DNA of 64,000 bases, taken from sequence record MW822007.1; one strand, written 5' to 3'. Below are positions 1 to 64,000 of the stretch, piece by piece. Origin of the DNA: Escherichia phage BF15. Positions within the stretch are counted from its first letter, which is position 1. Each line of letters opens with the position of its first letter. The position numbers were made by a program, and so were the translations under genes. The notes under the pieces are model-generated. The model did not search any database. It had not been told where the DNA came from and saw only the letters and a list, made by a program, of their open reading frames with translations.

Positions 1-140
1 AATACAGCACGATCACAAATCATACGTTTGTTCCATTTAATCACAGTATAATGAACATCTAAATCATCGACTGCTGTAACAATAACGATATGTCCGTTAA
101 CACGATAATACTGATCAATTTTAATCTCTTTATCAACCAT
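1..140 (-). CDS. hypothetical early protein, N-terminal part only (runs off window start)
   Basis: ATG at 140-138 preceded by GAGGAA SD; frame open to position 1 (MVDKEIKIDQYY...). Confidence 0.35.
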   Translation of the reverse strand, partial: MVDKEIKIDQYYRVNGHIVIVTAVDDLDVHYTVIKWNKRMICDRAV

Positions 141-170
141 ATCAATTCCTCAAAGGTAATTCATATGTTA

Positions 171-200
171 ATAATACCACAGTTTGAACTTGTTGTAAAC
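171..200 (-). promoter_or_regulatory. T4 early-type promoter (-35 GTTTAC, 15 nt, extended -10 TGGTATTAT)
   Basis: motif read on minus strand upstream of ORF at 1-140. Confidence 0.4.
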
Positions 201-267
201 AACTTTATGAAAATTATTTTAGGGAATGATAAGAAGTGAATGATAGTTAGAATGGTAATATACAGAA

Positions 268-294
268 TGTGAGAAAGAAAGGCCCAGAGGGCCT
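268..294 (-). terminator. rho-independent terminator
   Basis: hairpin AGGCCC-TCT-GGGCCT followed by TTTCTTTCTC on minus strand just after stop of 298-606. Confidence 0.45.
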
Positions 295-297
295 GTC

Positions 298-606
298 TTA
301 GTCTTCTATGATATCTCTATCATATCCAAGTGAAATGAGAGTTTCTTTGAAGTGTTTAATGTTCTTTTGTCTAGAATCATTAATGAAAATGACTGGATAA
401 CGAATGTTAAGAGATGTGAATCCAGCGCGTTTAGCAAGAGATACAATCAGTGGACGATCATACTCAATCTTACCATTATTTGTAAGAACTTTATAGAAAG
501 TAAAAGGAGCATTGAGCTCCTTTAGAAGTTTTGTAACTGATTGACATCCAGGACAACGACCTACTTCATCTGGAATTCCATAGACTTCAATCTTGTTTTG
601 TTTCAC
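298..606 (-). CDS. nrdH: glutaredoxin/NrdH-like redoxin
   Basis: CPGC active-site motif near N-terminus, about 100 aa, lies beside nrdG as in T4. Confidence 0.55.
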   Translation of the reverse strand: MKQNKIEVYGIPDEVGRCPGCQSVTKLLKELNAPFTFYKVLTNNGKIEYDRPLIVSLAKRAGFTSLNIRYPVIFINDSRQKNIKHFKETLISLGYDRDIIED

Positions 607-608
607 AA

Positions 609-821
609 CTATTCCTTACTAAGAGCAGCATTCAGCTTGTTAGTAATTTTATCCAGACGCTCATTGAACTCACTAGAAGATAAGCCCTTTTCTGGAGAAA
701 TCAAACTAATCACGAAAAATATAGCAATAAAAGGAATAAGGAAAATAGCTCCAACTGCCATAAACAGAAAGAATGTTACAGTTGTAAGAAAATCAGCTAA
801 ACCTTTACGAAATTTATACAT
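609..821 (-). CDS. small membrane protein
   Basis: 70 aa ORF with one long hydrophobic segment (FFLFMAVGAIFLIPFIAIFFVISLI). Confidence 0.4.
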   Translation of the reverse strand: MYKFRKGLADFLTTVTFFLFMAVGAIFLIPFIAIFFVISLISPEKGLSSSEFNERLDKITNKLNAALSKE

Positions 822-945
822 TTACATTTACCTTTACCTTTAATTGATTAACCAAGCATTGATAAGCACTAAACTATACTGCGAATAAAATTCTGGACCA
901 AAATGAAAAATCATATCATTTATAGTATCCATAATATAATTCAAT

Positions 946-1416
946 TTAATCATGTTTCCACACCCCATCGATATTTGACCAAAGTCGCTGATTATCTGAT
1001 CCTCGCCACAGCTTTTTAGTCGGAAGATTTTTCTCATACTTCCCATCAATAATAACATCAACATATTTAAGCATTTCTAGTTGTTTAATATCTTCAAACT
1101 TATATCCTGTCCACAACCAAATGCTTTTATTGGGATAAAGATTTTTTACTGTTTGAACAATGCAATGAATCACGTCTCTGTTATCAGGATAAAGAGGGTC
1201 ACCTCCGGTTATAGTTAATCCTTCTATATAATCATTATTCAAACATTCAATCAATTGTTCTAGTGTTTCACCAGTGAATGGAATACCATTTCTAGCATTC
1301 CATGTTGATTTATTATAACACCCTTCGCATTTATGCAAACAACCTGTAACGAAAAGAACGGTCCTGCATCCAGGACCATTCACAAAGCAGCACGGGTATA
1401 TTCTGTCATAATTCAT
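946..1416 (-). CDS. nrdG: anaerobic ribonucleotide reductase activating protein (radical SAM)
   Basis: 156 aa; N-terminal Cys cluster CCFVNGPGC...C; 3-prime of nrdD as in T4. Confidence 0.85.
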   Translation of the reverse strand: MNYDRIYPCCFVNGPGCRTVLFVTGCLHKCEGCYNKSTWNARNGIPFTGETLEQLIECLNNDYIEGLTITGGDPLYPDNRDVIHCIVQTVKNLYPNKSIWLWTGYKFEDIKQLEMLKYVDVIIDGKYEKNLPTKKLWRGSDNQRLWSNIDGVWKHD

Positions 1417-2092
1417 TTATATATTTCCAATTATAGCCTTCAACACTTTTACGTTCGCCATTTAAACATTTTAAAATATTTCCTTTGCTAGAAATATTAA
1501 AATATTTTGCTGCGTCTGGTATATAATTAAATGTTTTTAAAAGAACACCATCTTTATATGCGCCAAATAAATTAAGAGTATATTTTTCTCGAAGACGTTG
1601 ATGTTTCCTTTTCATAACCTCAGGATTTGCATACGCCAACCTCAATGAATTTCTATGTTTTTCTTTTACTTCAGGTTTTTGCATTGCTAACTTAGTTAGC
1701 CTGGAAATTTTATTTCTAACTTCGTCAGTTTTCATTGCATTTGACAAATTTAATAAAGTTTTATTTCTAACTTCAGGTTTTTGCATTGCTAACTTAGTTA
1801 GTTCTCTATGTCTTTTTCTAAAATCGTCATCCTTCCATATATTTTTCGATAATTTTGACATAGAGCGGTGAAATAATTCCTTTTCACTGGAATACAATTT
1901 AAGAATTTCATCCAATTCATCTGTATTAAATCTATCGGTATTCGAGTTTATCATTCTATGAAAGGCATAACACATTTTACTATTACTTGTTTTAGCTAAA
2001 TAGTAATGAGCTAACGCGTGGTCATAATATGACAAATTAACAATATTCCATTTATCTGTTTTATATTCAGGAAATATAGATTTGGGAAGCAC
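1406..2092 (-). CDS. free-standing homing-endonuclease-like protein with four tandem ~17-aa basic repeats; catalytic motif not recognised
   Basis: repeats (L)TKLAMQKPEV(R/K)xK x4; inserted between nrdD and nrdG, overlaps nrdG start by 11 nt. Confidence 0.4.
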   Translation of the reverse strand: MLPKSIFPEYKTDKWNIVNLSYYDHALAHYYLAKTSNSKMCYAFHRMINSNTDRFNTDELDEILKLYSSEKELFHRSMSKLSKNIWKDDDFRKRHRELTKLAMQKPEVRNKTLLNLSNAMKTDEVRNKISRLTKLAMQKPEVKEKHRNSLRLAYANPEVMKRKHQRLREKYTLNLFGAYKDGVLLKTFNYIPDAAKYFNISSKGNILKCLNGERKSVEGYNWKYINEL

Positions 2093-2126
2093 GTGATGTG
2101 CTTCCGTTTTTCCTTTTATTTTAGGA

Positions 2127-2246
2127 TTATTATAATTTTTTTGTTATCAAATCAACATATGACAATAGTAAATCATTATTTTCTTCAAATATTAAAGATA
2201 ATTTATCATTAACAAAATCGCAAGGATAAAATCTATCATAATTCAT
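2127..2246 (-). pseudogene. diverged duplicate of the nrdG 5-prime end (39-codon ORF MNYDRFYPCDFVN...)
   Basis: ATG overlaps nrdD stop (ATGA); first 13 residues parallel NrdG MNYDRIYPCCFVN; the full nrdG lies 0.7 kb downstream. Confidence 0.5.
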
Positions 2247-4060
2247 TGGTGTTTAACCCTATGCATGATTTCTTTATTTTTACCGAGATTAAATCCGCGT
2301 TCGTTCGGATTTCCCAAATAACCACATGTTCTTCTTATGGTATTCATCTTTTTAGGATCAGTTTCTCCACAAATAGAACAAACAAATCCGTTTTCAGTAG
2401 GAGTCATTTCATGGGTACTTCCGCATGTAAAACATTTATCTACTGGCATATTAACACCAAAATAATCTAAATGTTGTGCAGCATAATCCCACACGGCCTC
2501 AAGACCTTTCAAGTTATTTTTCATATCAGGAAGTTCAACATAAGAAATGTGACCACCTGTCGCAATGAAATGATACGGCGCTTCACGAGAAATCTTTTCA
2601 AACGGAGTAATATTTTCTTCTACTGAAACATGGAAACTGTTAGTGTACCAACCTTTATCGGTAACATCTTTTACGCTTCCATATTTTTCCGTATCGAGTT
2701 TACAGAAGCGATAACAAAGGTTTTCAGCAGGAGTCGAATATAAACTAAAAGCAAATCCAGTTCTTTCAGTCCACTGTTTAAGATGAGCATTCATTTTAGT
2801 TAAAATTTCCTGTCCAATATCACGACCGACAAGAATATTCAATTCGTGAATACCAATGTATCCTAAAGACACTGAACTTCTACCGTTTTTAAATAACTCA
2901 ATTATGTCGTCATCAGGTTTAAGACGAACCCCGAATGCACCTTCTTGGTAAAGAATAGGAGCAACAGTCGCTTTAACTCCTTTTAAGGAACTAATTCTAC
3001 ACATCAAAGCTTCAAAACATAAATCCATTCGTTCATTAAATAGCTCAACAAATTTCTGTTCATTGAACTGTGTTCCAATATAAGAATCTAACGCGATGCG
3101 AGGAAGATTCAGTGTTACAACACCAAGATTATTACGTCCATCAAGAATTTCATTACCAGTCGAATCTTTCCATACGCTCAAGAAACTGCGGCAACCCATT
3201 GGAGAAACAGGAACAGATGAACCAGTGATAGCTTTATTGTTCTTAGCCGAAATGATGTCAGGATACATCCTTTTGCTTGCACACTCTAGAGCAAGCTGCT
3301 TAATATCATAGTTCGGATCGTCTTTATAAAGATTAACACCCTCTTCAACGAACATAACAAGCTTAGGGAAAATAGGAGTTATTCCATCACGACCAAGACC
3401 TTTAATACGATTTTTCAGAATTGCTTTCTGAATCATTCGTTCAGTCCAGTCAGTTCCCGTACCAAATGTAATTGTTACAAAAGGTGTTTGCCCGTTTGAA
3501 CTAAAGAGAGTATTTACTTCATATTCATAAGCTTGGAATGCATCGTATACGTCTTTTTCTGTTTTAGATTGAGCATAATTCAACGCATCAGCGATTTGCC
3601 ATTTTTCTGCATCCTCAATATGTTTTGCATAGGTGCGTTTAACATAAGGAGAAAGTACTTTATCTACATTCGCAAAAGTCGTTCCGCCGTATTGGTGAGA
3701 AGCAACCTGTGCAGTAATTTGTGCCATAATTGCAGTAGCAACGCCAATTGATTTAGGAGTTTCAATCTGCGCATTACCGAGCTTAAATCCGTTCTCAAGC
3801 ATTCCTTTTAAATCTACTAAACAGCAATTAGTAAATGGAAGAGCAGGGGAATAATCAATATCATGGAAATGAATAATTCCGCTTTCATGCGCTTTCATAA
3901 TAAAAGACGGGACCATATTTTTGGCAATGTGTTTAGACACAATACCAGCCATAAGGTCCCGTTGAGTTGGAAAAACACGAGAATCTTTATTAGCATTCTC
4001 GTTTAAAAGGTCTTTATCAGTTTTATGAATCAATCCTTCAATTTCTTTTTCAATTGTCAT
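2243..4060 (-). CDS. nrdD: anaerobic ribonucleoside-triphosphate reductase, intron-less
   Basis: 605 aa continuous ORF; glycyl-radical enzyme; C-terminal Cys cluster CFTCGS...CSICG. Confidence 0.9.
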   Translation of the reverse strand: MTIEKEIEGLIHKTDKDLLNENANKDSRVFPTQRDLMAGIVSKHIAKNMVPSFIMKAHESGIIHFHDIDYSPALPFTNCCLVDLKGMLENGFKLGNAQIETPKSIGVATAIMAQITAQVASHQYGGTTFANVDKVLSPYVKRTYAKHIEDAEKWQIADALNYAQSKTEKDVYDAFQAYEYEVNTLFSSNGQTPFVTITFGTGTDWTERMIQKAILKNRIKGLGRDGITPIFPKLVMFVEEGVNLYKDDPNYDIKQLALECASKRMYPDIISAKNNKAITGSSVPVSPMGCRSFLSVWKDSTGNEILDGRNNLGVVTLNLPRIALDSYIGTQFNEQKFVELFNERMDLCFEALMCRISSLKGVKATVAPILYQEGAFGVRLKPDDDIIELFKNGRSSVSLGYIGIHELNILVGRDIGQEILTKMNAHLKQWTERTGFAFSLYSTPAENLCYRFCKLDTEKYGSVKDVTDKGWYTNSFHVSVEENITPFEKISREAPYHFIATGGHISYVELPDMKNNLKGLEAVWDYAAQHLDYFGVNMPVDKCFTCGSTHEMTPTENGFVCSICGETDPKKMNTIRRTCGYLGNPNERGFNLGKNKEIMHRVKHQ

Positions 4061-4530
4061 TTTAAACTCTTTCTAAGCTGCTTCTTAAATGAAGCTATTA
4101 ATTGTGTTTTGGTGTCAGATTCATTATATTCAAATCCTCTTTGAAGCATCTCAGCCATCATTTCCTCTTTTCCTAAACGAGAAAATTCCTTTGATTTATC
4201 TCCAACGAAGTTAGGGTGAATATTATTTTGGGTGTAATCGGATTTTAAATAAGTAAGTAAATTTTCTAACCATTCAAGATAATCAACACCTTGTCCCTTT
4301 AAGCCAGAACGATTAAATTTGTGCTTCATTTGACCTTCTGCGGCATTGCATAGATTACAAAGCAATCCACGTACCTTTCCTGCTTTTGGTCCATTTAATT
4401 CATGATCATGGTCGAGGTGATTAGCTTGAACATCAGGATTTAGTTCTCGTTGGCAAATTAAGCATTTACCGTTTTGTGCATCATAAAATTTTTGTTTTTC
4501 TTCTTTATATAATTTGCCAGTCAATAACAT
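4057..4530 (-). CDS. 49: endonuclease VII (Holliday junction resolvase)
   Basis: 157 aa; Zn-binding CLIC...CNLC and HLDHDH motif; sequence matches T4 gp49 as I recall it. Confidence 0.85.
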   Translation of the reverse strand: MLLTGKLYKEEKQKFYDAQNGKCLICQRELNPDVQANHLDHDHELNGPKAGKVRGLLCNLCNAAEGQMKHKFNRSGLKGQGVDYLEWLENLLTYLKSDYTQNNIHPNFVGDKSKEFSRLGKEEMMAEMLQRGFEYNESDTKTQLIASFKKQLRKSLK

Positions 4531-4571
4531 AATAAACCCTTACCTTAAATAGATAAGGGTATTTATTATTT

Positions 4572-5057
4572 TCAAGTATTGTAAAACATTTGATGCAATC
4601 GCTTATATTGCCGAATCATTTGGTCAGAAAAAGAAATTTGAGTTTCAAGCCATTCAATGTATTCTGCGGCAGCTTGCATCAGGTTACCTTCATAGCCATC
4701 GTTATTTTCTTGCGCAGCTAATTTAGCTAATGCGTATGAAATACGTTCACCTTGAAAATCGGCTTTAGGCTTCTGAACAACTTGATTAGTTCGCTCTACA
4801 ACTTCTTCAATTTCGCCATTTTCGACTGATTCAGTATTCCACAAACACCAATACGTAATTGGCTTATCGTAGATGTTAATAATCTTTCCGTCGGAAAGTT
4901 CAATTTCAATAATTCCAGTATCAGGCTCTATATCATCTTCACATTCTTTTGCAAGTTCACGAACTTTAAAGACAGTACCTGCACTAAGTTCCGGCCAGTA
5001 ATTACATAGCCCTGTATCAGCACGATTAATTCTAAACCACTTATCTACTGTAATCAT
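4572..5057 (-). CDS. hypothetical protein in the 49.x/pin position
   Basis: 161 aa ORF between 49 and nrdC; assignment by position only. Confidence 0.35.
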   Translation of the reverse strand: MITVDKWFRINRADTGLCNYWPELSAGTVFKVRELAKECEDDIEPDTGIIEIELSDGKIINIYDKPITYWCLWNTESVENGEIEEVVERTNQVVQKPKADFQGERISYALAKLAAQENNDGYEGNLMQAAAEYIEWLETQISFSDQMIRQYKRLHQMFYNT

Positions 5058-5179
5058 GTCCCATCTCCATATTAATTAAGTCATTTATCGTTGGTTCATT
5101 ATATACTGTTTCTTCATCAGTGTAAACCGGTTCTTCCGGCTCTGGCTCTACAGTTTCCCATCTAGCCGCCCACCAGGGT

Positions 5180-5374
5180 TTAACCCCGAAGCTTATTAAG
5201 TTCTTCATAATCAATCCAGGATTCTAATCCTGATGGCAAATCAGATTCAATTTCCCAAAGAAGTTCTTCAATTTTATGAAGACGATCTAATTCTTCAACA
5301 GGAATAGTAACCATTGATGGAGCTCTTGCTGCACTAATATCGTATATCATATTTACCCCAGTTTGACCATGCAA
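5180..5374 (-). CDS. hypothetical protein
   Basis: 64 aa ORF, acidic. Confidence 0.35.
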   Translation of the reverse strand: MHGQTGVNMIYDISAARAPSMVTIPVEELDRLHKIEELLWEIESDLPSGLESWIDYEELNKLRG

Positions 5375-5568
5375 TCACCGTATTTCCACTTAGAAATAGA
5401 CTTTTCACCATTAGAATAATAAACTTCGAGTTTAGCACGATTATTTTTAATTTGAATAACCTTGGCTGTCATCAAAGTTCCATACCCATAGTAAACTGCA
5501 ACTTCATCACCTACATATATCGCGCTTCCACGATAATCATGGATATAATCAGTTCCTTCGAGCATCAT
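5353..5568 (-). CDS. hypothetical protein
   Basis: 71 aa ORF abutting nrdC. Confidence 0.4.
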   Translation of the reverse strand: MMLEGTDYIHDYRGSAIYVGDEVAVYYGYGTLMTAKVIQIKNNRAKLEVYYSNGEKSISKWKYGDCMVKLG

Positions 5569-5828
5569 TTAAAGTATTCCCGCAATTGGTCAAAGCCGCC
5601 AATATGACTTCCATCAGGAGCAAATACCTGAGGCATTGTCAAGCCGATTTGAGTATCACGACCTAGTTTAGTCAGAAGCTCAGCAATTTTCTCATCATCA
5701 AAAACACCTTTTTCCGGCATAATGTTGATAAATTCAAACGGCTGTTTCTTCACGGTCAAAAGACGTTTTGCATTATCACAATACACGCATTTATGAATGT
5801 TGCTATCATAACCATATACTTTAAACAT
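5565..5828 (-). CDS. nrdC: thioredoxin/glutaredoxin
   Basis: 87 aa; CVYC active site; matches T4 NrdC as recalled. Confidence 0.85.
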   Translation of the reverse strand: MFKVYGYDSNIHKCVYCDNAKRLLTVKKQPFEFINIMPEKGVFDDEKIAELLTKLGRDTQIGLTMPQVFAPDGSHIGGFDQLREYFK

Positions 5829-5829
5829 A

Positions 5830-6072
5830 TTATTCCTTAATTCCTAGTACTTGTTTAAAAGTCTCGTCGTAATCAAGACTTTGGCCCGTTTGTTCTTTAT
5901 GTTTGTATATAATATCACTTACTTCTGATAGCATATTTTTATATGAACGAGTTAAAGCAGATTTAAGCACGCTGTATCTATCAGGAAATTTACCGTGTTC
6001 ATTATAATAAGCTATTGCTAATTCACGGACTGTCTTTTCAGCAGCCTCCATATATTCTTTACGCTTGGTCAT
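5830..6072 (-). CDS. hypothetical protein
   Basis: ORF trimmed to internal Met (MTKRKEY...); the longer track ORF overlaps the next gene. Confidence 0.35.
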
Positions 6073-6376
6073 TTTCTTCTCGGTCAAATCGGTGTTTACA
6101 ATGGCGACATTTATAACGAAGATTACTAGTCTGCCAATGGACCAATTGCACCTGTTCAGTTCCACATTCAGGGCAATTAGGAACGTTTTTAGAAGCGCGT
6201 TCGCGGCGTTCAACCATAACCATAATGGCATCCCAAGCAGGAGGTTTAAAGTCTAAATCGTCACAACCATGAATCTTTCCACGCATTTCCAAATCGTCTT
6301 CTTCACCAGCCATAATAATTTTAATTAGACTAGAATTACTTGAAGCTGCAATGTCTTCTAATAGACGCTTTTTCAT
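6059..6376 (-). CDS. zinc-ribbon protein
   Basis: CPECG...CRHCKH four-Cys motif at C-terminus. Confidence 0.45.
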
Positions 6377-7299
6377 TTCAATACCTCAATAGCATTACGT
6401 AAACCATTTGCTTTTGCATTAAGAGCTTTTAACAATTTGGTGTGTTCTGCAATTTGGGCTTCAACTTCAATCAAACGAGCATTGAGATATTCGCGTTCTT
6501 CTTTCATAGTATCATTCCCATGATTGGATTTTGGCGTAGGTTTAAATTCACTAGGGTCCTTTAATTTAATAACAAATTTAGTTTCAAACAGTGAAAGACC
6601 ATAATTCTTATTATCATCAAAGGATTTGACTACATCCATATCAGATAATAACACGCGCAAATTATAAGCCAAAGAACTAATAGTTTCATTGTGTTTATTA
6701 GCTTCGCGTGGTTTCATATACGGAAGATTTTTATATATTTCATGCGGAGCACAAATGATAATTGACAATTCAAATTGTCCATTCTGGGACGATGGAGTGA
6801 ATTTAGCCGTAACCCAGTCTTTTACATTCACATTAATAGTACGGTTATCACCATGACAAAACAGTCTACGAGAATGCTTAAAAAGCATATTCACGTTATT
6901 ATTGAATTCGTGTGAAAATTCACTAGCAAATTTTTCTTTACTATCTTTAGAAAACCATTCTTCTAAATAAGTTCTTTTCACGTCGTTAATAATATTAAAT
7001 GTAACAACATTAGCATTTGATACATTAGTCTCAATGTAGCTTGGATACATAAATTTTTTAACATTATTAACAGCTATCACAGAAGATAGTAATCGGGAAC
7101 GTTTGAACCACTCGAGCAAAGAACCAAGAGAATGTGAATACGCATTTTGTGTATCTTTACAAATATGGTTTTCCCATCCAATATAGTCTAAAAAATCACG
7201 AAGAATATTATTGATTACTGCTCTGTGTCCTATCTGATAATTACGATGTTTAGTAATAAGACTGTCAAAATAATCAATATAATGTTTACGTGTTTTCAT
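6373..7299 (-). CDS. paralog-array protein 1, C-terminal coiled coil
   Basis: 308 aa; starts MKTRKH; C-terminal 45 aa heptad-rich ([37 protein letters not shown]). Confidence 0.6.
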   Translation of the reverse strand: MKTRKHYIDYFDSLITKHRNYQIGHRAVINNILRDFLDYIGWENHICKDTQNAYSHSLGSLLEWFKRSRLLSSVIAVNNVKKFMYPSYIETNVSNANVVTFNIINDVKRTYLEEWFSKDSKEKFASEFSHEFNNNVNMLFKHSRRLFCHGDNRTINVNVKDWVTAKFTPSSQNGQFELSIIICAPHEIYKNLPYMKPREANKHNETISSLAYNLRVLLSDMDVVKSFDDNKNYGLSLFETKFVIKLKDPSEFKPTPKSNHGNDTMKEEREYLNARLIEVEAQIAEHTKLLKALNAKANGLRNAIEVLK

Positions 7300-7351
7300 G
7301 TTCTTCTCACTTGGTTAATGATTTATACTCCGAGCCATCCTTGGCTTTAAA

Positions 7352-8353
7352 TTACTTAATTAACTGTAAAGCTTGTTCCAGACGATCAAGACGATTAACA
7401 GATTCTTCCCAAATCTTTTTAGCCTGCTCATATTCTTTCTGCGCTTTATTAGAAATTTCTAGAACTTCCTTATAAGATTTTTCTAATGCAATAACTTCTG
7501 GACGAATTTCTATCGGTTCAGGTGAATCATCAAGACATTCCATTAGTTCCTCAAGGGTAGTTTCTTCTTTAGGAGTATTCACAATTTCATCACATTTTTG
7601 TTGATAAATTTCTTTATCAGTAGGTGAGTACGCGCACTTTACTTCACGAAGACTAATTACAATTTTATATCCTTCCCAACCGCATATATTCTTAAAAGGA
7701 TATGTATGAATATTTTCTACTGTTTCCATACAAAGTAATGCGGTCTCTAATTGACGAGTTATAGTGCTAGCAATTGAGAAAAATTTATTAATATTCTTTT
7801 GGTTAGTTTCTGGTGTAAAAAATCCATAATTCACAAAAATAGCTACTTTATTTTTATCAAGTTCATATTCTTTTATGATAATCATATCAGAAGCCAAAGG
7901 ATGAATTTGACGATAATCGCCATAACATAATTTAGAAGCTGATTTTAGAATTTGCTTCTTAAAAAGTCTGAAATTACTAATCCAACGACGAGTAAAAATA
8001 TTCTCAGGGTCTTCTTTGACATTAAGATGATAAGAATTAACATCACCGAACCAATTATATCCTACTACATCTTTGGTTCGTTTAATTTCTTTCCCAAAAT
8101 TACCAAGAATATCCCGATTAACCAAATATGAAAGAAGACGAGACTCTTTAAAGGTTTTCTTGATAACATCTTTATCTACACGGCTAGAAATTTTACGAAT
8201 TTCATGAATAAATTTAGTAGAAGAAACAATACTTGCATCAACACTATTGAGCCATTGATTGATAATAGAAAGAACACTATTTTGGCCAAACATCGGTATA
8301 GCTTTATCATCAATAACGCTATTGAATGATTTGATATATTCGTTACGAGTCAT
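7352..8353 (-). CDS. paralog-array protein 2, C-terminal coiled coil
   Basis: start set at ATG with GAGGAG SD (MTRNEYIKSF); shares QILKSASKL motif with protein 3. Confidence 0.6.
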   Translation of the reverse strand: MTRNEYIKSFNSVIDDKAIPMFGQNSVLSIINQWLNSVDASIVSSTKFIHEIRKISSRVDKDVIKKTFKESRLLSYLVNRDILGNFGKEIKRTKDVVGYNWFGDVNSYHLNVKEDPENIFTRRWISNFRLFKKQILKSASKLCYGDYRQIHPLASDMIIIKEYELDKNKVAIFVNYGFFTPETNQKNINKFFSIASTITRQLETALLCMETVENIHTYPFKNICGWEGYKIVISLREVKCAYSPTDKEIYQQKCDEIVNTPKEETTLEELMECLDDSPEPIEIRPEVIALEKSYKEVLEISNKAQKEYEQAKKIWEESVNRLDRLEQALQLIK

Positions 8354-8380
8354 ATTAATCTCCTCAGTAGAAAGTAAGAA

Positions 8381-8410
8381 CATTATACCACATCCTTGTG
8401 ACGAAGTAAA
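8381..8410 (-). promoter_or_regulatory. early-type promoter (GTTTAC, 15 nt, TGGTATAAT)
   Basis: spacer contains CAAGGATG; -35 overlaps stop of the upstream paralog. Confidence 0.45.
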
Positions 8411-9439
8411 CTAGTTTAGTGCATTTAGTGCATTGTTCAGTTTAGAACGTTGCTTTGTCAGATTTTGAACCCTTGACTGAGCTTGTTCTAACGCCTTTTC
8501 AGCTTCTAGCACTTCATTGGTCGCTTTAACGAGTTCATCATCTACTGCCTTAAGGGACTTCTCAATCGCATCCGCGTGCCATTTTTCAACAGGTTTAAGA
8601 CTCGGATTTTCAATAGGAAGAAAATTCACTTTATTGAATTTCCATGCATCCTTATTACCTGAACTATACATCCAAAATTTAGGATCGTTTGATAAGTAAT
8701 TGGATAAATTTAAATTTAAGTTATCTTGTACTTCTTGCTTTTTCTCTTGTGTAACTTCGTCCTTTCTCAAAAAATCATATTTAAATGAAACGATCATATC
8801 AAGTTCATATGATGTTGTATCTAACTTAAATCGTTCAAAACGAGGTAAAATCTTAGATTGAACAGCAGCAACAACATCCATATACTTAAATGCTTCTGTT
8901 AGCTGTGACTTAAGACATTCACAAATTGAAAGAGAATTTTTTGTATTAGGTTTAAAGCTAATTCGTGCAGTTCTATTATTTTCTTTTAACGGTCTTACTT
9001 CCATCTGAAGAGTATAACCATCAAATTTCAGATTCTTTAAGTTAATATCAGAACCTTTTAATCGACTAGCAGTAGACAAAATTTGCTTTAATTGTCTACG
9101 GAACAGAGCAATAAATCTCCATTCAATACGATAATGATTTGGATTGAAAAATCCAGATGATAAATCGACCTTACTTTGACCAACGCCTTGAACAAATAGA
9201 GGATTTTTATAATCAATAGTTTTACAGAAATCGGTGAGCTGTTCACGAGCAGTCATTTGAGTAATATACCCTGCTTTACTAAAATTACGCACCCATTCAC
9301 TGCTATTCGTATACTTAAAGTGATGAATAACACGATTAACTTTATCGGGGTCTAAATTATTTTCACACAAAAATGTCATAACATCACGAGTATAGCTGGC
9401 ATTACGAACCATATCTTCAATTTGAGAACGAGTTTTCAT
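8411..9439 (-). CDS. paralog-array protein 3, C-terminal coiled coil
   Basis: 342 aa; starts MKTRSQ; motif QLKQILSTASRL; C-terminal heptad tail. Confidence 0.6.
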   Translation of the reverse strand: MKTRSQIEDMVRNASYTRDVMTFLCENNLDPDKVNRVIHHFKYTNSSEWVRNFSKAGYITQMTAREQLTDFCKTIDYKNPLFVQGVGQSKVDLSSGFFNPNHYRIEWRFIALFRRQLKQILSTASRLKGSDINLKNLKFDGYTLQMEVRPLKENNRTARISFKPNTKNSLSICECLKSQLTEAFKYMDVVAAVQSKILPRFERFKLDTTSYELDMIVSFKYDFLRKDEVTQEKKQEVQDNLNLNLSNYLSNDPKFWMYSSGNKDAWKFNKVNFLPIENPSLKPVEKWHADAIEKSLKAVDDELVKATNEVLEAEKALEQAQSRVQNLTKQRSKLNNALNALN

Positions 9440-9447
9440 GGTGTTCC

Positions 9448-10353
9448 TTAAGATTTAAGTAAATCAACAATTTTAATTAATTTTTCACGTTCAGATTTAG
9501 CTTTACTACTCAGTCCAGATAGTCTGAAAATTTCATCGTCATATTGTTGAATAGAAATATTCAGCTCTTCAATCTGTTTATTAAAATAATCAATTTGTTC
9601 AGAATGTTTTTCGTTACTACGAACTGGCACAGGTTTTGTAGGCAATTTAGTTGAACTGGATTCATCCGGGCGATAAATTAAAATACAATTTGAACCAATT
9701 GGGCATTTAGCACCAGACACATATTCTAGTGTTCCAGCTTCTTTTAAAACTTCAAAAGCTAAACAGAGATGATGACCCATATTGACATAATCTGTAGAGT
9801 GAGCTCTGACGTAATAATCATCTCCACGAGTACTAAATTTAAAGCATTTAAGGTCTTCTGTATTATTGGTCTTAAAAATCATTTGTTTATCTAGACCTTT
9901 AGCTAATCGAGCGCCCAATGCTAATAATCGTCGTTGATTTTCCCACAAATCCGCAATCATTTGATCGAATGATAATTTCGGCATTAGTCGACCATAAAGG
10001 TCATATCCTTTATTATAATTACGAAGGATTTCACTCGCATTAATACGAGACAATGCTCCAATTTTATTAAGGGCTTTCATAATGCGATTAGATAAACTCA
10101 TTCCAGATCCGCTTGTTCGCTGTAAATGTTTTTCTAATCCAAAGCCAATATCAACTTTAAACTTATCTAAAATTTCGGCATGAACATCTCTGTCAATAAC
10201 ATTCAAATCCAAAGTTGGGTTAAATCTATGAAAAAATTTATCTGGCTCTCCACGACGAAATACAGTCCATTCATTCATCATTTTTTTATTAACTAAAGAT
10301 TTAATTACTGCATTGACATTATTAATTACTACTGACATATTTTCCTCACTCAA
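9448..10353 (-). CDS. paralog-array protein 4, C-terminal coiled coil
   Basis: 301 aa; C-terminal coiled coil; 8-nt gap to protein 3. Confidence 0.55.
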   Translation of the reverse strand: MSEENMSVVINNVNAVIKSLVNKKMMNEWTVFRRGEPDKFFHRFNPTLDLNVIDRDVHAEILDKFKVDIGFGLEKHLQRTSGSGMSLSNRIMKALNKIGALSRINASEILRNYNKGYDLYGRLMPKLSFDQMIADLWENQRRLLALGARLAKGLDKQMIFKTNNTEDLKCFKFSTRGDDYYVRAHSTDYVNMGHHLCLAFEVLKEAGTLEYVSGAKCPIGSNCILIYRPDESSSTKLPTKPVPVRSNEKHSEQIDYFNKQIEELNISIQQYDDEIFRLSGLSSKAKSEREKLIKIVDLLKS

Positions 10354-10747
10354 TTTTACTAATTACGTGGAATAAGATTGAACAGACTATATAAGTACCA
10401 CATATAGATTGAACTAATGCCATTCCAAAGAACCAAACAATATTATCAAACCATGTCTGTTTTACGTCGAAAGGACGTAAACTTACAGTAATATTATCAC
10501 CTTTTTCTATTGAAGAATACATCTCTGGGGAAATATATTCACTAAATCTATAACCGTCTTTGAGTTCATATACGGCAATAAACGATAAACTAGACCCCTT
10601 TCCTTGTGTTCCTGTAATAGTATTAACTACAGTAACATCATAATCTTTATAATGCATATAATCATTAATTGCGTAATAACCATATGCAACTACTACACAT
10701 AAACAACATATCAATAAATTCAATCTTTTAATTATCAACCGTTTCAT
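10346..10747 (-). CDS. membrane protein
   Basis: N-terminal TM (LLICCLCVVVAYGYYAI) and C-terminal TM; overlaps start of paralog 4. Confidence 0.5.
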   Translation of the reverse strand: MKRLIIKRLNLLICCLCVVVAYGYYAINDYMHYKDYDVTVVNTITGTQGKGSSLSFIAVYELKDGYRFSEYISPEMYSSIEKGDNITVSLRPFDVKQTWFDNIVWFFGMALVQSICGTYIVCSILFHVISKIE

Positions 10748-10776
10748 AATAATCTCAATTAAAAGGGCTTAGAACC

Positions 10777-10799
10777 ATTATACCATCCTTGGTATAAAG
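10777..10799 (-). promoter_or_regulatory. early-type promoter (TGGTATAAT with AAGGATGG spacer)
   Basis: upstream of the 10346-10747 operon. Confidence 0.4.
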
Positions 10800-10802
10800 C
10801 GG

Positions 10803-11330
10803 TTATGCGAGTACCGTCTTTAACCGTTCTTCAAACTTCCGAAGAGTATTTTGGCGTTCAGCTCTTTGCTTTTTGTAAGTTTCAATACGCTCTGAAATGA
10901 GAGTGTATCGTTCATTTACTGATTCTTTCATAAAATCAGGAATTTCACGAGAAGCTTTAATCTCGTCAAATTTATCAATAACAGCTTGCTCTTCAGCAAT
11001 TAAGTTATCATACATCAAAATATCTTTCTTGATGAACTCAATATCTTCTTGAGTTACACGAGATAATTTAGATGCTTTATCCTTTTTGTACTGTTCATTA
11101 GTATCACGAGACCAGTGTAATGTACGATTTTTATTCGTATTTTTGTAAATTTCTACAATACCAATCTCATCGATAATAACGATCCAATTCCAACGAGATT
11201 TGTAAATTTGCCCTCCGTCAACCGTGATTTCACCTCCGATTGAGATGTCATTAAAGAACTTGCTTTGCGCTTCAGATTTAAATTTACCATCATTGTAATT
11301 TACCAAGTTGAAAATATCTTTAGCGTTCAT
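10803..11330 (-). CDS. hypothetical coiled-coil protein
   Basis: start set at ATG with GGAGG SD (MNAKDIF); the track ORF extends through the promoter. Confidence 0.5.
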   Translation of the reverse strand: MNAKDIFNLVNYNDGKFKSEAQSKFFNDISIGGEITVDGGQIYKSRWNWIVIIDEIGIVEIYKNTNKNRTLHWSRDTNEQYKKDKASKLSRVTQEDIEFIKKDILMYDNLIAEEQAVIDKFDEIKASREIPDFMKESVNERYTLISERIETYKKQRAERQNTLRKFEERLKTVLA

Positions 11331-11358
11331 TTTGTGTTCCTCCGTAGTTGATAGTTGT

Positions 11359-11388
11359 ATAGTACCACAGAGGAACGGTCTTGTAAAC
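11359..11388 (-). promoter_or_regulatory. early promoter (GTTTAC, 15 nt, TGGTACTAT)
   Basis: conserved block TGGTACTATACAACTATCAACTAC then SD. Confidence 0.5.
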
Positions 11389-11390
11389 AA

Positions 11391-11693
11391 CTAAAAGAAA
11401 CTTCTTTCACAATTTTTTCCACTGAACCAAGCGCTCACTGCTTTCTTAGTCTCAGGAGCAGTATTATCCATAAACCATTCAAAAGCAGCCTTTTTATGAT
11501 TCTGGAGGGCTTCTCGGGCTTTAATCTGCTCACGGTCTATTAACACTAACATATGAGCCTTTCTTGTCACCATGGGCTTCTTATGATTTTTTGAATACTC
11601 CCAATCATTTGTCCATCGCATCGTTGTTGCGAATTGAAGTACAGCTTCTTTAATTTTAGTTTCGTAAATTTCACGAGCCTTTGAGTATAACAT
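11391..11693 (-). CDS. hypothetical protein
   Basis: start at second ATG with GGAGG SD (MLYSKAREIY). Confidence 0.45.
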   Translation of the reverse strand: MLYSKAREIYETKIKEAVLQFATTMRWTNDWEYSKNHKKPMVTRKAHMLVLIDREQIKAREALQNHKKAAFEWFMDNTAPETKKAVSAWFSGKNCERSFF

Positions 11694-11775
11694 CACTACC
11701 TCCATTTACCAGTTTAATTCTAGTCATCTTTTTGATGGCAGTCCATATAATCTATTTCTGAACTGCCTTTTTGTC

Positions 11776-12495
11776 TTAGGATTCTTCTAAATGTCTTTTC
11801 TGAAAAGTTGATACCATACTACGATACGGTTCATTTGGATATCCGTGTTTTATAGCTTCCTTTGTAAATTTTCTCCATCCACATTTAGTTTCTTTCCAAA
11901 GCTCGAATAATTCATCTTCATACTGCCATATAGTTAAATGAGAACGCTTTGCAGCTTTAATTCCATTAATATGCTTTTCTTTTACTGCAGGATTGCTTAG
12001 TTTCTTTTTAATAATATTACTAACTTTTCTAACAAAAACCGGGTCCTTATATCGTTGCGAAGTTTTTATTGAAGTGTTTAATTTAGCTTCCGGCGTGGAT
12101 GTGACCTCTTTCATCTTTTTCTTCATATGCTGTATATGATTAGGATTTTTCCATAAATTTATAGAATGCTTTTTGCATTTTATCCTAGTTTCATCTGCAA
12201 CCTTTCCTCCTTCACCCCCGTATGACAGGTTAACACAGTTTTTTCCATATTTCAATTTACCTGCCATGATATATAATATTTCAGCTTGTACCATTTTATC
12301 ATAATTATCAAAAACTTCTAAAACCGTTTTTGACAATATGTGGTCATTTGACACTTTTACACGTTCTATATAATTTCCACTACCAACATACGAATCATTG
12401 ATATTATTAGTTATATGTCGACCATAATAATATTTCTTAACGCCAGTCTTTAAATTTAATATTTCAGTTTTATAGATAGTAAAATATTTTTTCAT
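11776..12495 (-). CDS. GIY-YIG homing endonuclease (Seg-like)
   Basis: N-terminal GIY-YIG-like (FTIYK...YYYGRH), shared GGEGG motif with the segB-like gene at 29672. Confidence 0.6.
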   Translation of the reverse strand: MKKYFTIYKTEILNLKTGVKKYYYGRHITNNINDSYVGSGNYIERVKVSNDHILSKTVLEVFDNYDKMVQAEILYIMAGKLKYGKNCVNLSYGGEGGKVADETRIKCKKHSINLWKNPNHIQHMKKKMKEVTSTPEAKLNTSIKTSQRYKDPVFVRKVSNIIKKKLSNPAVKEKHINGIKAAKRSHLTIWQYEDELFELWKETKCGWRKFTKEAIKHGYPNEPYRSMVSTFQKRHLEES

Positions 12496-13460
12496 TTTAA
12501 CAATACCGTTTCAGCGATTTCTTCCCAATAGTTTTTGTCGGTCATAATAAAGTCAGCAAGATAAAGAGCAGTACGCAGTGAAACATTACGTAAACGGTTA
12601 ACATTGACTTTCATCCATGATAATGCTTTATAAGTTTCTTCATCAGAAAGACCGCGTTTTTGCATCATGTCAGTTGAAAGAATAACATCTTCAACCCTGA
12701 CCATAATTTCTTCATTAGTGTGAACACCCAAATCTAAATAAACTGAGCGGGACACTAATGCTTGTAAATGTGGAGCAAGTTTAGTACCACGGTCTAATTC
12801 GCGGTCAATATCAACGTTTGTGATAAAAACAATCGTTCCTTTAAATTCAAACTCACGGTCAATGCCTTTTTCTTCTAAGTAAGAAGATGCAGTGCTCCAG
12901 CAGACTTTACGGGTCTCTCCAGTGTCCAGAGCAGCTTTCAGAAGATTAAGAATGTCCATATCAGAGAAAACATCCACATCATCAATCAAAAGGACAGAAT
13001 TCTCTTCACGATTATTCCAAAGCTGCTCATAAAGACCGATACCAGAGATTTTACCATTAATGCTTTTATATTCAATGTATCCAATATCATTTGCTTTATT
13101 TAAAGCTTTATCTAAAGAATACGTTTTACCAATACCCGCCGCACCAGAGATAATTAATGAACGAATATTTCCATTAATAATACCATTCGTCATCATTCCC
13201 ATAACATTAAATCTTTTATTAATGCGGGTTTTCATATCTTCATATGATTCTTTAACTTCTTCAACTTTTACACCATCATATGAAATATCTGATTTGTAAA
13301 CCCAAACACCGCGACGTTTACCGTCAATTTCAACAAAAACTTTACCATCTCCTTGTGCATCTACCGGAGCATTATCTGGGAACCATTCGCCTAAGAGCTC
13401 AAAAGTTCCAGAGATTTCTTTACCGAAGTAGATACCCTTATTGATAGTTACAGTTTTCAT
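12492..13460 (-). CDS. P-loop ATPase
   Basis: Walker A GAAGIGKT, Walker B LLIDDVD; start trimmed to MKTVTINKG after promoter. Confidence 0.6.
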   Translation of the reverse strand: MKTVTINKGIYFGKEISGTFELLGEWFPDNAPVDAQGDGKVFVEIDGKRRGVWVYKSDISYDGVKVEEVKESYEDMKTRINKRFNVMGMMTNGIINGNIRSLIISGAAGIGKTYSLDKALNKANDIGYIEYKSINGKISGIGLYEQLWNNREENSVLLIDDVDVFSDMDILNLLKAALDTGETRKVCWSTASSYLEEKGIDREFEFKGTIVFITNVDIDRELDRGTKLAPHLQALVSRSVYLDLGVHTNEEIMVRVEDVILSTDMMQKRGLSDEETYKALSWMKVNVNRLRNVSLRTALYLADFIMTDKNYWEEIAETVLLK

Positions 13461-13496
13461 TTTATTCTCCAAATCCGTATCAGTAGTTGATAGTTG

Positions 13497-13527
13497 TATA
13501 GTACCATAAAGCTTTATGCTTGTAAAC
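13497..13527 (-). promoter_or_regulatory. early promoter (GTTTAC, 15 nt, TGGTACTAT)
   Basis: same conserved block as at 11359. Confidence 0.5.
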
Positions 13528-13548
13528 CGTTCTGTGAAAAAATTTTTG

Positions 13549-13576
13549 AAATAAAAAAGGGAGCCCGAAGGCTCCC
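13549..13576 (-). terminator. rho-independent terminator
   Basis: GGGAGCC-TTCG-GGCTCCC then TTTTTTAT on minus strand after stop of 13579-14592. Confidence 0.7.
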
Positions 13577-13578
13577 TA

Positions 13579-14592
13579 TCATTTATAATAACTTCGGTGG
13601 TTTTCAAGATAAACCCTCTCAAGGAAGTCATCCCAGAAACTCATGTCTACTTTTTGCTGCATACCGTTCTTAGAAGCTTTAATGGATGCTGCTTCTACTT
13701 GATCGACAACATCTTCCAAAAACTCTTGAACAGTTTTAAATGGATGTTTACCCAACTTCACGTCGAGAATAAATGGAGCGTCTTGAAGTGGATAAATCAA
13801 GTCGCCAGTTTTGTAAATTTCCAATAGTTGAAGTCCACCACGACAAGCATGACTCAGAGCTTTCCAGTCAATACCTTCGTTGGCTTCGGCCTTACGAGCG
13901 CGTTCACCGTATTCAGCATCAAGTTTATTCAAAGACTGCTTAAGCTCAATAAGAGAAAGCGTTGTCTGATATTTACGACCCAACACAGTATAGAACGTTT
14001 GCGGGCCTGTTTTCTCATGATTATGGAACACCCATTCACAGAATTCGTTTTCTGGAAGACGATGCTTAATATCTTCAACTTTAGTGCGACGCTGCTTAAT
14101 GGAACCATCTTCTTGGTAATCAACCCACTGGTCAGGGATTTGATTAACTACTTTCAATACATCACGCAATGCAGCCAAACGAGAACCCTTGACACCGTAT
14201 TTAGAAGCTTGCTTGCGGACATATCCTAAATAGGATTTCATGTTAGTCGTATAGAACCGAGAACGATTGTCTTGGATAAATTTCCATACATCAGGTAAAT
14301 CAGATTTAACCACTAGTTCAGGTGGAGTGTGAAGCATATCCAATGCTACAGTTTCACCATCTGCTGCTAATTTAAAGAAATACTTAAGACTGTATAGTTC
14401 ATGGTCAATATCATCTTTAGTGTTTTTAGATGATGTGTTGTTAGTGTTTTTACTCATATGCTCTTTAACATTTCCGATAAGAATATCGCGAGCAGGAGGA
14501 ACAAAGATTTCTTTAAAATCCACATCAGATTCTGGAGTAGAAGTTCCATAAAGATGACTACCAAAATAGCTTTTCATTACTGTTTTCATCAT
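13579..14592 (-). CDS. polymerase-beta-fold nucleotidyltransferase-like protein
   Basis: N-terminal GSHLYGTSTPESDVD (GS-x9-DxD signature); 337 aa. Confidence 0.5.
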   Translation of the reverse strand: MMKTVMKSYFGSHLYGTSTPESDVDFKEIFVPPARDILIGNVKEHMSKNTNNTSSKNTKDDIDHELYSLKYFFKLAADGETVALDMLHTPPELVVKSDLPDVWKFIQDNRSRFYTTNMKSYLGYVRKQASKYGVKGSRLAALRDVLKVVNQIPDQWVDYQEDGSIKQRRTKVEDIKHRLPENEFCEWVFHNHEKTGPQTFYTVLGRKYQTTLSLIELKQSLNKLDAEYGERARKAEANEGIDWKALSHACRGGLQLLEIYKTGDLIYPLQDAPFILDVKLGKHPFKTVQEFLEDVVDQVEAASIKASKNGMQQKVDMSFWDDFLERVYLENHRSYYK

Positions 14593-15050
14593 TCAGCCTT
14601 ATATTCAATAACAGGACATACTTTAGCTTTACGAGCTTTTAAAAATTCGACGATAATAGACTTCTTGGGTTGAATAGGAGGTAAACCTTTATACGCCCTA
14701 TCAATATTTTCTACATGTAAAGCATAATCCTTTTTCCATTTATAATCTTTATATTTTTCATGCAGTTGTGCAGGAATAACAAATGAACCAATAATAAGTA
14801 AAACAAGCAAAATGGCAAGTATAAATGCTGATGGAATAAGAGTCCATAAACTACTAAAAATAAGCCAACGTTGTAAACTTTCTGCGCAGATAATAGTTAG
14901 ACCTGCGAGTATAGTACATCCGAAAAAAGAAACGAAAAATGTAGGAATAACAATAGACCAAAAATACGCGCATAGTGTCTTAGGTCGTTTCCATTCATCA
15001 TTAAACATTTTGAATAATTTATAGTGCCAAGAGCTTTCATTAATAATCAT
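14589..15050 (-). CDS. membrane protein
   Basis: three to four hydrophobic helices. Confidence 0.45.
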   Translation of the reverse strand: MIINESSWHYKLFKMFNDEWKRPKTLCAYFWSIVIPTFFVSFFGCTILAGLTIICAESLQRWLIFSSLWTLIPSAFILAILLVLLIIGSFVIPAQLHEKYKDYKWKKDYALHVENIDRAYKGLPPIQPKKSIIVEFLKARKAKVCPVIEYKAE

Positions 15051-15052
15051 AA

Positions 15053-15574
15053 TTATCCTTTCATTGAAGGTGTAACGGTTGTTAAATACTTAATCATAGC
15101 TTCAGCTTCTGATTTTGATAATGAAATTTCTCCATTGTTTTGACGAATAGAAATAAAATCCGGATGACGGTCACCGCCCGCTTTCAAAACACACATATAG
15201 GTATCAGTTTCATCTTCAATATTTGAAATAATTGAAGCAGTTCCGCATGAATGCGGTTTTTGATAAATCAATACGGCTTTTCTTCCACCGTTTGACTGTT
15301 CATAAACTTTTAACACATCAAACAAATCACTTCTTTTATCAATAGCTAAGATGTTGTTTTCATCTTCAATGTTAAATCCTTCGGATACTTCATAAAGCGT
15401 CACCCATAAATCACCTATATCGATAGTAGCATTTTCCTTTCCATGACTTTCAAGAGTATGACAAATTTTCTTGATTTCGTCATAACTCATTTTAATAATA
15501 TCATCTCCTTGAATAAGGAAGATGTCATTTTTAAATTCAACACGAATTAAACCACTTTCACTTGAAATAAACAT
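15053..15574 (-). CDS. hypothetical protein, paralog of the 15581-16138 protein
   Basis: shared C-terminal motif (A..K.YL..V.P(S/T)M). Confidence 0.5.
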   Translation of the reverse strand: MFISSESGLIRVEFKNDIFLIQGDDIIKMSYDEIKKICHTLESHGKENATIDIGDLWVTLYEVSEGFNIEDENNILAIDKRSDLFDVLKVYEQSNGGRKAVLIYQKPHSCGTASIISNIEDETDTYMCVLKAGGDRHPDFISIRQNNGEISLSKSEAEAMIKYLTTVTPSMKG

Positions 15575-15580
15575 ATTTCC

Positions 15581-16138
15581 TCACTTTGAAATCATAGTTG
15601 GAATGACAGAATCAAGATAAGTCTTTAGCGCAATAGCTTCGTCTTTGGTAAATGTGACAATATGTGATCGAAAATCGTCAATTTGGCGAATAGTTAAGAC
15701 ATCTCCCTCTTCATAACATTTTGATACATTTAAAAGAGTTTCATCATTCTGATTGCAAGCGTTAGTAATAATAGCATTGCAATTTTTGAGCCATTTTAAA
15801 CTATGTTTTCTTTCATTAGAATAATAAAAATATTTAATCTTAGCTATAAAACTATCCCAATGGATAACTGATAAACACATTGACTCACTGTTAATATTAA
15901 ATCCTGGGCATGAAGAATAAAAATGAATTTTGTGCTCATCATTGATGCTTACTATTTTATCAGTATAAGGATATTCAATTTGGGTTAAATGAATGATTTC
16001 ACTAGGCGTAAAATATAGCATATCGTCTTCTTGCGTCAAACGATACATGTTATTTACTTTTTCTATAGCCAATTCACCAAAAAGCGGACTAACTTCTAAT
16101 ACTAATCGTTTCATATTGATTCTCTTCGACTCACTCAC
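15581..16138 (-). CDS. hypothetical protein, paralog of the 15053-15574 protein
   Basis: 185 aa; track ORF begins at a GTG, true start uncertain. Confidence 0.45.
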   Translation of the reverse strand: MSESKRINMKRLVLEVSPLFGELAIEKVNNMYRLTQEDDMLYFTPSEIIHLTQIEYPYTDKIVSINDEHKIHFYSSCPGFNINSESMCLSVIHWDSFIAKIKYFYYSNERKHSLKWLKNCNAIITNACNQNDETLLNVSKCYEEGDVLTIRQIDDFRSHIVTFTKDEAIALKTYLDSVIPTMISK

Positions 16139-16270
16139 AATTACATACTCCTTTGAATAATATCAATAATGTTGTTCACCAGATTATAAGTAAACATTGG
16201 GTAATTATATTGAATCATCACATACACAACAAACAAAACTTTCATTCTCTTCTCCTTGGCAGTTGACAAG

Positions 16271-16303
16271 ATTACTATACCATAACCTTGCCAACTTGTA
16301 AAC
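16271..16303 (-). promoter_or_regulatory. early promoter (GTTTAC, 15 nt, TGGTATAGT)
   Basis: followed by AAGGAG SD. Confidence 0.45.
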
Positions 16304-16305
16304 CA

Positions 16306-16479
16306 TTAAATGACGTTTTCAATAAAATTCTGAAGCTTTGTGTGAGCATCAACCATGATTTTCATTTCTTCCTTTGCGAAAGCTGTACCTCTTTCCCGAG
16401 AAGAACACTCATAGTCAGAAACTGCATTAGCATATTCTTCAATTAGCTTCATTAAAAACATCTGCTTTTCAGTTTTCAT
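16306..16479 (-). CDS. small helical protein (57 aa), below the ORF-track cutoff
   Basis: hand translation MKTEKQMFLMKLIEEY...; resembles neighbouring ~60 aa genes. Confidence 0.35.
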   Translation of the reverse strand: MKTEKQMFLMKLIEEYANAVSDYECSSRERGTAFAKEEMKIMVDAHTKLQNFIENVI

Positions 16480-16663
16480 TATTCCACCTAATCATTTCAA
16501 GATATTGAACTAACTTAGCTTTGGATTTATCCAAATCCTTTTTAGCTGCTGCTATACCTTCGTATGAATATCCTTCACAGTGCTCAACTGCTAATTGATA
16601 TGAATCTATTTCAACATCACGTGCTAATTTAATGATTTTTTCAAACTGTTCTTGTGTCAGCAT
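16469..16663 (-). CDS. small helical protein
   Basis: 64 aa, MLTQEQFEKIIKL N-terminus. Confidence 0.45.
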   Translation of the reverse strand: MLTQEQFEKIIKLARDVEIDSYQLAVEHCEGYSYEGIAAAKKDLDKSKAKLVQYLEMIRWNNEN

Positions 16664-16665
16664 AC

Positions 16666-16869
16666 TTAAACTCTCGTATTGTGATCGATAATTTCATCAA
16701 GAAACATATCTAAAGCTTCTACGGCATTATCAACTTTAGCTTCAAATTCTTCAATACCTTTATTTGCAATACCTGACGAAAACCAACCAAAGTCACTAAG
16801 TTCCCCATCTGCTTTGCGAATTAAAGCTACCAATTCTTTAATTTTATCTGCTTGTTCTATACTAATCAT
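16666..16869 (-). CDS. small helical protein
   Basis: start trimmed to [13 protein letters not shown]. Confidence 0.4.
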   Translation of the reverse strand: MISIEQADKIKELVALIRKADGELSDFGWFSSGIANKGIEEFEAKVDNAVEALDMFLDEIIDHNTRV

Positions 16870-17057
16870 TATTCCACCACATATGAAAGAGAGAATATTG
16901 CGCACGCCATATGAGTTGCAGCTTCATCACACATATCATAACGTTTCTTAAGAAGTTCTACAAGTTCTTCACTAGTAACTTCATCCATGTCGACGAAAAA
17001 ATCACCATTAATGATGACGTAGATATTTCCTTCTTGATTAAGCGCTTCAATTTTCAT
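16869..17057 (-). CDS. small acidic protein
   Basis: start at ATG with GAGGAG SD (MKIEALNQ). Confidence 0.4.
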
Positions 17058-17084
17058 GATGTTCTCCTCTTTATCCGATGGTTG

Positions 17085-17115
17085 TATAGTATCACAGCTC
17101 AAATGGAAAGTAAAC
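17085..17115 (-). promoter_or_regulatory. early promoter (GTTTAC, 15 nt, TGATACTAT)
   Basis: consensus spacing. Confidence 0.45.
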
Positions 17116-17120
17116 CGGTA

Positions 17121-17148
17121 AAATGAAAAAAGTCTCCCGAAGGAGACT
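17121..17148 (-). terminator. rho-independent terminator
   Basis: GTCTCC-TTCG-GGAGAC then TTTTTTCATTTT on minus strand after 17153-17539. Confidence 0.6.
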
Positions 17149-17152
17149 AATG

Positions 17153-17539
17153 TTATTCGAGGGAAAGAAGATATTTACTTTGATAAAACATTCCAGTAAT
17201 ATCATCTATCGTGCTTTGAATGGCTGGAGGCATTTCTTTGTAAATGCTGTTAGATTGGTCTAGTATACGATCAATCATTTTAATTGTGTCGGTAGGAAGT
17301 TTACTAGCATCTGGAATTGAAGGTGTGTATTTTCTACCAGAATACCCCAAATACTGCTCACCAAATTTATCAATCAAATCTGGCAACTCAGAGAAAATAA
17401 AATCGTATGCCTTGTGTCTAGCATAACTTTTAGTTTCAAAATGCGCAGAATGAAAATAAGCTTGTGCAGCCATTAATAAACCTAAGTATTCATCTGCCTT
17501 TGAAGGTTTTCCACTTTGTGAAAAGTCGCTGAATTTCAT
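17153..17539 (-). CDS. rI.-1: conserved hypothetical protein in the rI.-1 position
   Basis: 128 aa; synteny upstream of rI. Confidence 0.5.
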
Positions 17540-17829
17540 TCAGTCTCCAATTTAATGTTCATAATTCTAGCGTATGATTGTGCCATCTCCGCGCCTCGTT
17601 CTATACATTCAAAATCGGAAGAGCACGGGTCATTTTTATAGGTCGTTCGCATAAAACTATAGAACTGTTCAGATGATTCTACGCTTTTATTTTCAAAAAG
17701 CATATAAACATGTCTAATACCAGATTCCATAAATTTATCAAAATGAGGATCGACATTCGCTTCAATCGGCGGAGATAAAACAAACGTTAATCCTAGCATG
17801 GCAAATAGTGCCGTTGCTTTTAAGGCCAT
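17536..17829 (-). CDS. rI: lysis-inhibition regulator rI
   Basis: 97 aa; N-terminal signal-anchor then periplasmic domain; matches T4 RI as recalled. Confidence 0.8.
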   Translation of the reverse strand: MALKATALFAMLGLTFVLSPPIEANVDPHFDKFMESGIRHVYMLFENKSVESSEQFYSFMRTTYKNDPCSSDFECIERGAEMAQSYARIMNIKLETE

Positions 17830-17841
17830 AAAGGCCTCCTA

Positions 17842-18054
17842 TCATTTTTGTCCTGTATTTACTTTATGCCGATGCACGGCCTTAACTTTATCAAGGTATT
17901 TTTCAAAATTTCGCAATCTAGTATAGTCTGCCGGAGATTGGTTGAGTGATACTTCTCGACGCAAAGCTGAAATGATATTTCCAACTTCCCTACGAATTTC
18001 ATCTAATTGAAGCACAGTAAGATTGCGAAGTTGCTTTTCAGTTAATTGTAGCAT
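17842..18054 (-). CDS. rI.1: hypothetical protein
   Basis: 70 aa basic protein; synteny. Confidence 0.45.
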
Positions 18055-18096
18055 ATATACCCCTTTAGTTAGATAAACCTATTTATAACTTTTGCA

Positions 18097-18678
18097 CTAA
18101 CCGAGCTTTTTAGTTAATTCATTCCAATGTTTTCTACACAAAGAAACATAAATTTCATCACCAATACAGATTTGATTACCTTCTTTAACTGGTGTTCCAT
18201 CTTCCATTAATCGAGCTGTCATAATCGCTTTTTTACCGCAATGACAAACTGCTTTTAGTTCAATAAGTTTATCTGCAATCGCCAAAAGTTCTTTAGAACC
18301 TTCAAATAATTTTCCGGCGAAATCAGTCCTTAATCCATAAGCCATAACAGGAACATTATATGTATCAACAATTCGACTTAATTGATGCACCTGTTCAGTT
18401 TTTAAAAATTGGGCTTCATCTACAAATACGCAATGAATATCTTTTTGTGCTTCAGCCCATTTATAGAACTCGAAAATATCCATATCATCTGTAATAATAT
18501 TCGCTTCCTGCTTAATTCCAATGCGAGAAACGACTTCACAGACAGAATCGCGAGTATCAATAGCAGGCTTAAGAACTAATACACTCATTCCACGTTCTTT
18601 ATAATTATGTGCAGCAGTCAAAAGAGAAGCAGATTTTCCAGCATTCATTGCCGCATAAGTAAAAATTAAACTCGCCAT
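18097..18678 (-). CDS. tk: thymidine kinase
   Basis: 193 aa; P-loop NAGKS; C-terminal Zn motif CHCG...C. Confidence 0.9.
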   Translation of the reverse strand: MASLIFTYAAMNAGKSASLLTAAHNYKERGMSVLVLKPAIDTRDSVCEVVSRIGIKQEANIITDDMDIFEFYKWAEAQKDIHCVFVDEAQFLKTEQVHQLSRIVDTYNVPVMAYGLRTDFAGKLFEGSKELLAIADKLIELKAVCHCGKKAIMTARLMEDGTPVKEGNQICIGDEIYVSLCRKHWNELTKKLG

Positions 18679-18679
18679 T

Positions 18680-18868
18680 TTAATCCTTAGTTAAATTTTC
18701 TAAATATGTTTTTAAATCATTTTCAGCTTTATCGATAGATTTTACTAATTCGTAATATGTTTCGGCATCTCCATATTCAGAAGATATTTCAAAAGACAAA
18801 TCCTTTTCTAAACTAATAATTTCACCAACTAAAAATAATATTTCGTTCTTTTGTTCGCGAGTAATCAT
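18680..18868 (-). CDS. tk.1: small helical protein
   Basis: 62 aa, MITREQKNEIL. Confidence 0.45.
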   Translation of the reverse strand: MITREQKNEILFLVGEIISLEKDLSFEISSEYGDAETYYELVKSIDKAENDLKTYLENLTKD

Positions 18869-19056
18869 AAGGAATTTATATAATTAATAAGTTCTTGTTC
18901 TTTATTATCGAATTCTTTAGAAAGTTCTTCGTACTCGTTTGCACTAAAAGGACCGCATTCATTACAAACTTTTTCCAATTCACTATTTTTATCCATAACT
19001 TCGTGGATAAGAGAAAAGAGTTTGTCTTTTTGTTCTTTACTTAAACTCATAACCAT
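18865..19056 (-). CDS. tk.2: small helical protein
   Basis: 63 aa, MSLSKEQKDKL. Confidence 0.45.
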   Translation of the reverse strand: MVMSLSKEQKDKLFSLIHEVMDKNSELEKVCNECGPFSANEYEELSKEFDNKEQELINYINSL

Positions 19057-19274
19057 GTCACCTTTAAGCAGTATTCTTCTACATGCTGTTTACGACCTTT
19101 CTTATCAATAAAGGTATATTCAACGAATGTTCCAATGTAGTCTTTATCGACATCATGTGGACTATTAATTGGACATTTAGTACGGCAAATGCGTTCCCAT
19201 TGACGAATAATTACTGCCTTATTCTTTGGGTCATACGGATGTGGATAATGTATATTCATAATAATGGTTCCCAA
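19047..19274 (-). CDS. tk.3: hypothetical protein
   Basis: 75 aa. Confidence 0.4.
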   Translation of the reverse strand: MGTIIMNIHYPHPYDPKNKAVIIRQWERICRTKCPINSPHDVDKDYIGTFVEYTFIDKKGRKQHVEEYCLKVTWL

Positions 19275-19723
19275 TCAACAATCACAATTTCTAATTTAGA
19301 GGAATATGTATCTAAAATCCCCTCAATAATATCCCAGTTCCCTTTACCTATGCCTGCACCAATCCTAGGCATATAGATTGTAGGTTTAATTAGTTTATTT
19401 TCACCAAACTCATTTAATTCTAACATACAATTCATTAAAGCGGAATACTCAAAATTTGGCCCTGGTTGAAATTGAGTATAAAGATTAAAGCAGCAAGCTT
19501 TATGAGTCCTAAAGTATTTTTCATAGACTGAATAAGAACCAAGTTTAGTTACATCACCCCATTCAGTCTGTAATTTATCAGCTTCCAAAATTTTAGGGAA
19601 AGCTTTGGTTAATTGACCTGCGACTCCAGCTTTCATCATGTGAAAACAATTACATCCATGCGCAATATTTTTACCTTCAGCGAAAAGGGCGACAATATCG
19701 CCCTTGATATATTTTACAATCAT
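19256..19723 (-). CDS. tk.4: macro-domain-like protein (putative ADP-ribose binding/hydrolase)
   Basis: GDIV...HGCNC...AGVAGQL and PRIGAGIGKGNW loops parallel macro-domain motifs. Confidence 0.5.
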   Translation of the reverse strand: MIVKYIKGDIVALFAEGKNIAHGCNCFHMMKAGVAGQLTKAFPKILEADKLQTEWGDVTKLGSYSVYEKYFRTHKACCFNLYTQFQPGPNFEYSALMNCMLELNEFGENKLIKPTIYMPRIGAGIGKGNWDIIEGILDTYSSKLEIVIVDWEPLL

Positions 19724-20067
19724 CTAGTACTCAATCCTCTATTATAAGAATCTACCAAACGGTCAACCATTGAATGACAAGCGGCTTTATCTTTCTCCTC
19801 CGCAACTGAACATTCTAAGGTATTCCACTTTTTAGCATATCGTTTTAATAATGTATCGTTTTTGTATCTGCTTGATTTATCTCTTTCTCCGTCTTTATAT
19901 GCATATATTAATTTCTGTGCAAATTCAGCTTGGCATGCTTTATTTTTCCCACAATAATCTGCCGCAGTGCGGTTTACATATTCTCTAATTTCAGTATATG
20001 ATGTATCTGCTGACGCAGAAGCAGAAAATGAAATTAATCCTATACATAAAACCAAAATTTTAGTCAT
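19720..20067 (-). CDS. secreted Cys-containing protein (vs position)
   Basis: 115 aa; signal peptide MTKILVLCIGLISFSASASA. Confidence 0.45.
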   Translation of the reverse strand: MTKILVLCIGLISFSASASADTSYTEIREYVNRTAADYCGKNKACQAEFAQKLIYAYKDGERDKSSRYKNDTLLKRYAKKWNTLECSVAEEKDKAACHSMVDRLVDSYNRGLSTR

Positions 20068-20605
20068 TTACTATTTCCAAAAGTTTATTATTTTTAAGGT
20101 AATTAGCCTTTTCTAGGACTTCAGAAGCATATTTAGAACCAGCTTTAACATTCCATCCCGAATTATAAGAGGATATTGCTTTTCTTATATCACCCTTATG
20201 TATATTTAACCAATAAGAAAGTTCAATGTACGCCCAGGAAGCTGAATTGGATCGTTTATTCAACATTCTTTTTATTTCAGCATCGGTCATATTATAACCA
20301 AGTTCCTTAACTCTTGCTCGCATAGTAGGCAAATAATTTTGGAACATTCCGTAGGCGTGATGCTTTGGTTTAGATTTTAAATTAACTCCGCCAGAGCTTT
20401 CTTGCCATAAAATAGCAGCCATTATATGACCTAATCCGCTCTTGTGGATATTTTTGTGTGTTTTATATTTTCCATCCTTAGAAAACTGTTCCCCGAATTG
20501 ATACGCGTAACGCATGTTATCGAGTTGGACATTACTGAAAGTATGCTCGGAGCTATGTGCCATCATTGAAATGGCCAATAGACCAGCGAGTAGTGCTTTT
20601 CTCAT
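20060..20605 (-). CDS. vs.1: secreted lytic transglycosylase-like protein
   Basis: signal peptide; SLT-like motifs WQESSGG, YGMFQ, SYNSGW. Confidence 0.6.
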   Translation of the reverse strand: MRKALLAGLLAISMMAHSSEHTFSNVQLDNMRYAYQFGEQFSKDGKYKTHKNIHKSGLGHIMAAILWQESSGGVNLKSKPKHHAYGMFQNYLPTMRARVKELGYNMTDAEIKRMLNKRSNSASWAYIELSYWLNIHKGDIRKAISSYNSGWNVKAGSKYASEVLEKANYLKNNKLLEIVND

Positions 20606-20612
20606 GCTTACC

Positions 20613-21074
20613 TCATTGAGTTTTAATTACTGCTTTAGAAGCCTTTCCTGGTAAACGACGACTGTTAATAATTGCCATCCTGCATTGAAGCGACGGGTCT
20701 TTGAACTTCGCATTAGGTTTACAAACTGTAAATCCAAGCCAAAGATTTCCATCTGTGATTTCTAAACGTCCAGGACGATATTCAACCCCATCAATAAAAT
20801 CCTCGTCAATGTCAGGACGCGGAGGCATACTCAGGAATTCATTAACTTCTAAAACATGGTCTTTTATTTTATGGAATAATTCAAAAACGTATGTCTCATC
20901 AATCTCCCGTTGAATTGCGCGATCAAGAAGATGTTGAGAATATTTTAGATGAAACGATGAGACCCCTGCTGCTTTTGATGCCTCACGAATCTCATTGTTA
21001 ATTTGACGAAACTCCGACTCAAAGTGACGACGAAGCTTATTTCGACGGATAAAAACTTCTGTGTTGATAGTCAT
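20613..21074 (-). CDS. regB: probable RegB endoribonuclease
   Basis: 153 aa, the length I recall for T4 RegB, in the expected slot between vs.1 and vs.3. Confidence 0.45.
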   Translation of the reverse strand: MTINTEVFIRRNKLRRHFESEFRQINNEIREASKAAGVSSFHLKYSQHLLDRAIQREIDETYVFELFHKIKDHVLEVNEFLSMPPRPDIDEDFIDGVEYRPGRLEITDGNLWLGFTVCKPNAKFKDPSLQCRMAIINSRRLPGKASKAVIKTQ

Positions 21075-21101
21075 GTTATTCTCCTCTTAACTGATAGAAA
21101 A

Positions 21102-21131
21102 ATTATACCACAGTCAAGAGGAAAAGTAAAC
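21102..21131 (-). promoter_or_regulatory. early promoter (GTTTAC, 15 nt, TGGTATAAT)
   Basis: consensus match. Confidence 0.5.
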
Positions 21132-21133
21132 AG

Positions 21134-21412
21134 TTATTCTTTAAATCTAATCAATTTATTCATAGACTTTGAAACTTCTGCACGAACCTCATGTAGATTT
21201 TTGAGCTGTTCAAGACGCTGCGTATAGTAAGCAATTTCATCTTCTTCGAGACAGTCCTGTGAATCTTCTTTAAGATAACGTGCATAGTCCTGAAAAGCGT
21301 TACGAACTACTTCCTGGAAGTCATCAAGACTTTGAATTTTCTTAGGAGCAGCAGATACACGACGAGGGGCAGTATAATACTCATAACCAAACCCTGCGCT
21401 TAATTGAGCCAT
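21134..21412 (-). CDS. vs.3: hypothetical protein
   Basis: start at ATG with GAGGAA SD ([13 protein letters not shown]). Confidence 0.45.
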
Positions 21413-21678
21413 TAGTATTTTTCCTCTGGTTGGAACACTGCACGACAAGCCCACATACTGGCTTCTTTGAGTTTCGTTTTAGCAATAGTTAACTGATCGA
21501 GGCTTTCGGCGTAATTCTTCGCGAGTTCATCATCTTCACAGCTATCAAATGCTTCCCAAAATTCATCGTATAAAGCATCAAAGATAAGTCCTAAACGAAC
21601 TTCAGCGTCTTTAATAGCATTTACTTTACCGATTTTTTCGTCGGTATGTGGCTTATAACCTTTAATATCTTCAATCAT
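21412..21678 (-). CDS. vs.4: small protein in the vs.4 slot; candidate Acb2-like cyclic-nucleotide sponge
   Basis: 88 aa from ATG with GAGGAAG SD; assignment by synteny with T4 vs.4. Confidence 0.4.
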
Positions 21679-21892
21679 ATTTGACTTCCTCACCAGTACA
21701 TAAATCGTATTCAACTAAACGAATAGGTTCATGAATGCCATATCCCTGAACAGAAATTTCTGTAGTAGGATAAATTCCATTAATATCACCCATGTTCCAT
21801 GCTTCGTTAAATTGCTGTTCGCCTGAATTACTAAACCATTCGGCGAAAGCATTTAGCACATCTTCAGAACCTTCAATAATTATCTTTGCCAT
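21671..21892 (-). CDS. vs.5: hypothetical protein
   Basis: 73 aa. Confidence 0.4.
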   Translation of the reverse strand: MAKIIIEGSEDVLNAFAEWFSNSGEQQFNEAWNMGDINGIYPTTEISVQGYGIHEPIRLVEYDLCTGEEVKYD

Positions 21893-22254
21893 TACAAACT
21901 CTCGGTAAAGGTACGAGCGATAACGTCGCGCTGCTGTTCCGGAGTCAGAGAGTTAAAGCGAACTGCATAACCGGATACACGGATGGTCAGCTGCGGATAT
22001 TTTTCCGGATGCTTAACTGCATCTTCCAGAGTTTCACGACGCAGCACGTTTACGTTCAGGTGTTGACCACCTTCAATTTTAACTGTAGGCTGTTGCTCAA
22101 TTTCAATTTCACGGGCATGCAAACCGTAGAAAATTTCTGGGTCTACAAAAGAGTCCTCTTTAAAGGTTTTAGAGACAATAATTCGTGCTTGAATACCATC
22201 TTCAAAATAAATAGTACCTTTATGTGTGCCTTCAAGAATTTGATATGCTTTCAT
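21892..22254 (-). CDS. vs.6: autonomous glycyl radical cofactor (GrcA/YfiD-like)
   Basis: C-terminal ~60 aa carry the glycyl-radical signature [25 protein letters not shown]. Confidence 0.8.
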
Positions 22255-22261
22255 ATAAACC

Positions 22262-22642
22262 TCAATTAGAAAATAAATTTATCCAAGATTGTTCTTTAAT
22301 TAAAAATGGCTCAGAATCATATGCCATTAAACTCTGTGTGATTAGTCCTTTAAAAGGCCCATCAATAAATTCCATGGTAAAATATGGAATTTTATTCATT
22401 AGCCGTGCATTAGGAGCAGTACATAAAACTCTGCATCCTTTGAATACACCTTTTTGTAATTTGTATTGCTTGGGATAAAATTCGCTCAAAATGTTGTTAT
22501 TTGCCAAAATTTCAAAATGATTTACCAATTTATTTTTAATAGTTTTTGGCGAAAAATAGAGATATTCGAAAAGCTGAGTGTCTGTCATCATTGCATTCCG
22601 ATTACGAAAAACTGTGGACGAGTAATACCACCAATACAACAT
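22262..22642 (-). CDS. vs.7: hypothetical protein
   Basis: 126 aa; start overlaps the upstream ORF by 55 nt. Confidence 0.4.
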
Positions 22643-23127
22643 TTAATATTACAGCAGCAGTGTACAGTGTCAATATGGACACTATAAATCTTATCCATAT
22701 CAGGAGATTTGACAGGCTCGTCAATTATATACAAAATTCGCGAAAGCGATAAACCTCTGAACTTGCTTCCTTTATTACCAATAAAACTGCGTACAGAATC
22801 AGTAAATAAACGAAAACGTATATCATCATTAGAATAACGCGAAAATTCCTTTTTAATGTTATTTGCAGAAATTTTAGCGTAAGCTGAAGTATTAGAAAGA
22901 ACAATAACTGTTCCGCCATCATACAACCAATTAGCAGCAAAGTTAGTCACAGCAATTGATTTACCGGATTGACGCCCACCATCTAGTCGAAGTGTGCAAT
23001 ACTGTTTAAGTAAGTCTTCAAATGGCGGGATATATTCGTTTTTACAAATTTCTTCTACTCTAGCATCAGAATGGTGTGTAAAAGCATTCATCAGGGATAG
23101 ATAAGGTCCAGTTAAAAATGTTCTCAT
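22588..23127 (-). CDS. vs.8: P-loop protein with Cys-rich tail
   Basis: Walker A-like GGRQSGKS; C-terminal HCCCNIKCC. Confidence 0.4.
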   Translation of the reverse strand: MRTFLTGPYLSLMNAFTHHSDARVEEICKNEYIPPFEDLLKQYCTLRLDGGRQSGKSIAVTNFAANWLYDGGTVIVLSNTSAYAKISANNIKKEFSRYSNDDIRFRLFTDSVRSFIGNKGSKFRGLSLSRILYIIDEPVKSPDMDKIYSVHIDTVHCCCNIKCCIGGITRPQFFVIGMQ

Positions 23128-23240
23128 TTAGTTTCTCTTTTAGGTTGGGCCATTCCGTGGCGCATGAATTGTCCATTTCTGTATTTACCCCTCCAAGTAA
23201 TTATGAATATACTATCACAATTCTAGGAGAAAGTAAACTG

Positions 23241-23543
23241 TTATTTACCTTTAATTACTTTAGCTGCTTCGATAGCCGCTTGCTGAAGGTCATCCATAGA
23301 CATACCGAATTTAGAAGCAAAGTTATCAATTTTCTTTTCGACAGCATTCAAAGGCTTGGCCTGTTTACCTTCATTAGCGCCAGGAAGAGCGAGAATACGC
23401 TCTTTGTCAATATAAAGGCTTACAAGTTTCTTACGGTCTTTATCGGACAAATCATGAAATGAATGGGCCTTTTTATTTATAGCGGCTTCTAATTTACCTG
23501 CACTCACTCGCGCTTCAGTAATAAATTCTTGATATGTTTTCAT
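23241..23543 (-). CDS. ipII: internal protein (IPII-like) with capsid targeting sequence
   Basis: MKTYQEFITE-A leader with gp21-type cleavage motif; 100 aa. Confidence 0.7.
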   Translation of the reverse strand: MKTYQEFITEARVSAGKLEAAINKKAHSFHDLSDKDRKKLVSLYIDKERILALPGANEGKQAKPLNAVEKKIDNFASKFGMSMDDLQQAAIEAAKVIKGK

Positions 23544-23584
23544 ATGTTTCCTTTAAATGTAAATAGGTCTGAGTATTATCTTTA

Positions 23585-24163
23585 TTAGGAATTACGGGCT
23601 GCATTAGCAACGGCGTAAGCGTACTGGACATTAGCGTCTTTAAACGTACCTTTAGAGGTATCTATTTCTGCCTTAAAGCCGCCTTTAGCCATAACATCGG
23701 CAAATTCTTTACGGAAAGCCATTGCATCAAGACCTTTCCATGATGATTTATGCTTGGCAAATTCAAGACCAGCGTAGTTGACAGCCTTAGCTAATTTATT
23801 ATCAATAACCCATTTACCGGCTTTAGGCACAAACTTCGGGCCTTTTTGTTTAGAGAACAGTTTTAAATTCCAGCGACGAAGGTCACTGTCGGCTTTAACA
23901 AAAGCTGCGTCTAAGTTACTAGCAACAACATCTTCAATATGAGCAAATTTAAGTCCGTCAACTTCAATATTTAGATCGTTACGCCAGCGAAGTCCTTCCC
24001 AAGCGAAGGCTTTAAAGTCGGAAGCCTTTGTAGCTAAGTACCGTTCAATAGGAGCTGTTTTAGGGTCAAAGCCGTTTCCCGATCGGTAGGTCCACTCATC
24101 TTTATTAATGCCTTTGGCCTTTACTATAGAAGCTTCGGCAATAAATTCTTGATAGGTTTTCAT
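23585..24163 (-). CDS. ipIII: internal protein (IPIII-like) with capsid targeting sequence
   Basis: MKTYQEFIAE-A leader; 192 aa. Confidence 0.7.
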   Translation of the reverse strand: MKTYQEFIAEASIVKAKGINKDEWTYRSGNGFDPKTAPIERYLATKASDFKAFAWEGLRWRNDLNIEVDGLKFAHIEDVVASNLDAAFVKADSDLRRWNLKLFSKQKGPKFVPKAGKWVIDNKLAKAVNYAGLEFAKHKSSWKGLDAMAFRKEFADVMAKGGFKAEIDTSKGTFKDANVQYAYAVANAARNS

Positions 24164-24191
24164 GTGTTTCCTTGTTTGTTTTGATAGAGTA

Positions 24192-24221
24192 ATTATACCA
24201 TATTAATACTTAAGCGTAAAC
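24192..24221 (-). promoter_or_regulatory. early promoter (GTTTAC, 15 nt, TGGTATAAT)
   Basis: consensus match. Confidence 0.5.
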
Positions 24222-24224
24222 CGT

Positions 24225-24485
24225 TTAAGCTTTACCGCCAGAAATAATTCCGAAGTTGTTAAAATCATATCCAATATCGTCAACATCTACTTTAGGACTT
24301 GCTACAACATAAGCAATTTCACTACGTTTTGCACAGGTGTTGATTTCTTTACCATCGCCACCTAAGAAAGAATACCCATTACGTTTTAATGAGCCAAAGT
24401 CTTCCGCATCACCAATGAAAGCTTTAACTTTAAATTTAGAACCTTTGGCATCTGCTTCAACGATAAATTCTTGATACATTTTCAT
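24225..24485 (-). CDS. novel internal-protein-like gene with capsid targeting sequence
   Basis: MKMYQEFIVE-A leader; 86 aa, Gly-rich body. Confidence 0.6.
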   Translation of the reverse strand: MKMYQEFIVEADAKGSKFKVKAFIGDAEDFGSLKRNGYSFLGGDGKEINTCAKRSEIAYVVASPKVDVDDIGYDFNNFGIISGGKA

Positions 24486-24491
24486 TTTTCC

Positions 24492-24595
24492 TTAGTAAAT
24501 TGATTTACCAAAGTATTTGTACCAAGTCGGACGTTGATCAATTTTTTCATCTAAGCGTGCTTGATTTATCGCAATGGACGCTTCGGACGGGTCAT
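24492..24595 (-). pseudogene. denV: denV remnant: start codon and last ~33 codons joined out of frame
   Basis: GGAGG-N7-ATGACCCGT (MTR) then stop after 9 codons; in the +1 frame ...[30 protein letters not shown] matches the T4 endonuclease V C-terminus as recalled. Confidence 0.6.
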
Positions 24596-24621
24596 AATTT
24601 CCTCCAAGTAGTTGATGAATG

Positions 24622-24652
24622 TATAGTATCAAAACCCTTGGAGGAAGTAAAC
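24622..24652 (-). promoter_or_regulatory. early promoter (GTTTAC, 15 nt, TGATACTAT) of the denV remnant
   Basis: lies inside the N-terminal part of track ORF 24492-24689. Confidence 0.45.
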
Positions 24653-24654
24653 AA

Positions 24655-25895
<1,241 letters not shown>

Positions 25896-25914
<19 letters not shown>

Positions 25915-26384
25915 TCAGTGATAAAGCTATTTAAATTTTGGGTATATTTCTTTTCATCATAAATCTTTTGCTGTCTGCGTAAACGCCATGGCATTTCAAT
26001 GAACATACGCCATATTCCTGATAATACTGCTGCTGTAAAAATATTAACAAGTATAGTTAAAAGAATCCAATCTCCTATTCTGTCCATTGGATTTTTTATA
26101 AAAAAGTAAAATACGAATGATGATATAGGAAGACTAATGATATACCACAGAAGAACCTTTTTATCTGTGAACCAATCAGCGTTCGTTAACTTAGCGCGAC
26201 CATTATGAATACACACGAATTTATCGTCTGTTATAGTAGATGGCTTAACTGGTTGATATCCCATTCTAAACTCCCTAATCAACAAATTTTTCATATCTTC
26301 GGAACAGCCATTCCAGTCAACTCTATCAACTGAAATGCCATCGTCCCCATCATCTAAATCATACCAACGAGTTTTTAAAATCAT
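25896..26384 (-). CDS. membrane protein, member of ECRK-tail family
   Basis: two C-terminal TM helices; ends ...SFITECRKLK. Confidence 0.5.
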
Positions 26385-26743
26385 TTGATTTTCCTACAAT
26401 CACTCACAAACTCTTCCATTGATTCTTTTTCAATATAAGACATGTAGTTGTTATATTCTTTTAATTGTATTTTGTAATCCTTTTTTCTTTGCCAATTTAT
26501 TTTAAAATTATCATAATGAAAAAATAGCATGGTACCAAAGAATGAAAATAATGAAATCGCTATAGTATAACGAAGTTCGCTCCAAACCTCTGTTATAATT
26601 GCTGAACTATCGACGTTTAAAATAAAACAGTCAATCATTAGTCCAATAAGACTACCCGCAAGAGCTGCAAATACTGATACGGCAAGAATTAATAGTGCCT
26701 CAGGAAACGAATATTTGACTTTATTTAGTTTTGGCTTTTGCAT
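26381..26743 (-). CDS. small membrane protein, member of ECRK-tail family
   Basis: two TM helices; ends ...EFVSDCRKIK. Confidence 0.5.
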   Translation of the reverse strand: MQKPKLNKVKYSFPEALLILAVSVFAALAGSLIGLMIDCFILNVDSSAIITEVWSELRYTIAISLFSFFGTMLFFHYDNFKINWQRKKDYKIQLKEYNNYMSYIEKESMEEFVSDCRKIK

Positions 26744-27138
26744 CGTGATTCCTTAACAAATTTCATAATTTCGTTAAATTCATACATATCTAGTTTAAGC
26801 TGGTGTTCCTTTTTAATCTTTTTACACTGAGCTTTCCATTCACGTACGCGTTTACGATAATGTCTTCCTTGATACCAGTATCCTACCCAATTTACAGGTA
26901 CCAATAAAAATGGAACTACTAATGGAAGAATTAACGTTGCTCCAAATATTACGCCAGATTCAATATCTGTCATAACGTCTATAACCATTCCAGCAATCAG
27001 TAGAATTACAAATGATACAGCTACCACAGGACCCATTAATACATCGGTAGAAATTATCTGGCGCTTTAGTTCATACTTCAAAGGTTTACTTGGAAGGTAT
27101 AGTGATGGCTTTGACATATTCTCTACATTCCTTAACAA
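26725..27138 (-). CDS. small membrane protein, member of ECRK-tail family
   Basis: two TM helices; ends ...KFVKESRCKSQN; N-terminus overlaps upstream ORF. Confidence 0.45.
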   Translation of the reverse strand: MLRNVENMSKPSLYLPSKPLKYELKRQIISTDVLMGPVVAVSFVILLIAGMVIDVMTDIESGVIFGATLILPLVVPFLLVPVNWVGYWYQGRHYRKRVREWKAQCKKIKKEHQLKLDMYEFNEIMKFVKESRCKSQN

Positions 27139-27694
27139 ATTTTTCTAGTAATAAATCGCTTTCAAAATTAGGATTTTTCACGAATTTATCAAAAAGATCA
27201 TCAATAATAGTCAAAATATTCTTTTTACTAAGAATACGCTTATTTTCATATTCCGTTTCAGAGTCAACTATAAGAGTAAAGAAATATTTCTTTCCCTGAA
27301 ATTTTACCGTAGTATCAATATAAAATAAATTTGACTTTTGTAAATTACGTTTAAACCATGCGTCACTTAAACTATAAATGCCAAGATAATCATAATCGTC
27401 GTTTAAATAACAAACTGTCCATTCAGGAGAAATGAAATCAGTAAATTCAACATCAAAATCACATGTCAATGAATGAATTGATTCAATACTGTTAATAAGT
27501 ATTCCAGGACGTATTAAAGACTTTTTACCTCTATAAAATCTTCCAGAAAGACTTTCGTCAGTTTCATACGAAGACCCCCAATAGTAATTACGTCCTTCTG
27601 CCATACGTTTAAGAGCATTCAGTAATTGGTCTGGAACATCAACCTGTCTTTGGAACTCTTCAAACATTGAATTGAAATCATTTTGCATTCTCAT
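27086..27694 (-). CDS. hypothetical protein sharing the KFVKECR tail motif
   Basis: 202 aa, no TM; C-terminus ...EKFVKECREYVK. Confidence 0.45.
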   Translation of the reverse strand: MRMQNDFNSMFEEFQRQVDVPDQLLNALKRMAEGRNYYWGSSYETDESLSGRFYRGKKSLIRPGILINSIESIHSLTCDFDVEFTDFISPEWTVCYLNDDYDYLGIYSLSDAWFKRNLQKSNLFYIDTTVKFQGKKYFFTLIVDSETEYENKRILSKKNILTIIDDLFDKFVKNPNFESDLLLEKFVKECREYVKAITIPSK

Positions 27695-27735
27695 TCCTAT
27701 TTACTCCAAGTAATAGGGGCCGAAGCCCCTTATCA

Positions 27736-28329
27736 TTATTTCAGAGAATTGATGTATTCCTGAACATCGGCAGAGGTAGTTTCAACCCCGGAAATATTAC
27801 CGTTAAAGGTTTCAACTCGAGCAAGAGTATCTTCAATATCAACCTTAGTTAGCGCTGCGATTTCAACTACATCATCAGCAGTACTAATTCCAAGGGCATT
27901 TGCCGCACGAGTTTCACGGATATATTCCAATTTAACTGCAAGTTCTTGGCGAGCATCATCTAACTCAACTACTTTCTTGGCGATTTCAATTCGCATTTCA
28001 GCATAACCATCAGCTTTAGTAGTCAACTGCTCAGCTGTTCGACGATATAGTAAACCGAGTTTAGCATGCATTGTTACATCTTGACCTTCGGAAAGAAGTC
28101 TGCGAATTTCACGCTCTTTTGATTCGGCTTGTCGATTCTTTTCGATAACAAGTTCACGAATACGTTTTTCTTCATTAATAGATTTAACAGAAGCAGTTTT
28201 TAGGTCTTTAATTTTATCAAGTAATTTTGCTGCTGCAGCAGTATACTGTTCTTCAACAGATAAATTTTTAGCCATAGCAGAACCAAGTTTAGTGCGAATA
28301 AACTCAACAATTTTCTTCAGTGTGTTCAT
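27736..28329 (-). CDS. long coiled-coil protein with weak PspA/IM30-like character
   Basis: 197 aa, predicted almost entirely helical, heptad pattern. Confidence 0.4.
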
Positions 28330-28385
28330 AGTATTTCCTTAGGTTGATACAATTAGATAATATCACGTTTTAATAAATTGTAAAC

Positions 28386-28721
28386 TTATTCTTCGTCTAG
28401 CTCATCGATAAAGACGTCAATGGCCTCGATAACGGCATCATTGATAGCCAATAAAGTAAAATCATCGTCAGTGTCTTTAGAAGATTCTAAAGCATTGATA
28501 TATGCTTTGTTAGCAAGTTCCCAAGCCTTTTTAAAATAAGGAGCTTCATCATCAGGGCCAACGAAACGTACACCTTCAAAGATACGGTTAGCATAATCCA
28601 ATACCCACTGTACAGGCATGCTTTGAGAACGTTCGTTAAACTCTTTAAATTCCTTAGATTCAAAAAGCTCTTCGGGATAATAATTTCGATTACAAAAAGC
28701 TTTACTAAAGTTACGTTTCAT
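28386..28721 (-). CDS. hypothetical acidic protein
   Basis: 111 aa, acidic C-terminus. Confidence 0.45.
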   Translation of the reverse strand: MKRNFSKAFCNRNYYPEELFESKEFKEFNERSQSMPVQWVLDYANRIFEGVRFVGPDDEAPYFKKAWELANKAYINALESSKDTDDDFTLLAINDAVIEAIDVFIDELDEE

Positions 28722-28776
28722 AATGTTCTCCTCAAATTATGGGCTCATAATATCTCAATCATGAGCCCATGTAAAC

Positions 28777-29052
28777 TTATTTCATATTATTGAAATATTC
28801 TTCTGCGATTTCGTCGTTATCGTGGTAAACTTTAGAAGACAGTTTAACATAACCTTCAGCAGTGAACATGTTAATCACAACCTTTACAGTATACCACTGA
28901 CCATCTTCATTACCCATTACTGCGTAAGTTTCAAACATCGGATGGTCAGGACCGATAACTTTAATATCATTCACCGTACGACCGAAATCTTCTGAAACAC
29001 ATTTCAGAAAGAAGTTGAACAGTTCGCCGTAATTATCCATTTCGTTCTCCAA
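28777..29052 (-). CDS. hypothetical protein
   Basis: 91 aa; early promoter immediately upstream. Confidence 0.45.
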   Translation of the reverse strand: MENEMDNYGELFNFFLKCVSEDFGRTVNDIKVIGPDHPMFETYAVMGNEDGQWYTVKVVINMFTAEGYVKLSSKVYHDNDEIAEEYFNNMK

Positions 29053-29082
29053 GTTGTTTTCTGTATCAGTAGTTGATATTGA

Positions 29083-29113
29083 TATAGTACCATGGAAGAA
29101 CAGGGATGTAAAC
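29083..29113 (-). promoter_or_regulatory. early promoter (GTTTAC, 15 nt, TGGTACTAT)
   Basis: A/T-rich upstream element. Confidence 0.5.
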
Positions 29114-29243
29114 CATTTTGTGAAAAAATTTTTTTAAAAGTTTTAGGGAATTCTAGGGCAGGGAGGGGCAATTAAAGGATAGGATAATATATTATAAAGG
29201 GTAGAAACTAAATGATGCCTAGAGAGGTCCAAAAAGGCCTAGA

Positions 29244-29275
29244 TACTAAAAAGCCCCAACCTTTCGGCTGGGGCT
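29244..29275 (-). terminator. rho-independent terminator at the end of the tRNA/stable-RNA transcription unit
   Basis: GCCCCAGCC-GAAA-GGTTGGGGC then TTTTTAG on minus strand. Confidence 0.5.
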
Positions 29276-29289
29276 AAGCCTTGCGGCAA

Positions 29290-29585
29290 CCTTGTCGGGG
29301 TTCCACCTGCTAAGGCAAGTGTTTGTACGAAACGCCGGGATTCGAACCCGGTTATTGAGCAGTTGACGCTACTCAATATTTTTAAAAGGCCATATCTCGA
29401 CCATATCCGAACGTTCCGTCAAAAACGCTACTCGGCTTATGGCAAAGATATTTCCTCGAATCGATAATTCGGTGCGCCGTTTCTGCTGTGATATAAGGGG
29501 GCATTAACAAAACATAAAGATTTATTAATGCCAGTCCTTAAACAGGGAACATCAGTCCGACGACTTGCCGGTAGCGACCCGGCTT
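29290..29585 (-). ncRNA. probable stable small RNA region (T4 species 1/2-like), tRNA-like elements
   Basis: no ORF; T-arm-like CCGGGTTCGAATCCCGG and 9-bp stem-loop; sits where T4 has rnaC/rnaD. Confidence 0.3.
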
Positions 29586-29591
29586 CTTGTT

Positions 29592-29668
<77 letters not shown>

Positions 29669-29671
29669 TAA

Positions 29672-30337
29672 TTAAAATTTCATTTTTCGACCTTTAAACC
29701 ATCCTTCTGGAATTGGATCAGTTTTCTTAATACGTTTAGAAACTTTTTCATCTAATGAATGAATCCACATCATACCAAATTGGGAATTCTTTTCACCTTG
29801 TTGGTGTTTATTTCTGGCGTGAGATTCTTTCATTTTATTAATAGTTTCAGGAGTATGAGTCTTACCCAAGAAAGATTTAGTATTTAAAAATTTCTCTCTA
29901 TACTTAGGATTATCCCAAAGCTGTTTAAACCTTTCTGAACCCATTTTACGATATTTTTCTTTAAGGTCTGGGTCGTTCTCAAATCTGGTTTTAAAAGCGG
30001 CAGCTCCTTTTAAGGAAGCTTCTTTCTTTTTATCCAAATATTCTTTAGTGTTTAAATGGTCCCAACCACCTTCACCACCTAATTTCAAATTATAAACATC
30101 AGGGCGCTTTAAAAACTCTTCAGTCACAATATTCTTTTCTGACTCAAACATAGAGGTTTTATCGTCAAAGAACTCTAATATTTCTTTAGAAAAATTTTCT
30201 ATACCATACTTATCTTGGGCTCTTTTTAATAATTTACCAGAACCCATATATCCATCATCTAAATTTTCGGTAGAATGAGCGCCTATATAGATTTTATTAT
30301 TAATTTTATTTGTTATTTTATAAATGTAATGGAACAT
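29672..30337 (-). CDS. segB: GIY-YIG homing endonuclease (SegB-like) inside the tRNA cluster
   Basis: YIYKITNKINNKIYIGAHS GIY-YIG motif; GGEGG; same position as T4 segB. Confidence 0.75.
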   Translation of the reverse strand: MFHYIYKITNKINNKIYIGAHSTENLDDGYMGSGKLLKRAQDKYGIENFSKEILEFFDDKTSMFESEKNIVTEEFLKRPDVYNLKLGGEGGWDHLNTKEYLDKKKEASLKGAAAFKTRFENDPDLKEKYRKMGSERFKQLWDNPKYREKFLNTKSFLGKTHTPETINKMKESHARNKHQQGEKNSQFGMMWIHSLDEKVSKRIKKTDPIPEGWFKGRKMKF

Positions 30338-30378
30338 AAATATCTCCTATTTCTAAGAGTATTTATGTTCTCAAAATA

Positions 30379-30450
30379 TGGCCCTGGGTGGAATTGAACC
30401 ACCATCTGGCGATTATGAGTCGCTTGCTTGAACCTTCCAGCTACAGGGCC
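30379..30450 (-). tRNA. trnI: tRNA-Ile (anticodon CAT, lysidine-type)
   Basis: acceptor GGCCCTG/CAGGGCC; anticodon loop CTCATAA; T-arm GGTGGTTCAATTCCACC. Confidence 0.7.
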
Positions 30451-30456
30451 TTGATA

Positions 30457-30529
30457 TGCTGATTGACGGAATCGAACCGCCGACGTCCTCATTACAAGTG
30501 AGTTGCTCTACCTACTGAGCTAAATCAGC
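30457..30529 (-). tRNA. trnT: tRNA-Thr (anticodon TGT)
   Basis: GCTGATTTAGCTCAGTAGG...; anticodon loop CTTGTAA; GGTTCGATTCC. Confidence 0.8.
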
Positions 30530-30536
30530 GAAATTA

Positions 30537-30623
30537 CGGAGGCGATAGGATTTGAACCTATGAGTCGCCGGAGCGACTGCCGGTTTTCAAGACCGGTGCA
30601 TTAAACCACTCTGCCACGCCTCC
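30537..30623 (-). tRNA. trnS: tRNA-Ser (anticodon TGA), long variable arm
   Basis: GGAGGCGTGGCAGAGTGG...; anticodon loop CTTGAAA; 87 nt. Confidence 0.8.
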
Positions 30624-30625
30624 AG

Positions 30626-30699
30626 TCTCCATACAAGGATTTGAACCTTGGACCTCCTGATCCCAAATCAGGCGCTCTACCAAACTGAGCTACACGGAG
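30626..30699 (-). tRNA. trnP: tRNA-Pro (anticodon TGG)
   Basis: TAGCTCAGTTTGGTAGAGC D-arm; anticodon loop TTTGGGA; GGTTCAAATCC. Confidence 0.8.
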
Positions 30700-30711
30700 T
30701 AAATTAAATTT

Positions 30712-30783
<72 letters not shown>

Positions 30784-30789
30784 AAACTT

Positions 30790-30876
30790 TGGTACGAGAA
30801 GTGGGACTCGAACCCACAAGGAAATCATTCCGCAGCATTTTAAGTGCTGTGCCTTTACCAATTTGACCATTCTCGC
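30790..30876 (-). tRNA. trnL: tRNA-Leu (anticodon TAA), CCA encoded
   Basis: GCGAGAATGGTCAAATTGGTAAAGG...; anticodon loop CTTAAAA; GGTTCGAGTCC; 87 nt. Confidence 0.8.
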
Positions 30877-30877
30877 G

Positions 30878-30950
30878 CTGGGAATAAAGGACTCGAACCT
30901 TTGCATCCTGGAATCAAAATCCAGTGCCTTACCAACTTGGCTAATTCCCA
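30878..30950 (-). tRNA. trnQ: tRNA-Gln (anticodon TTG)
   Basis: TGGGAATTAGCCAAGTTGG...; anticodon loop TTTTGAT; 1-nt spacer to tRNA-Leu (dimeric precursor). Confidence 0.8.
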
Positions 30951-31047
30951 ATTATTAACAAAGGCTCTCAAACAAGAACCCTTGATGATAGAGGGTATTA
31001 ATCAGTGCGGTATGAGTTAATAATAACAAATAATTCTTAAAGCATAT

Positions 31048-31335
31048 TTACCATTTATGATGATACATATTTACGATGCATTCAAGATCCAAAGGATTCT
31101 TGAAAATATCATATTCAAGAGGACCTTTTTCTGTTTCAATAAAGAAATCAAAATTTACTGTGTTAAATTTACGGTCTTCCTTCGCTAATTTAACTTGAGA
31201 AGATGAACGGTCAATGTAAACTTTTTCAACTTCAAAACATGTTAAAATGCCATAATCATTAATCAAGGCTTTAGCCGCATCTTGATCATATTTATATCCA
31301 TTTTCAACGGACGATACTTTAGCATAAAGAATCAT
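31048..31335 (-). CDS. hypothetical protein
   Basis: 95 aa ORF. Confidence 0.45.
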   Translation of the reverse strand: MILYAKVSSVENGYKYDQDAAKALINDYGILTCFEVEKVYIDRSSSQVKLAKEDRKFNTVNFDFFIETEKGPLEYDIFKNPLDLECIVNMYHHKW

Positions 31336-31337
31336 TA

Positions 31338-31721
31338 TCAGCCTTCATCAACAATAGTATGAGTATGGGCATTTACAATTTGCCACCAGTCAAAACGATT
31401 AGAACCATACATCGGTTTATTTTCATTTTCTTTGATAATATCACGAAGTTCATCTTCAGTAGCGGCTTTCGCGATTAAATCAGAATATCCACCACGAGGA
31501 TAATAATTATCACCCGCAAAAAGTAAAAAGTTCGGTTTAATATTATTGAACTCTTCAAGAGTAATAACTGTTCCTGATGGTAGTTGAACAATCTCTACAT
31601 ATTTATATCCTAATTTTTGAGCAGCATCTACTGCTTCAAGCAAAGTATCATGAGCCCATCCTATTTGACAATTCGGCTTTTTAGATGGATTAGCCTGATA
31701 ATCTGCGTACACTTTATACAT
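31338..31721 (-). CDS. hypothetical protein
   Basis: start trimmed to MYKVYADYQ. Confidence 0.45.
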   Translation of the reverse strand: MYKVYADYQANPSKKPNCQIGWAHDTLLEAVDAAQKLGYKYVEIVQLPSGTVITLEEFNNIKPNFLLFAGDNYYPRGGYSDLIAKAATEDELRDIIKENENKPMYGSNRFDWWQIVNAHTHTIVDEG

Positions 31722-31722
31722 T

Positions 31723-31908
31723 CTATTCACCTTTAGAAATTTTATCCATAACGATAGCAATTAAACCAATTAAAAATGCTACTACAAGTGAAAAAACATT
31801 TTCTGCTGTAGTCAATAATCCGCATATAAATCCAACAAACATTGAAAAACTAAAAGCGGAAGCAGAAATTGCAATAGCAACATTTCGAATTAATTCACAA
31901 CGTTTCAT
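31723..31908 (-). CDS. small membrane protein
   Basis: 61 aa, two hydrophobic helices. Confidence 0.45.
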   Translation of the reverse strand: MKRCELIRNVAIAISASAFSFSMFVGFICGLLTTAENVFSLVVAFLIGLIAIVMDKISKGE

Positions 31909-31937
31909 TTTATTCTCCTCAGTAGTTGATAGGGTAA

Positions 31938-31966
31938 TAGTATCACTACCCTATCTAAAAGTAAAC
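31938..31966 (-). promoter_or_regulatory. early promoter (GTTTAC, 14 nt, TGATACTAT)
   Basis: consensus match. Confidence 0.45.
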
Positions 31967-31978
31967 TGTTTTTATAAA

Positions 31979-32287
31979 CTATTTTATTCCGCGTGATGCA
32001 ATTGTATTCTGTCGTTTAGCACCAGTTTGTTTAAAGTCATGATTGTCGATTTGATCGGTACGAGCAACTCCGAATGATGATTTAATCTTAGCTTTAGATC
32101 CTTTAGTTATAGAAATAAACATCTCGGAAGACCCTTTCTTAAAGTCCGATGCGGATACTTCAACGCCGTTCTTAGCAAGTGACCTCAGAATTGCCTCCGC
32201 GTACTCATCATCAAGACTCGCTTGAGTATTAATAACGAATGTCTTTGGTGCAGCCGCTTCATTGATAAATTCTTTGAAAGTTTTCAT
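31979..32287 (-). CDS. internal-protein-like gene (ipI locus) with capsid targeting sequence
   Basis: MKTFKEFINE-A leader; 102 aa basic body. Confidence 0.6.
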   Translation of the reverse strand: MKTFKEFINEAAAPKTFVINTQASLDDEYAEAILRSLAKNGVEVSASDFKKGSSEMFISITKGSKAKIKSSFGVARTDQIDNHDFKQTGAKRQNTIASRGIK

Positions 32288-32347
32288 TTTATTTTCCTAA
32301 TTAATTTTGATGAGATAATAGTACAACAACCCTATTTAAAAGTAAAC

Positions 32348-32620
32348 TCATTTTAAATAAATTGCGTATTTTTTATAACCCGCTGACTCATGACGAAGAC
32401 CCTTATCATTAGCAAAACGCTCAATGTTGTTAATTTGATTCTGGTCAAGTTCAGAGATGTCAAACACGAAAAAGTTACGTTTGTTACCAACTGTTACATA
32501 GTCAGTTAAATCAATATCATATAGGTAATTGATGTCAGCAATCAAAGTCTTGACAGCTTTGCTAATTTTTACTTTTTCGTTAAAAGCAGCTTCATTGATA
32601 AATTCTTTAAATGTTTTCAT
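32348..32620 (-). CDS. internal-protein-like gene (ipI locus) with capsid targeting sequence
   Basis: ATG with GGAG SD gives the MKTFKEFINE-A leader; the track ORF starts at an upstream TTG. Confidence 0.6.
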   Translation of the reverse strand: MKTFKEFINEAAFNEKVKISKAVKTLIADINYLYDIDLTDYVTVGNKRNFFVFDISELDQNQINNIERFANDKGLRHESAGYKKYAIYLK

Positions 32621-32656
32621 TTTATTCTCCAATCACTCATTTGTTTTGATAGGGTA

Positions 32657-32686
32657 ATAGTATCATAACTAAAACCCCATGTAAAC
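32657..32686 (-). promoter_or_regulatory. early promoter (GTTTAC, 15 nt, TGATACTAT)
   Basis: consensus match. Confidence 0.45.
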
Positions 32687-32698
32687 AGCTTTGTGAAA

Positions 32699-33395
<697 letters not shown>

Positions 33396-33396
<1 letters not shown>

Positions 33397-34121
33397 TATA
33401 GTACCTTTAGTGTATTTTTAATTTTAGAAAAAAGTTCTTCAAGAGAACCATCGTTTGTAATTACTAAATCACCATCACGAATTGGCAATCCAGCTTCTGT
33501 AATATGTGTATCATTGGATTTTTGACCAGGACGAACTACATGAATTACTGTAGCACCCATCGCCCTAGCCGCATCCATTTCATGATCTTGACGAGTATCA
33601 GGAACGATATAATAATCATAACCTGAGTTAAATTTATCAAGATAATCTAAAGCAAATAATTTTACCCAATACATGCGGTCGAAGTTATTAACAATCAAAT
33701 CCGTACCTAGGGCTTGCATCAGACGACGGACTGACCATTGGTCTTCAATATTATTTATAACGTCAATAATCTTGTTACATGCTACGGAATCAACTGATTC
33801 TTGTCCTTCGTCCTCAAAAACACACACACCCTTAATTGGGCTTTTACCGTTAAGATAGCAAAATGCTTGTTCCATAATCGTGATTACTTCTGATTTAGTC
33901 AGATTTAAATTAGTCTCACGATCATAGTCAATTCCTTCAAACTCTTTGCGAGTTAAGCAAGGATAGTCAGTGTTTGCTGCAAATACACCCCATGCATAAG
34001 CCAATGCATCTTTAATAGGACCAGCAAGTTGATATTTAACTGCAGAATAATTATTCATGATAAAATCTGCAGTAGTATCTTTTCCACTACGCTTTACACC
34101 ACTTAAAAAGATTAGTTTCAT
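33396..34121 (-). CDS. 1: deoxynucleoside monophosphate kinase
   Basis: 241 aa; P-loop GVKRSGKDT. Confidence 0.85.
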
Positions 34122-34170
34122 ATGTTTCTCCTCAAATTTAGTTAAGATTATAACACATGAAACTGAAGCA

Positions 34171-34701
34171 TTAAACTTCTGCTATAATTTTACCATCTTT
34201 TTCTACTTGAAAATACGTATAAGGAATCGTTGCTGTACATACTAAAGCTGGGTCTGAATCTTCCGTGTAGCTAAATTCTACTTCAGACAGGTCAGAAACC
34301 CAAGGCTTATAAAAATTTATTGACATCACGATTTCAGTTTTACTGTTATCTAAAATGTAAAGCGTAATGTACTCAGGACCTGTTTTTTGGGCAGTATTTT
34401 CACCTGTAAGATAGTTGCTAGTTCCTAGCATCCATTCATACATTCCTATCCACGACTTAAGTTCTTCATCAACTATAAATCTCACAATGAGTGGGTCGTA
34501 CTCAAATGTAACTCCTGGACGCTGTGCTCGGCCTAGTCCAAACGGCCCAGTCACGGTATCAGTAACAGGTATCCTAATTCCCGGAATAGGAACTGACTGA
34601 GCATTTAAAGTAAAAGCAGATGTAGTATTACTATGTGGTATTGATACTACAAAGTTAGTTGTATTTGCTTGGTTAAAAATTTGTTGTAGTGCTTGCGACA
34701 T
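34171..34701 (-). CDS. 3: tail completion / sheath stabiliser gp3
   Basis: start trimmed to MSQALQQIF giving 176 aa as in T4. Confidence 0.75.
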   Translation of the reverse strand: MSQALQQIFNQANTTNFVVSIPHSNTTSAFTLNAQSVPIPGIRIPVTDTVTGPFGLGRAQRPGVTFEYDPLIVRFIVDEELKSWIGMYEWMLGTSNYLTGENTAQKTGPEYITLYILDNSKTEIVMSINFYKPWVSDLSEVEFSYTEDSDPALVCTATIPYTYFQVEKDGKIIAEV

Positions 34702-34807
34702 ATATTCCTCATAATGCTTTATAAATGTTGGTGGTATAATGGGTCTAAGTCCCTTCCATTCAATTCCAATTAGAACAAACAATAGAAAAGAATGGAAGAT
34801 AATAGAA

Positions 34808-35632
34808 TTAAATATTTGACCAGACTTTGTTTGCAGAGAAACGTTTTCCTTTTGAAACGAACTGCTGAAGTGGCATTAACACAACGTTCGCCCAGTCTTT
34901 CGGGGCGATTTCAACAAGACTACCCATGATATTACCAGGTATATATGCCTTAATCATTTGGTCTGCACCCCTAAATCCTTTCACTTGACTCCAATCAATT
35001 TTTAATTTCGTTTTATTAGTAATAGTAGGTGTATTTGAATATTGCTTTAAAAGCTCTTCTAGAAATTGCTGACGAGCTTTAGGTGGAATATAGTGCAAGT
35101 TCAATCCGTACATTAAATTATGTTTACCTAAACCGAGGTAAATTATCAAAGGAAATTTATCCCAATAAGGAAGAGTTTCCTTGTGTTTAGCATCATAAGC
35201 AAAAGCATATATTCGTCCCGGCTGCGGGCGAACAACTTTATGTCCTTTTACCTGCTTAATAGTTTCAGCAAACCACTTTCTGGTTTTATTATTAATTGCT
35301 GCGCCTTCATTACGAATTTTATCACGCAACGTTTGCCTAAATGAATTTATCATAAGCAGTTGTCTTTCTTGCTTATTGAGTTTATTCATTGGTTTTGATT
35401 CAAGCTTTTGAATCTTTTCAGCCGTTTTAATTCCTGAAGCATATTTTGACATTGCCGAAGTAAACGTAGAATATTTAATTCCTCTTTCTTCAGCAAATTG
35501 CTTTCCTGTCATTCCTTTTGCTTTGGCCTTTTTGTATTCAAGACCTATCTGAATCCATTTCTTTTCGTTTAATGATTGCTTAACCTTTGGAACTTGGGGA
35601 GTGCTTTCATTAATTATTTGAAAAATAGCCAT
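34808..35632 (-). CDS. 2: DNA end-protector protein gp2
   Basis: 274 aa; synteny 3-2-4. Confidence 0.8.
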
Positions 35633-36084
35633 TATGCCCCCTTAAAGCCAAGAGCTCGTAATCCATCTTCTGTTAGAATTCTAAATTTTATTCCACGCTT
35701 TTCAGCTAAAGATTGTGCTGCTTTCCATTTGTCAGTATTAACGGAATATGTATAAATTTCATTCATAAATCTTTTCTTCGCTGCGGTTGTTAGATGTGCT
35801 GGTTTAACTGGTGGTTGTGTTTCTTTTTTAGGTTTTATTTCAATAAAAAATTCTTGTCCAGAAGAATCTTTCATCCAAATATCCATGAAGTATCTACGTT
35901 TTTTCCCTTCTGCATTACAAAAATAAGGAATTACTGCTGTTTCACTACCCCATGCAATAATTTCTGGATTTTTATCTAACCATTCAAAAAAGAATTTTTC
36001 CCAATTTGATCTATACGTAATTTTTTTAGGGTCACCTCTATATTTTGATATATTTTTAGGAACCCATTTTCCAGAATATGCCAT
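35632..36084 (-). CDS. 4: head completion protein gp4
   Basis: 150 aa; [21 protein letters not shown]. Confidence 0.8.
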
Positions 36085-36095
36085 TGGATTCTCCT

Positions 36096-36118
36096 TATAA
36101 ATAGATAATATATTTATA
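36096..36118. promoter_or_regulatory. divergent late promoters (TATAAATA on each strand) for genes 53 and 4
   Basis: plus TATAAATA 36096-36103; minus TATAAATA at 36111-36118; SDs AGGAGG and AAGGAG. Confidence 0.6.
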
Positions 36119-36131
36119 AACAGGAGGGCCC

Positions 36132-36722
36132 ATGCTCTTTACATTTTTTGATCCGATTGAATATGCGGCCAAAACGGTGAATAAAAACGCGCCGACTATT
36201 CCTATGACAGATATTTTTAGAAACTATAAAGACTATTTCAAACGCGCTCTTGCGGGATACCGCTTACGTACTTATTATATTAAAGGTTCACCACGCCCGG
36301 AAGAGTTAGCAAATGCTATATATGGAAATCCGCAGTTGTATTGGGTTTTATTGATGTGTAATGATAATTATGATCCGTATTATGGATGGATTACTTCACA
36401 AGAAGCTGCTTATCAAGCATCTATACAAAAATACAAAAACGTAGGTGGAGACCAAATAGTATATCACGTGAATGAGAATGGTGAAAAATTTTATAATTTA
36501 ATATCATACGATGATAATCCGTATGTTTGGTATGACAAAGGCGATAAAGCTAGAAAATATCCTCAATATGAAGGAGCACTGGCTGCGGTCGATACGTATG
36601 AAGCTGCTGTTCTTGAAAATGAAAAACTTCGTCAAATAAAAATAATAGCAAAATCAGACATCAATTCATTTATGAACGACCTTATACGTATAATGGAGAA
36701 ATCTTATGGAAATGATAAGTAA
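36132..36722 (+). CDS. 53: baseplate wedge protein gp53
   Basis: 196 aa; synteny before gene 5. Confidence 0.85.
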   Translation: MLFTFFDPIEYAAKTVNKNAPTIPMTDIFRNYKDYFKRALAGYRLRTYYIKGSPRPEELANAIYGNPQLYWVLLMCNDNYDPYYGWITSQEAAYQASIQKYKNVGGDQIVYHVNENGEKFYNLISYDDNPYVWYDKGDKARKYPQYEGALAAVDTYEAAVLENEKLRQIKIIAKSDINSFMNDLIRIMEKSYGNDK

Positions 36723-38433
36723 TAACCTCAACTGGTTTGTTGGTGTTGTTGAAGATAGAATGGACCCATTAAAATTAGGTCGTGTTCGTGTTCGTGTGGT
36801 TGGTCTGCATCCACCTCAAAGAGCGCAAGGCGACGTAATGGGTATTCCAACCGATAAATTGCCATGGATGTCAGTTATTCAACCTATAACTTCTGCAGCA
36901 ATGTCTGGAATTGGAGGTTCCGTTACTGGACCAGTAGAAGGAACTAGAGTTTATGGTCATTTTTTAGACAAATGGAAAACTAACGGAATTGTCCTTGGTA
37001 CTTATGGCGGAATAGTTCGCGAAAAACCTAATAGACTTGAAGGATTTTCTGACCCAACTGGACAGTATCCTAGACGTCTAGGAAATGATACTAACGTATT
37101 AAACCAAGGCGGAGAAGTAGGATATGATTCGTCTTCTAACATTATCCAAGATAGCAATCTAGACACTGCAATAAATCCCGATGATAGACCGCTATCAGAG
37201 ATTCCAACTGATGATAATCCAAATATGTCAATGGCTGAAATGCTTCGCCGTGATGAAGGATTAAGACTAAAAGTTTATTGGGATACTGAAGGATATCCGA
37301 CAATTGGCATTGGCCATCTTATCATGAAGCAGCCAGTTCGTGATATGGCCCAAATTAATAAAGTTTTATCAAAACAAGTTGGTCGTGAAATTACCGGAAA
37401 TCCAGGTTCTATTACAATGGAAGAAGCGGTAACTTTATTTGAACGTGATTTAGCTGATATGCAACGTGACATTAAATCACATTCTAAAGTTGGCCCAGTT
37501 TGGAAAGCAGTTAATCGTTCTCGTCAAATGGCATTAGAAAATATGGCATTTCAGATGGGTGTTGGCGGTGTAGCTAAATTTAACACAATGTTAACTGCTA
37601 TGTTAGCCGGAGATTGGGAAAAAGCATATAAAGCCGGTCGTGATTCATTGTGGTATCAACAAACAAAAGGCCGTGCATCCCGTGTTACCATGATTATTCT
37701 TACAGGCAATTTGGAATCATACGGTATTGAAGTGAAAACGCCAGCTAGGTCTTTGTCTGCAATGGCTGCTACTGTAGCAAAGTCTTCTGACCCGGCTGAC
37801 CCTCCTATTCCGAATGATTCGAGAATTTTATTCAAAGAACCTGTTTCTTCATATAAAGGTGAGTATCCGTATGTTCACACAATGGAAACTGAAAGCGGTC
37901 ATATTCAGGAATTTGATGATACCCCTGGGCAAGAGCGATACAGATTAGTTCATCCGACTGGAACGTATGAGGAAGTATCACCATCAGGAAGAAGAACAAG
38001 AAAAACTGTTGATAATTTGTATGATATAACAAATGCTGATGGTAATTTTTTGGTAGCCGGCGATAAAAAGACTAACGTCGGTGGATCAGAAATTTATTAC
38101 AACATGGATAATCGTCTTCACCAAATAGATGGAAGCAACACAATATTTGTGCGTGGCGATGAAACCAAGACAGTTGAAGGTAATGGAACTATCCTAGTAA
38201 AAGGTAATGTTACTATTGTAGTTGAAGGTAATGCTGACATTACAGTTAAAGGAGATGCTACCACTTTAGTTGAAGGAAATCAGACTAATACAGTAAATGG
38301 AAATCTTTCTTGGAAAGTTGCTGGGACAGTTGATTGGGACGTTGGTGGTGATTGGACAGAAAAAATGGCATCTATGAGTTCTATTTCATCTGGTCAATAC
38401 ACAATTGATGGATCGAGGATTGACATTGGCTAA
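36706..38433 (+). CDS. 5: baseplate hub and tail lysozyme gp5
   Basis: 575 aa; OB-fold N-terminus, lysozyme core homologous to e (MAEMLRRDEGLRLKVYWDTEGYPTIGIGH), C-terminal VxGxxxV beta-helix repeats. Confidence 0.92.
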   Translation: MEMISNNLNWFVGVVEDRMDPLKLGRVRVRVVGLHPPQRAQGDVMGIPTDKLPWMSVIQPITSAAMSGIGGSVTGPVEGTRVYGHFLDKWKTNGIVLGTYGGIVREKPNRLEGFSDPTGQYPRRLGNDTNVLNQGGEVGYDSSSNIIQDSNLDTAINPDDRPLSEIPTDDNPNMSMAEMLRRDEGLRLKVYWDTEGYPTIGIGHLIMKQPVRDMAQINKVLSKQVGREITGNPGSITMEEAVTLFERDLADMQRDIKSHSKVGPVWKAVNRSRQMALENMAFQMGVGGVAKFNTMLTAMLAGDWEKAYKAGRDSLWYQQTKGRASRVTMIILTGNLESYGIEVKTPARSLSAMAATVAKSSDPADPPIPNDSRILFKEPVSSYKGEYPYVHTMETESGHIQEFDDTPGQERYRLVHPTGTYEEVSPSGRRTRKTVDNLYDITNADGNFLVAGDKKTNVGGSEIYYNMDNRLHQIDGSNTIFVRGDETKTVEGNGTILVKGNVTIVVEGNADITVKGDATTLVEGNQTNTVNGNLSWKVAGTVDWDVGGDWTEKMASMSSISSGQYTIDGSRIDIG

Positions 38434-38962
38434 TATACTTCCAATGAGCGCTGATTTAGGAGAATCCATGGAAGGTTCTTCTATCGACGTCACCTTTACC
38501 GCTCAATTAGAAACGGGTGAAACGTTAGTATCTATAAATATAACTAGTTACGAAGAAACTCCTGGGGTTTTAGTAGAAGAAAATCGTTTATATGGAACGT
38601 ATGAATCTGTATTTGGATTTGGAAATGACGCATTGAAATATCGTTTAGATAATGAATTTAAAACTGCTGCTTCATGGGAAGACCTTCCAACTGATTCTAA
38701 TACTCAGTTATATCTATGGAAAGCTCCTCAAAACCTCCAGAAGACATTCACTTACGAAGTAACATTAATATATGACTACCAAGAACAAAGTGAATCTGGA
38801 GGTTCTGGCAGTAATTCTAGGTCATCTTCTGATACTACTGAATCAACGGATCCTCCTGCTCCAATAAGAAAAACTCTTGTTAAAAATTACACAAAAACTA
38901 TAGTTGGAAATTGGAGCCGTTGGGCTAATAAATTGAGAAGCTACGTATATGAGAGGCAATAA
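38405..38962 (+). CDS. 5.1: baseplate-associated protein gp5.1
   Basis: synteny; start uncertain. Confidence 0.6.
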
Positions 38963-39255
38963 TGTCAGGATTAAGTTATGATAAGTGTGTTACTGCTGGC
39001 CATGAAGCATGGCCTCCAACAGTTGTGAATGCTACACAAAGTAAAGTATTCACTGGAGGAATTGCTGTTCTCGTAGCAGGTGATCCAATTACAGAACATA
39101 CAGAAATTAAAAAGCCATATGAAACACATGGCGGAGTGACACAACCTAGAACTTCTAAGGTATATGTCACTGGAAAGAAAGCTGTTCAAATGGCTGATCC
39201 AATATCATGCGGTGATACTGTGGCTCAGGCATCATCTAAAGTATTCATTAAATAG
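38962..39255 (+). CDS. 5.4: PAAR-repeat spike tip protein gp5.4
   Basis: 97 aa; ATGA overlap with 5.1. Confidence 0.8.
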
Positions 39256-39263
39256 GATTCAAA

Positions 39264-41246
39264 ATGGCAAATACCCCTGTAAATTATCAATTAACAAGAA
39301 CAGCAAATGCTATTCCCGAGATATTCGTCGGGGGTACATTTGCTGAAATAAAACAAAACCTCATTGAATGGCTTAATGGTCAAAATGAATTTTTGGATTA
39401 TGATTTTGAAGGCTCAAGATTAAACGTTCTGTGTGACCTTTTAGCTTATAATACATTATACATTCAGCAGTTTGGTAATGCTGCTGTGTATGAAAGCTTT
39501 ATGCGTACTGCTAACTTACGAAGTTCAGTTGTTCAAGCTGCACAAGATAACGGATATTTACCTACTTCAAAATCCGCTGCGCAGACCGAAATTATGTTAA
39601 CATGCACTGACGCATTGAATAGGAATTACATTACTATTCCTCGCGGAACTCGCTTTTTAGCATATGCAAAAGATACTTCTGTTAATCCATATAACTTCGT
39701 TTCTACCGAAGACGTTATTGCCATTCGTGATAAAAATAACCAATATTTTCCGCGTTTAAAATTGGCCCAGGGACGTATAGTAAGAACTGAAATCATTTAT
39801 GATAAATTAACACCTATTATCATTTATGATAAAAATATTGATAGAAACCAGGTTAAATTATATGTCGATGGAGCGGAATGGATTAACTGGACGAGAAAGT
39901 CAATGGTTCATGCTGGTTCAACATCAACGATTTACTATATGCGTGAAACTATTGATGGAAACACTGAATTCTATTTTGGTGAAGGTGAAATTTCTGTTAA
40001 TGCTTCTGAAGGAGCTTTGACCGCTAATTATATCGGAGGTCTTAAACCTACTCAGAACTCTACGATTGTTATTGAATACATCAGTACTAATGGCGCTGAC
40101 GCGAACGGAGCAGTCGGATTTTCATACGCAGATACATTAACAAATATAACTGTCATCAATATTAATGAAAACCCAAACGATGACCCAGATTTTGTTGGGG
40201 CAGATGGCGGCGGCGATCCAGAAGATATTGAGCGTATTCGCGAATTGGGTACTATTAAACGTGAAACCCAGCAACGCTGCGTAACTGCGACCGACTATGA
40301 TACATTCGTTTCAGAAAGATTCGGTTCTATTATTCAAGCGGTTCAGACTTTCACTGATTCTACTAAGCCTGGTTATGCATTTATTGCTGCTAAACCTAAA
40401 TCAGGATTATATTTAACTACTGTACAACGTGAAGATATTAAAAATTATCTCAAAGATTATAATTTAGCTCCTATTACACCATCAATTATTTCTCCTAATT
40501 ATCTTTTTGTTAAGACTAATTTAAAAGTCACATATGCTTTAAATAAGCTGCAAGAATCAGAACAGTGGCTAGAAGGTCAAATAATTGATAAAATTGATCG
40601 TTATTATACCGAAGATGTAGAAATTTTTAACTCATCTTTCGCTAAATCTAAGATGCTGACATACGTAGATGATGCAGATCATTCTATCATTGGCTCATCC
40701 GCGACAATTCAAATGGTACGTGAAGTACAAAACTTCTATAAAACGCCTGAAGCGGGTATTAAATACAATAATCAAATAAAAGATCGTTCTATGGAATCTA
40801 ATACGTTTTCATTTAATTCCGGACGAAAGGTTGTAAATCCTGATACTGGTTTAGAAGAAGATGTATTATACGATGTTCGTATAGTATCAACAGACCGAGA
40901 TTCTAAAGGAATTGGTAAAGTTATTATTGGTCCATTTGCTTCGGGTGATGTTACAGAAAATGAAAACATTCAGCCATATACAGGCAATGATTTTAATAAA
41001 TTAGCAAGTTCCGATGGACGCGACAAATACTACGTTATCGGTGAAATAAATTATCCAGCTGACATGATTTATTGGAATATCGCTAAAATTAATTTAACAT
41101 CCGATAAATTTGAGGTTCAGACTATTGAGCTATATTCTGATCCAATAGACGATGTTATTTTCACACGCGATGGTTCACTGATTGTATTTGAAAATGATTT
41201 ACGTCCACAATACTTAACTATCGATTTGGAGCCTATATCACAATGA
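39264..41246 (+). CDS. 6: baseplate wedge protein gp6
   Basis: 660 aa as in T4. Confidence 0.9.
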   Translation: MANTPVNYQLTRTANAIPEIFVGGTFAEIKQNLIEWLNGQNEFLDYDFEGSRLNVLCDLLAYNTLYIQQFGNAAVYESFMRTANLRSSVVQAAQDNGYLPTSKSAAQTEIMLTCTDALNRNYITIPRGTRFLAYAKDTSVNPYNFVSTEDVIAIRDKNNQYFPRLKLAQGRIVRTEIIYDKLTPIIIYDKNIDRNQVKLYVDGAEWINWTRKSMVHAGSTSTIYYMRETIDGNTEFYFGEGEISVNASEGALTANYIGGLKPTQNSTIVIEYISTNGADANGAVGFSYADTLTNITVININENPNDDPDFVGADGGGDPEDIERIRELGTIKRETQQRCVTATDYDTFVSERFGSIIQAVQTFTDSTKPGYAFIAAKPKSGLYLTTVQREDIKNYLKDYNLAPITPSIISPNYLFVKTNLKVTYALNKLQESEQWLEGQIIDKIDRYYTEDVEIFNSSFAKSKMLTYVDDADHSIIGSSATIQMVREVQNFYKTPEAGIKYNNQIKDRSMESNTFSFNSGRKVVNPDTGLEEDVLYDVRIVSTDRDSKGIGKVIIGPFASGDVTENENIQPYTGNDFNKLASSDGRDKYYVIGEINYPADMIYWNIAKINLTSDKFEVQTIELYSDPIDDVIFTRDGSLIVFENDLRPQYLTIDLEPISQ

Positions 41247-44200
41247 CAGTAAAAGCACCTTCAGTCACTAGTCTCAGAATTTCCAAGTTATCCGCAAATC
41301 AGGTGCAAGTACGCTGGGATGACGTTGGTGCTAATTTCTACTATTTTGTAGAAATCGCTGAGACAAAAACAAACTCGGGAGAAAATCTCCCGAGTAATCA
41401 ATACAAATGGATTAACTTAGGATATACTGCAAATAACAGCTTCTTTTTTGATAATGCTAATCCATTGACATCGTACATTATTAGAGTAGCTACAGCTGCG
41501 CAGGATTTTGAGCAGTCTGATTGGATTTATACTGAAGAGTTTGAAACTTTTGCTACAAACGCTTATACATTTCAAAACATGATTGAAATGCAATTAGCTA
41601 ATAAATTCATTCAGGAAAAATTTACTCTTAATAATTCTGACTATGTCAATTTTAACAATGACACTATAATGGCTGCATTGATGAATGAATCGTTTCAATT
41701 CAGCCCATCATATGTTGATGTTTCATCAATAAGTAATTTTATTATTGGTGAAAATGAGTATCATGAAATACAAGGTTCTATTCAGCAAGTATGTAAGGAT
41801 ATTAACCGAGTTTATTTGATGGAATCAGAAGGGATTCTATATCTTTTTGAGCGTTATCAACCTGTAGTTAAAGTATCTAATGATAAAGGACAAACCTGGA
41901 AAGCTGTAAAGCTCTTCAATGACCGTGTAGGATATCCTTTATCTAAGACTGTATATTACCAATCTGCAAACACAACATACGTTCTAGGATACGACAAGAT
42001 TTTCTATGGCCGCAAATCTACTGATGTTAGATGGTCAGCTGATGATGTCAGATTTAGTTCGCAGGATATAACATTTGCTAAACTTGGCGACCAATTACAT
42101 CTAGGATTTGATGTAGAAATTTTTGCCACTTACGCGACTTTGCCAGCTAATGTATACCGCATTGCAGAAGCTATTACTTGCACCGATGATTACATTTACG
42201 TTGTCGCCAGAGACAAAGTTAGATACATAAAAACGAGTAATGCACCTATAGATTCTGACCCATTATCTCCAACATATTCGGAACGGCTATTTGAACCTGA
42301 TACGATGACTATAACCGGAAATCCTAAAGCAGTATGTTATAAAATGGATTCTATTGGTGATAAAGTTTTTGCTCTTATTATCGGAGAAGTTGAAACATTA
42401 AATGCTAATCCTAGAACATCAAAAATAATTGATTCTGCTGATAAAGGAATATATGTTTTAAATCATGGCACGAAAACATGGAAAAGAGTTTTTGGCAACA
42501 CTGAAGAAGAAAGAAGACGTATTCAACCTGGATATGCGAATATGTCAACTGATGGTAAATTAGTTTCTCTGTCTTCGAGTAATTTTAAATTTTTAAGCGA
42601 TAACATTGTTAATGACCCTGAAACTGCAGCGAAATATCAGTTAATCGGTGCTGTTAAATATGAATTTCCTCGTGAATGGCTAGCTGATAAGCATTATCAT
42701 ATGATGGCATTTATAGCAGATGAAAAATCTGATTGGGAAACTTTTACACCTCAGCCGATGAAATACTATGCAGAACCATTCTTTAACTGGTCTAAAAAAT
42801 CTAACACACGCTGTTGGATAAACAACTCTGACAGAGCTGTAGTAGTTTATGCTGATTTAAAATACACTAAAGTTATAGAAAATATTCCGGAAACATCGCC
42901 AGATAGATTAGTTCATGAATACTGGGATGATGGTGATTGTACGATAGTAATGCCAAATGTTAAATTCACGGGATTTAAAAAATACGCGTCTGGGATGCTT
43001 TTTTATAAGTCTTCTGGTGAAATAATTTCTTACTATGATTTTAACTATCGAGTGAGAGACACGGTTGAAATAATTTGGAAGCCAACTGGAATATTTTTAA
43101 AAGCATTTTTACAAAACCAAGAGCGTGAAACTCCTTGGTCCCCGGAAGAAGAGCATGGATTAGCTGATCCTGATTTAAGACCATTGATTGGCACAATGAT
43201 GCCTGATTCTTATTTGCTACAGGATTCTAATTTTGAGGCATTCTGCGAAGCATATATTCAGTATCTTTCTGATGGATATGGAACTCAATATAATAATTTA
43301 CGAAATTTAATTCGTAACCAATATCCGCGAGAAGAGCACGCGTGGGAATATTTGTGGTCAGAGATATATAAAAGAAACATTTATTTAAATGCTGATAAAC
43401 GTGATGCTGTTGCAAGATTTTTTGAATCACGTAGCTATGATTTTTATTCTACTAAAGGAATTGAAGCATCATACAAATTTCTTTTTAAAGTTCTTTATAA
43501 TGAAGAAGTTGAAATTGAAATTGAATCTGGAGCTGGTACTGAATATGATATAATCGTTCAATCTGATTCTTTAACCGAAGACTTAGTAGGACAAACGATT
43601 TATACAGCTACAGGAAGATGTAATGTTACTTATATAGAAAGAAGCTATTCTAATGGTAAATTGCAATGGACCGTAACTATTCATAATCTTTTGGGAAGAT
43701 TAATTGCCGGTCAAGAAGTTAAAGCAGAAAGACTCCCTAGTTTCGAAGGCGAAATTATTCGCGGGGTTAAAGGAAAGGATTTGCTTCAAAATAATATAGA
43801 CTATATTAATAGAAGTAGATCATATTATGTAATGAAAATTAAATCCAATTTACCTTCTTCCCGCTGGAAATCTGACGTTATTCGTTTTGTTCATCCAGTA
43901 GGATTTGGATTTATAGCAATTACCCTTTTAACAATGTTTATTAATGTTGGTTTAACTCTTAAACACACAGAGACTATAATTAATAAATACAAAAACTATA
44001 AATGGGATTCTGGATTGCCTACTGAATATGCTGATAGAGTAGCCAAATTGACTCCAACTGGTGAAATTGAGCATGATTCAGTAACAGGCGAAGCAATTTA
44101 TGAACCTGGCCCAATGGCTGGTGTAGAATATCCTCTTCCTGATGACTATAATGCTGAAAATAATAATTCAATATTTCAAGGTCAATTGCCGTCTGAACGA

Positions 44201-44341
44201 CGTAAATTAATGAGTCCTTTATTTGATGCATCTGGAACAACATTTGCGCAATTTAGAGATTTAGTTAATAAACGTCTAAAAGATAATATAGGAAATCCAA
44301 GAGACCCTGAAAATCCAACACAGGTTAAAATAGATGAATGA
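41243..44341 (+). CDS. 7: baseplate wedge initiator gp7
   Basis: 1032 aa as in T4. Confidence 0.9.
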   Translation: MTVKAPSVTSLRISKLSANQVQVRWDDVGANFYYFVEIAETKTNSGENLPSNQYKWINLGYTANNSFFFDNANPLTSYIIRVATAAQDFEQSDWIYTEEFETFATNAYTFQNMIEMQLANKFIQEKFTLNNSDYVNFNNDTIMAALMNESFQFSPSYVDVSSISNFIIGENEYHEIQGSIQQVCKDINRVYLMESEGILYLFERYQPVVKVSNDKGQTWKAVKLFNDRVGYPLSKTVYYQSANTTYVLGYDKIFYGRKSTDVRWSADDVRFSSQDITFAKLGDQLHLGFDVEIFATYATLPANVYRIAEAITCTDDYIYVVARDKVRYIKTSNAPIDSDPLSPTYSERLFEPDTMTITGNPKAVCYKMDSIGDKVFALIIGEVETLNANPRTSKIIDSADKGIYVLNHGTKTWKRVFGNTEEERRRIQPGYANMSTDGKLVSLSSSNFKFLSDNIVNDPETAAKYQLIGAVKYEFPREWLADKHYHMMAFIADEKSDWETFTPQPMKYYAEPFFNWSKKSNTRCWINNSDRAVVVYADLKYTKVIENIPETSPDRLVHEYWDDGDCTIVMPNVKFTGFKKYASGMLFYKSSGEIISYYDFNYRVRDTVEIIWKPTGIFLKAFLQNQERETPWSPEEEHGLADPDLRPLIGTMMPDSYLLQDSNFEAFCEAYIQYLSDGYGTQYNNLRNLIRNQYPREEHAWEYLWSEIYKRNIYLNADKRDAVARFFESRSYDFYSTKGIEASYKFLFKVLYNEEVEIEIESGAGTEYDIIVQSDSLTEDLVGQTIYTATGRCNVTYIERSYSNGKLQWTVTIHNLLGRLIAGQEVKAERLPSFEGEIIRGVKGKDLLQNNIDYINRSRSYYVMKIKSNLPSSRWKSDVIRFVHPVGFGFIAITLLTMFINVGLTLKHTETIINKYKNYKWDSGLPTEYADRVAKLTPTGEIEHDSVTGEAIYEPGPMAGVEYPLPDDYNAENNNSIFQGQLPSERRKLMSPLFDASGTTFAQFRDLVNKRLKDNIGNPRDPENPTQVKIDE

Positions 44342-45338
44342 TTCAAGTGTTATCTATCGTGCGATAGTTACTTCAAAATTTAGAACAGAAAAAATGTTGA
44401 ATTTTTATAATTCAATTGGAAGTGGTCCGGATAAAAACACTATCTTTATTACATTTGGAAGATCAGAACCGTGGTCATCAAACGAAAATGAGGTGGGATT
44501 TGCCCCACCTTATCCCACCGATTCTGTGTTAGGTGTAACTGACATGTGGACTCATATGATGGGAACCGTGAAGGTTCTTCCATCTATGCTTGATGCAGTT
44601 ATTCCTCGTCGAGATTGGGGAGATACTAGATATCCGGATCCATACACATTTAGAATTAACGATATTGTAGTGTGTAACTCAGCTCCTTACAACGCTACCG
44701 AATCAGGCGCAGGCTGGTTAGTATATCGTTGTTTAGATGTTCCTGATACTGGAATGTGCTCAATTGAGTCTTTAACTAATAAGGATGAATGCCTTAAGCT
44801 AGGTGGAAAATGGACTCCTTCTGTTAGGTCAATGACTCCTCCTGAAGGTCGAGGAGACGCGGAAGGAACAATCGAACCTGGAGACGGGTATGTATGGGAA
44901 TATCTTTTTGAGATTCCGCCTGATGTATCTATAAACAGATGCACGAATGAATATATCGTGGTTCCTTGGCCCGAGGAATTAAAAGAAGACCCGACTAGAT
45001 GGGGGTATGAAGATAACCTCACTTGGCAGCAAGATGATTTTGGATTAATTTACCGGGTTAAGGCAAATACTATTCGTTTTAAAGCATACTTAGATTCAGT
45101 TTATTTTCCTGAAGCTGCATTGCCAGGAAATAAAGGATTTAGACAAATATCGATAATCACGAATCCTCTTGAAGCTAAAGTTCATCCAAATGACCCAAAC
45201 GTTAAAGCTGAAAAGGATTACTATGATCCGGAAGATTTAATGAGGCATTCGGGCGAAATGATTTATATGGAAAATAGGCCACCTATTATTATGGCAATGG
45301 ATCAAACAGAAGAAATCAATATTCTGTTTACATTTTAA
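44334..45338 (+). CDS. 8: baseplate wedge protein gp8
   Basis: 334 aa. Confidence 0.9.
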   Translation: MNDSSVIYRAIVTSKFRTEKMLNFYNSIGSGPDKNTIFITFGRSEPWSSNENEVGFAPPYPTDSVLGVTDMWTHMMGTVKVLPSMLDAVIPRRDWGDTRYPDPYTFRINDIVVCNSAPYNATESGAGWLVYRCLDVPDTGMCSIESLTNKDECLKLGGKWTPSVRSMTPPEGRGDAEGTIEPGDGYVWEYLFEIPPDVSINRCTNEYIVVPWPEELKEDPTRWGYEDNLTWQQDDFGLIYRVKANTIRFKAYLDSVYFPEAALPGNKGFRQISIITNPLEAKVHPNDPNVKAEKDYYDPEDLMRHSGEMIYMENRPPIIMAMDQTEEINILFTF

Positions 45339-45343
45339 ATTAA

Positions 45344-45370
45344 GGGAGCCCATGGGCTCCCTTTTTCTTT
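45344..45370 (+). terminator. rho-independent terminator after gene 8
   Basis: GGGAGCCC-ATG-GGCTCCC then TTTTTCTTT. Confidence 0.75.
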
Positions 45371-45377
45371 ATAAATA
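45370..45377 (+). promoter_or_regulatory. late promoter TATAAATA for gene 9
   Basis: exact TATAAATA 25 nt upstream of the ATG. Confidence 0.6.
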
Positions 45378-45401
45378 CTATAAACTCATAAGGAAACCGC
45401 T

Positions 45402-46268
45402 ATGTTCATTCAAGAACCAAAGAAATTGATTGATACCGGCGAAATTGGTAACGCTTCTACTGGTGATATCTTATTCGACGGTGGTAATAAAATTAATAGT
45501 GATTTTAATGCAATTTATAACGCGTTTGGCGATCAGCGTAAAATGGCAGTAGCAAATGGTACTGGTGCTGACGGCCAAATTATCCATGCTACTGGATATT
45601 ATCAAAAGCATTCTATCACAGAGTACGCAACTCCGGTGAAAGTTGGTACTAGGCATGATATTGATACCTCTACTGTTGGTGTTAAAGTTATCATTGAAAG
45701 AGGAGAACTCGGTGACTGTGTTGAATTCATTAATTCTAACGGATCGATATCAGTTACTAATCCTTTAACAATTCAAGCCATTGATTCAATTAAAGGTGTT
45801 TCAGGTAATTTGGTAGTAACTAGCCCATATAGTAAAGTTACTTTACGTTGTATTTCATCTGATAATTCTACGTCAGTTTGGAATTATTCTATTGAAAGTA
45901 TGTTTGGCCAAAAGGAATCACCGGTCGAAGGTACATGGAATATTTCTACATCTGGGTCAGTTGACATTCCATTATTTCATCGTACTGAATATAACATGGC
46001 TAAATTGCTAGTTACTTGTCAATCGGTAGATGGAAGAAAAATTAAAACGGCAGAAATAAATATTCTTGTAGATACTGTTAATTCAACGGTCATTTCTTCT
46101 GAATATGCTGTCATGCGGGTTGGGAATGAAACCGAAGAAGACGAAATCGCTAATATTGCATTTAGTATTAAAGAAAATTATGTAACGGCGACTATAAGTT
46201 CTTCAACTGTCGGTATGAGAGCAGCAGTTAAAGTTATCGCTACGCAGAAAATCGGGGTGGCTCAATAA
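45402..46268 (+). CDS. 9: baseplate wedge / long-tail-fibre socket gp9
   Basis: 288 aa. Confidence 0.9.
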   Translation: MFIQEPKKLIDTGEIGNASTGDILFDGGNKINSDFNAIYNAFGDQRKMAVANGTGADGQIIHATGYYQKHSITEYATPVKVGTRHDIDTSTVGVKVIIERGELGDCVEFINSNGSISVTNPLTIQAIDSIKGVSGNLVVTSPYSKVTLRCISSDNSTSVWNYSIESMFGQKESPVEGTWNISTSGSVDIPLFHRTEYNMAKLLVTCQSVDGRKIKTAEINILVDTVNSTVISSEYAVMRVGNETEEDEIANIAFSIKENYVTATISSSTVGMRAAVKVIATQKIGVAQ

Positions 46269-48073
46269 TGAAACAAAATATTAATATCGGTAATGTTGTT
46301 GATGATGGTACCGGTGACTACCTGCGTAAAGGTGGTATAAAAATAAATGAAAACTTTGATGAGCTTTATTATGAACTTGGTGATGGAGATGTTCCATATT
46401 CAGCCGGTGCCTGGAAAACTTATGATGCTTCATCTGGTCAAACACTAACGGCAGAATGGGGAAAATCATACGCTATTAATACCTCTTCTGGAAGAGTAAC
46501 TCTACAACTTCCTAAAGGAACTGTCAATGATTACAACAAGGTAATTAGAGCCAGGGATGTATTTGCAACGTGGAACATCAATCCAGTTACACTAGTAGCT
46601 GCTTCCGGAGATACAATTAAAGGGTCGTCATCATCAGTTGAAATTAATATTCAATTTAGTGATTTAGAGCTCGTTTATTGCGCTCCAGGACGCTGGGAGT
46701 ATGTCAAAAATAAGCAAATTGATAAAATTATTAGTTCAGACATTAGTAATGTAGCTCGCAAAGAATTTTTAGTTGAAGTTCAAGGACAAACAGACTTTTT
46801 AGATGTTTTCAATGGAACTAGTTATAATGTCAATAACATCAGAGTAAAACATCGTGGTAACGAATTGTATTACGGTGATGTATTTAGCGAAAACAGTGAC
46901 TTTGGCTCTCCGGGCGAAAATGAAGGCGAATTAGTTCCTCTTGATGGATTTAATATTCGATTAAGACAGCCTTGTAATATTGGTGACACCGTTCAAATTG
47001 AAACATTTATGGATGGTGTATCACAATGGAGAAGTTCATATACTAGACGCCAAATAAAAGTACTAGATTCAAAACTAACATCAAAGACTTCATTAGAAGG
47101 AAGTATTTACGTTACTGATTTATCGGCGATGAAATCAATTCCATTTTCTGCATTTGGATTAATTCCTGGTGAACCCATTAATCCTAACTCTCTTGAGGTT
47201 CGTTTTAATGGAATTTTACAGCAGCAGGCTGGAACAGCTGGATATCCTCTGTTTTTGTGTGAAGGCGCTAATTCAGACACGCAAGAAGGATGTATATCTC
47301 TTGGTGGCGAATGGAAAGAATCAAACACCGATTATTCTATAGAATATGAAGACGGAAAACCTATCAGTCTTTTATTTGATAGAAAATTTGAATCCGGTGA
47401 CATTATCGTTATAACATGGTTCAATAATGATTTAGGAACTCTTTTAGAAAAAGATGACATCATTGAATTGACTGATGACCGTTATGTTAGTAAAGGATCA
47501 TCTACCGAAGTTACTGGTGATGTAGCCTTAACAGATTTTGATAAAATCGGTTGGCCAAATGTTGAAAAAGTTGATTCTTATACTAGAACGTATAATTCAA
47601 TATCATCTATTTTCGATAGCATTTATCCTGTAGGTTCAATTTATGAAAATGCTATAAATCCAAATAATCCGGTGACTTATATGGGATTTGGTTCATGGAA
47701 ATTATTTGGTAAAGGACAAGTTTTAGTAGGATGGAATGATGATGTTACGGATCCAAACTTTGCTTTAAACAATAATGATTTAGATTCTAGCGGAAATCCT
47801 TCACATACTGCCGGTGGAACAGTTGGAACAACATCAGTAACGCTTGAAAACGCAAATCTTCCTGCAACTAAAACCGACGAAAGAGTTTTAATTGAAGACG
47901 AAAATGGATCGGTTATTATTGGAGGTTGCCAATATGACCCAGACGAAACTGGTCCTATATATACAAAATATCGTGAAGACTATGCAACAACAAACTCTTC
48001 ACATACTCCTCCTGCTAATATTAGTAATATTCAACCGTCTATTACTGTATACCGTTGGATAAGGATTGCATAA
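46268..48073 (+). CDS. 10: baseplate wedge / short-fibre attachment gp10
   Basis: 601 aa. Confidence 0.9.
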
Positions 48074-48732
48074 TGAGTTTACTTAATAATAAAGCGGGAG
48101 TTATTTCCCGCTTAGCAGATTTTCTTGGTTTTAGAACTAAGAAAAATGATATTTCGGTTATGAATAATCAGCCAGTAGGTGCTGTAACAATTTCACAAAT
48201 AGCAAAAGGGTTTTATGACCCAAATGTAGAATCTGCTATTAATGATGTTAGAAATATGGCAGAGCAACAGGTTGGAGCTGTATTAGTTAATATAAGTGGC
48301 GTATCTCCTACTGGCGTGCAGCAAACAGACTATTGGTCATTTGAAGGAACTGTCAATGATACTTCAGCCAAACCAGGTGACCCAGTTATTGTTAATATGT
48401 TTGGCATTCCTGTTAAAGCTACTAACGGAATGACTTCAATCGAATTTACCAGTGCCGTTAGAACAGCTCTGCAGGAAATGGTTGCAAAATTTATTGCAAT
48501 TGATTCATTTGAAGACCATCCTACCATAGGAAATAAAATACAAGTTAAGTATTTAGATAACCAAGAACATATCTTAGAACAATACTCTGATAAAGGAATT
48601 ACTTTCAAACAAGAAATAATTTCTCCTTCTAAACCTGGATACGGAACTTGGCAATTATTAGGTGCGCAAACTGTCACGCTAGATAGTCACACACAACCTA
48701 CGGTATTTTATTATTTTGAGAGAATAGCATGA
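48073..48732 (+). CDS. 11: baseplate wedge protein gp11
   Basis: start at TAATG overlap with gene 10 giving 219 aa (MSLLNNKAG). Confidence 0.88.
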
Positions 48733-50279
48733 GTAACAATACATATCAGCACGTATCAAATGAATCAAAATATGTTAAATTCGATCCTACTGGATCGAAT
48801 TTTCCTGACACTGTCACGACAGTGCAGTCTGCATTATCAAAAATAAGTAATATCGGCGTAAATGGTATTCCTGATGCAACTATGGAAGTTAAAGGAATAG
48901 CAATGATTGCGTCAGAGCAAGAGGTTTTAGATGGAACTAATAATTCTAAAATCGTTACACCAGCTACATTAGCAACAAGATTATTGTATCCAAATGCTAC
49001 TGAAACTAAGTATGGTTTAACGCGCTATTCAACAAATGAAGAAACATTAGAAGGCTCAGATAATAATTCATCAATAACGCCGCAAAAACTGAAATACCAT
49101 ACTGACGATGTGTTCCAAAATAGATATTCGTCTGAGTCATCAAACGGGGTTATTAAAATATCATCTACACCTGCAGCTTTAGCTGGAGTTGATGATACTA
49201 CGGCAATGACTCCATTAAAAACACAAAAACTTGCAATAAAATTAATTTCACAAATAGCTCCTTCCGAAGATACTGCATCAGAATCTGTGAGAGGTGTAGT
49301 TCAATTATCTACTGTTGCGCAAACTCGTCAAGGAACTCTCCGCGAAGGATATGCAATTTCTCCGTATACCTTTATGAATTCTGTTGCAACACAAGAATAT
49401 AAGGGTGTTATACGTTTAGGAACACAATCGGAAATTAACAGTAATTTAGGAGATGTTGCAGTAACGGGTGAAACACTAAATGGTCGAGGAGCTACTGGTT
49501 CTATGCGTGGAGTAGTTAAATTAACGACGCAAGCCGGTATTGCCCCTGAAGGTGATAGCTCTGGTGCATTAGCATGGAACGCAGATGTAATTAATACTCG
49601 TGGTGGACAAACTATTAATGGTTCTTTAAATTTAGACCATCTTACAGCAAACGGAATTTGGTCGCGCGGCGGAATGTGGAAAAATGGCGATCAACCTGTT
49701 GCCACTGAAAGATATGCGTCCGAAAGAGTTCCAGTTGGAACTATTATGATGTTTGCAGGTGATTCAGCACCTCCGGGTTGGATTATGTGCCACGGCGGAA
49801 CCGTGTCAGGAGACCAATATCCTGATTATAGAAACACGGTTGGAGCAAGATTTGGTGGTGATTGGAATAATCCAGGGATTCCTGATATGAGAGGTCTTTT
49901 TGTTAGAGGAGCTGGCACGGGCGGTCATATTTTAAATCAACGTGGACAAGATGGTTATGGGAAGGATAGACTTGGCGTAGGATGTGACGGAATGCATGTT
50001 GGTGGTGTTCAGGCACAACAAATGTCATACCATAAACACGCTGGTGGTTGGGGAGAATACCAAAGACATGAAGCTCCATTTGGCGCGTCCGTTTATCAAG
50101 GATATCTTGGAACTAGAAAATATTCCGACTGGGATAATGCTTCATACTTCACTAATGATGGATTTGAATTGGGTGGACCGAGAGATGCCCTTGGTACACT
50201 TAATCGTGAAGGATTAATTGGTTATGAAACTAGACCATGGAATATATCATTAAACTATATTATTAAAATTCATTACTAA
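48729..50279 (+). CDS. 12: short tail fibre gp12
   Basis: 516 aa; repetitive Thr/Gly-rich shaft. Confidence 0.88.
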
Positions 50280-50288
50280 GGATTACAA

Positions 50289-51746
50289 ATGATTGAATTA
50301 AAAGAGTTACCTTTTGTTGATAGCGTTCCTGGCGAAGGTCAGGAACGTATTTCATGGATTAAAAATGGTGAAGAAATATTAGGAGCTAGTACTAAGTATG
50401 GAAACGATGGGTCAATGAATAGACCAACTGTTTCTGTGTTTAAAAATGTCGAGGTTCTCGACGAAAATGTAGGAATTCTTAAAACTGCCATTGAAACATC
50501 TCAGGAAGATATTAAAACCATTCAAGGCATTTTAGATGTATCAGGAGATATAGAAGCGCTATCACAGATTAGTGTTAATAAAAATGATATATCAAATTTA
50601 AAGACACTCACGAATGAACATACTGATATATTAAATGGTACAAATACTACGGTTGATAATATTCTTTCTGACATTGGTCCATTTAATTCGCAAGCAAATT
50701 CAGTTTATAGAACGATTAGAAATGATTTGTTATGGATTAAAAGGGAATTAGGACAATATGCTGGACAAGACATTAATGGTCTTCCTGTTGTAGGAAATAG
50801 CAGCACGGGTATGAAGCACCGCATCATTAATAATACAGATGCTATAACTTCCCAAGGAATACGTCTAAGTGATTTGGAAGAAAAATTTATTGAATCTGAT
50901 GTAGGTTCACTGACAATTGAAGTCGGAAATCTTAGACAAGAACTTGGACAAAGACCATCTTCATTCAGTGAAAGCATATATTCACGTGTGCATAATTTAG
51001 ATCAATCTCAGATTAATCTTAGTTCCGAAATTAAATCTATCAAAACTTCTATTGGATATCCAGGAAATACTTCAATAATCACAGATGTTAACACTAATAC
51101 ACGAGAAGTTTCAGCTTTAAATGATGAACTAAATAAAAGCGGAGGTATTAAACAACGATTGACTGTCATTGAAACATCAATTGGCTCAGATGATATTCCT
51201 TCTAGTATTAAAGGTCAAATTAAAGATAATACCACATCAATTGAGTTTTTAAATGGAATTGTTGGTGAAAACACTTCATCTGGACTACGAGCAAACGTTT
51301 CATGGCTAAACCAAATCGTTGGAACTGATTCTAGTGGAGGTCAGCCTTCTCCTCCTGGGTCTCTTTTAAATAGAGTTTCAACAGTTGAAACTTCAGTTAA
51401 TAGACTGAACAATGATGTTCAAAACTTACAAGTTGAAATTGGTAATAACACTACTGGAATTAAAGGCCAAGTTGTTGCATTAAATAAACTAGTAAGCGGC
51501 ACAAATCCAAATGGTTCAACAGTAGAAGAGCGCGGATTAACTAATTCAATAAAAGCTAATGAAACTAACATTTCTTCTATTAATCAAGAAATGCGTAGTA
51601 TTAAAAGTAATGTATCTTCATTACAGGGGGATGTTCAGACTTTACAGGAAGCAGGTTATATTCCTGAAGCTCCAAAAGATGGCCAAGCTTACGTTCGTAA
51701 AGACGGCGAATGGGTACTACTTTCTACCTTTTTATCACCAGCATAA
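50289..51746 (+). CDS. wac: fibritin (whisker)
   Basis: 485 aa; segmented coiled coil; C-terminal foldon [27 protein letters not shown]. Confidence 0.92.
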
Positions 51747-51749
51747 CAT

Positions 51750-51776
51750 GGGGCCGCAAGGCCCCAAAGGATTTTT
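51750..51776 (+). terminator. probable terminator after wac
   Basis: GGGGCC-GCAA-GGCCCC followed by AAAGGATTTTT. Confidence 0.5.
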
Positions 51777-51778
51777 AA

Positions 51779-53486
<1,708 letters not shown>

Positions 53487-53521
53487 TTATAAACTAATTA
53501 AAGCCCAGATTAGGAGAAATC

Positions 53522-56662
<3,141 letters not shown>

Positions 56663-56690
56663 TATTAAAGCATATTAAAGAGGATTAAAA

Positions 56691-58670
56691 ATGACTTTAT
56701 TATCTCCGGGCATTGAGCTCAAAGAAACTACGGTTCAAAGCACCGTGGTTAATAACTCTACTGGTACAGCAGCTTTGGCCGGTAAATTCCAGTGGGGTCC
56801 TGCTTTTCAGATCAAACAGGTTACAAATGAAGTAGATTTAGTTAATACTTTTGGTCAACCTACAGCTGAAACTGCTGATTATTTTATGTCTGCAATGAAT
56901 TTCTTACAATATGGAAATGATTTGCGAGTTGTGCGTGCTGTCGATAGAGATACCGCTAAAAACTCATCTCCGATTGCTGGTAATATTGAATACACTATTT
57001 CTACCCCAGGTAGTAACTACGCGGTTGGAGATAAAATCACAGTTAAGTATGTTTCAGAAGACATTGAAACGGAAGGTAAAATTACCGAAGTAGATGCTGA
57101 TGGAAAAATTAAGAAAATTAATATTCCTACCGCAAAAATTATCGCTAAAGCGAAAGAAGTAGGTGAATATCCAGCATTAGGTTCTAACTGGACCGCGGAA
57201 ATTTCTTCGTCTTCCTCTGGTTTAGCTGCAGTAATAACTCTTGGAAAAATTATTACTGATTCCGGTATTTTATTAGCTGAGATTGAAAATGCTGAAGCTG
57301 CTATGACAGCAGTTGAATTTCAAACAAATCTCGAAAAATATGGAATTCCAGGAGTAGTAGCTCTTTATCCAGGCGAGTTGGGCGATAAAATCGAAATTGA
57401 AATCGTATCTAAAGCTGACTATGCAAAAGGTGCTTCTGCATTACTACCAATTTATCCAGGTGGCGGAACACGCGCATCTACTGCCAAAGCAGTGTTTGGA
57501 TATGGACCACAAACTGATTCACAATACGCTATTATAGTTCGTCGTAATGATGCTATTGTTCAAAGCGTTGTTCTTTCAACAAAGCGTGGTGAAAAAGATA
57601 TTTACGATAGTAACATCTACATTGATGACTTTTTCGCAAAAGGCGGTTCAGAATATATTTTCGCAACTGCACAAAACTGGCCAGAAGGATTCTCTGGAAT
57701 TTTAACTCTGTCTGGTGGATTATCATCAAATGCTGAAGTAACAGCAGGAGATTTGATGGAAGCTTGGGACTTCTTTGCTGACCGTGAATCCGTTGATGTT
57801 CAGCTGTTTATTGCTGGTTCTTGTGCCGGTGAATCTTTAGAAACAGCATCTACTGTCCAAAAACACGTCGTTTCAATTGGGGATGCTCGCCAGGATTGCT
57901 TAGTATTGTGCTCACCACCGCGCGAAACTGTAGTTGGAATTCCTGTAACTCGCGCTGTTGACAACTTAGTCAATTGGAGAACCGCAACAGGTTCATACAC
58001 TGATAATAACTTTAATATCAGTTCAACCTACGCAGCAATTGATGGTAACTACAAATATCAATATGACAAATATAACGATGTCAATCGCTGGGTTCCATTA
58101 GCAGCTGATATTGCAGGTTTATGCGCAAGAACCGATAACGTTTCTCAGACTTGGATGTCTCCAGCTGGTTATAATCGCGGCCAGATTCTTAACGTTATTA
58201 AACTTGCTATTGAAACTCGCCAAGCTCAGCGCGACCGTTTATATCAAGAAGCTATCAACCCAGTAACTGGTACAGGTGGTGATGGTTACGTATTGTATGG
58301 TGATAAAACAGCTACTTCTGTTCCTTCTCCATTTGATCGTATTAACGTTCGTCGTCTGTTTAATATGTTGAAAACGAATATCGGACGTAGTTCAAAATAT
58401 CGTTTGTTCGAATTAAACAACGCGTTTACTCGTTCATCATTCCGCACAGAAACTGCCCAATACTTACAGGGAATTAAAGCTCTCGGTGGAATTTATGAAT
58501 ATCGTGTAGTTTGCGATACAACAAATAACACTCCGTCAGTAATTGATAGAAATGAGTTTGTTGCAACATTCTACATCCAACCGGCTAGAAGCATTAACTA
58601 CATTACCTTGAACTTCGTAGCAACTGCTACTGGTGCAGATTTCGATGAGTTAACTGGTCTTGCAGGTTAA
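56691..58670 (+). CDS. 18: tail sheath protein gp18
   Basis: 659 aa. Confidence 0.93.
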   Translation: MTLLSPGIELKETTVQSTVVNNSTGTAALAGKFQWGPAFQIKQVTNEVDLVNTFGQPTAETADYFMSAMNFLQYGNDLRVVRAVDRDTAKNSSPIAGNIEYTISTPGSNYAVGDKITVKYVSEDIETEGKITEVDADGKIKKINIPTAKIIAKAKEVGEYPALGSNWTAEISSSSSGLAAVITLGKIITDSGILLAEIENAEAAMTAVEFQTNLEKYGIPGVVALYPGELGDKIEIEIVSKADYAKGASALLPIYPGGGTRASTAKAVFGYGPQTDSQYAIIVRRNDAIVQSVVLSTKRGEKDIYDSNIYIDDFFAKGGSEYIFATAQNWPEGFSGILTLSGGLSSNAEVTAGDLMEAWDFFADRESVDVQLFIAGSCAGESLETASTVQKHVVSIGDARQDCLVLCSPPRETVVGIPVTRAVDNLVNWRTATGSYTDNNFNISSTYAAIDGNYKYQYDKYNDVNRWVPLAADIAGLCARTDNVSQTWMSPAGYNRGQILNVIKLAIETRQAQRDRLYQEAINPVTGTGGDGYVLYGDKTATSVPSPFDRINVRRLFNMLKTNIGRSSKYRLFELNNAFTRSSFRTETAQYLQGIKALGGIYEYRVVCDTTNNTPSVIDRNEFVATFYIQPARSINYITLNFVATATGADFDELTGLAG

Positions 58671-58686
58671 TACGGTGCATTCTAAA

Positions 58687-58704
58687 GGCCTGTTTCGGCA
58701 GGCC
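58687..58704 (+). terminator. hairpin after gene 18 (possible terminator or processing site)
   Basis: GGCCTG-TTTCGG-CAGGCC; no strong U-run. Confidence 0.35.
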
Positions 58705-58705
58705 A

Positions 58706-58772
58706 TATAAATACACTATATCCTTAATTCTTTAATTCTATATGCCCTAGGTTAAACATAGGGATATAAATA
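58706..58772 (+). promoter_or_regulatory. two late promoters (TATAAATA at 58706 and 58765) for gene 19
   Basis: exact TATAAATA twice in the 18-19 intergenic region. Confidence 0.55.
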
Positions 58773-58786
58773 CTACAGAGGCTAAT

Positions 58787-59278
58787 ATGTTTGTAGATGA
58801 TGTAACACGAGCGTTTGAATCTGGTGATTTTGCTCGACCTAACTTATTCCAAGTAGAAATTTCTTATCTTGGACAAAATTTTACGTTTCAATGTAAAGCC
58901 ACTGCTTTACCAGCTGGTATTGTAGAAAAAATTCCAGTCGGATTTATGAACCGTAAAATTAACGTAGCAGGCGATCGCACATTCGATGACTGGACTATTA
59001 CAGTAATGAATGATGAGGCGCATGATGCACGCCAGAAGTTTGTTGACTGGCAAAGCATTGCTGCTGGGCAAGGAAACGAAATTACTGGTGGAAAACCAGC
59101 AGAGTATAAAAAGAGTGCTATTGTACGCCAATATGCTCGTGACGCTAAAACTGTAACAAAAGAAGTCGAAATTAAAGGCCTGTGGCCTACTAACGTGGGT
59201 GAACTTCAGTTAGATTGGGATTCAAACAATGAAATCCAAACCTTTGAAGTAACTCTCGCTCTCGATTATTGGGAATAA
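58787..59278 (+). CDS. 19: tail tube protein gp19
   Basis: 163 aa. Confidence 0.92.
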   Translation: MFVDDVTRAFESGDFARPNLFQVEISYLGQNFTFQCKATALPAGIVEKIPVGFMNRKINVAGDRTFDDWTITVMNDEAHDARQKFVDWQSIAAGQGNEITGGKPAEYKKSAIVRQYARDAKTVTKEVEIKGLWPTNVGELQLDWDSNNEIQTFEVTLALDYWE

Positions 59279-59285
59279 AATGAAT

Positions 59286-59299
59286 GGGGAGAAATCCCC
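59286..59299 (+). terminator. hairpin after gene 19
   Basis: GGGGA-GAAA-TCCCC. Confidence 0.3.
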
Positions 59300-59310
59300 A
59301 TCCTGCTTAA

Positions 59311-60935
<1,625 letters not shown>

Positions 60936-60936
<1 letters not shown>

Positions 60937-61184
60937 TGGAAGGTTTAATTGAAGCTATTAAATCAAACGACCTCGTAGCCGCTCGTAAATTATTTGCTGA
61001 AGCCATGGCTGCAAGAACGATTGATTTAATTAAAGAAGAAAAAATCGCTATCGCTCGTAATTTCTTAATCGAAGGTGAAGAACCTGAAGACGAGGATGAT
61101 GACGAAGACGAAGATAGTGATGATAAAGACGACAAAAAAGACAAAGACTCTGACGAAGATGACGAAGACGAGGATGATGAATAA
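60936..61184 (+). CDS. 67: prohead core protein gp67 with poly-acidic tail
   Basis: 82 aa; C-terminal ~30 residues almost entirely D/E. Confidence 0.8.
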
Positions 61185-61609
61185 TGCTTCTGATCCCTGA
61201 AACTCATGAATTAGTTCTCGAGAATGTCGAAGCACTTATTCCTGAAGCACAGGGTCGCTTTGACGAATTGTCTTCTGCTTTAAATAAAGACGATATAAAT
61301 ACAATTGTCGAGAATATGCTTGATGATGAAACCGATTTAGCAGTTGCATTAGCTTCTATTAATGAAAATATGCCGTTAAATGAATTCATTGTTAAGCATG
61401 TTTCAGCTCGTGGTGAAATTACACGTACTAAAGACCGCAAAACACGCGAACGTAATGCATTTCAAACCACTGGGCTGTCTAAAGCAAAACGTAGACAAAT
61501 TGCTCGCAAAGCTACCAAAACGAAGATTGCCAATCCAGCAGGTCAATCTCGTGCTCAGCGTAAGCGTAAAAAAGCTCTTAAACGCCGTAAAGCATTAGGA
61601 TTAAGCTAA
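61184..61609 (+). CDS. 68: prohead core protein gp68
   Basis: 141 aa; basic C-terminus. Confidence 0.8.
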
Positions 61610-62247
61610 TGAATGAACCCCAATTACTAATTGAAACTTGGGGTCAACCTGGCGAAATTATTGATGGTGTGCCAATGCTTGAATCCCACGATGGAAAAGA
61701 CTTAGGTTTAAAACCTGGTTTATACATCGAAGGAATATTCATGCAAGCAGAAGTCGTCAATAGAAATAAACGTCTTTATCCAAAACGCATATTAGAAAAA
61801 GCGGTAAAAGACTATATTAATGAGCAAGTTTTAACTAAACAAGCTCTCGGAGAATTAAATCATCCTCCACGCGCTAATGTTGACCCGATGCAAGCCGCTA
61901 TCATTATAGAAGATATGTGGTGGAAAGGAAATGACGTATACGGACGAGCTCGTGTTATTGAAGGTGACCATGGTCCTGGAGATAAATTAGCAGCTAATAT
62001 TCGTGCCGGATGGATTCCAGGAGTTTCTTCTCGTGGATTAGGTTCATTGACTGACACAAATAAAGGTTATCGTATCGTAAACGAAGGATTCAAATTAACT
62101 GTAGGTGTTGATGCAGTATGGGGTCCAAGTGCTCCAGATGCATGGGTAACTCCTAAGGAAATTACCGAATCACAGACGGCGGAAGCCGATACAAGTGCCG
62201 ATGACGCCTATATGGCTCTCGCAGAGGCCATGAAAAAAGCGTTATAA
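61609..62247 (+). CDS. 21: prohead protease gp21
   Basis: 212 aa. Confidence 0.9.
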   Translation: MNEPQLLIETWGQPGEIIDGVPMLESHDGKDLGLKPGLYIEGIFMQAEVVNRNKRLYPKRILEKAVKDYINEQVLTKQALGELNHPPRANVDPMQAAIIIEDMWWKGNDVYGRARVIEGDHGPGDKLAANIRAGWIPGVSSRGLGSLTDTNKGYRIVNEGFKLTVGVDAVWGPSAPDAWVTPKEITESQTAEADTSADDAYMALAEAMKKAL

Positions 62248-62250
62248 ATA
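62243..62250 (+). promoter_or_regulatory. late promoter TATAAATA for gene 22
   Basis: overlaps the end of gene 21. Confidence 0.55.
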
Positions 62251-62277
62251 TTATTATCTAAACAACAGGACTACAAA

Positions 62278-63087
62278 ATGCTTAAAGAACAACTGATTGC
62301 TGAAGCGCAAAAAATTGATGCTTCCGTTGCTCTTGATAGTATTTTCGAATCAGTTAATATTTCTCCGGAAGCAAAAGAAACTTTCGGCACTGTATTCGAA
62401 GCTACCGTCAAGCAGCACGCCGTTAAATTAGCTGAATCTCATATCGCTAAAATTGCTGAAAAAGCAGAAGAAGAAGTAGAAAAAAATAAAGAAGAAGCCG
62501 AAGAAAAAGCTGAGAAGAAAATCGCTGAGCAAGCTTCTAAATTCATCGACCATCTTGCGAAAGAATGGCTCGCTGAAAATAAATTAGCAGTTGATAAAGG
62601 CATCAAAGCCGAACTGTTTGAATCCATGCTTGGTGGATTAAAAGAGCTCTTTGTTGAACACAACGTTGTTGTTCCAGAAGAATCAGTTGATGTTGTGGCT
62701 GAAATGGAAGAAGAGCTGCAAGAACATAAAGAAGAATCAGCTCGTCTGTTCGAAGAACTCAATATGCGCGACGCATATATTAATTATGTGCAGCGTGAAG
62801 TGGCATTGAGCGAAAGTACTAAAGATCTGACTGAGTCTCAAAAAGAAAAAGTCTCTGCTCTGGTCGAAGGTATGGATTATTCAGATGAATTCTCAAATAA
62901 ATTGAGTGCCATCGTAGAAATGGTGAAGAAGTCTAATAAAGATGAAAGCACTATTACTGAGGGTATAAATACTCCTGATACTGAAGCAGCCGGACTGAAT
63001 TTCGTCACTGAAGCTGTAGAAGATAAAGCTGCACCTGGTGCAGAAGATATTGTAAGTGTATATGCGAAAGTCGCATCTCGTTTCTAA
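62278..63087 (+). CDS. 22: prohead core scaffold protein gp22
   Basis: 269 aa; highly charged helical. Confidence 0.9.
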   Translation: MLKEQLIAEAQKIDASVALDSIFESVNISPEAKETFGTVFEATVKQHAVKLAESHIAKIAEKAEEEVEKNKEEAEEKAEKKIAEQASKFIDHLAKEWLAENKLAVDKGIKAELFESMLGGLKELFVEHNVVVPEESVDVVAEMEEELQEHKEESARLFEELNMRDAYINYVQREVALSESTKDLTESQKEKVSALVEGMDYSDEFSNKLSAIVEMVKKSNKDESTITEGINTPDTEAAGLNFVTEAVEDKAAPGAEDIVSVYAKVASRF

Positions 63088-63105
63088 TTTTAAAGGTTAA
63101 CACAA

Positions 63106-64000
63106 ATGACTATCAAAACTAAAGCTGAACTTTTGAACAAATGGAAGCCATTACTGGAAGGTGAAGGTTTATCGGAAATTGCTAATAGCAAACAAGCGAT
63201 TATCGCTAAAATCTTTGAAAACCAGGAAAAAGATTTCCAGACAGCTCCAGAGTACAAAGACGAAAAAATTGCTCAGGCATTCGGTTCTTTCTTAACAGAA
63301 GCTGAAATCGGTGGTGACCACGGTTACAACGCTACTAACATCGCTGCTGGTCAGACTTCTGGCGCAGTAACTCAGATTGGCCCAGCTGTTATGGGTATGG
63401 TACGTCGTGCTATTCCTAACCTGATTGCTTTCGATATTTGCGGTGTTCAGCCGATGAACAGCCCAACTGGTCAGGTATTCGCACTGCGCGCAGTATATGG
63501 TAAAGACCCAATCGCTGCCGGCGCTAAAGAAGCATTCCACCCAATGTATGGTCCAGATGCAATGTTCTCTGGTCAGGGTGCTGCTAAGAAATTCCCAGCT
63601 CTGGCTGCTAGCACACAAACCGTTGTAGGTGATATCTATACTCACTTCTTCCAGGAAACTGGTACTGTGTATCTGCAGGCTTCTGCTGTAGTAACAATCG
63701 ATGCTGGTGCATCTGACGCAGCTAAATTAGATGCAGAAATTAAGAAACAAATGGAAGCTGGTGTACTGGTAGAAATCGCTGAAGGTATGGCTACTTCTAT
63801 CGCTGAACTCCAGGAAGGTTTCAACGGTTCTACCGATAACCCATGGAATGAAATGGGCTTCCGTATCGATAAACAAGTTATCGAAGCTAAATCTCGTCAG
63901 CTGAAAGCTGCTTACTCTATCGAATTAGCACAAGACCTCCGCGCTGTTCACGGTATGGATGCTGATGCTGAACTGTCTGGTATTCTGGCTACCGAAATCA
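63106..64000 (+). CDS. 23: major capsid protein gp23, N-terminal ~298 codons (runs off window end)
   Basis: MTIKTKAELLNKWKPLLEGEGL start; frame open to the window end. Confidence 0.92.
   Translation, partial: MTIKTKAELLNKWKPLLEGEGLSEIANSKQAIIAKIFENQEKDFQTAPEYKDEKIAQAFGSFLTEAEIGGDHGYNATNIAAGQTSGAVTQIGPAVMGMVRRAIPNLIAFDICGVQPMNSPTGQVFALRAVYGKDPIAAGAKEAFHPMYGPDAMFSGQGAAKKFPALAASTQTVVGDIYTHFFQETGTVYLQASAVVTIDAGASDAAKLDAEIKKQMEAGVLVEIAEGMATSIAELQEGFNGSTDNPWNEMGFRIDKQVIEAKSRQLKAAYSIELAQDLRAVHGMDADAELSGILATEI

Follow-up and report, generated by a model that had tools for sequence, protein, structure and literature searches.

A denV pseudogene in Escherichia phage BF15, probably formed by an out-of-frame deletion between short direct repeats

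The sequence at positions 24492-24652, minus strand, of Escherichia phage BF15 supports its identification as a denV-derived pseudogene, that is, an orthologous remnant of the gene for the pyrimidine-dimer glycosylase endonuclease V. All positions refer to the 64-kb window, the whole stretch of BF15 DNA that was analyzed. Very probably, denV was killed in this lineage by an out-of-frame 310-bp deletion between two copies of a direct repeat, leaving the promoter, SD, and ATG behind. The pseudogene is real but unexceptional: a known mechanism has produced a natural null allele of a gene that is well known and dispensable. Natural denV loss is not new, and what the BF15 locus adds is an event that can be reconstructed base by base. 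The allele is already present in at least 13 public genomes, where it is mislabelled or unlabelled. Its main value therefore concerns annotation and the users of these phages, and it opens no long-standing question.

The locus and what remains of denV

The DNA surrounding the remnant is that of a T4-like phage (Tequatrovirus), with the best public matches over 24 kb reaching 95-97% identity at 87-97% coverage. The gene order is as follows:

25459-25914, minus strand: nudE, placed by gene order around the denV remnant
24933-25421, minus strand: lysozyme e, placed by gene order
24655-24936, minus strand: upstream neighbour, an internal-head-protein gene (MKTYSEF..., 93 aa), annotated so in phages G4498 and UFV13
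24492-24652, minus strand: denV promoter and remnant, adjoined on both sides by internal-protein genes
24225-24485, minus strand: downstream neighbour, an internal-head-protein gene (MKMYQEF..., 86 aa) from the open reading frame (ORF) list, annotated so in G4498
23585-24163, minus strand: ipIII-like gene, placed by gene order
23241-23543, minus strand: ipII-like gene, placed by gene order
22588-23127, minus strand: vs.8-like gene, placed by gene order

The start ATG of the upstream internal-protein gene was verified at 24936. The downstream internal-protein gene begins 7 nt past the old denV stop and was probably co-transcribed with denV from the denV promoter, and the surviving promoter would still fire into the downstream internal-protein genes.

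Within the remnant itself, these elements can be distinguished:

24647-24652, minus strand: -35-like element GTTTAC of the putative denV promoter, read directly and by homology to T4
24623-24631, minus strand: extended -10 element TGaTACTAT (TGATACTAT) of the same promoter, read directly and by homology to T4
24601-24605, minus strand: denV SD, GGAGG, read directly, 5 nt before the ATG
24566-24595, minus strand: residual denV start, ATG plus 8 codons (MTRPKRPLR) and then TAA, by translation
24587-24599, minus strand: deletion junction, the single remaining copy of a 13-bp repeat (AATTATGACCCGT), by comparison with phage G2133
24492-24586, minus strand: 3′ remnant of denV, codons ~106-137 plus the stop, out of frame with the ATG, by tblastn
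24492-24689, minus strand: mechanical 65-aa ORF from the ORF list, running through the end of the upstream gene, the promoter, and the SD into the denV tail

A preliminary description of this DNA had reported a minus-strand promoter followed by GGAGG and ATG ACC CGT (MTR), with a stop after 9 codons, and all of these are present in the sequence. The codons ATG ACC CGT run from 24595, and the stop TAA lies at 24568-24566, giving 9 codons in the ATG frame. Of the resulting MTRPKRPLR, M-T-R alone comes from the original denV reading frame. The description had also called the promoter early. The promoter drew support from the arrangement in T4, where denV is preceded by the identical GTTTAC, a 17-nt spacer, and the identical 9-mer TGATACTAT, but not from a generic sigma-70 and terminator scan, which left the denV promoter uncalled (8 of 12 consensus matches by hand count, against a scan threshold of 9). 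The promoter call is therefore based on the arrangement shared with T4 denV rather than on the scan, and homology makes promoter function at 24623-24652 likely. The GTTTAC element does not vary among 8 carriers of the deletion, and intact G2133 has the same hexamer. In T4, the denV SD is GGAG, and denV mRNA has been detected 3 min after infection (PMC1702504).

The opposite end of the remnant is recognizable as the DenV C-terminus, in a frame whose stop codon lies at 24494-24492. Of the last 35 residues of the remnant, 28 agree with T4 DenV and 32 with G2133 DenV. By tblastn, it aligned to residues 96-137 of T4 DenV with E = 2.7e-16 and to residues 102-137 of G2133 DenV with 89% identity and E = 1.6e-17. 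The similarity is thus far beyond chance, and it is to DenV and to no other gene. These alignments agree with the earlier claim that the last 33 codons, read out of frame, lie close to the T4 DenV C-terminus, and the possibility that this similarity belonged to another gene did not hold, as DenV only was matched.

A 310-bp deletion between direct repeats

When the 801-bp locus was searched with megablast, 260 phage records matched. Many of these matched in two pieces spanning ~1110 bp, with endonuclease V annotated between them, and others matched in one piece. As the reference intact allele we used the closest one, that of phage G2133, in which denV is 414 nt including the stop and encodes 137 aa. 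Compared to T4 DenV, this parental type is identical at 123 of 137 residues, and in nucleotide sequence its interior is ~71-72% identical to many of the other Tequatrovirus genes recorded as endonuclease V. Because MAFFT pairwise alignment put the gap at an arbitrary place, the junction was remapped by exact matching. BF15 and G2133 are identical over 68 nt through ATGACCCGT, ending at 24587, after which the match resumes 310 bp downstream and continues to the stop. From the junction to the stop, there are two substitutions only, at 24565 (S>N) and 24538 (A>D) in the old frame. The remnant also has the same neighbouring internal-protein genes as the intact gene and so occupies the same slot. 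The out-of-frame loss of roughly 100 codons proposed in the preliminary description is thereby fixed at exactly 310 bp, or 103 codons plus 1 base. Since 310 is not a multiple of 3, the denV tail changes frame, and residues 4 to about 103 of DenV are removed.

Both endpoints coincide with a short repeat. In intact G2133, the start codon lies in a 13-base stretch, AATTATGACCCGT, that is matched, with one mismatch, by AATTATGTCCCGT 310 bp downstream at codons 102-106 (N-Y-V-P-S). This is the sole pair of 13-mers with ≤1 mismatch in the 473-nt intact unit, and its two copies lie exactly at the ends of the deletion. Some 12-of-13 repeat was found in 29 of 300 shuffled versions of the unit (~10%), so the existence of such a repeat is by itself unremarkable. 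The argument for a repeat-mediated deletion comes instead from the position of both endpoints exactly on the repeat and from the retention of one copy: the endpoints lie in a direct repeat of the undeleted allele, as seen in G2133 and in Pu-Krd-SF4, and exactly one copy is left. The Pu-Krd-SF4 repeat matches at 12 of 13 positions, the same as in G2133. The corresponding figures are 11 of 13 in 348Ecol098PP, where the Thr2 codon is ACT, and 10 of 13 in UFV13, while T4 denV has no such repeat.

The one mismatch between the repeat copies allows the crossover to be placed. At this position (24592), BF15 carries the A of the upstream copy, which puts the crossover within CCCGT (24591-24587). The same A is found in 7 other aligned sequenced carriers, and the phage Shinka has T, the base of the downstream copy; the junction in both variants reads GGAAATTATG[A/T]CCCGTCCGAAG. 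Each variant has the base of one repeat copy, and T would be the other product that recombination within the repeat is expected to give. Alternatively, the difference may be due to a point mutation or a gene-conversion patch.

Under the proposed mechanism, the 13 bases around the start codon of the parental allele, recurring with one mismatch 310 bp downstream, would have misaligned with their second copy through replication slippage or short-homology recombination, and one copy plus all of the DNA between would have been removed. Because only one repeat copy and the intervening DNA would be lost, the promoter, SD, and ATG would survive. Translation from this ATG would then enter the wrong frame and end after 9 codons, leaving the last ~32 codons untranslated. 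We infer the slippage itself from its known signature, namely endpoints in a repeat with one copy kept.

Deletions in the rII region of T4 reportedly also have their endpoints in short direct repeats. They resemble the BF15 deletion in this respect and in the retention of one copy. By contrast, the BF15-type deletion comes from natural isolates rather than from laboratory selection, and both junction variants (A and T) occur in nature. This makes the locus a clean natural example of a short-repeat deletion in a T-even phage, with samples of the undeleted parental allele, of both junction types, and of the subsequent decay steps.

Carriers of the deleted allele, later decay, and annotation

To find other carriers, we used a 53-bp junction probe and set the E-value cut-off so that an interrupted match would fail. 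The probe matched 14 records, representing 12 distinct phages besides BF15, from several laboratories: G4498, G8, Phaginator, F27, 235Ecol030PP, JM17, FL18, B1.1, JM10, FL12, FL23, and FL44. Shinka is a 13th carrier, with the same deletion, T at the mismatched repeat position, and the G2133-type bases at 24565 and 24538. The sources of those carriers that were looked up include German manure, Danish pig faeces, and Polish sewage. Scans of IMG/VR returned only G8 (deleted) and two intact alleles. Metagenome scans gave 0 matches to the junction and also 0 to a pattern common to the intact and deleted alleles, so this zero says nothing about prevalence. We found no description of this deleted denV allele in the literature.

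Shinka has the state that a crossover within the left portion of the repeat would produce. It could have originated in a second deletion, as the other product of one heteroduplex, or through a conversion patch from an intact allele; a point mutation that happened to recreate the base of the other copy is the least likely origin. A bolder reading would treat the ACC codon for Thr2, which creates the 12-of-13 repeat, as the basis of a recurrent deletion hot spot, so that denV was lost more than once (A and T), with the loss favoured or cost-free in gut and sewage Tequatroviruses and the promoter kept to drive internal-protein genes. We regard this combination as improbable.

Among the carriers, the remnant can be arranged in a series of increasing decay. 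JM10 and FL44 retain the ancestral G and C at 24565 and 24538 and have lost 1 base of an A-run and gained one synonymous change. In JM17 and F27, position 24565 has become A, and in BF15, G4498, and B1.1, A stands at 24538 as well. The genes downstream of the remnant differ between carriers, which suggests spread by recombination. A single old deletion, subsequent drift, and transfer into different backgrounds by recombination would account for this pattern. Across 8 carriers, the 104-nt remnant has 6 variable positions, or 5.8 per 100 nt. The density is no greater in the remnant than in the upstream internal-protein gene, at 5.3 per 100 nt, and is 2.7 per 100 nt in the downstream gene. We therefore do not claim relaxed constraint, plausible as it is.

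Four of the phages, F27, JM17, JM10, and 348Ecol098PP, are labelled Mosigvirus, even though the 801-bp locus is ~98-99% identical to that of Tequatrovirus phages. These labels reflect either mislabelling or exchange between genera.

Annotation of the denV stump varies from record to record. In B1.1 (L003, 869-1009), JM17 (L008, 355-495), and FL18, it is annotated as “endonuclease”, a 141-nt coding sequence (CDS) of 46 aa that begins at a TTG overlapping the TG of the extended -10 element. The JM10 and FL44 records have a 49-aa “hypothetical protein” at the stump. There is no feature over it in the GenBank/RefSeq records of G4498 and G8 or in Phaginator, F27, 235Ecol030PP, and Shinka. Since the carrier records examined leave the stump unannotated or call it “endonuclease” or “hypothetical protein”, UV repair would be wrongly scored as present or be silently lacking.

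Loss of function and comparison with other T-even phages

The intact G2133 protein has the features of a functional endonuclease V, matching Pfam family PF03013 (Pyr_excise) over residues 1-87 at 50 bits (cut-off 23) and the T4 endonuclease V structure 2END over residues 1-137 with E = 2e-80. In BF15, all of the Pyr_excise-matching region is gone apart from the starting M-T-R, and colinear similarity to T4 endonuclease V covers only about residues 96/102-137 instead of the full length. Pfam searches of the 65-aa ORF and the 33-aa tail gave no match even at E up to 1-10, the remnant being too short for PF03013, and a Pfam search of five local ORFs gave nothing useful. Catalysis by T4 endonuclease V depends on Thr2, whose amino group is the nucleophile, and on Glu23. 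Thr2 and Arg3 are kept in the ATG frame, and the Glu23 region falls inside the 310-bp deletion. Judged from these losses, a functional pyrimidine-dimer DNA glycosylase could not come from the BF15 denV locus. Programmed frameshifting was considered as a rescue and rejected, since any fusion would still be without residues 4 to about 103. The phage would thus be unable to initiate the repair of UV dimers by a glycosylase, and its UV sensitivity should be close to that of a T4 denV mutant. The carriers should accordingly be easier to inactivate by UV than T4, a point relevant to phage-therapy production and environmental persistence.

This prediction would fail if a functional denV, or another dimer-repair gene, lay elsewhere in the genome and left the phage repair-competent. 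The window covers 64 kb of roughly 168 kb, and the slot of denV varies among T-evens, following ipII in T4 and lying between internal-protein genes in the BF15 lineage. Still, we find this very improbable. The T4 slot, between the ipII-like gene (23241-23543) and the vs.8-like gene (22588-23127), is inside the window and is empty, and tblastn with T4 and G2133 DenV across the 64 kb found nothing else below E = 1. Moreover, G4498, which is 100% identical to BF15 over the 801-bp locus, has a complete genome in which a six-frame search recovered, below E = 1, the same remnant only and no endonuclease V is annotated. A full-length copy elsewhere, which would have overturned the preliminary description, was thus found in neither the window nor the complete G4498 genome. 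An assembly or sequencing artefact concealing an intact denV is scarcely credible. The deletion does lie between repeats, where assemblers can collapse sequence, but assemblers typically work with k-mers far longer than an imperfect repeat of 13 bp, the same junction is present in 13 independently sequenced phages from several countries, and the remnants bear later mutations of their own.

What remains at the locus could also have a use of its own. The 65-aa ORF, or its 46-aa version, might be a real small protein that reuses the DenV C-terminal segment, given that the frame is open for 65 codons and still open in 6 of 8 carriers and that three records label the 141-nt CDS an endonuclease. We consider this highly improbable. 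The ORF starts at a TTG within the upstream internal-protein gene, and its N-terminal half (the first ~32 codons) consists of the 3′ end of that gene in another frame, the intergenic promoter, and the SD. The TTG of the 46-aa version follows AAGGG by 2 nt and would lie 5′ of the inferred start of transcription. Neither the 46-aa nor the 65-aa product has an exact counterpart on record, there is no Pfam match, and all catalytic parts are absent. Because the 1-base loss in JM10 and FL44 breaks the frame and cuts the ORF to 17 codons, ORF 24492-24689 is best treated as an artefact that reads through the promoter and not as a gene, as first suggested. A different kind of use would be that selection has kept the promoter, SD, and mini-ORF as an early promoter or leader serving the internal-protein genes downstream. 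Such a role would not conflict with a dead denV, and we think it unlikely, if less so than the preceding alternatives. The 59-nt promoter and SD block (24596-24654) has 1 variable position in 8 carriers, an indel directly after the upstream stop codon, compared to 6 in the 104-nt remnant, and the next internal-protein gene starts immediately beyond the old denV stop. However, counts this small do not allow a test, and variation is likewise low in the downstream gene. The block is also identical in intact G2133, so its conservation may reflect recent common origin, and the deletion endpoints were set by the repeat rather than by usefulness.

As a deletion remnant of denV, the BF15 locus shares with the T4 gene (endonuclease V; PDB 2END; PF03013) its promoter elements, a GGAG-type SD, the N-terminal MTR, and the C-terminal RPTWYKY(F/Y)GK. 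It differs from T4 denV in that its tail is out of frame and the intervening residues are absent. Compared to the laboratory v/denV mutants of T4, the BF15 allele is natural, and its expected phenotype would be that of a denV null. The gene order differs as well, being e-ipIII-ipII-denV in T4 and e-IP-denV-IP-ipIII-ipII in the BF15 lineage. This arrangement makes denV, together with its own promoter, resemble a cassette whose slot differs from one T-even to another.

Among the classical T-evens, T2 and T6 are more sensitive to UV than T4. With tblastn, we found no DenV-like coding sequence over the whole T2 record AP018813 (best E = 4.3) and no denV in T6 AP018814 at 60-70 kb, the 10 kb around lysozyme e. 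In both phages, denV is therefore absent without a trace at the locus (in T6, over these 10 kb), whereas BF15 retains the promoter, start, and tail, and it is because these remain that the deletion event can be reconstructed in BF15.

Several observations on the neighbouring genes were made along the way. The N-terminal motif MK(T/M)Y(Q/S)EF opens four consecutive minus-strand genes in BF15 (24655-24936, 24225-24485, 23585-24163, and 23241-23543), and denV sits among these four internal-protein genes (region 23241-24951, minus strand). In UFV13 (NC_031103; L012, 1031-1283), the internal-protein gene 3′ of denV is annotated as two overlapping CDS of 129 and 153 nt rather than one of 255 nt, which suggests that it is frameshifted. 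In T6 (L024, 490-1507; record positions 60489-61506), regB directly follows lysozyme e, and the ipIII-ipII-denV-vs.8...vs.3 block of T4 is missing. T2 has a vs.8-like homologue (L018, 3757-4289; record positions 61756-62288) with 97-100% identity but in three frames, of which the record annotates just a 57-aa piece; this is either a frameshifted pseudogene or the result of sequencing errors. In BF15, the 179-aa ORF at 22588-23127 corresponds to residues 41-219 of T4 Vs.8 with 98% identity, and the first 40 codons of annotated T4 Vs.8 are without a counterpart in this ORF.

Follow-up and report, generated by a model that had tools for sequence, protein, structure and literature searches.

PspA and Vipp1 are bacterial ESCRT-III proteins that keep energized membranes intact. 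PspA is brought to the membrane by the membrane sensors PspB and PspC, with which it works, and acts as an inhibitor of the sigma-54 activator PspF; LiaH is recruited by LiaI. [quoted passage not shown] A relationship between these proteins and gene e.6 of T4-type phages has surfaced twice. The e.6 homologue gp163 of Klebsiella phage Metamorpho gave an HHpred match of 99.9% to PspA (4WHE) (PMC7862958), and phrog_1203 was called a PspA homologue, with a speculated role against abortive infection (PMC9409062). The PspA homology of e.6 is already present in these two papers (2021 and 2022) as brief remarks, so that its finding here is modestly novel; this analysis contributes independent confirmation, a structural anatomy, and explicit hypotheses.

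The window, a 64,000-nucleotide stretch of phage DNA, carries at 27736-28329 gene e.6 of a Tequatrovirus (T4-type phage), in a neighborhood that is unmistakably T4-type. Its gene order is that of T4 (e, nudE, e.2-e.8, tRNAs), with the tRNA cluster beyond e.8 accompanied by the GIY-YIG endonuclease segB, and a megablast search with positions 25400-29100 returned 687 phage records, headed by Tequatrovirus genomes at 94-96% identity. The 197-residue reading frame singled out in the initial annotation is real (Table 1): its product is 98% identical to T4 e.6 (NP_049742; 193/197 residues), and the ORF listing contains no overlapping reading frame of at least 40 amino acids on the opposite, plus strand. 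The annotated records of T6, Shigella phage vB_SsoM_113, and T4 name the same gene e.6 and describe a "conserved hypothetical protein." Charged residues make up 34% of the protein, which is devoid of Pro, Cys, and Trp. Comparison with PHROGs assigns it to phrog_1203 (E 1.9e-87), which is annotated "unknown function"; the labels given to the family across PHROGs, GenBank, and UniRef, namely unknown, "host specificity protein," or "tail completion protein," are corrected by the assignment developed below.

Table 1. Coordinates of e.6, its neighbors, its predicted structural elements, and its expression signals in the window.
Feature	Position	Strand	Basis
e.6 CDS, 197 aa, ATG to TAA, 594 nt including stop	27736..28329	minus	ORF listing and homology
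Predicted N-terminal amphipathic cationic helix, residues 2-22, alpha0 counterpart	28264..28326	minus	both models
Predicted hairpin first arm, alpha1, residues 25-80	28090..28257	minus	pLDDT 89-98 (model 2); period 3.5, z 2.7
Predicted hairpin second arm, joined alpha2/alpha3, residues 86-145	27895..28074	minus	both models
Conserved C-terminal region, residues 146-197, three short predicted helices, ARVETF, tail Y192-x-x-SLK	27739..27894	minus	conservation and hhalign
Promoter-like site, sigma-70/T4-early type: (G)TTTACA, 16 nt, TATTAT, upstream TG	28357..28384	minus	consensus scan, 10/12 matches
Shine-Dalgarno TAAGGAAA, 4 nt ahead of e.6 ATG	28334..28341	minus	sequence read
Intercistronic hairpin GGGGC-UUCG-GCCCC, between e.6 and e.5	27715..27730	minus	sequence scan and comparison
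e.5, soluble, no predicted transmembrane segment	27086-27694	minus	ORF and hydropathy
e.4, predicted transmembrane segments	26725-27117	minus	ORF and hydropathy
e.3, predicted transmembrane segments	26381-26743	minus	ORF and hydropathy
e.2, predicted transmembrane segments	25896-26384	minus	ORF and hydropathy
T4 lysozyme, gene e	24933-25421		ORF listing

Homologues of e.6 are found by tblastn in 1106 phage records, nearly all of which annotate them as hypothetical. Comparison of the window, T4, T6, and phage 113 gives a dN/dS of 0.02-0.07, and e.6 is a conserved protein-coding gene under strong purifying selection; among close relatives, residues K5, F10, I11, and K14 vary little or not at all. 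Exhaustive searching of 1.84 billion representative proteins with HMMER recovered only 45 e.6 clusters, the full-length ones all encoding ~195-209 residues at identities as low as ~17%. The distant homologues also reside in T4-like genomes, near uvsX, the gene 41 helicase, and nrdD. A third, word-indexed search with the diverse profile A3, described below, added no new relatives and no bacterial PspA.

The signals surrounding the gene suggest how it might be expressed. A promoter-like site begins directly past the stop codon of e.7, and the Shine-Dalgarno sequence ahead of the ATG makes a strong ribosome-binding site; together they are consistent with early expression. The supplement of a T4 multi-omics paper places T4 e.6 in the class "early RNA, middle protein," and the protein was therefore detected, in this case by mass spectrometry (PMC9697503). 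The hairpin reported to follow the stop codon is also present, starting six nucleotides past it, and its sequence is identical in T4, T6, and phage 113. Some records annotate this element as a terminator, an assignment rejected here: the coding strand carries no U-run after the hairpin, which is therefore not a canonical intrinsic terminator, and the 56-nt fold around it is not significantly more stable than its shuffles (z -1.36). It is nonetheless a real, conserved small hairpin, treated here as a stable intercistronic element. C(UUCG)G hairpins were reportedly first described by Tuerk et al. in 1988, in T4 intercistronic regions.

Searches restricted to e.6 and its close relatives reveal nothing of PspA. 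With the window protein alone, searches of Pfam and NCBIfam and phmmer against the PDB gave no PspA match, only weak coiled-coil noise, and a Pfam scan gave no match to PF04012 (PspA_IM30) at E values up to 1. A match to TIGR03495 (Rz-like LysB) at E 0.65 was dismissed as noise. A profile of 33 close homologues of at least 47% identity (A1) detected Vipp1 in the PDB at sub-threshold level by hmmsearch (E 1.8-4.4), and hhalign failed to link it to enterobacterial PspA; a Pfam scan of the same 33 relatives returned assorted coiled-coil families and no PF04012. Shallow searches by themselves thus lead to generic coiled-coil matches, and the PspA/Vipp1 signal emerged only with the addition of relatives at 17-40% identity.

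Two deeper alignments carry that signal. A3 comprises 38 diverse sequences, including the relatives at 17-40% identity obtained from the exhaustive HMMER search above, and A5 comprises the distant e.6 branch alone (13 sequences). Against 177,635 distinct PDB sequences, A3 places Vipp1 at ranks 1-4 (E 9.8e-5 to 5.4e-4), with residues 1-146 of e.6 aligned to residues 1-147 of Vipp1, and eight of its nine top matches are Vipp1 or PspA entries. With A5, Vipp1 accounts for eight matches (E 2.4e-5 to 1.7e-4), and E. coli PspA (4WHE) is matched at an E of 3.9e-3. In a Pfam scan of the A3 members, PF04012 is the family matched by the largest number of them. P0187 (39.0 bits) and P0186 (35.1 bits) exceed its gathering cut-off of 33.9 bits, in alignments that pair protein residues 6-146 with model positions 2-143, and P0188 and P0189 score ~22 bits, under the cut-off. 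The T4-type e.6 profile in turn matches P0187 and P0186 over their full length (E 3.5e-20 and 1.3e-21, respectively). The connection between e.6 and PF04012 is transitive, because these two relatives pass the threshold and the window protein and its close relatives do not.

Direct profile-profile comparison leads to the same family. Alignment of A3 by hhalign with an enterobacterial PspA alignment, the query sequence of which was confirmed to be 100% identical to E. coli PspA, yields a score of 34.1 (E 1.2e-4) over 168 columns, pairing residues 1-176 with 1-171 and the ARVETF motif of e.6 with ARFESF of PspA; A5 gives a probability of 80% and an E of 1.4e-5. Controls for coiled-coil bias fall well below the real score, with 13.05 for a reversed PspA alignment, which retains composition and periodicity, and at most 16.5 for 20 column shuffles. 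In a Foldseek search of the PDB with the e.6 model, Vipp1 takes the first eight places (probability 0.99-1.0), and six CdvB2 chains appear further down among the top 16; the comparison is itself marginal (E-values of 2e-3 and weaker, low TM-scores). The seventh-ranked Foldseek match in BFVD is a phage protein named "PspA/IM30 family protein." Profile-detectable homology to the family is collinear over alpha0 and the hairpin and, as judged from the alignments, extends from residue 1 of e.6 to residue ~176. The combined evidence supports the placement of e.6 in the PspA/IM30/Vipp1 family, which forms the bacterial branch of the ESCRT-III superfamily, as a member that is strongly diverged and shortened. 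The loose resemblance to PspA/Vipp1 proposed in the initial annotation is thereby borne out, with the qualification that the profile searches suggested as a check find generic coiled coils when shallow and specific PspA/Vipp1 matches when deep.

Structure prediction provides insight into how much of the family architecture e.6 retains. Two AlphaFold2 models, one built from 33 close homologues (pLDDT 76.9) and the other from 38 diverse ones (pLDDT 83.1, pTM 0.66), both contain six helices, at residues 2-22, 25-80, 86-145, 151-160, 165/166-170/174, and 186-196, in agreement with the earlier description of an almost entirely helical protein. The predicted fold consists of an alpha0, a hairpin, and short helices, and Vipp1 heads its structural matches. 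The first helix aligns to residues 1-22 of both PspA (hhalign) and Vipp1 (HMMER) and has a hydrophobic moment of 0.45, against 0.49 in E. coli PspA and 0.61 in Vipp1, and a net charge of +4. It thus qualifies as an alpha0 by amphipathicity and charge, properties of the sequence from which membrane binding is predicted. The predicted hairpin spans residues 25-145, against 24-142 in PspA/Vipp1, and the tip loop, SEGQDV (residues 80-85), contains a Gly common to e.6 and Vipp1. Hydropathy over residues 25-145 has a top period of 3.5 (z 2.5, reached by 25 of 1000 shuffles). The heptad periodicity claimed for the protein is just moderately confirmed, because helix 25-80 supplies the signal, and helix 86-145 on its own does not rise above chance.

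The C-terminal region departs most from the family layout. It is modeled at lower confidence (pLDDT 49-85 in model 2) and is aligned by hhalign to PspA residues 145-171; the helix breaks after ARVETF, and the conserved tail follows. Only 52 residues lie beyond the hairpin, against ~78 in PspA, a difference of ~25. Because this region is short and its model of low confidence, e.6 may lack the contact between alpha5 and the hairpin through which PspA/Vipp1/ESCRT-III polymers are built.

The gene is transcribed ahead of e.5, and the membrane proteins e.4, e.3, and e.2 come next. The initial annotation had e.6 adjoining the membrane proteins directly; these do follow, but behind e.5, a non-membrane protein that is the immediate downstream neighbor. 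The "ECRK tails" of the neighboring genes coincide with ribosome-binding sites of overlapping downstream genes, and the shared tail is largely explained by them. Pfam identifies no PspB-, PspC-, or PspF-type partners in e.2-e.8, and a PADLOC scan of the same genes produced no matches.

T4 infection shuts off host gene expression. Classical T4 deletion mutants reportedly indicate that the e.6 region is dispensable in the laboratory, which counts against the function proposed below. The host psp operon is induced weakly or partially by T4 (PMC12795941). Host shut-off combined with weak psp induction would leave a gap that a phage-borne PspA copy would fill. Experiments on e.6 were not found in the literature searches, which yielded the two passing homology remarks and one omics table. 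We consider it somewhat probable that e.6, as a diverged and shortened PspA/Vipp1 member made early, stabilizes the inner membrane, a function that we infer from its family. In this proposal, e.6 would appear in the first minutes of infection, during the shut-off of host gene expression, and would bind the inner membrane via helix alpha0. Assembly there, alone or with host PspA, would limit proton leakage and preserve the proton-motive force, so that the membrane would stay energized during DNA injection and superinfection, while phage membrane proteins are inserted, and for the long time that passes until holin-triggered lysis.

Several other explanations compete with a membrane-stabilizing e.6. 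The most skeptical of them, that e.6 is a generic coiled coil that matches PspA/Vipp1 by virtue of shared composition and heptad pattern, is very improbable. The 177,635 PDB sequences include many coiled coils, yet the top matches of two independent profiles, A3 and A5, are almost all Vipp1/PspA, in alignments that start at residue 1 and span ~145 residues; reversal of the PspA alignment reduces the score from 34 to 13; two relatives, P0187 and P0186, lie above Pfam's curated PF04012 threshold; and motifs recur at equivalent positions (the alpha0 pattern, the hairpin-tip Gly, and ARVETF/ARFESF). A relationship to PspA could instead serve deception. As a look-alike decoy or inhibitor, e.6 would act on host PspA polymers by capping or poisoning them, keep the psp regulon off by occupying PspF, or disturb PspA-based immunity, for example a CBASS cyclase conjugated to PspA. 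A protein with the hairpin and alpha0 and a short C-terminal region may bind PspA partners without forming normal polymers, and a truncated host PspA behaved like a gain-of-function allele in Klebsiella (PMC12234005). A Bacillus CBASS cyclase is kept inactive through conjugation to PspA (PMC11153139), and the weakness of psp induction by T4 (PMC12795941) would also fit. That induction, however, is already accounted for by the general T4 shut-off of host transcription, and the low identity of e.6 to E. coli PspA (~13%), together with profiles that lie nearer to cyanobacterial Vipp1 than to host PspA, speaks against the recent capture of a mimic adapted to host partners. We regard a decoy as quite unlikely.

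The gene neighborhood raises another alternative, in which e.6 is the soluble effector of a phage Psp/Lia-like module, recruited to the membrane by e.4, e.3, and e.2, possibly through e.5, for a phage-specific task such as control of lysis timing or membrane reshaping. Proteus phage phiP4-3, with an e.6 31% identical to that of the window, keeps the order e.6, an e.5-sized protein, membrane proteins, the nudix hydrolase (nudE), and the endolysin (e). Two distant metagenomic T4-like phages have, immediately behind the PspA-like gene, a gene for a protein anchored in the membrane at its N terminus, and in Shigella phage vB_SsoM_113 e.5 is fused to the membrane protein e.4. Against these observations, the downstream proteins of distant e.6 homologues have no detectable similarity to e.5, e.4, e.3, or e.2, and no predicted membrane protein lies directly downstream of the e.6 homologue in Aeromonas phage ZHF, RB43, or locus L010. 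PspB/PspC matches are absent from the Pfam results, the "ECRK" tail is accounted for by overlapping ribosome-binding sites, and e.6 has its own promoter-like site, with a hairpin standing between it and e.5. Small membrane proteins abound in T4 genomes, so the adjacency could be due to chance. A module of this kind is rather unlikely. The candidacy of any neighbor as a conserved partner gene for e.6 was rejected on the dissimilarity of the downstream proteins; because of that dissimilarity and the phages that have no membrane protein at this position, a functional link between e.6 and the membrane-protein cluster is rated as no more than possible.

The presence in >1000 sequenced T4-type phages of a diverged PspA copy, expressed early and strongly conserved, suggests active management of the host inner membrane by lytic phages during the shut-off of host stress responses. 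A bolder extension, to which we assign a low probability, is that T4-type phages carry a minimal ESCRT-III-type membrane machine that reseals lesions and counters depolarizing defenses, or that disables PspA-linked immunity. With equally little confidence, we envisage that e.6 would polymerize early on the inner membrane, perhaps brought there by the small membrane proteins encoded next to it; it is doubtful in the same degree whether lesions left by injection or superinfection would thereby be resealed or, alternatively, host PspA would be co-polymerized or capped. If such a machine exists, a bacterial ESCRT-III homologue would have become a viral counter-defense or membrane-repair factor. 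T4 is the best-developed phage genetic system, which makes the idea of membrane management by lytic phages directly testable.

The comparison of e.6 with known systems delimits where it belongs. Toward archaeal and eukaryotic ESCRT-III proteins (CdvB2, Snf7, CHMP1B, and IST1) there is no detectable sequence link, no Vps4/MIM-type elements were noticed in e.6, and the structural similarity, the Vipp1 matches aside, does not exceed that to unrelated helical hairpins. LiaH-LiaI of Bacillus and the PspA-PspB/C pairs share with e.6 the adjoining of a PspA-type gene and small membrane-protein genes, but LiaI, PspB, and PspC have no homology to e.2-e.5, and some e.6-bearing phages lack the adjacency. 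E. coli PspA (4WHE; PF04012) is of similar size (222 residues, 197 in e.6) and, like e.6, begins with an amphipathic helix and continues into a helical hairpin at ~25-145; it differs in its ~13% identity to e.6, in the failure of e.6 itself to match the Pfam model, and in a C-terminal region that is ~25 residues shorter in e.6. The psp genes are under sigma-54/PspF control, whereas e.6 is phage-encoded and lies behind a promoter-like site of the sigma-70/T4-early type. This site and the lack of PspB/PspC and PspF partners, which define the enterobacterial Psp system (pspF-pspABCDE), are the reasons that e.6 is not assigned to the Psp operon system. A phage-borne structural counterpart exists in the PspA/IM30 family protein of Acinetobacter phage vB_AbaM_ME3 (229 residues; Foldseek E 0.023, probability 0.99), a protein of canonical length that is caught by standard annotation, in contrast to the separate, more diverged e.6 family of ~200 residues, which is still labeled hypothetical. 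The best match to e.6, by both sequence profile and Foldseek, is cyanobacterial Vipp1/IM30 (sll0617; 7O3W, 6ZVR, and 8QFV). Its C-terminal extension (chains of 258-277 residues) has no counterpart in e.6, nor does e.6 share its thylakoid link, but the two have the same alpha0 and hairpin register, and the RIFRxxEANVN-like alpha0 motif of the distant e.6 relatives is close to RVVRANLND of Vipp1.

Downstream of e.6, which encodes a PspA/Vipp1-like protein, lies a series of overlapping genes. The initial annotation had seen an "ECRK" C-terminal motif on the membrane proteins beside e.6. At the 3′ ends of e.5, e.4, e.3 and e.2, the bases that encode such tails fall where the following gene, which overlaps, has its ribosome-binding site and start codon. 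The tail of e.3 reads GAT TGT AGG AAA ATC AAA TGA and that of e.2 GAA TGC AGG AAA TTA AAA TGA; each contains AGGAAA followed by an ATG that shares bases with the stop codon. The tails of e.5 and e.4 both carry TTTGTTAAGGAAT and then ATG. Translational-coupling signals may thus account for most of the ECRK motif, which would then be a side-effect at the protein level. At the e.2 stop, the overlapping ATG (ATGA, 25896-25899, preceded by AGGAAA) would provide an alternative start for nudE, with the protein beginning MKTLSAG, whereas the longest nudE ORF begins at 25914 (MQEIKMKT...). Both forms are in use in existing annotations, the MKTLSAG start in T6 and Shigella phage vB_SsoM_113 and the longer form in T4.

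The overlap of e.5 and e.4 in different frames is common to the window, T4 and T6. In vB_SsoM_113, by contrast, the two correspond to a single 324-aa ORF (L001, the locus from that phage, 3825-4799), in which a soluble domain is joined to a membrane domain. This difference could reflect a simple indel, or it could be a hint of frameshifting.

Upstream, a GTTTACA −35 box directly follows the stop codons of both e.7 and e.8, and thus e.6 and e.7 each appear, from these promoter-like sites, to have their own promoter. A strong terminator-like hairpin separates e.8 from the tRNA/small-RNA region.

Feature coordinates in the window
Feature	Position	Strand	Description
Five ORFs with near-identical N-terminal sequences	23585-24163, 24225-24485, 24655-24951, 31979-32287, 32348-32632	minus	limits as in the ORF listing
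3′ ends of e.5, e.4, e.3, e.2	25896-27140	minus	sequence read
e.5 + e.4	26725-27694		two overlapping ORFs, different frames
Promoter-like site, T4-early-type	28357-28384	minus	GTTTACA directly after e.7 stop
Promoter-like site, T4-early-type	28747-28775	minus	GTTTACA directly after e.8 stop
Terminator-like hairpin	29252-29275	minus	10-bp stem, 7 GC pairs, GAAA loop, then TTTTT
Eight tRNA genes	29592-30950		Arg, Met, Thr, Ser, Pro, Gly, Leu, Gln
segB, GIY-YIG homing endonuclease	29672-30337		inserted between tRNA-Arg and remaining tRNAs

Database entries for e.6 homologues present problems of their own. The gene in Escherichia phage RB43 (L011, the RB43 locus, 4001-4447) is annotated at only 97 aa, and the tblastn match to RB43 covers query residues 52-197; the RB43 gene may be disrupted or mis-called. 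Some homologues are named "host specificity protein" or "tail completion protein" (relatives P0003, P0034 and P0037; database records H27, H33 and H49; and A0A5Q2F7S5 in BFVD, a library of predicted viral protein structures). Neither the sequence nor the predicted fold gives grounds for either name, and both look like misannotations that have spread between records.

The placement of segB between tRNA-Arg and the other tRNA genes is the arrangement of T4 and T6. ARAGORN assigns the second tRNA of the window as Met (anticodon CAT), whereas the T4 annotation has tRNA-Ile at that position. Flanking these regions, the ORFs with near-identical N-terminal sequences, among which MKTFKEFINEAA occurs twice, form a set that appears expanded and variable in the window; two of the five are listed with a TTG start lying a few codons ahead of that sequence. 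The shared N-terminal sequence resembles the capsid-targeting sequence of the T4 internal proteins IpI, IpII and IpIII.

Follow-up and report, generated by a model that had tools for sequence, protein, structure and literature searches.

Two genes assigned to ip9 and ip7, joining one predicted capsid targeting sequence to unrelated cargos, at the ipI locus of Escherichia phage BF15

Two small genes, which we assign to ip9 and ip7, lie on the reverse strand between gene 57B and the trna.4 homologue of Escherichia phage BF15 (sequence record MW822007.1). Positions are those of the window, meaning the whole stretch of DNA analysed (64,000 nucleotides). The ip9 open reading frame (32348..32620, reverse strand; phrog_7673) encodes a 90-aa precursor read as a 10-residue capsid targeting sequence and an 80-residue cargo, and ip7 (31979..32287, reverse strand; phrog_2667) encodes a 102-aa precursor read as a 10-residue targeting sequence and a 92-residue basic cargo. 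Both leaders are spelled MKTFKEFINE (32591..32620 for Ip9 and 32258..32287 for Ip7, reverse strand), with cleavage by gp21 predicted in each after Glu10 and before Ala11.

The conserved upstream border of the locus is gene 57B (32699..33154, reverse strand; PF23474, E 7.8e-60), the Acb1 anti-CBASS phosphodiesterase, and the conserved downstream border is the trna.4 homologue (31723..31908, reverse strand; phrog_1692, E 6e-35). Since 57B adjoins the ip genes, known counter-defence genes lie side by side here. In many GenBank records 57B/Acb1, an anti-CBASS/anti-Pycsar phosphodiesterase, is still labelled "RNA ligase". Gene order is as in T4 (tRNA cluster, trna.2, trna.3, trna.4, ip genes, 57B, 57A, 1, 3), and the trna.4 and 57B flanks are syntenic with those of T4, RB32, T2 and HMD-9. 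The slot had been called the ipI locus in an earlier note on this DNA, correctly so, as T4 holds a single gene, ipI, between trna.4 and 57B. Shigella phage TB004, Escherichia phage HMD-9 and further phages share 97-98% identity with a 1.5-kb stretch around ip9 and ip7, and phages W143 and Lv5cm ~96% with a 20-kb stretch; judged by its sequence, the source phage is T4-like, of the genus Tequatrovirus. The tRNA cluster comprises eight genes (29592-30950, reverse strand: Arg, Met, Thr, Ser, Pro, Gly, Leu and Gln), with a gap of ~710 nt (29669-30378) between tRNA-Arg and tRNA-Met, where T4 has the segB homing endonuclease and the HMD-9 cluster has additional Asn and Tyr tRNAs.

The start of ip9 was placed at the ATG at 32620, in agreement with the 273-nt Ip9 genes annotated in relatives; the TTG at 32632, given as the start in the list of open reading frames, lies inside the Shine-Dalgarno/ribosome-binding region (TTGGAGAATAAAATG). 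Ip9 and Ip7 both open with MKTFKEFINEAA, identical in 12 of 12 residues by BLASTP, with no similarity further on. At the DNA level codons 1-10 are identical at 28 of 30 positions and only background identity is found past codon 12; a repeat search gave a 46-nt repeat at 91%. The coordinates and the shared MKTFKEFINEA start given in the earlier note are thus exact, and the bodies are unrelated, as it had said, BLASTP similarity ending with the leader. Its description of one body as basic and Ser/Thr-rich and of the other as Asp/Tyr-rich roughly holds for the mature forms (Ip7: pI 9.7, Ser+Thr 17/92; Ip9: pI 8.2, 6 Tyr, Asp 8.8%, Asn 10%). Its remark that the leader has F for Y is right relative to IPII and IPIII (MKTYQEF...) but wrong relative to T4 IPI, which itself starts MKTFKEF.

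Profile searches assigned the 102-aa protein to phrog_2667 (E 1e-41) and the 90-aa protein to phrog_7673 (E 1e-54), both annotated "internal head protein". The Ip7 body is 95.6% identical to T2 Ip7 and 98.9% identical to the "Ip7 protein" of EC.W14-2; the Ip9 body is 98.7% identical to RB32 Ip9 and 100% identical to its counterpart in phage 310Ecol104PP, and Ip9 is 93% identical to UniRef Q38376 ("Ip9, phage RB15"). Each protein is similar over its full length to the named Ip7 or Ip9 orthologous group, and searches with the bodies alone (tblastn) found Ip7 in 283 phage records and Ip9 in 193. By this similarity the two genes are ip9 and ip7, catalogued internal head proteins of which neither is new.

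A leader-pattern scan of the window recovered six genes, against zero in 50 shuffles, so the shared leader is a real observation and not a product of chance. That result, with the 12 of 12 identical residues, the strong PHROG matches and the conservation in 283 and 193 phage records, effectively refutes a reading in which the leader is a coincidence or an annotation artefact and the open reading frames are not real packaged proteins. Among Ip7 and Ip9 orthologues the spelling of the leader varies freely (MKTFKEFINE, MKTYQEFINE, MKSYQEFINE, MKTYKEFIAE and MKMYQEFITE in the orthologue alignments). Despite this freedom the neighbouring ip9 and ip7 of BF15 carry an identical leader, a pattern consistent with local gene conversion or with recent recombination within the cassette.

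In the 10-residue capsid targeting sequence of IPIII, targeting depends mainly on residues 4 and 7; the processing determinants are residues 8 and 10, and gp21 cuts after Glu in the motif L/I-x-E (PMC9026906). The Ip7 and Ip9 leaders have F4, F7, I8 and E10, followed by Ala11, and so keep all of the mapped targeting and processing determinants: both have an aromatic residue at position 4 and Phe at position 7, and both have the gp21 motif I8-N9-E10 before Ala11, where cleavage is predicted from the sequence. The two genes lie in the variable internal-protein locus (57B to trna.4), and cognate gp21 and gp22 are encoded in the same genome. Gene 21 (61609..62247, forward strand; PF03420 Peptidase_S77, E 1.5e-111), the prohead core serine protease, is the enzyme expected to remove the leaders in trans; gene 22 (62278..63087, forward strand; PF25623 T4_CASP, E 1e-89), the scaffolding core protein, would recruit leader-bearing proteins, also in trans. 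Portal gp20 and gp67 are encoded in the window as well. Ip7 and Ip9 thus show every defining feature, at the level of sequence, of T4-type internal proteins bearing a capsid targeting sequence. A literature search found no paper with virion-proteomics or injection results for Ip7 or Ip9.

The other four leader-bearing genes form a second internal-protein locus (23241..24936, reverse strand), recognized by the pattern scan and by matches to phrog_7857, phrog_5341, phrog_3499 and phrog_2667/35655. It holds ipII (23241-23543), ipIII (23585-24163), an 86-aa gene whose product starts MKMYQEFIVEA (24225-24485) and a 93-aa leader-bearing gene (24655-24936; phrog_3499, "internal head protein"), all on the reverse strand. 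BF15 accordingly has six internal-protein genes to the three of T4. The 86-aa protein, a possible paralogue of Ip7, matches the Ip7 family (phrog_2667, E 2e-19), with a pairwise BLASTP E value against Ip7 of only 0.01 and an hhalign probability of 63% for a match lying partly within the leader.

A cassette of ~70 nt, TTTAC(A/T)-N17-TACTAT followed by GGAG/GGAA-AATAAA-ATG, stands ahead of ip9, ip7 and trna.4 (three-copy alignment). The copy upstream of ip9 (32621..32690, reverse strand) reads TTTACA-N17-TACTAT with TG, has GGAG at 32627-32630, and gave a promoter-scan match at 32685-32657, again with the TG, and a modest stem-loop of -6.3 kcal/mol (z -1.8). The copy upstream of ip7 (32288..32347, reverse strand) directly follows the ip9 stop codon; its repeat identity is 70%, its stem-loop is degraded, and stem-loop folding found no stable fold in it. 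The third copy, upstream of trna.4 (31909..31978, reverse strand), marks the downstream boundary of the ip7 module; it served as the reference copy of the repeat and has a likewise modest 9-bp stem (GATAGGGTA/TACCCTATC, z -2.4). All three fit TTTACW-N17-TAYWAT with a Shine-Dalgarno sequence and a start codon, repeated between small genes. Because the cassette repeat continues into the leader codons, entire cargo modules can be exchanged by homologous recombination, and the repeated early-promoter cassette before each ip gene is a known shuffling substrate. No late-promoter motif was found directly upstream of ip9 or ip7, the nearest TATAAATA on the same strand lying within gene 1 (33752-33759), so the late synthesis needed for packaging would depend on transcription reading through 57A and 57B.

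Variation at the locus is wide. More than 30 internal-protein variants were known by 2007 (Arbiol et al. 2010). RB32 carries Ip5-Ip9-Ip7 here, and its annotation already records a 43 bp direct repeat flanking Ip9 and Ip7; T2 has Ip5-Ip7. With the 1.5-kb stretch as query, at least 44 GenBank records match 80% or more of its length in a single alignment. We also fetched 36 IMG/VR loci via their relative of 57B and scanned the region downstream for leader-bearing open reading frames: each locus had 0-3 such genes (two or more in 13 of the 36), and the cargos fell into 13 unrelated clusters. Ip9 and Ip7 follow one another in the same order as in BF15 at two of these loci (L031 and L023) and in reversed order at one (L013). 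A two-gene ip locus is therefore ordinary, and the Ip9-Ip7 pair a known combination. One protein of Escherichia phage OLB35 annotated "ip7 protein" (P0017, 77 aa) is a chimera with no leader, its N-terminal part resembling Ip7 residues ~29-72 and its C-terminal part approximately the last 35 residues of Ip9; it looks like a deletion or recombination product in a locus of Ip7-Ip9 order.

We regard it as highly probable that ip9 and ip7 are polymorphic T-even internal-protein modules, packaged, injected, directed against host defence and assembled by recombination. Each ip gene consists of an early-promoter cassette, a Shine-Dalgarno sequence, a near-identical 10-codon targeting sequence and an unrelated cargo, and lies in the hyperplastic ipI locus. 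By extension from work on T4, the leader would bring the precursor to the prohead and into its gp22 scaffolding core, and the gp21 protease would cut after Glu10 within the motif I-N-E|A. Mature Ip7* (92 aa, ~9.9 kDa) and Ip9* (80 aa, ~9.3 kDa) would then stay with the packaged DNA and be injected together with it, again as in T4. Because they would enter with the DNA, they would act before any phage gene expression. As with Ip1, Ip2 and Ip3, each cargo would neutralize a single first-line defence of the host, a GmrSD-type modification-dependent nuclease being the leading, though unproven, candidate target. The two-gene arrangement probably arose through recombination between repeated promoter/leader cassettes, which would swap cargo modules among related phages.

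The earlier note had seen in the two cargos a sign of altered or broadened anti-restriction specificity. The idea is not new: that phages inject a diversified set of anti-restriction cargos has been the working hypothesis of the field from 1994-2010 onward, and altered or broadened specificity has already been proposed (Rao & Black 2010, PMC3012670; Silas et al. 2025, PMC12373910). Ip1, Ip2 and Ip3 are each active against a single GmrSD-type Type IV system, with no cross-protection, and Silas et al. 2025 (PMC12373910) propose GmrSD variants as the targets of every protein of both Ip loci. That Ip7 and Ip9 are GmrSD-family inhibitors which replace IPI, and in so doing alter or broaden anti-restriction specificity, is possible, if short of probable. 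It draws on the precedent of these three, the only characterized members, each of which inhibits a distinct GmrSD variant without cross-protection, and on a GmrSD diversity that is large and lies mostly beyond the tested panel: 20 clusters were examined and 15 systems synthesized, of which only 8 were active against T-even phages (PMC12373910). It is weakened by the outcome of supplying ip4-10 of T4-like phages in trans against that panel, an experiment of the kind the earlier note had proposed, which gave no reproducible inhibition of any tested GmrSD, the Ip7 and Ip9 of that work being equated with ours by Repoila numbering and possibly differing in sequence (PMC12373910); an apparent effect of ip7 on CLS_011 did not repeat (PMC12373910, Supplementary Fig. 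9). T2, moreover, is subject to restriction by GmrSD-ECOR17 and GmrSD-ECOR21 (PMC12373910) despite having Ip7, and Ip7 and Ip9 have no sequence similarity to IPI. IPIII works in the cytoplasm without its leader. By analogy, an anti-GmrSD role of Ip7 and Ip9 is plausible, but the published panel lends it no support.

The Ip9 cargo also occurs outside leader-bearing proteins. When the Ip9 body was searched exhaustively against 1.84 billion representatives, just 8 clusters matched at E <1e-3; the family is small, and Ip9 does not belong to any large superfamily of bacterial or viral proteins. Leaderless homologues of 66-74 aa are found in Kagunavirus and Seuratvirus siphoviruses: in Kagunavirus UTEC10 a 72-aa homologue heads a run of small same-strand genes, divergent to the replication genes, and in Seuratvirus KS_S4 a 74-aa homologue lies among small genes. 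In a 667-aa protein of Agtrevirus ChubbyThor the Ip9 domain is C-terminal (phrog_3867 and phrog_7673 at E 7e-9), and in an 861-aa Ackermannviridae protein (P0037) it is internal. The retrieved homologues lie at L005:2504-2722, L006:2492-2716 and L007:740-2743 (proteins P0032, P0033, P0035 and P0037). The N-terminus of ChubbyThor gp130 (MSKPNFLQFMQE...) looks a little leader-like and was considered as a shared leader of the T4 kind, but rejected, since each genome has it only once, although 264 records conserve it. These homologues illustrate directly the modularity of leader and cargo.

The phages that carry them bear on the target. Seuratvirus and Ackermannviridae are known for hypermodified DNA, so that two of the three other lineages with Ip9-like proteins fit an inhibitor of GmrSD; Kagunavirus, with its leaderless homologues, is to our knowledge a group not known for modified DNA, which speaks against one. 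The distribution hints that the Ip9 target need not be specific to glucosyl-hmC DNA. Tentatively, and with some doubt, one may see in the Ip9 cargo a portable domain for anti-defence, tied neither to glucosyl-hmC phages nor to capsid delivery, whose target would be a widespread enterobacterial defence other than glucosyl-hmC-specific GmrSD; T4-like phages would have captured a pre-existing early anti-defence gene behind the promoter/leader cassette. Another and, for us, rather unlikely explanation is that the injected Ip7 and Ip9 act on an early barrier of the host other than GmrSD, such as another nuclease or glycosylase acting on the entering DNA, or that they have a host-takeover target, as Alt does. 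The negative result of the published GmrSD panel, the presence of the Ip9 cargo in unrelated phage families as an ordinary leaderless early gene, and the example of Alt, a sign that packaged T4 proteins need not be anti-restriction (PMC9026906), would all agree with it, but each of the three precedents points to GmrSD.

Structure prediction and remote-homology searches added little on function. The AF2 model of Ip7 (pLDDT 65 overall) has a predicted ferredoxin-like core at residues 14-72 (pLDDT 70-85), and that of Ip9 is an alpha/beta sandwich (pLDDT 83), as modelled from a relatively shallow alignment. As modelled, both proteins have generic folds only. Scans of Ip7 and Ip9 against Pfam, NCBIfam and PADLOC gave no meaningful match, and a word-indexed protein search with the two returned close orthologues only. 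In a sequence search of solved structures, a DARPin/ankyrin-like likeness of Ip7 was rejected as sub-threshold noise, and nothing was found for Ip9. The Lys/Arg-rich tail of Ip7, ~30 residues (residues 74-102; 31979-32068, reverse strand; ARTDQIDNHDFKQTGAKRQNTIASRGIK), is predicted to be disordered (pLDDT <50), and hardly varies among orthologues whose overall identity is only 66-99%. It may therefore be a conserved linear motif for binding, or a tail that contacts DNA.

The basic character of Ip7 raises the further alternative that the two proteins are mainly structural, as basic DNA-associated filler or charge-neutralizing head proteins that have no particular target in the host. The internal proteins of T4 are basic, present at ~300 copies each and DNA-binding at low salt (PMC9026906), internal-protein lysines contact DNA phosphates (PMC3012670), and mature Ip7 has a pI of 9.7 and the conserved Lys/Arg-rich tail. 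Mature Ip9, however, is only weakly basic (pI 8.2), a head-filling role is impossible for the leaderless siphovirus homologues of Ip9, and unrelated folded cargos swapped between close relatives are a better fit to adaptive, target-specific functions; we judge this alternative improbable. We thus prefer to see Ip7 and Ip9 as packaged and injected cargos directed against host defence. No phage molecule encounters host immunity earlier than the injected internal proteins, and because Ip1, Ip2 and Ip3 each disarm one GmrSD variant, the ip repertoire probably helps to set host range; it is also relevant to the choice or engineering of T4-like therapeutic phages.

Among known systems, T4 IPI is the nearest by position: it occupies the same genomic place as ip9 and ip7, opens MKTFKEFTSTTT..., shares the first seven residues (MKTFKEF) and is likewise a small protein delivered with DNA. 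Alignment to T4 IPI, which the earlier note had proposed as a check, gave BLASTP similarity in the leader only, with body-only E values of 0.9 or higher, and the Ip7 and Ip9 bodies showed no resemblance beyond the leader to IPI, IPII or IPIII. The IPI propeptide has 19 residues and its mature form 76, against a leader of 10 and mature forms of 92 (Ip7) and 80 (Ip9), and IPI belongs to phrog_4363 whereas Ip7 and Ip9 belong to phrog_2667 and phrog_7673. Membership of Ip7 and Ip9 in the IPI family was accordingly rejected, the bodies, propeptide length and PHROG all being different. IPI has an established target, the GmrSD of E. coli CT596, and the fold of IPI* consists of two beta-sheets flanked by N- and C-terminal helices. 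The leaders are closer to those of T4 IPII and IPIII, which have 10 residues and the same determinants (MKTYQEFI[AT]E versus MKTFKEFINE), with cleavage before Ala/Ser. The genes for IPII (an inhibitor of GmrSD-ECOR21) and IPIII (an inhibitor of GmrSD-ECOR17) are also in the BF15 window, but at the other internal-protein locus, and their cargos are unrelated to Ip7 and Ip9.

The cassettes resemble the "promoter-early stem-loop" elements (PeSLs), for which the T4/PST early-promoter consensus is TTTACW-N17-TAYWAT (PMC4122927): in both, a repeated A/T-rich region with promoter, Shine-Dalgarno sequence and start codon flanks swappable small genes, and in BF15 the copies ahead of ip9 and trna.4 have modest stem-loops. 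As stated by Arbiol 2010, Repoila 1994 saw such elements at both internal-protein loci; Arbiol et al. treat the elements of these loci as analogues, not homologues, of RB49-type PeSLs, with weaker AT-rich stems. The BF15 repeat differs from a PeSL in that the stem is degraded in the ip7 copy and the repeat continues into the coding leader. The closest relatives are the Ip7 and Ip9 of RB15, K3, T2 and RB32 (Repoila 1994 numbering; GenBank/UniProt), which are essentially the same proteins at the same 57B-side locus with the same kind of leader; relative to RB32, BF15 has Ip9-Ip7 without the preceding Ip5, and only the content of the locus differs. The BF15 locus is thus no new kind of element but a typical case of a locus that was described in 1994 and is present in dozens of sequenced phages.
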